Source of the DNA: Scyliorhinus canicula | Taxonomy: Eukaryota | Length of the DNA stretch: 64,000 bases | Direction of reading: 5' to 3' | Assembly (NCBI RefSeq): GCF_902713615.1 | Contig: NC_052155.1 | Span: 126,133,031 to 126,197,030, forward strand | Shown here: one piece after another, positions 1 through 64,000 of the stretch | How the letters are laid out: the number at the start of each line of letters is the position of its first letter | Position numbering within the stretch: the first letter of the stretch is position 1 | Made by a program: the position numbers and the translations under genes | The notes under the pieces: model-generated | The model's input: only the letters and a program-made list of their open reading frames with translations | Database searches by the model: none | What the model was told of the DNA's origin: nothing

Positions 1-530
1 CAGCAACGGATGAATGGACACCGCACAACAATCGCCAGGCAGGAGTGTTCTCTTCCAGGCGGGGAACACTTCAGCAGTCAAGGTCATTCAGCCTTCGATC
101 CTCAGGCCAACATTCTCCAAGACGGTTTTCATTACACATGGCGAAACAAAATTGCCGAGGAGAAACTGGTTGCCAGGTTTCACACACATGAGGACGGCCT
201 CAGCCGGGATCTCTGGTTCATGTCACATTACATGTAACCCCCACCATACTGTCGGCTTTGCAGAATCCGACGAACTGTCCTGGCTTGAGATAATTCACAC
301 CTCGATTACCTGTGATTATCACTCACTCCCTCACACAGTCTGTTCCTGTAAAGACTTCCATTCCAACCATTCTTCACATTCTAATCTGTAATTATCTTGC
401 AATTGTGCCTCTCCTCTCTCTGCTGTGTTTGTGGACCTGCCTCCACTTCACCTGACGAAGGAGCAGAGCTCCGAAAGCTTGTGATTTCAAATAAACCTGT
501 TGGACTTTAACCTGGTGTTGTGAGACTTTT
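1..530 (+). mobile_element. Penelope-like retroelement 3' end (GIY-YIG endonuclease C-terminus plus pseudo-LTR)
   Basis: ORF 10..237 (MNGHRTTI...HFSSQGHS...EEKLVARFHTHEDGLSRD) resembles PLE GIY-YIG C-termini; downstream hammerhead motif and AATAAA. Confidence 0.8.
448..484 (+). ncRNA. minimal type I hammerhead ribozyme (Penelope-associated)
   Basis: UCAC-CUGACGA-A-GGAGC-AGA-GCUCC-GAAA-GCU-U-GUGA: stem I UCAC/GUGA, intact CUGANGA and GAAA cores, 5-bp stem II, palindromic AGCU stem III. Confidence 0.75.
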
Positions 531-751
531 TCTGTACATCTGATAGAAGTAATATTCTCCTCCCATGTTATTCCATTGTCCAATAAATAGTCCATCGAGG
601 CAGCATCACAAAGTATCAAATGTATCAATGAAATACGTGTAACAGCTGAAATGTGAAGTATTCTTCCTTTCAAATGACATAGAAGTGGTTTTGTTGCTCT
701 TTCCTCATGACTATCAAAGTCCACTTTGTTTTCATGTTCTTGGTTAAAAGG

Positions 752-2793
752 TGCTCTAGGTGTAGCATAAGCGGCTTCCTTGTGGTGCACTTGACAAAGG
801 AAGGATCAGACGTGGAGATAACTTCAACACATTTATTAAACTATATACACTTCTATAACTTGGGTTTGACGCTACTGCTAATCCTACTATAGCTACTCAG
901 ACTGACTAACCAGACTACTACAATCCACGTGGTGGGAGTGATATCAAGTCATCCCTGTGTCTCTACTCACTGACTGTCTCCACTGGAAAGAGGCAGATCA
1001 TGTGTGTGGTGTCCTTTATATATGAGTTGGTGTAATGCCCTCCTGTGGTCGTGTCAGCTCTGTGTGTATCGTGAATGCCCATTGGTCATGTCCTATATAA
1101 CTGATCTATTGGTTGAATGTGTGTGATGCCTTTAGTGTCTAGCTAGTCTACAAGTATTTACATTAACCCCTTGAGTATTTAGTGATGCACATCACCACAT
1201 CCCCCCCTTTTTTATATGTTGCATATTTTCTGTACACTAAGAAAATTGAACAAGAACAGGTAGATAAGTGATGCTATGTACAAGTTATGAGAACAGTGAT
1301 TAAACAATAAGTCTAAATCATATGTGTGAGTCCAAAACCCATTATCATGGTTGAATGTCATTCTTGTTTGGTTGGTTAGTTTGACGGTGGCATGTCCTTG
1401 TGAACGCCATCAGTGTCCCTGTGCATAAGGAACCAAGAAGTGGTCAAATCACTTTGTTGTCTGATTTGGAGTCTTTTTCTCTTCCGATGCTTGTGATACG
1501 GATGTTGGATGGCATCTGTCCTGAAAGCCAGGTTGCCTGTTGGTAGTGCAGCACACGTGAATTGGGAAGATGCATCTTCCAGCCATGGTATGTGTGAGCT
1601 GAGCAGTAACAGTGTCCCTCATGGGCAGAGTTGTACCATGTCGTACCAGTCGTAGTTCCATTGGTGTAGTCTTTGTCGTTGGTACGCGTCGTGTCGTTGT
1701 CTTTGATGTGGTATTCAGATGTCGTGATGTTGTGTTCGCTGCACTCAAGGACCACACTCTGTGGATAATACGAGTCCGTCGCACAGTTACTCATGTCAGT
1801 GTGTGTTGTGGCATCTGCTGTCACCTTGAGCATGCCGTCACTGAGGTTGCGGCACTCCCTGTCTGGAGTCAAGTCCAGCTTACTCGAATCAGCGTTGGCA
1901 TTTGGTTGCTTCCCATCTGGAGTCAAAACATTCAGGAATGCATTTGCTTGTGGAGAGGCTCGAGCGAGTGAGGTTGGAAGCATCGTGGTGTCACCGGAGT
2001 CACCAGTGGTGTCATAGTGATCGTCTCTGTGCACACTAGCTGAGGTCTGTCACTTTGCACATCTGGCATGGGAAGTGAGATGCTGTTGTCACTCGTCTCA
2101 CATACCGTGGGTAGAGCCTCAGTAGCTGCTTGCTGTTCACTTGGGTTGGGTAAATTGTCAGAGTCTTCATCTGGTGGCGCAAACAATGTGGGTGGACCGT
2201 CATTGTTGTGCTGTTTGCTTGAGCATGGCAGACTTGCATTGTCTGCTGCTAGTTGCTGGTTGTCACTGCTTGCTGAGTTGTAACTATATGGATTGAAACA
2301 GTCACTCCTGTGGTACCATGTCTTGTTATGCTCTAGGTGTAGCATAAGCGGCTTCCTTGTGGTGCACTTGACAAAGGAAGGATCAGAAGTGGAGATAACT
2401 TCAACACGTTTATTAAACTATATACACTTCTATAACTTGGGTTTGACGCTACTGTTAATCCTACTATAGCTACTCAGACTGACTAACCAGACTGCTACAA
2501 TCCATGAGGTGGGAGTGATAGCAAATCAACCCTGTGTCTCTACTCACTGACTGTCTCCACTGGAAAGAGGCAGATCATGTGTGTGGTGTCCTTTATATAT
2601 GGGTTGGTGTAATGCCCTCCTGTGGTCGTGTCACCTCTGTGTGTATCGTGAATGCCCATTGGTCGTGTCCTATCTAACTGATCTATTGGTTCAGTGTGTG
2701 TGTGTGATGTCTCTGGTGCTCCCTCTAGTGTCTAGCTAGTCTACATGTATTTACATTAACCCTTGTGTATTTACAGTGATGCACTTTACCACA
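752..2793 (-). mobile_element. non-autonomous LTR retrotransposon (two 450-470 bp LTRs, ~1.1 kb internal region)
   Basis: Direct repeats 752-1199 and 2324-2793 (minus strand TGTGGT...TAACA); PBS TGGTACCACAGGAGTG at 2303-2318; polypurine tract A6G7A at 1200-1213; no gag/pol motifs inside. Confidence 0.85.
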
Positions 2794-3202
2794 ACACAGT
2801 TGATTCAGTCTGGGAAACTTGGTCAAGGCTGTTGCTTGCAGGCAATCCTTGGGATTTTCAAAGTCAACTAGGTATACACTGTATCTCGAGACAAAATCCT
2901 TTTATCATACTTCTATAACATAGTTTCATCATCCTTTCATGTTCTTTAGAATCAGTGAATGCAAACTCCAGACAGAGAATTAGCAATCACATTACTTTTT
3001 CCTGTAACATGTATAATCTTTAGGATAAATGGTTGTAGCATTAAATTCCAGTGGAAGAATCTGACGTTTTTTTTATCAGAATTTCCTCTTAAAAACCTCA
3101 AAGGTATGGTCAGTATAAATTACTATTTCCCATTTATTGTTAGTAGCATATACCTCAAACCTTTGGAAAGCCAATGCAAGACTCAAAAACCTTATTCTCA
3201 TT

Positions 3203-3388
3203 TTTAAAACAAAATTCCAATTAAGGGGCAATTTAGTGTGGCCAATCCATCTACCCTGCACATCTTTGGGTTGTGCGGTGAGACCCACCCAGACACTGGG
3301 AGAATGTGTAAACTCCACACGGACGGTGACTCGGGGCTGGGATCAGACCTGGGGTCCTTGGCACCAGTGCTAACCACTGTGCCACTGG
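3203..3388 (-). mobile_element. HE1/V-type tRNA-derived SINE (short A-rich tail type)
   Basis: tRNA-like head, V-core (GTTTACACATTCTCCC...GATGTGCAGGGTAGATGGATTGGCCAC...AAATTGCCCCTTAATTGG). Confidence 0.8.
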
Positions 3389-3449
3389 GCCACTCTCCTC
3401 TTCTCAGTTGTTGAGGACTTCTTTGGTACTTAAGTAGTCTGGAGAAAGT

Positions 3450-5720
3450 GACCAATTGTTCTTTGAGTAATATCGCTCCTACCCCCAGCTTACTAGCGTC
3501 AGTCGTCTCTTTGAATTACCTATTGAAATTTGGTGCAGCCAACCTGGGCCCATTTACTAATACAGCCGATCACCCCTCAAAGGCTATCTGACAGACCTCT
3601 GTCCAGTTGATTTTCACATTTTTCCACAATAAATGTGTCAATGGAGTAACTACTGTAGTGAGGTTAGGAACAAACGTCCAAAAGAACTTAAACATTCTGA
3701 GAAATTGTAGTATTTGCTTTTACATCTTGGGGATAGGAAAGTATATTATTGCCTGGACTTTAGCTTCCCTTAACAACATTCACTCCTGATCTATAACATG
3801 TCCCAGATAAGTGACTTTGGCAAAATCACTCTTCACAAAGTATATCACGAGATCAGCCTTTTTTAGCCTGCCAAACAAAGCTCTTAAATGTTTAATATGA
3901 TCTTCCCAAGTGCCACTGTACACCAATAGGTCAGCAGTATACACAACACGTTTGCTTAATCCTTTGTGATTGGCAATCATGTTAGTGAACGTCTGAAATA
4001 TAGATGGTGAATTCTTTAGACCAAAGACTTGGCTTAACATTGGAACAGGTCACCTGCGGTTGCAAAACCAGAGATCTCCTTGGCCTGATCTGTCAAAGGA
4101 ACCTGCCAATAACCTTTAAGTAAATTCATCTTATAGCAATGGCTGGGTCCCAAACTCTCTGAATATAATCCTCAAGTTGTGGGGTTGATAGGAATTAATC
4201 TTAGTTACTGCATTAAGTTTTCCATAATCAGAACCATTGCATTTTGTACCAGCATGACTGGAGAACTTTGATTTGGTTGAATGATATCTTTGTCTAACAT
4301 AAATTAAATTTCCTTCCTGATTTGAGCCAGTTTACCAGGATTGAGTTTATAAAGGTTCTGTTTAATGGGCATAGCATCCCCTACATTAACTTCCTGAACA
4401 GACAGACCAATCTGATTTGATTTACACTGACTCATTCTTTTAACAACACTGCTTTGTCCTCCTTCTGTTTCTCAGGAAGATAGTGTACGAGTTTATCTAA
4501 GCTCTTCAACACCTCTGCATTTGCTAATTTTATCAGGGGGGCCTTGATTTGAGAACACATGGTCTCTGACGCATCCTCCAGATCATCAGATTTATCTCTT
4601 TCGTCATCTCCATCCCTTGCCACTTGGTACACACTTATTCACATTGATGTTTCCTGTTATCTAGGGAACTGATTGCATAGTTTTTTAGAATATAATAAAG
4701 TCCACTAAACCTAACCTGCGGTGGTTCGCCAGGCAAAGAGAGCAAAACTAGTACCTTCCTCCCAAGTTTAAAATATGGGTCTCTGCTGTTCTATTCACTC
4801 GGTTCTTCATCACTTGCTGGAACTACCCGCATTTTTAAAAGTCTGTCTTGGAACTTGAACACCTAATCTAAAGATGGTAATTTCCTCTCCTTGCATCAGA
4901 AATCTTCCCTTAATTAGTTTAAGGGGTCCTCTACTTCATTTCCATGGACTAGCTCAAAGGGACAATAACTAGTTGACTCATTTGGTGCAAATAATAAAAA
5001 TGATATATCTTTATCCCCAATTCTGGGGATACCCAAGGCAATAGGCTTGGATCATGGTCTTTAGTGTTTGGTTAAATCTTTCCAGACCACACTGGGACTG
5101 TGGATAATAAGCAGACAATTTAAGCTACTTGACTCCTAGGTTACATAGGATTTCCTGGATAACATGAGACATGAAATCTGACCTGGCCAGATTAAACTTT
5201 TCTTGGCAACTCATACTTAATAAAGATTTGGATCAACCCCTCAATTACAACCTTTCTAATGGAAAGCCTCTAGGAATGGAGATGACAAATCCATGAAAGT
5301 TGAGAGATATTTATACCTTGATTTGAGTTTGAGCAAAGGTTCAACACAGTCCACCAATCATTGAAGCAGGTATCAATGGGACTGGTTTGTTTGAAGCAGG
5401 TGTCAATGGGACTGGTTTGTTTGATGGCTGTGGCTTCTCGGACGAGTCATCAATGGCATATCCTACAAAATTCAACTACATCCCATACAACCCTGGTCAA
5501 GCGAAGTGCCTCATTGCATGAGTGTTTTGAGCACCCAAACAGCCTGCCTTCTGAATTTCATGAACAATCCTTTTGGACAATCCTTTTTTATATGTCTCAT
5601 TTTGTTTCTTTTTAGAAGCTGGAACCTCTGTGCATTCCTTGAGGTTTGCTATTCTGTCGTCTGTGTACATGTCTCGAACCATCAGTGTCCCCTCATCCTG
5701 TCTCCAACTTTTGACGGTGA
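3450..5720 (-). mobile_element. degraded Gypsy-superfamily pol of Gmr1 type (integrase, then RT, then RNase H)
   Basis: Minus strand: IN zinc-finger remnant (~5700-5400), IN core LVDCVEPL..YPQSQCGLERFNQTLKTMI (~5350-4900), linker, RT FGLKNSPSIFQ..VYTADLLVYSGTWEDHIKHL (4040-3780); many stops and frameshifts. Confidence 0.8.
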
Positions 5721-5879
5721 CGTCCATTGTTGCAGGCGTGAACCTGTGGTTGGTACAGATGGGAGCCATAGTGGACTTTTCAGTTAGACCAAAGTGCTGT
5801 CTTATCTGGTAGCACATTCAGAGCGTGGCTACTACCACTGGGCCTCTTGAGTACTTGGTCAGAACAGTGGGGGTGCGAT

Positions 5880-8005
5880 CGTGATTAGGGGTCGGAGAGA
5901 TGTCCCAATGCAGGAATTCACCTCGCTCCTCACCCATTCTGCTCCCGGTTCCTTCACTTATCCCCTTACTCTCTGCTGTGGCCGCTCAGTGGTAGAACTG
6001 CAGGGTTTGGGAGGGCCAGCCTCGCGTATTTCTTCTCCTTTGTATGATTTTTTTTTGATCCTCAGGTAGTCGTGTCCCCCCCCCCCGCCGCAAACACGCA
6101 CACACAAACGCAATGATTAGTTTGTCTTCTGTGCTGAAGAAGGCCATGTGGGTGTAGATCATGAGGAATATGAAGAGGAACTTGGGCAGTACTTCATTTT
6201 GATTATCTACACTCTCCCCGCTTGTGGGAGTGGGACCCATCGCTGCAGACTCATCAGGTTCCATTTGTGGATCCGTGTCCAGTCGTGGACTATTTGGATT
6301 CCAAGGTAGTGGAATTTGGTGGTCATGGGAGCACTGCACAGTAGTTTCACCCAAGAGATGAACCCTGGCCCATGCCCAAACCGCCCCAGTACCTCCATGA
6401 GGTGCTTTCACTCAACTCTGTCGAAGGCCTTTTCAGCATCCAGGGAAATGTTCACTCTGGTGTTCTCTCCCTGGATGGGGCCATTGTCACGTTCAGCAAG
6501 CGCCTGATGTTCAATATTAGTTGCCTGCCCTTGACAAAGCCTGTCTGGTCCTCCGCAACCACCTCTGGTATGCAGCTCCCCAGCCGCTTAGCCAGGGGTT
6601 TTTGCCAGGATTTTTGCGTCTACATTGAGCAGGAAGATGGGCCTGTAGGACCTGCACTCAGTCGGGCCTTTGTCCTTTTTGGGTATCAGTAATATTGAGA
6701 CTTGTGCTAGTGTTGTGGCAGGGAGCCCTTTACCAACAAGTCTGCAAATATCTTCTGCATGTGTGGAGCCAATGCTGTCACAAATTTGTTGTAAAGGTCC
6801 TCCGGGAATCCATCTGGCCCTGGAGCCATCCCTGCCTGCATGGAGTTGATACTCTCAATGGCCTCTCCCAGTTCGAATGGTGCTTCCATGCCCCGTCTCC
6901 TATCTTCTCCCACAACCGGCATGGGGTATCTGGTTCAGTGCTTATTACGTTGTTTCTTCCCAGCCCATGTTTGTGGACAAAGTCATCTGCCTCCGCCGGT
7001 GCGGTGATACAGAGCTTGGCTGGGTACAGCATTCCAAACTGCACATTGTTTTTATAAAGGGCCTCCTAGGCTTTGTTAAATTTTGCCCAGCGCTCGGTCG
7101 GATCCGTCCTGATGTCCTGAAACACCTGGATCGAGTGACCCTTCCAGTTGCAGGACCTGGTGTGCCTCGCCCAATTTAAGATCCTTTCCTGGTCTTGGTA
7201 CCGGTGCAGCTTTGCGATAATGAACTGTCTGTTCCCTGGCCTTGTGCTTTGGCTGGAGTGACCTGTGACCTCTGTCTACTTCTGAAGGTTTCTGGAAGAT
7301 TTCCCTTCCCATCAGTTTGCCTAACATCTGTAGGGTTCCTGCCTGGCTATGTATTCCGTAGGGTTTCTGCCCTCGGTTCCCTCCAGTAGGCCCACTATGC
7401 ATAGGTTCTGCCGGTACAACCAGTTTTTTTGATCCTGGACCTTCCCCTTTAGTGTCCCTTGCGTCACCACCAACCTTGCCATTTCCGTCCTTCGTACGGC
7501 GATCCGGTTGCTCTGGTCAGTCGAGGCCTTCTCCAGCTTCCTGATCATCGCTTCCTGAGTCTCCAGCCGCCTTTCTGCATTTTTCAGTGCCACCTGCAGG
7601 GTGACCAGTGCCTCCACCACTTCAACCTTCGCCATCATCTCTAGCTTAATGGCTTCTATGAGTTCCTGAAGTTCCTGCTTTAGGAACTCCCTCCATTCAT
7701 TCATTTTTTGGGGGTGAGGGGAAGAAACCTTGCCTGTGGTCTGGTGGTCCTTCCCGTTCAGGTTTGGCCAGGATCTTGGCCATTACATCAGTCCTTCTGT
7801 CCAGGCTTTTGCTACTGTTGCTGTCTTTTGGGCCCCTGGAGCTGCTGCTTGGCATGTCTTGTCCTGCTAGTGTTGAAGGAGGGTGAGAGGTTTTTCTCCC
7901 TGCTTTAGTGGGATAATTTGGGTTTAAAGTGCCAAAATTCAAGTTTCCAGGAGGAGAGCCACCATTCGTGCGTCTGGTCAACACATCCCCGTCACCGGAA
8001 ATCAC
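5880..8005 (-). mobile_element. L1-clade LINE, internally deleted and degraded
   Basis: ORF1 coiled coil plus RQNLCIVGLLEGTEG motif (7704-7321); RT fragment EAIESINSMQAGMAPGPDGFPEDLYNKF (6922-6707); no APE domain between them. Confidence 0.8.
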
Positions 8006-9335
8006 ACTTCACTCTCAGGGAACCTGGGCACTGCTCAGCACTCTGTTGGGGGTGGGCTCAGCCTTCAGGGTGACCGATCTGTTGTTATTGCCATCATTCT
8101 AGCAGAAACAAGAACAAATGAGAATTATTCAGCATCCGTAAAATAAAGTTTAAAATATATTATTGTGTTAACATAAAGTATGTGTGCATTCCCAAATTCT
8201 GTAACATTTGAAAATATGTGAAGAGCTAAATAATAATTTTGAACTATACTTAACATAAGTAACAGCAGGTCAGACAGATTTGCAAATTTCTAGTTTCTAT
8301 CGTGTGATGATGAAATGCCAATATAACAAAAAACCCAGTTGCCCATTTATAAGTTTATAAAATTCCATCACCCTAATAAACCTATCGAAAATCATTTTCT
8401 CTGCCTATATTGTCCTTTTAGGTTGTTCTGACTCCTTTTTAGTTTGCTTTTCAAACTTTGGATTTGCTTCTTTGTAATGCAAACTATATTTTCCATTCCT
8501 TACTTTGAATACATTTTAATCTGTAATTGCATAACTCACATTTTATTTTGGAGGTGGAAGTCTTTTTTTTTCAAACAAGAGCTGAAAGTTAGCTTTCTAA
8601 GCTAATGAAATCCAAAGGACTGCTAACTGAAATTGCGAATAGTACTATTGAGAAACCAACGCTTGAAGCATGGAGCAAAAATATGCCGGCATGAATGAAC
8701 TTGTCTGTAGAGCGCATTGCATAAATTTTAAATCAAGTTATAATAGTTACTGATCCAGAGGTGTGTGTACTAAAATCCTGAAAAAAAGCAAAGTATTTAA
8801 TTTAAACTGAATAAATCGAGCTACAGTTCAGATTTATTTATGACTAATGAATTAAGCGAAACAGTATTGAAAATTGGCAAGTAACGACCTTTCAGAAATG
8901 TATTCATACTGCATTTTCAATTAGTCATTAGTTTAAATAGCTGTATTTTGTACAATGATTTGAGGGGGGGGGGGGGAAATAGTGCGGACTCCACACACAC
9001 ACACACACAGTCACCTGAGGCCGGAATTGAACCCGGGACTCTGGAGTTGTGAGGTAGCTGTGCTAGCCACCGTGCCGCCTATCTATTGATTAAGTTTTTG
9101 TGTTATTTTCATCCCTTTGCATATTTTGTAAAATAGTAATGATTCTATGAAAATGATAAACTTAACAAATTTTTGTTAAGTCCATTTCTGTGACAGATGA
9201 CCGACCAACTCAGCGTTGGTCCCATGCTGTAGATGGCACATTAGAGAATTTTGTCTTTTTCGGGAAGGATGTGTTTAAGTAATTCTGATTAAGTAAGAAA
9301 TGCAAATGAGTAACCAGATTTATATATATATATGT

Positions 9336-9546
9336 TGTTAGGTTCTGCAGTATCTGGAAAGTGAATTTTCTCTTGTTTTTACTTTGGTCACTTTTTCTCT
9401 GTCACCGTCTATTTTTCCACTTGGACTGTGTGTGATAGCAGACTGTGCAGTCATAGAAAGTGTAATGATATGTATATTAACTGGTATGTAAAGAGTTAAC
9501 AAGTTAATGATAATGCTTCTTACCACTAGAGTGAACCACCGAACAG

Positions 9547-9581
<35 letters not shown>

Positions 9582-9827
9582 GTGACTGGGGATTCTGGAA
9601 GTTACAAGTTAAGAGAGAGCTGGATAAGATAGTGAGGCATGAGAGAGAGAGCAGTTGTACTTGAGAAAGTCTTCATAGTTTCATAGAAAAACCTTCTGCT
9701 TGAGGAATGTGAATGAATCTTAGTTAGTAGTGTAATAAATTTATTGTTTTATTTGTTAACAAAGCTTTGTGTTTATTCAACACTACGCATCTGAGCCATC
9801 CAGGTAAAGCAAAATAGAGAACACAAC
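9336..9827 (+). mobile_element. possible solo LTR with internal (TA)n
   Basis: TGTT...AACA ends, (TA)n at ~9549-9578, AATAAA at ~9734; no clear TSD. Confidence 0.35.
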
Positions 9828-10225
9828 AGAAAGGTGTCACAGATGAGCCAAAATTTGTTCTTATAACACTGACATGCACATCCTAGGCAAGTTTATAGAA
9901 CCATAGGAGTTGACAGCCCTAAAGGAGGCATTTGACTACCTGTGTCAATTCTTTGTTCCAGCTGCCTCCCACTTTTTTGTTTTCCTCCTGGAGGCCAGTA
10001 CATTTGTCTACTTCAAATGTCTATCCTCTTTTCCTTCAAAATATGCAGTGGTCTCTGCACCAGTTGTTCTCCATGGTAAAGTATTCTATCCTTCAACAAC
10101 TTTGGCTGAAAGATCCATGAGTTCTGATGCCGATTGTAGCTCGCGAACTGCTTAGATCAGCTAATTCAGTGCGTACTGGAAATCTAGAATTTTCCTCATC
10201 TGTATACTGCTCAATGGATAAACTC

Positions 10226-10308
10226 ATTGAATTATCAAGCGACTGAAGTTGAATCTAATTCTTTATTGAATTATCAAGTGACTGAAGTTGAATACAATTC
10301 TTTATTGA
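10226..10308. repeat. 39-bp tandem duplication
   Basis: attgaattatcaagYgactgaagttgaatNNaattcttt twice. Confidence 0.85.
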
Positions 10309-10330
10309 TGTCCTCACTTGGGCTTGCTGA

Positions 10331-47295
<36,965 letters not shown>

Positions 47296-47802
47296 ACAAA
47301 ATATTGTGTGAATACAAAGCAGAGCACTACAACAGCCACACCTGTATCATATTTACAAATAAATTATTTTGGGTAGTTCTTTTCTGTTTTGGGCTTTGAT
47401 AGTTGGATTCTGAATTCTGTAGTCTTTTTCCTGTCATAATGCTACAAAAATGGTAGATCTTAAATTTATATGCATATTTCTCTATCAGCAATCATCAGAA
47501 ACCTTTATTGATAAGATCTGCTTTGGAGAGTTTGTACCAGCTCTAAGCTTAGCTGTGGATGCCCCTGATTGTATTCCTCTGGTAGATGGAGGCCACTTTG
47601 GCTTAAAACAAAAAAACAGTAAATAAGGTCTTGCTATCTACCAATGACTTCTTAAAATTTCACTTCAGTTTTCAAAAACATTTTCCTTCAGCGTTATTTG
47701 GTTATTTTTCTGTAGTTAATCGGCTTAGCACATGTGTATTACAATTTAGACCTCGTCAGCTAAGACTAATTTTCTGCTGTTAATCACTTAAGCACACATG
47801 TA

Positions 47803-48000
47803 TATAAAAGCAAATTACCGTGGATGCTGGAATCTGAAACAAAAACAGAAAAAACTGGACAATCTCAGCAGGTCTGACAGCACCTGTGGAGAGAAAAGAG
47901 AGACAACGTTTCAAGTCTGGATGACTCTTTGTCAACGATGAGCTTTGACAGATGCTGCCAGACCTGCTGAGATTGTCCAGTATTTTCTGTTTTTGTTACA
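47803..48000. mobile_element. Penelope-derived fold-back element downstream of the mib1 stop
   Basis: Same family as 10985-11226; perfect 10-bp TSD cacacatgta (47793-47802 / 48001-48010); right arm carries a 45-nt deletion. Confidence 0.85.
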
Positions 48001-50946
48001 CACACATGTAACCAGTTTCTTCTAAAGTTCAGCATCTTGGGTGTAAAACATATTAAGTTAAGTTGGATTTATAATTCAGAATTCACCGATATACACCGCA
48101 ACAGAAGGTCAATATCAATAACAGCCCTCGAGGAATTTCAAATAAAAAAATCAATAACTAATTCAGATGTATTGTTTAAGCTGAATAATACTTCAGAAAA
48201 TTAACTGGGTGCTATCCTGTATAGTGTGGAAAATTTTAAACCGTTAGACTGGACTTTGTACGTGCTATGGAATTTTAATACTAATGTATTCTCATCAATT
48301 TTACTACAAAAAACTGTCATCCATTATAAGAATACCTTTATTTGTAATACAAAACATTTTGTAGAGTGTCCTCCAAAGGAATGTGATCGGCTGTGTCTAG
48401 AATACCTAGATTTGGTAGCCTCTTGGCATTTATCAAAATTTGGGACAGATGTTAAAGTAGTGGTTCTTTAGATTGAATTTCAAATCAGTAAATGTAAGAG
48501 AACATGCAACAGTGTGTGCTGCAAAATTAAGAAAATAGATTTGAGGTTTATTGTAATTCAAATTGAAAGGGGTTGAAAATTTTGCTAGTCAAAATTTAAG
48601 ATGCTTGGTTGGTTGTGGGGGTGGGAGTCAACACTCTGAACTGACAGGAAATAGTTTGAAATCTATAAATCCATATGCTAAATTATACTGTTAATTTCTG
48701 GAGGTATTTAATTCCATATATTTTTGCATATTCAGGTGCATTAACGTACTTTCAATTCTAATCATGCATACATTGATCATCATAGAGCTATTGGTGTTTG
48801 ACTTATCTACAGGTTTTAGGTACATGCCTGTGCCAAACAGCACCTCTACATAACCTGACTAAAATCAGGAGCTCAATGTAGAATTATAGTTAGTAGTCCA
48901 AATCCCACCTAGCAATGCTGTAATGCATCATGCACCAATACATTTGCACCACTGGGCTGTTCAGTGATGAATTTTAATCACAAACTAACTTACCTGTGTA
49001 GTCAGTTCCCTGTGGTTCTATGACTTTTAAGGAAGAAACTTTTTTTAAACATTTAGGAATATGCTTATGAAATTTAGTTGGGATGGATAATTCAGGACCA
49101 CACTTTTGACTTGTTTTGTATGTGGTTTCCTAATGCTGTCTGTACATTTTGGTTCCAAACTAACTGAATTCTATCCTTTGACAATGCATTGTTGGGATAA
49201 TCACGTTGTGGGCGTTGATTTTTTAGATTCATGCAGCTTGGTTATTACTTATCTGCTGAAATGGAAAATTCCATCTTTGGATCCCCACAGTAGGCTTCTA
49301 GGCTTCATCCATATGGAATGGAGTAATTGTGAATCAAAATGGCAACTGGTAGGATAAGTTATGCATATTGAAGAAAGTGATTAGGAAAAAATTCTGAAAC
49401 AGAATTGGAAGCTATTGACAATTAAATAAGCTGGCATTTATATATAAAATTGCTAAATTGTTTCTATTTTTAAGTCTCTGGCGTTGCAAACTTTCTTAGT
49501 TTCACTCTCGCAGACCATGACATAGAGCTCACATTGAGAACATTGGTAGTATTATTTTCTTGAATTTATTTTGAAATCAAAAGCTTTTTCCAACTGAAAT
49601 GCTTAGCATTAGATTGCAAAGCTTATCAATGTTGTGATTTGTGAAATGCAAGATGAAGCTTTGTCCACTTAAAGCCTGGATACATCTTCTTGTCTTACTA
49701 ATGTTTAAGCTTTTATATTTTGGTATCTGCTAATTTAGAAACTTGCATGTTACTGATTTTTCTTAAGTTTTAAATTAATTAAATTTTTCGATAGTACTTT
49801 AATGTAACCTCTTAATTGTTTTACAGTAGCACAATAAAATGGTTGAATATCTTATTAATTGCAATGTAAAATAGTTGCAAATTTAATTGGTAGTTACAAG
49901 AAAATTTGTACAATAACATTTCTTGTCATATTTCATTTCATAATTAAAATTAATGATTTCAGATACCCGTTCTAAACTCTTGGCTCTGCTTGGTAACCTG
50001 AAGTCAAGGAAACCTCAACTTTTTAATAGTCTGTGATCGCCATAAATGCCTCTTATTAGCTGATTACTATTGTTGAAAGATTGGCAGCATTTCAGCTATT
50101 ATCCATGGTATTTGGATGTGTTCTTTCGAATGCTGGAGTGGGAAAATAGCCCATCATCCATAGCTCTGTTGAGCCTAAAAGTATGTCTGCAGTCACGGCA
50201 AGGAGGAAAAGGACAAGGAGAGAGCAAAGAAGGAAATCCCAGTGTTTACTGTGTCTCTTTTACTTACAATAGGATTCTGTCACATGATTGGTGAAAATTG
50301 AGATAAATTACATTTTGTAAACTATAAGCTTTGTATTAATTTTGAGTTTGCTTTGCTTTTTGTGTGGATGATTCATCAACAGTGAAACTGGCTGTGGAAC
50401 AAGATTAGCTGCCTTGTATCTATCTTATTTATTTAGTACTTTGCTTTAATAGCCAGTGACATAGTACTTTTTCTGTTGGGTGCTTATTTTCCGACAGTAA
50501 GTCTCTTGCACTAATGACAACTTACATTACTTTACTCTTATGATAGAATAAGCCTGTGTGTAAAGTTGGTAAGTCATTTTTAGCTTACTGGCTATTCGTT
50601 ATAATGTAGTAGGTAGAGTTGCTTATAATTATATAATGAGGTTTTTGTAATGTTTTCATATTTTGTCATTAAAATGCTGGTTACTAATGGATAAGTGGAC
50701 ATTTCCGTTTACCCCCTACCTATTGAGATGAATGTTTTTGTTGCCTTTGTCTTTTGTTTTAAATGGAAAATTATCCCCTTTTAACTCTTAGTATGCCTTA
50801 GTTTCTGAGGCAAAGTCTGAGAACTTGCTCATTAAAGGGGCTGACCAAATTGTCTGCACTCATCTTTTGTTATGCTGTATATTGTCTGAATGCAACATTA
50901 TTGTGCTTTGTCATTGAAAGTTACTCAACCACGTCAAAGCTTTAGA

Positions 50947-50952
50947 AATAAA
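50947..50952 (+). terminator. candidate distal polyadenylation signal AATAAA
   Basis: AATAAA followed by T-rich sequence near the end of the TE-poor block. Confidence 0.4.
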
Positions 50953-52624
50953 GACTCATTTATATTTCTTGGTTAACTTGCCTGAAATGATTTAAAGTTT
51001 AAGAAGAAAGTGAACCTTTCAAAACTAAACACAGACGTGACCAGCGCTGCTCCATCATCACTGGTGCAGAAACTAAGTAGTCTTGATGTTCCGCTAAACC
51101 CACAGGAAGAATGTGGGTTTTAAAATATGCCATTGAGGATTGGTGATGCCCCTCTTTGTATGGGATGTACTTGGGTATAATATGGATAAAGGTTGTTTGA
51201 ATCAAAACAGGATTTAAAAAAAAAAAATTATGTAGTGCACCATGCTTGAATTTTATATGATTTCAATTATTCCCCTGTGCGATTCCTTGTATTTAAGAAC
51301 ATTGCTTTAAATTACTTTCTTATACATCAAGCAAACGTGCATGTCCTTGTTTTAATTATGCCTCCCATCATAATATATTATGTTAGGAGATTAGAGCATG
51401 TCCAAAAAAGGAAACCACTACATATTAATATAAAGTTGTGACATTTTACATATCTGTGGCCTTTTGATTACTTACTATAGTCTGAATTTTCTGAGAGATC
51501 CACTTTACACCTTATCTTTTGTTCACCCTCTGCATATCAGTTTGTTAACATAATGCTAAATTATTTGCATGTTAAGTGGATTAACTGGATACTTCGATGT
51601 AGTTATGGCAAAGTATGATTTTGCTTTTGAAGTACTTAATTTGGAACAAAGTTTTAAATTCATGAAATTCGGAACGTAGTTTGTTATAGGTTAGTGTGAA
51701 TTTGATTACTATTGTTTGCAATAAGACCACATTATTGGGATGTAATCTATTTACTTTAACAGCTGTGAAGGTCCCACACAATTAATTTGACCAGTCAGCT
51801 CATTTCTTCTGGCACAGTTCCACAGCACAACAGTTTCTGCAGTCAGAACCAGTTACAAGGTCATATTGACGAGTAATGTGGGAAAACTTAGACTGATGGA
51901 ATAGTATATAATTTTTCATTGTGTTAAAAGACCATGGGCGTAATTACCAAAACCCCGCCAGTGGATTCAATGGTGCAGGGGTGGGGGATTTGGCAGGAGG
52001 CCCCAAAATCGGTTTCACAGCGGGATCTTCCGCTTGTGCCCACCATGGTGGATTGGGAAATCTGCTGGCAGCTGGCATGAAATCTATTTGCATCCGACTA
52101 ATGAATGCAGGTAAAGGTCAAATCACCTGTGCCAATTCCCGCAGTGCCACTAGGAAAACATGGCAGTGCCAAAGTCCCTGTGGATGTTGGGACTCATTGG
52201 ACCAATGCTTGTGGCTGCCTCTGGAATTCAAAGTGGAGGCGAACGGCAACCCTGGATCCAGGAGCAGCACAGCAGTGGATGGGGGAGGAGCATCTGCAGG
52301 TGGACATTCCAGATTTTTTGTCCTGGAGGGGTCCATCTTCCAGCGTCAGAATATTCTTAGAGGTCCATCTTCTTTCTCAGGTCTCTCTTTTTCAATAGTG
52401 GGTTAGTAATGTTGTGCCTGAGTAGGAGGCAGACTACATCCCAACAGGCCCAAGCTGCCAGGGAGGATGGTAGAAAATATCCATTTGCATAATTAATGAG
52501 GTCAAGGCTGGAAGATTTGGCGTATTTTCCTTGGAAAATAGAAAATCTCCAGATTCTCAACCTGTCCACAGACCTTAGTCCTCAGATGGGAGAATTCCCC
52601 TCTCTCCCTCAACTGGCAGTATTT

Positions 52625-52910
52625 GGGGCAGCACGGTAGCACTGTGGTTAACACTGTTTGGTTTGATTCCCGGCTTGGGTCACTGCGGATTCTGCACGTT
52701 CTCCCCGTTTCTGTGTGGGTTTCGTCCAGGTGCTCCGGTTTCCTTCCACAAGTCCCGAAAGATGTGCTTGTAAGGTGAATTGGACATTCTGAATTCTCCC
52801 TCGTGTACCCGACCAGGCAACATAGTGTGGCGACTAGGAGATTTTCACAGTAACTTCATTGCAGTGTTAATAATGTACGCCTACTTGTGATACTAATAAA
52901 GATTATTATA
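52625..52910 (+). mobile_element. HE1-like head and core with L2-type tail
   Basis: GGGGCAGCACGGTAGCAC head, V-core, tail GTGGCGACTAGGAGATTTTCACAGTAACTTCATTGCAGTG..AATAAAGATTATTAT. Confidence 0.8.
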
Positions 52911-53329
52911 ATGTTGATATTATGATACCTTTGGGGGAACCAGAAGCAAATTTAAGGAATGACTTCCAAATCAAGAAATCACCAAGATTTCACTTTTGTA
53001 ACTTTTACATAATATGAATCTGAACCAAAATATATTAACATGAATTAACAGGAAAGCTATACTTCTAGTAAAAAGGTAAATTTCATATATAATTATTGAT
53101 GCTATGAAGATGCATCTTTTGCAACCACAAGCACCTGCATCACTTCCCATGGAGACGTGGCACTATATAGTTACATAGTTGTAAATACGCCTTTCATTAT
53201 TCACGGAGGATAGGTGATGATTCCTACCCGGCAGCTTTCACTTCAGAGATTCATGGGTGCAATTATCATCAGCAAGCACACTTTTATGAACCCAGGTCAT
53301 GACAAATCAAAAGATCATCAGAAAGAGAA

Positions 53330-53950
53330 GCAGGAGGCATTGAATTGGCTCACTAAGCCTGTTCCACCATTTAATAGGATCATGGCTGATCTTATTGTAG
53401 CCTTAACAACTGTCTGTCTAACTCGGCCTTGAATATATTCAATGACCCAGCTCCCACTGCTCTCTGGGAATGAGACGTACAACATTCTGAGAGATGAAAT
53501 TACACCTAGCTTTAAATGGGAGGCCCTCTGGGCAGGAGTCACAACAAGATCACCCCTCAGTCTTCTAAACTCCATTGTGTATTGGCCAAAATTGCTCAAC
53601 CTTTTCTCATATGCTGACCACTTGATACTCTGAATCAACCTACTGAACCAAACACTTGCATTAAAGAATGGAAATGGCCTGGCCTCATCACAGTGCTATC
53701 ACCCAGTTTACAGCCACGCTCAATTTGGGACTGACCCATCAAATTCATCCACTGATCCCATGACCCACAGTGGACCTCTGAACTGCCTCCAATGCAAACT
53801 TCTCCTTTCTTAAGGAGACCAAAACTACACGCACTACTCCAGGTGTAACCTCACCAATACAGTTGTAATAAGACTTCCCTACTTTAAAACCTCCATCTCC
53901 CTTGCAATAGAGACAGTCATGATGGTGTATGTAGCTTTCCAGAGTTCCTT
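53330..53950 (-). mobile_element. CR1 LINE 3' fragment
   Basis: YEKRLSNFGQYTMEFRRLRGDL motif and CR1 tail. Confidence 0.65.
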
Positions 53951-54049
53951 AATAACCAGCCAACCAGTTGCATGTGGTTCATAATTTGGTCACTAATGGT
54001 AAGTCATCAGCTTGTTAGCATCTCTGAGATATTCAGTCTTCCAGGTTTT

Positions 54050-54955
54050 ACACTTTCTTATCGACAGCCGCAGGAGAGGTGCCTGAAGATTGGAGGGTAG
54101 CAAATGTACCAATGTTTAAGAAGGGCTGTAGGGATAAGCTCAGGAACTACCGACTGGTGTGTCTTCCTTCTGTAGTGTGTAAATTGTTAGAAGGTATTCT
54201 GAGGGACAGGATCTACAGGCATTTAGACAGGCAAAGGCTAATTAGGGAAAGTCAGCATGGCTTTGTACCCTCCAATCTTCAGGCACCTCTCCGGTTAGCT
54301 TAGTAATAGAAACTGGGCGACATGGATAAGCTGGGCTAGGGCGGCACGGTGGTACAGTGCTTAGCATTTACATAGAATTTACAGTGCAGAAGGAGGCCAC
54401 TCGGCCCATCGAGTCTGCACCGGCTCTTGGAAAGAGCAACCTACCCGAGGTCAACACCTCCACCCTATCCCCATAACCCAGTAACCCTACCCAACACTAA
54501 GGGCAATTTACATGGCCAATCCACCTAACCTGCACATCTTTGGACTGTGGGAGGAAACCGGAGCACCCGGAGGAAACCCACGCACACACGGGGAGGACGT
54601 GCAGACTCCGCACAGACAGTGACCCAAGCCGGAATCAAACCTGGGACCCTGGAGCTGTGAAGCAATTGTGCTATCCACAATGCTACCGTGCTGCCCCTTG
54701 TTGCCTACGGCGCTGAGGACCCGGGATCGAATCCCGGCCCTGGGTCACTGTCTGTGTGGAGTTTGCACATTCTCCCCGTGTTTGCGTGGGTTTCGCCCCC
54801 ACAACCCAAAGATTTGCAGGATAGGTAGATTGGCCATGCTAAATTGTCCCATAATTGGAAAAAATGTATTGGGTACTCTTTTTTAAAAAAAAAAAAAAAT
54901 TTTTTAAATGGATAAGCTGGGCTGATGGGCCTGTTTCCATGCTGTAAACATCTAT
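54050..54955 (+). mobile_element. deleted CR1 fragment holding two nested SINEs (54338-54907; inner copy on minus strand ~54370-54696)
   Basis: PEDWRVANVPMFKKGCRDKLRNYRLVCL..SQHGF; atggataagctgggct repeated on both sides of the SINE block as TSD. Confidence 0.7.
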
Positions 54956-55635
54956 GGCTCTAATGCCTCCAAGAGCTCCTGATTTTGTTTTGATACTGCC
55001 TCCATGTCGAAGGTATTATTCAAGCAACTTACAATTTATTCCTTTATAAATATATATATATATATATATAGAAGAGAAAAAAACTGGTAGGATATTGTAC
55101 ACTAGCTCAAAAATAGCAACTCTGTACCTTTGGCAATATTATGTTTAACAAATAAGTAGGCAAATAAGTAAATTGGGGGGGCGTGGGGGAGGACATTTGG
55201 GTGCTGGAGAAGCAATTACAGTAGTTATGTCCAATACAGAGAAGGCCATACGAGAATGGATCTGGTGTTGTTACTTGCTTCTGGATGGTTTTCGCTGCCG
55301 TTGTCGTTGCGCGTTCACTTCCGCTTCGGCCGTTCGTCCCGTCTTTCGCCCATATTTTCCTTGCTGTTGTAAACTGTATTTACTGGGTTTGTTGTTGTTT
55401 CCCGTGCTCTCCTTCCAGCTATCATTCCCTCCCCTCTCTGATTCCCCTCTATTGTTCCCTGTCTCTTCCCTCTTCTCTCCCCCTCTTCTCTTGTGGTTCC
55501 CCTTTCTTTTAGGTCTAGCTGTCTTCCCCCAGTCTGCAGCTTTGGGTGGTGCTACTGACCGCCAGCCGAACAGGATTCTATGGCAGGTGATCAGGGAGGC
55601 AAAGGCAAGGGCGTCTGCCCTCCTCCCCAGAAATA

Positions 55636-55848
55636 GATTTTTTTAAATTTAGAGTATCCAATTAAGGGGCAATTTAGCGCAGCCAATTCACCTAGCCTAC
55701 ACATCTTTTGTGTTGTGGGGGCGAAACCCATGCAAACACGGGGAGAATGTGTAAACTCCACATGGACAGTGACCCAGAGCCGGGATCGAACCTGGGACCT
55801 CAGCGCCGTGAGGCCACAGTGCTAACCCACTGCGCCACTGTGCTGCCC
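55636..55848 (-). mobile_element. HE1/V-type SINE inside an L1 3' fragment
   Basis: TSD cccagaaata on both sides. Confidence 0.75.
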
Positions 55849-56112
55849 TCCCAGAAATAATCTGACTGGTCTGATACCTCAAAAACAACTACTTTCGGGC
55901 ATGGCTCCACCCTCATTCCCACCACTTTGACATTGCCTTATCCCTTTATAATTGATGCAAACTCTTAAAAGTTCTTTTCAAACATTCTTTAAAAAAATTA
56001 TCGATTCCAGACATTATAAATTACTAATTTTTCTGACTACTGCTTCCAGGTCAAAGGTTGCCACAGTATCAAAAGCTCAATGATTGCCCATCACCCTACC
56101 TTATTCAAGTAC

Positions 56113-59100
56113 TGTGGTGATATAACCACTGTAGTGATGTGTACTTGCAGTAGGGGGATGTATGCCTGTACCTGTAATACAGGTTCCTCCGCTAAGCCCC
56201 TGCCGGCTAGCTCCGCCCACAGGGAGCTTGTGTATAAATATACATGTGAGTCACTCAGACCCTAGTCTACAGTTGCAGATGGAGGAATAGCATCGCACAG
56301 CAATAAAGCCTCTATTGTACCTGTCTCTCGTCTTTGAGTATAATTGTTAGCGCCACAGTTTATTGCTGTGTGATTTTCCGTTCACCATGGACATCAGAAT
56401 CAAGCCTGACCATCTGCAGCTGGATCCGCAGTCACCTCATGCCAGAAAAGACTTTGTTCACTGGCTGGCAGTCTTCGAGGCCTACATCTCTTCAGCGGAC
56501 CCTCCCCCGACGGAGGCTCAGAAAAAGCAACTCCTGTACTCCAGACTTAGCTCCAGTGTCTTTCCGCTAATTCGAGATGCAGCTGACTGCACCACAGCTA
56601 TGGAACTGCTCAAGGAAAACTATGCACAGTCGGCGAACACCCTGTTTGCGAGGCATCAACTCTCTACTCGCGTCCAGCAGCCGGGTGAGTCGATTGAGGA
56701 CTTCTGGAGGGCCCTTATACCTCTGGTACGAGACTGGGACTGCCGGGCCCTCACAGCCACGGAACACTCTGACTTACTCATGCGCGATGCCTTTGTTACA
56801 GGCATTGCATCGGACCCCATCCGGCAACGACTGCTGGAAGGGGCCGCCCCCGACCTCGCGGCCGCAAAGGCTCTGCCGCTTTCCATGACGGCCGCCTCCC
56901 GTTGTGCGCTATCTTACTCCACTAGCCACTCGGCCCACCCATCCTACCCCGCAAACGGCCCCCAAGGCCCACCCGTCCTACCCCTCGTGGATCCCGCAAA
57001 TGGCCCCCCCAGCAGCCGCCCCCACGCACTACGCCTGCGCTGCTCGCCGCATCGCACTCCCTGGGGGTCCCCACTGTTGCTTCTGCGGTCAGCAGAAGCA
57101 CCCCCGCCAGCACTGCCCGGCCCGCACCACGACCTGCAAAGCTTGTGGCAAGAAAGGCCACTTTGCAGCGGTGAGTCAGTCCCGGACGGTTGCCGCTATC
57201 GCGCCCCTGGTCCCCTTGCCTCAGCCGCTCGTGCAATGGGCCCCGCCATCCACTTCCCCTGACCCCACGTGCGATCAGTGGGCGCTGCCACCTCTCGCAG
57301 CCCCTTCCACGTGCGCTTCATGGGCGCCACCATCTTCATCCACCACTGCCATGTGTGTTCCATGGGCGCTGCCATTTTGTCCCGACCCCACAACGTGCGC
57401 TCCATGGGTGCCGCCATTTTATCCACAGGTAAACCAGACGACGCCATTTTGTCCTCCCCCCGGGACGGGGCCACGGGACATGGGTCGCACCGCTCCTTGT
57501 CGGACTCCTCTGACTCGACCGCCGATCACCCGCTACTCGCCTCCGTTACGCTTGACCAGTTGCGTCCTCGCAACCTGGCACCCTCTTCCACATCGGTGCT
57601 GGTCAACGGCCCCGTGACCTCCTGCCCCATCGACTCCGGGAGCACCGAGGGCTTCGTCCACCCGGACACGGTAAGGCGCTATTCCCTTGCGGTCCATCCC
57701 ACCAACCGGCAGATCTCTCTCGCCTCCGGATCCCACTCTGTCCTGATCCGGGGTTCCTGCCTGGTTAAACTTACTGTACAGGGCATGGAATTCGACCGTT
57801 TCCATCTGTACATTCTCCTCAACCTCTGCGCATCACTCTTACTAGGCCTGGATTTCCAGTGCAATCTCCAGAGCCTCACCCTCAAATTCGGCGGACCTCT
57901 ATCTCCCCTCACCGTTTGTGGCCTCACGACCCTCAAGGTCGAGCCTCCCTCACTCTTTGCCAGTCTGACCGCAGACTGCAAGCCCGTCGCCACCAGGAGC
58001 AGACGGTACAGCACCCAGGACAAGGCCTTCATCAGGTCCGAAGTCCAGCGGCTGCTTCGGGAGGGTATCATCGAGGCCAGCAACAGCCCTTGGAGAGCCC
58101 AGGTGGTAGTGGTTAAGACCGGGGAGGAACACAGGATGGTCGTGGACTACAGCCAGACCATCAACCGGTACACGCAGCCCGACGCGTACCCCCTCCCCCG
58201 CATTTCTGATATGGTCAATCAGATTACACAGTACCGGGTCTTCTCTACTATTGACCTGAAATCCGCCTACCACCAGCTCCCTATCCGTAAATCGGACCGT
58301 CCCTACACTACCTTCGAGGCAGACGGTCATCTGTACCAATTTCTTAGGGTTCCCTTCGGCGTCACGAATGGAGTCTCGGTATTTCAACGAGAAATGGACC
58401 GAATGGTTGACCGGTACGGACTGCAGGCCACCTTCCTGTACCTTGACAATGTCACCATCTGCGGCCATGACCAGCAGGACCATGATGCCAACCTTTCTAA
58501 ATTCCTCCACACTGCATCTCTCCTTAATCTCACGTACAACAAGGAGAAGTGCATGTTCCGCACAGACCGCTTAGCCATCCTCGGCTACGTAGTCCAAAAC
58601 GGACTACTGGGGCCCGACCCCGACCGCATGCGCCCCCTCATGGTGCTCCCCCTCCCCCCCTGCCCCAAGGCCCTCAAACGCTGCCTTGGGTTCTTTTCTT
58701 ATTACGCCCAGTGGGTCCCACAATACGCGGACAAGGCCCGCCCACACATTTTCCCCTCTCGGCCGAGGCACAACAGGCCTTCGCCCGCATTCGATCTGAC
58801 ATAGCCAGGGCCGGGATGCACGCAGTAGACAAGACACTGCCTTTCCAAGTAGAAAGCGACGCTTCGGATGTCGCACTTGCCGCCACGCTGAATCAGACAG
58901 GCAGACCCGTGGCATTGTTTTCATGCACCGTCCACGCCTCCGAAATTCGGCATTCCTCTGTTGAAAAGGAGGCCCAGGCAATCGTTGAAGCGGTGCAGCA
59001 CTGGAGGCATTACCTGGCTGGCAGGAGATTCACTCTCCTCATTGACCAACGGTTGGTAGCCTTCATGTTCGATAACACACAGCGGGGCAAGATCAAGAAT

Positions 59101-60723
59101 GACAAAATCTTGCGGTGGAGAATCGAGCTCTCCACCTTTAACTATGAAATCTTGTATCGCCCCGGCAAGCTCAATGAGCCCCAGACGCCCTATCCCGAGG
59201 TACATGTGCCAGCGCACAAGTGAACCAGCTCCGTGCCTTGCACAAGAGCCTTTGCCATCCGGGGGTCACTCGCTTGTACTATCTAATCAAAGCCTGCAAT
59301 CTGCCCTACTCCGTCGAGGAAGTACGGACAGTCACCAGAGACTGCCAGGTCTGTGCTGAGTGCAAGCCGCACTTCTACCGGCCAGATCGCGCGTGCCTGG
59401 TGAAAGCGTCCCGCCCCTTTGAAAGCCTCAACGTGGACTTCAAAGGGCCCCTCCCCTCCACCGACCGCAACACCTACATCCTTAGTATGGTCGATGAATT
59501 TTCTAGGTTTCCCTTCGCCATCCCATGCCTGGATATGACGTCTGCCACCGTCATCAAGGCCCTCGACTCCATATTCGCTCTGTTCGGTTTCCCCGACTAT
59601 ATCCACAGTGACAGGGGATCCTCATTCATGAGCGATGAGCTGCGTCAGTTCCTGCTCAGCAGAGGTATCGCCTCCAGCAGGACGACCAGCTACAACCCCC
59701 GGGGAAACGGGCAGGTAGAGAGGGAGAACGGGACGGTATGGAGGGCCGTCCAGCTGGCCCTACGGTCCAGGAACCTCCCAGCCGCTCGCTGGCAGCAGGT
59801 CCTCCCTGATGCGCTCCATTCCATTCGGTCGCTACTGTGCACCGCAACTAACAGTACACCCCATGAACCGTGTTTTTGCCTTCCCTTGGAAGTCTACATC
59901 CGGGGTGTCGCTCCCGATGTGGCTCACGACTCCGGGCCCAGTCCTTCTCCGTAGGCATGTCCGGCACCACAAGGTGGAACCCCTGGTGGACAAAGTATGC
60001 CTTCTCCACGCCAACCCTCCGTATGCCTACGTGGAGTTCCCTGACGGCCGCCAGGACACAGCCTCGCTCCGGGACCTGGCTCCCTCAGGTGCCGATCCCA
60101 TGCCCACGCCCCTTTTCCCCCCGCGCCACCCTCCTTTTCCCCGGCGCCCCCCTATTCGTCCCCACCAGGTCCATCCCTCGTCCCCCTGCCCACACTGGAG
60201 GACACGGAATATTTTGGCTCGCTCTCGGAGTCATCGCGCCAACAGCCACCACCGGCAGCACCTGCACCATTGTTGCCATCACCGCCTGTGCCGACGTCGC
60301 CACCACAGCTATGCCAATCACAGCGGAACGTTCGACCGCCGATTCGGCTCAACCTGAAACCTGCTAACCGGATGGACTCTTGGTTTTCTTTGTTTGGACC
60401 CTCTTGTAAATAGCTCATCCTTTGTATTATAGTTACACGTCGCCCCCTTCGGACTCTTTTTTTTTACAGGGGGTGAAGGTGATGATATAACCACTGTAGT
60501 GATGTGTACTTGCAGTAGGGGGAATGTATGCCTGTAGCTGTAATACAGGTTCCTCCGGTAAGCCCTTGCCGGCTAGCTCCGCCCACAGGGAGCCTATGTA
60601 TAAATATGCATGTGAGTAACACAGACCCTAGTCTACAGTTGCAGATGGAAGAATGGCATCTCACAGCAATAAAGCCTCTATTGTACTTGTCTCTCGTCTT
60701 TGAGTATAATTGTTAGCGCCACA
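56113..60723 (+). mobile_element. full-length Gypsy/Ty3 LTR retrotransposon (Mag-like), frameshifted
   Basis: LTRs 56113-56357 and 60478-60723 (14 substitutions plus 1 indel by my count); TSD agtac/tgtac; gag from ATG 56387 with two CCHC-type knuckles; protease IDSGS; RT YPLPRI..DLKSAYHQ..PFGVTNG..YLDN; RNase H ESDAS..EKEA; integrase HHCC, VDFKGP, SDRG, GQVER; PPT at 60468-60477. Confidence 0.96.
56387..60357 (+). pseudogene. gag-pol polyprotein of the Gypsy element, broken by about 5 frameshifts
   Basis: ORF-track segments 56363-57262, 56904-57617, 57269-58804, 58549-59223, 59220-59954 and 59809-60357 tile gag-PR-RT-RH-IN. Confidence 0.9.
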
Positions 60724-61022
60724 TGTACTTCGGCTTCTCATCACCTCAAATTCCTTCCTTATGTTTAAATTCATCAATGACTTACTCATCTGTGACCTTT
60801 TGACTTCCAACCGCTTCCTCCAACTTATTCTCCCTTTGTCTTGGCATGAGAAATTATGCCTTCAGATGCCTGGTTTGCACTCTCTTGAATTTTGACTGAG
60901 TATTCTTTTATTCCCAGCACCACTATGATGTATTCTGGAGTGTTGTCTACATTAAAGTTCTCGCATGAATCAGAAGTTGTTGAATTGACTCGAGGTGAGG
61001 TAAATTCCTGGAATAGGCAGTT

Positions 61023-61315
61023 TATAATAATCTTTATTATTGTCACAAGTAGGCTTATGTTAACACTGCAATAAGGTTACTGTGAAATTCCCCTAGTCGC
61101 CACATTCCGGCACCTTTTTAGGAACATAGAGGGAGAATTCAGAATGTCCAATTCACCTAACAAGCGCGTCTTTCAGGACTTGTGGGAGGAAACCGGAGCA
61201 CCAGGAGGAAACCCACACAGACACGGGAAGAAAGTGCAGACTCCACACAGACAGTGACCCAAGCGGGAATCGAACCTGGGACCATGGTGCTGTGAAGCAA
61301 CATTGCTAACCATTG
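61023..61315 (-). mobile_element. HE1-like SINE with L2-type tail
   Basis: Reverse complement of the 52625-52910 type. Confidence 0.8.
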
Positions 61316-61890
61316 TACAGATGATTGACAAGATTGAGTGCTGTATAATCACTTAAACTAAAGTTACAAGACTTAACTGATCGAGCAATATGTAAAAATA
61401 CTCAAATTAATTGGCAGGATCAAGAGGTTGATAACTTGTAGAAATGGGAGCAGGGAGAAAAGTATGAATTATTTGCACATATTGCAGCGTGCTTCACATC
61501 AGAAAGACTTTATGCTGGAGAAGAAAAATGTGGAAGCAATGTTTTTTGAAATATGCTGTAACATCCTTCCAGTGGTAAAACATTTGGCCTAAAATTTTGG
61601 CCCAACGTGTTTAGTGATCAGGAAGAACATGCACATTTCTAGCTGGAATTGAATGCACAGGCCTCAGTAGCACATGCTGAGAATTATTTTGCCAATCAGC
61701 ATTTAAAGTGATCATCTTGGGCTTGAACTTTACCAACTGGTTTATCATTTCATGCTGCTGGTTAACTTCTGGATATTTTTTCCGGTGTTTCACCAATCTG
61801 GAAAGTTCACTTTATCCAGACAGAGGAATAATTTGTGGATCTTGCACTTTTTTGTGCGCTGTCTCAGACAATTTGGCTGAAGCCACAGTA

Positions 61891-62202
61891 TCATAGAATT
61901 TACAGTGCAGAAGTAGGCCATTCGGCCCATCGAGTCTGGAAATAGTACTCTATTTGAGCCCACACCTTCACCCTATCCCTGTAACCCAGAAACCCCACCT
62001 AAACTTTTTTGGACACAAAGGTCAATTTTGCATAGCCAGTCCACCTAACCTGGGCTGTGGAGGAAACCGGAGCACCTGGAAGAAACCCACGTGGACACAG
62101 GGAGAACGTGCAGCCTCTGCACAAACAGTGACCCAAGCCGAGAATTGAACCTGGGAATCTGGAGCTGTGAAGCTACAGTGCTAACCACTGTGCTACCATG
62201 CC
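61891..62202 (-). mobile_element. HE1 SINE, CR1-type tail
   Basis: Head, V-core and tail on minus strand. Confidence 0.8.
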
Positions 62203-62540
62203 AGCCAGGAGTGGCTTGTGCTGGGGAATGGCAAGAAAGACACCAGAGAGCAGATTTTCTTTTTGCTGAAATATACATTATTCAAAAAATACCTGAAAGA
62301 ACATCACAAAACATTTGAAACAGGCCATCATAAAGAGTGCAATAATATTCAAGTTTTCTACACACATTATACTGCACTCTAAGGTGCTTCAATAGAATAA
62401 AAGGAACAAATTACAGACATTTCAAAATCGTCATTGCAGAAAATGCAGTGATATTTAAGTTATCTACATCAGTGTTTTTGCAACTTTTTTCCGGGGACCC
62501 ATTTTTACCAACCAGCCAAGCTTCGGGACCCAACCCGGCC

Positions 62541-62717
62541 GACCTTTGCAACCCACGCCGGCTGACCTTTGCGACCCACGCTGGCCGACCTTTGCGACCC
62601 ACGCTGGCCGACCTTTGCGACCCACGCTGGCCGACCTTTGCGACCCACGCTGGCTGACCTTTGCGACCCACGCTGGCTGACCTTCGCGACCCACGCCGGC
62701 CAACCTTCACGACCCAC
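62541..62717. repeat. 23-bp subterminal tandem repeat, ~7.7 copies
   Basis: Unit GACCTTTGCGACCCACGCTGGCC. Confidence 0.95.
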
Positions 62718-62760
62718 CATTTTCTCTTACCTTGTTTGCTGCTAACAAAATGGAGGAAAT

Positions 62761-63034
62761 GGTTTTGGGTCCCTTTGGCCCTCGTACATGCTCCTCCAAT
62801 GGAACCTGTTGGATGAAGGTGAAGCCTTCCATTGTCAGAAAATATAGAGTCTCCATCTGTCCAAAGTTAAGCTCCACAGCACAATTGTGGCACAGAACAT
62901 GCAGAAATAAGGCTCAGTTAGCGAGACTGTCTTAATGCGACGCCCAGATCCTGACCATTCTTGGAGTAAGAGACTTCCACTTCATCAGCAGCAAAGTTCA
63001 GAAAGCAATCAATCACATAATTCTCCCCGAACAT
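62761..63034 (-). pseudogene. hnrnpu: hnRNP U (SAF-A)-like SPRY-domain fragment
   Basis: [33 protein letters not shown], frameshift, [56 protein letters not shown]; matches remembered hn[74 protein letters not shown]. Confidence 0.88.
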
Positions 63035-63670
63035 TTTGCAGCGTCTTTTAACAATGCCGGATGCGACGGTCTTCAAAAAGGCTGGGAGCATATAAAAACA
63101 AAACGCAGCCGCACTGCGCATGCGTGCCTGCTCATCGGTGCGCATGCATTTTTTATATGCTCCCAGCCTTTTTGAAGGCCGCCGCAGCCGGCATTGTTAC
63201 GAGCCGGCTGCTGCAGCTGTTGCGTGCGAATTTGCGCAATCGGGAGTGCCACAACGGACGACTCCGTGACATTCCCGACACCCGCCCGCAACCCACCCGT
63301 GGGTTGCGCCCCCTACTTTGAAAATGCCTAATCTACATCAAAGCAGGCACAGCTGCCAGAAAGGGAAAAGGAGCAGAAGTATTTTCTGTTTCTCTGGCAG
63401 CGCAGTGCAACTCCCCTTTAAGAGTTCTGTGGACTCGAAATCTTAACTCTGTTTCCCTCTCCACAGATTCTGCTGGACCATTTTATGTTTTTATTCCCCT
63501 TTAAGGGCTGCTGATTGTCTTAACTGGTGTCATGGACGTTAAATACCCCCTCCCACCCCCTTATTCATTGGCTTTAAAGCTCTTTGTACCATCTGGTGAT
63601 CATGAAAAGTACAAGGTAAGTACAAGACTTTCTTTTTGCAGGCATGTGGCCAATGAACAGTGTATGTAAC

Positions 63671-64000
63671 TGATGGAACCATCAATTCACCAGACACGTG
63701 TTTCCGATGTGAATCTAGGCTTTAATCGACTTACTTCAGAGCCAGCCTGTTACCTGTTGATGAACTCGTAGTGACCCAGGCTGACTCTGGACACGGGTAC
63801 TTATACAGCTGCACTAGGGGGAGGAGTCGTGGGCGGAACCAAGGGTGGAGCCCAGTACAAGTTCCTAGGTGCTCCCAGCGCTACTCCCCCTAGTGGTAGG
63901 ACAGCGCTACTGCGCTTACAACAACAGTGTGAATTAATGTATATATTAACATATATTACATTCACCACATTCACCCTCTTCAAAAAAATCAAGTCCGGCA
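63671..64000 (-). mobile_element. 3' LTR (63671-63969) and PPT of another Gypsy element that continues past the window
   Basis: Minus strand: T-tract, GAAGAGGGTGAA, then TGTGGTG...TCA; same junction layout as 60455-60480. Confidence 0.7.

What the first reader, a model, noticed from the sequence alone, without database searches (positions are those of the whole stretch)
62470..63330. hAT DNA transposon carrying an apparently spliced (mRNA-derived) fragment of host hnRNP U
Seen: an 861-bp unit with a perfect 8-bp TSD (atctacat) and hAT-like TIRs, so this unit was inserted by transposition. On the minus strand, 63034-62761 encodes ~90 codons of hnRNP U SPRY domain, with one frameshifting deletion and one TGA. 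Known: 8-bp NNNTANNN TSDs are typical of Charlie/Buster hATs. As I recall, human HNRNPU has an intron exactly between ..ITCFA and NFESDE... Here the equivalent ..IDCFL|NFAADE.. junction (62999/62998) is uninterrupted. Inference: a Pack-TIR (Pack-MULE-like) element whose cargo came from spliced RNA, cDNA or a retrocopy, placed where the transposase sits and in the same orientation, with an AG|GTAAG donor-like site ~30 nt downstream. If multicopy, this would be a vertebrate DNA-transposon family spreading a host-gene fragment, able to donate exons or produce small RNAs matching hnrnpu.
Basis: partly seen in the sequence, partly recalled or inferred. Interest (0 to 1): 0.88.

Follow-up and report, generated by a model that had tools for sequence, protein, structure and literature searches.

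The report
Catshark hAT transposon carrying spliced hnRNP-U fragment
This is a real, decayed cut-and-paste (hAT) transposon whose transposase gene was replaced by an intron-less piece of the host hnRNP U gene; it then spread to other sites in catshark genomes, where gene models use it as an exon. It is an uncommon but not unprecedented kind of gene-fragment capture.

Summary

- **Element:** 62470-63330 is an 861-bp non-autonomous hAT element with an 8-bp duplication (ATCTACAT), weak 15-bp inverted ends and GC-rich subterminal motifs.
- **Cargo:** on the minus strand, about 63040-62765 is a decayed fragment of roughly 91 codons from the end of the hnRNP U SPRY domain. It has one frameshifting deletion of about 11 nt and one TGA. 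It sits where the transposase ORF was.
- **Intron-less junction:** the ..DCFL|NFAADE.. junction (62999/62998) is uninterrupted. A phase-0 intron lies at exactly that position in snake hnRNP U, in three further bony-vertebrate genomic contigs, and in the paralogues HNRNPUL1 and HNRNPUL2. The intron is therefore ancestral. I could not retrieve a shark hnrnpu gene.
- **Mobilised after capture:**
  - A copy in Scyliorhinus torazame has the same cargo junctions and ends but its own duplication.
  - Three RefSeq gene models carry the same cargo-to-hAT-tail junction: S. torazame FNDC5b, a small S. torazame gene and one S. canicula gene.
  - The splice donor right after the cargo is used in the small gene (checked on DNA) and in FNDC5b (inferred from the protein).
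the scan recorded a similar element on other DNA of this genome (s1-216878, unchecked).

This is a Pack-TIR-type element with spliced cargo. Still open: whether the template was a retrocopy or RNA/cDNA, the copy number in this genome, and expression.

The parts
62462..62469 (.). Left copy of the 8-bp target-site duplication, ATCTACAT (pattern nnnTAnnn)
   Evidence: family D6. The exact repeat is 10 bp because the right flank also begins CA.
63331..63338 (.). Right copy of the target-site duplication, ATCTACAT
   Evidence: family D6.
62470..63330 (-). Whole non-autonomous hAT element (861 bp). The former transposase orientation is the minus strand.
   Evidence: Homology to the S. torazame copy L001:2613-3270 begins and ends exactly at these termini, and the flanks are unrelated.
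62470..62484 (+). Terminal inverted repeat at the 3' end of the element in transposase orientation (CAGTGTTTTTGCAAC)
   Evidence: It is homologous to the ...CACTG end of L001 and to the right end of the related hAT remnant at about 19386.
63316..63330 (-). Terminal inverted repeat at the 5' end (reverse complement TAGGCATTTTCAAAG). It matches the other end at 9 of 15 positions.
   Evidence: It is homologous to CAGACATTGTCAAAC in L001 and to 16304-16322 in the window.
63273..63308 (-). GC-rich subterminal motif region: a GTGGGTTGCG / CGCAACCCAC palindrome plus GGGCGGGTGTCGGGA. A candidate transposase-binding site.
   Evidence: (I10-I19) shows the same 10-mer in inverted orientation at both ends. 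In one search the only other window match is the related hAT end at 16323-16346, with 0 expected by chance.
62537..62717 (+). Tandem array of 7.9 copies of a 23-bp unit, each containing the subterminal GCGACCCAC motif
   Evidence: D1. L001 and the 19.3-kb remnant have only 2-3 units.
62725..62737 (-). Consensus 5' splice-donor-like site AACAAG|GTAAGAG; the junction falls between 62732 and 62731
   Evidence: Read directly. It is conserved in L001 and in the related hAT remnant just after the transposase stop codon. It is used as a donor in the S. torazame model XP_072364563.1. The FNDC5b models end the exon at ...ISSKQ.
62738..62764 (-). Remnant of the last codons of the hAT transposase ORF (..SSILLAANK). 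The boundary with the cargo is uncertain by about 6 nt.
   Evidence: It aligns to the ORF end (..APLLH*) of the related hAT at 19262-19287. The junction [11 protein letters not shown] is shared by P0013, P0018 and P0227.
62765..62998 (-). Cargo part 2: most of the hnRNP U exon that begins NF..DEVE and normally ends ..KKDCE. Here it is cut at GPKGPK(TI). It contains the ~11-nt frameshifting deletion (about 62917-62935) and the TGA at 62916-62914.
   Evidence: (E 2e-18). Exon limits come from L003, L005, L004 and L002.
62999..63040 (-). Cargo part 1: the last ~13 codons of the upstream hnRNP U exon ([13 protein letters not shown]), joined without an intron to part 2 at 62999|62998
   Evidence: The intron at the homologous position was shown.
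63042..63206 (-). hAT-derived 57-nt inverted repeat (arms 63042-63098 and 63150-63206) abutting the cargo start. It carries TATAAAA-like and GCGCATGCG (NRF1-like) motifs. It may be the element's promoter or 5' leader.
   Evidence: I1, 89% complementary. One search gives an RNA fold of -105.5 kcal/mol, z = -12.4. It is present in L001 with a truncated second arm. The promoter role is inference only.
16304..19386 (+). Related, older hAT remnant in the same window. It has both ends, a transposase C-terminal ORF (19103-19285) followed by AAG|GTAAGCG, and a LINE reverse-transcriptase remnant nested at about 17150-18910 (minus strand).
   Evidence: (hAT C-terminal dimerisation cluster, score 0.90).

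Best explanation
This is a non-autonomous hAT transposon of the Buster/Charlie type of target-site duplication. Almost its whole transposase ORF has been replaced by about 275 bp copied from a spliced template of the host hnRNP U gene. The copied piece is the last 13 codons of one SPRY-domain exon fused directly to about 78 codons of the next exon.

What is shown:
- The element kept its two ends, the subterminal GC-rich motif repeats, a 5' palindromic leader, the last few transposase codons and the strong splice donor just behind them.
- After the capture it moved to other loci. A derivative with a shortened cargo arose and also spread in Scyliorhinus.
- In this window the cargo is a dead passenger, with a frameshift and a TGA.

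What is inferred:
- A related transposase, supplied in trans, moved the element.
- The capture most likely happened when gap repair or replication of a full-length element switched template onto an hnrnpu retrocopy or cDNA/RNA and then switched back near the end of the ORF. The 5' switch point lies 1-2 nt from the foot of a 57-bp hairpin.
- Because cargo plus donor (and in some copies an upstream acceptor or ATG) form a spliceable unit, copies are written into host gene models as first or internal exons.
For: - **Ends, duplication and motifs:**
- **Independent copy:** one copy on S. torazame chromosome CM105022.1 has the same termini and both hAT/cargo junctions but a different duplication.
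- **Junction in other proteins:** the same cargo-to-tail junction, [11 protein letters not shown], occurs in:
  - S. canicula XP_038640542.1, which reads on through the 23-bp repeats and the terminus into a different flank;
  - S. torazame FNDC5b isoforms X1 and X2, on another chromosome.
- **Cargo identity:** E 2e-18 to hnRNP U representatives. Identity is 65-69% to hnRNP U against 52-60% to UL1/UL2. In the tree the cargo is sister to ray-finned-fish hnRNP U, support 86/82.
- **Intron position:** a phase-0 GT..AG intron lies exactly at CF(A/I/L)|(N/D)F in:
  - Crotalus hnRNP U (L003, 6086|6654);
  - three other genomic contigs (L005, L004, L002);
  - the paralogues UL2 (L006) and UL1 (L007).
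- **Tail and donor are hAT-derived:** the related element in the window ends its transposase ORF the same way, and its C-terminal ORF resembles hAT dimerisation domains.
- **Donor use:**
Against: - No shark hnrnpu gene could be retrieved, so a lineage-specific intron loss in sharks is not excluded.
- The only other copy read as DNA (L001) lacks the middle of the cargo, including the exon junction. The three cargo-bearing gene models also begin only at ..NFGQMET. No second long-cargo copy was seen directly.
- The inverted ends are weak (9/15).
- Pfam did not recognise the transposase remnant.
- No autonomous partner was found.
- No poly(A), no microhomology and no donor retrocopy could be examined, so the capture mechanism is inference.
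- RefSeq models are predictions; I saw no RNA data.
Confidence: 0.85

Rival explanations
1. The capture was from ordinary genomic DNA. The shark hnrnpu gene (or a shark-specific paralogue that served as the source) simply lacks this intron, so nothing RNA-derived is involved.
For: No shark hnrnpu locus was examined. The cargo shows a few residues that are UL2-like (FGEN, VELNFGQ, PKTI), so the source gene is not pinned down to a known sequence.
Against: The intron is at the identical phase-0 position in hnRNP U of a snake, of a tetrapod-like contig and of two fish-like contigs. It is also there in both paralogues, UL1 and UL2, so it predates their divergence. The tree places the cargo with hnRNP U.
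Confidence: 0.06
2. The cargo entered by LINE-mediated retroposition of an hnrnpu mRNA into a hAT element. Later deletions trimmed it and the transposase. This is the route described for bat Helitrons.
For: The cargo is intron-less. LINE reverse transcriptases are active in this genome, and a LINE remnant is nested in the sister hAT at 17.1-18.9 kb. There is precedent in PMC4224331.
Against: There is no poly(A), no 3' UTR and no duplication flanking the cargo. The cargo is an internal 275-bp piece of a coding sequence of about 2.5 kb. Its limits coincide with the loss of the transposase ORF, with only the last few codons kept. That pattern is the usual outcome of abortive gap repair with filler DNA.
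Confidence: 0.1
3. This is not a transposon insertion. The 8-bp repeat and CAG/CTA ends are chance, and the hnRNP U piece is part of an ordinary processed pseudogene or segmental duplicate.
For: Such 8-mer/trinucleotide configurations occur about 6 times elsewhere in the window by chance or through other repeats. The inverted ends are weak.
Against: An independent copy in another genome shares the whole structure from terminus to terminus, with unrelated flanks and its own duplication. The subterminal motifs are shared with another hAT remnant in the window.
Confidence: 0.02

Closest known systems
Pack-TIR elements of animals, for example Pack-hAT-N8_XT of Xenopus tropicalis (Tan et al. 2021, PMC8277862), and plant Pack-MULEs
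   Same: Non-autonomous TIR transposons whose interior is a duplicated piece of a host gene. The multicopy cases spread by transposition after capture. They are often transcribed as chimeras with host genes. Template switching is the proposed origin.
   Different: That survey deliberately discarded captures that were intron-less copies of multi-exon genes, to avoid retroduplicates. Here the cargo spans an exon-exon junction. It replaces the transposase ORF precisely and lies in front of a retained splice donor.
Helitron families of vespertilionid bats carrying retrogene fragments (Thomas et al. 2014, PMC4224331)
   Same: A DNA transposon propagates an intron-less, mRNA-derived host gene fragment to many loci.
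   Different: Helitrons are rolling-circle elements, not cut-and-paste hAT. Most of those cases show poly(A) and LINE-type duplications, meaning retroposition into the element. Neither is present here.
MER20 (a human hAT-type element) containing the ARF6 retrogene, noted in Tan et al. 2021
   Same: A retrogene-derived sequence inside a vertebrate DNA transposon.
   Different: That case is single and nearly full-length, and the authors could not separate it from recurrent retroposition. Here an internal coding fragment is shared by copies at several loci and in at least two species.
Turmoil-1 of C. elegans (Sela et al. 2008, PMC2572040)
   Same: An animal DNA transposon with transduplicated host coding fragments.
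   Different: There the captured rsp-2 fragment still contains its intron, so the capture was genomic, and it sits in the terminal repeats.
Buster family of hAT transposons
   Same: An 8-bp duplication with central TA (nnnTAnnn) in both copies read here: ATCTACAT and C(G/C)TTAAAC. The consensus is described in PMC3517528.
   Different: The transposase phylogeny was not tested, because only a 60-aa C-terminal remnant of a relative is available.

Membership tests
hAT superfamily (non-autonomous member) | 8-bp target-site duplication | tested here: met
   ATCTACAT on both sides. The L001 copy has CGTTAAAC/CCTTAAAC, 7 of 8.
hAT superfamily (non-autonomous member) | Short imperfect terminal inverted repeats beginning YAG | tested here: met
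   CAGTGTTTTTGCAAC against TAGGCATTTTCAAAG, 9 of 15. L001 has CAGACATTGTCAAAC against CAGTGTTCTTCAAAC, 10 of 15.
hAT superfamily (non-autonomous member) | Relatives encode a hAT transposase with the C-terminal dimerisation domain | tested here: inconclusive
   The related remnant at 16304-19386 has a 60-aa C-terminal ORF. The protein atlas places it with hAT C-terminal dimerisation clusters (score 0.90, 191 of 256 features). Pfam gave no hit at E <= 1. No intact autonomous copy was found.
hAT superfamily (non-autonomous member) | Copies at different loci with different duplications (mobility) | tested here: met
   Window copy against L001:2613-3270. P0013 reads into a third, different flank.
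Buster family of hAT | Duplication consensus nnnTAnnn | tested here: met
   Both duplications have TA at positions 4-5. The consensus is taken from PMC3517528. Two sites are a small sample.
Buster family of hAT | Transposase groups with Buster transposases in a phylogeny | not tested
Pack-TIR / transduplicating TIR element | Interior derived from a non-transposon host gene | tested here: met
   hnRNP U family, E 2e-18. Tree. Weak SPRY hit.
Pack-TIR / transduplicating TIR element | A parental copy exists elsewhere in the genome, not flanked by the transposon | not testable with these tools
   The genome cannot be searched. An unchecked scan note (s1-207473) places an HNRNPU promoter on another piece of this genome.
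Processed pseudogene / retrocopy (as the nature of the cargo) | Lacks introns present in the parent gene | tested here: met
   The junction at 62999|62998 is uninterrupted. The intron is present at that position in hnRNP U, UL1 and UL2 genes of other vertebrates. The shark parent was not examined.
Processed pseudogene / retrocopy (as the nature of the cargo) | Poly(A) tail and LINE-type duplication flanking the copy | tested here: not met
   The cargo is joined directly to hAT sequence on both sides. There is no A-run and no flanking repeat.

The most novel reading that the evidence does not exclude
The cargo was copied directly from hnrnpu mRNA or cDNA during repair of the excision gap or a stalled fork in a hAT element, that is, RNA-templated repair in a vertebrate germ line. 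The resulting unit of promoter-like leader, coding exon and splice donor has since acted as a mobile exon donor in catsharks. This includes a constitutive in-frame 53-residue insertion in the FNDC5b (irisin precursor) protein of S. torazame.
Probability: 0.2. Interest if true: 0.75.

Novelty: new variant of a known kind. Interest (0 to 1): 0.5.

Why it matters
Gene-fragment capture by cut-and-paste transposons is well documented in plants but sparsely in animals. The one broad animal survey filtered out intron-less captures by design.

This is a vertebrate hAT family that carries a spliced host fragment, transposed after the capture, and is written into host gene models through its own splice donor. 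It shows that DNA transposons can spread mRNA-derived coding sequence and ready-made exons. It also offers a concrete case for asking whether the template was a retrocopy or RNA itself.

It does not reveal a new kind of element or mechanism.

Tried and rejected
**Searches that did not give what I needed**
- Retrieving a shark hnRNP U protein or gene. The search with snake hnRNP U listed only the best 120 of 413 hits, none from a shark.
- The length filter of that tool prevents short cargo queries from reaching full-length proteins.
- Searches with the cargo-bearing proteins P0013 and P0227 found only other cargo-bearing models and one teleost exon ORF.
- DNA of the S. canicula and FNDC5b copies could not be fetched because the gene models span more than 300 kb. 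P0227 itself is not on record.
- PDB holds no hnRNP U SPRY structure; the only hit was a weak DDX1 SPRY match.
- Pfam does not recognise the 60-aa transposase remnant or the second cargo piece.
- No other copy of the element exists in the window; only a distant relative is present.
- A sequence look-up in the scan's notes was blank.

**Ideas considered and dropped**
- A stretch of similarity between the cargo's last 30 nt and the transposase end of the related hAT looked like a possible microhomology for the template switch. By my hand estimate that stretch alone scores about the same as the shuffled controls, so it is not evidence.
- I also rejected the idea that the short-cargo form is ancestral. 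L001 keeps the first ~10 nt of the long cargo (GTTCGGGGAG) before an AT-rich filler, so it is a deletion derivative.

Full report
**1. What is in the sequence**

The stretch 62470-63330 is bounded by an exact direct repeat. The repeat is 10 bp long (ATCTACATCA). Read as the 8-bp duplication ATCTACAT, it leaves an 861-bp unit starting CAGTG... and ending ...GCCTA.

The two ends are only weakly inverted, matching at 9 of 15 positions. Both ends carry the same GC-rich 10-mer in opposite orientation: GCGACCCACG / CGTGGGTTGC (I10-I19). At one end this motif is amplified in a 23-bp tandem array of 7.9 units at 62537-62717.

On the minus strand there are two open pieces:
- [39 protein letters not shown] (63037-62921)
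- [50 protein letters not shown] (62913 to about 62765)

Between them lie a frameshift and a TGA at 62916-62914. Aligned to vertebrate hnRNP U, the frameshift equals a deletion of about 11 nt. The TGA falls where the relatives have Arg. Downstream, at 62737-62725, is AACAAG|GTAAGAG, a consensus 5' splice site.

**2. Is it more than chance?**

An 8-mer repeat next to YAG/CTR trinucleotides is not rare. The same configuration occurs six times elsewhere in the window within 3.5 kb. The duplication alone is therefore weak evidence. The decisive evidence comes from other copies.

- A distant relative lies in the same window at about 16304-19386. Its left end, its right end and its subterminal motifs align to ours.
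- That relative still has the C-terminal 60 codons of a transposase ORF (19103-19285). The protein atlas places this ORF with hAT C-terminal dimerisation clusters, although Pfam does not detect it.
- Its ORF is followed immediately by AAG|GTAAGCG. This is the same donor-like site, in the same place, as in our element.
- A LINE reverse-transcriptase remnant is nested in it.

**3. Other copies of the cargo-bearing element**

A search of 1.8 billion representative proteins with the second cargo piece returned hnRNP U proteins at E down to 2e-18. It also returned two short proteins whose match runs past the hnRNP U part into the hAT tail.

- **P0013** is RefSeq XP_038640542.1 of Scyliorhinus canicula. 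It reads ...[12 protein letters not shown]..., continues through the 23-bp repeats and the terminal repeat, and then enters a flank different from ours.
- **P0018** is XP_072364563.1 of S. torazame. Its locus (L001) holds a 658-bp copy at 2613-3270.
  - It aligns to our element from terminus to terminus.
  - Both hAT/cargo junctions are the same.
  - The flanks are unrelated.
  - It has its own duplication, CGTTAAAC/CCTTAAAC.
  - The middle of its cargo is replaced by an AT-rich filler. The first ~10 nt (GTTCGGGGAG) and the last ~105 nt of the cargo remain, so it is a deletion derivative of the long form seen in our window.
- **A third locus** appeared in a further search. Both annotated isoforms of S. 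torazame FNDC5b (P0227, P0231), on another chromosome, contain an in-frame 53-residue segment, VLRKKMQNFGEMET...[17 protein letters not shown]. It lies between the FN3 domain and the transmembrane part.

The capture therefore predates all these insertions, and the element transposed after acquiring the cargo. In the S. torazame small-gene model the first exon ends exactly at the CAAG|GTAAGAG donor. The FNDC5b segment ends at the same point. These are predicted models, and I saw no RNA data.

An unchecked note of this scan (s1-216878) reports another 'Pack-hAT with spliced HNRNPU SPRY fragment' on a different piece of this same genome.

**4. Identity of the cargo**

Over 88 aligned residues the cargo is 65-69% identical to hnRNP U of fishes, a caecilian and a snake. 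It is 60% identical to UL2 and 52-60% to UL1.

In a maximum-likelihood tree of this segment the cargo is sister to ray-finned-fish hnRNP U (support 86/82). It lies outside the well-supported UL1 and UL2 groups. A few residues (FGEN, VELNFGQ, PKTI) resemble UL2. The segment is short and the tree is only moderately supported.

No shark hnRNP U could be retrieved. The source is therefore best described as the hnRNP U member of the family, with moderate confidence.

**5. The spliced junction**

I mapped proteins onto genomic loci.

| Gene / locus | Upstream exon ends | Next exon starts | Intron |
|---|---|---|---|
| Crotalus tigris hnRNP U (L003) | ...DENDVIGCFA at 6086, then GTAAGT | NFDGDEVE... 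at 6654, after ...GGCAG | 567 nt, phase 0 |
| Tetrapod-like contig (L005) | 883 | 1281 | same position |
| Fish-like contig (L004) | | | same position, 117 nt, in frame |
| Fish-like contig (L002) | | | same position |
| HNRNPUL2, lizard (L006) | 7638 | 8044 | same position |
| HNRNPUL1, snake (L007) | 1012 | 3824 | same position |

The position is shared by all three paralogues. The intron therefore predates their divergence and was present in the ancestor of shark hnrnpu.

In our element the homologous point, ..IDCFL|NFAADE.. at 62999|62998, is continuous. The next intron of the real genes lies after ..KKDCE. The cargo stops about 7 codons before it.

What remains open is a shark-specific intron loss, which I rate at about 5%.

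**6. How it most likely arose and works**

*Shown*
- The cargo occupies the place and orientation of the transposase ORF. Only the last few transposase codons and the donor remain behind it.
- No poly(A), 3' UTR or internal duplication flanks the cargo.

*Inferred*
- Capture occurred by template switching during gap repair or replication of a full-length element. The new template was a spliced one, either an hnrnpu retrocopy or cDNA/RNA. This is the route proposed for internally deleted elements with filler DNA and for Pack-TIRs (PMC8277862).
- The upstream switch point lies 1-2 nt from the foot of a 57-bp inverted repeat (63042-63206). That repeat would fold very stably (-105.5 kcal/mol, z = -12.4) and could stall a polymerase.
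- The element is then moved in trans by a related transposase that recognises the ends and the repeated GC-rich motif.
- The palindromic leader contains TATAAAA-like and GCGCATGCG motifs. It may be the family's promoter.
- Together with the cargo ORF and the donor, it forms a promoter-exon-donor unit. That would explain why annotation pipelines build first exons (XP_072364563.1) and cassette exons (FNDC5b) from copies.

The copy in this window is dead coding-wise. It also lacks the AT-rich filler in which the other copies' acceptor or ATG lies.

**7. Comparison with what is known**

- This is a Pack-TIR-type (transduplicating) element. Animal Pack-TIRs, including multicopy Pack-hAT in frog, have been described. 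That survey removed intron-less captures on purpose.
- Propagation of retrogene fragments by a DNA transposon has been described for bat Helitrons. It was presented there as the first case for any DNA transposon.
- The C. elegans Turmoil-1 capture retains its intron.
- In two full-text searches of the held library I found no report of a hAT family carrying a spliced host fragment in cartilaginous fishes. This is not an exhaustive search.

The finding is a new variant of a known kind, not a new category.

**8. Verdict**

- Confidence that this is a hAT element with an intron-less hnRNP U-family cargo, mobilised after capture: 0.85.
- Retrocopy versus RNA as the template is undecided.
- The small-RNA and regulatory ideas are untested.
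- Interest: moderate, 0.5.

Noticed in passing
window 16304-19386: An older relative of the same hAT lineage. It has both ends, a 60-aa transposase C-terminal ORF (19103-19285) followed by the same AAG|GTAAG donor-like site, and a LINE reverse-transcriptase remnant nested on the minus strand (about 17150-18910). No clear target-site duplication could be found.
   Followed up: partly
S. torazame FNDC5b proteins P0227/P0231 (XP_072355158.1, XP_072355157.1); no DNA could be fetched: Both annotated isoforms of the irisin-precursor gene FNDC5b contain an in-frame 53-residue segment derived from a copy of this element (short cargo plus hAT tail, ending at the element's donor). The Chiloscyllium partial orthologue stops at the preceding exon boundary.
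   Followed up: partly
window 63042-63206: A 57-nt inverted repeat inside the element, with a predicted RNA hairpin of -105.5 kcal/mol. It has TATAAAA-like boxes on both strands and two GCGCATGCG (NRF1-like) motifs in the loop region. It is partly conserved in the S. torazame copy. It may be a bidirectional promoter or a fork-stalling structure.
   Followed up: partly
L001:2860-3000: In the S. torazame copy the deleted middle of the cargo is filled by about 125 bp of AT-rich, (TTTATTCA)-like repetitive sequence. This filler supplies the ATG, and probably the acceptor, used in the gene models.
   Followed up: no
window 56300-60400: A run of long ORFs (up to 511 aa) in a GC-rich stretch just upstream of the element.
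   Followed up: no
window 17154-17828 (minus strand): The LINE ORF remnant hits Pfam ALKBH8_N (PF09004, E 5.6e-9). This family model appears to match a LINE-derived segment rather than a real AlkB-related domain here.
   Followed up: no
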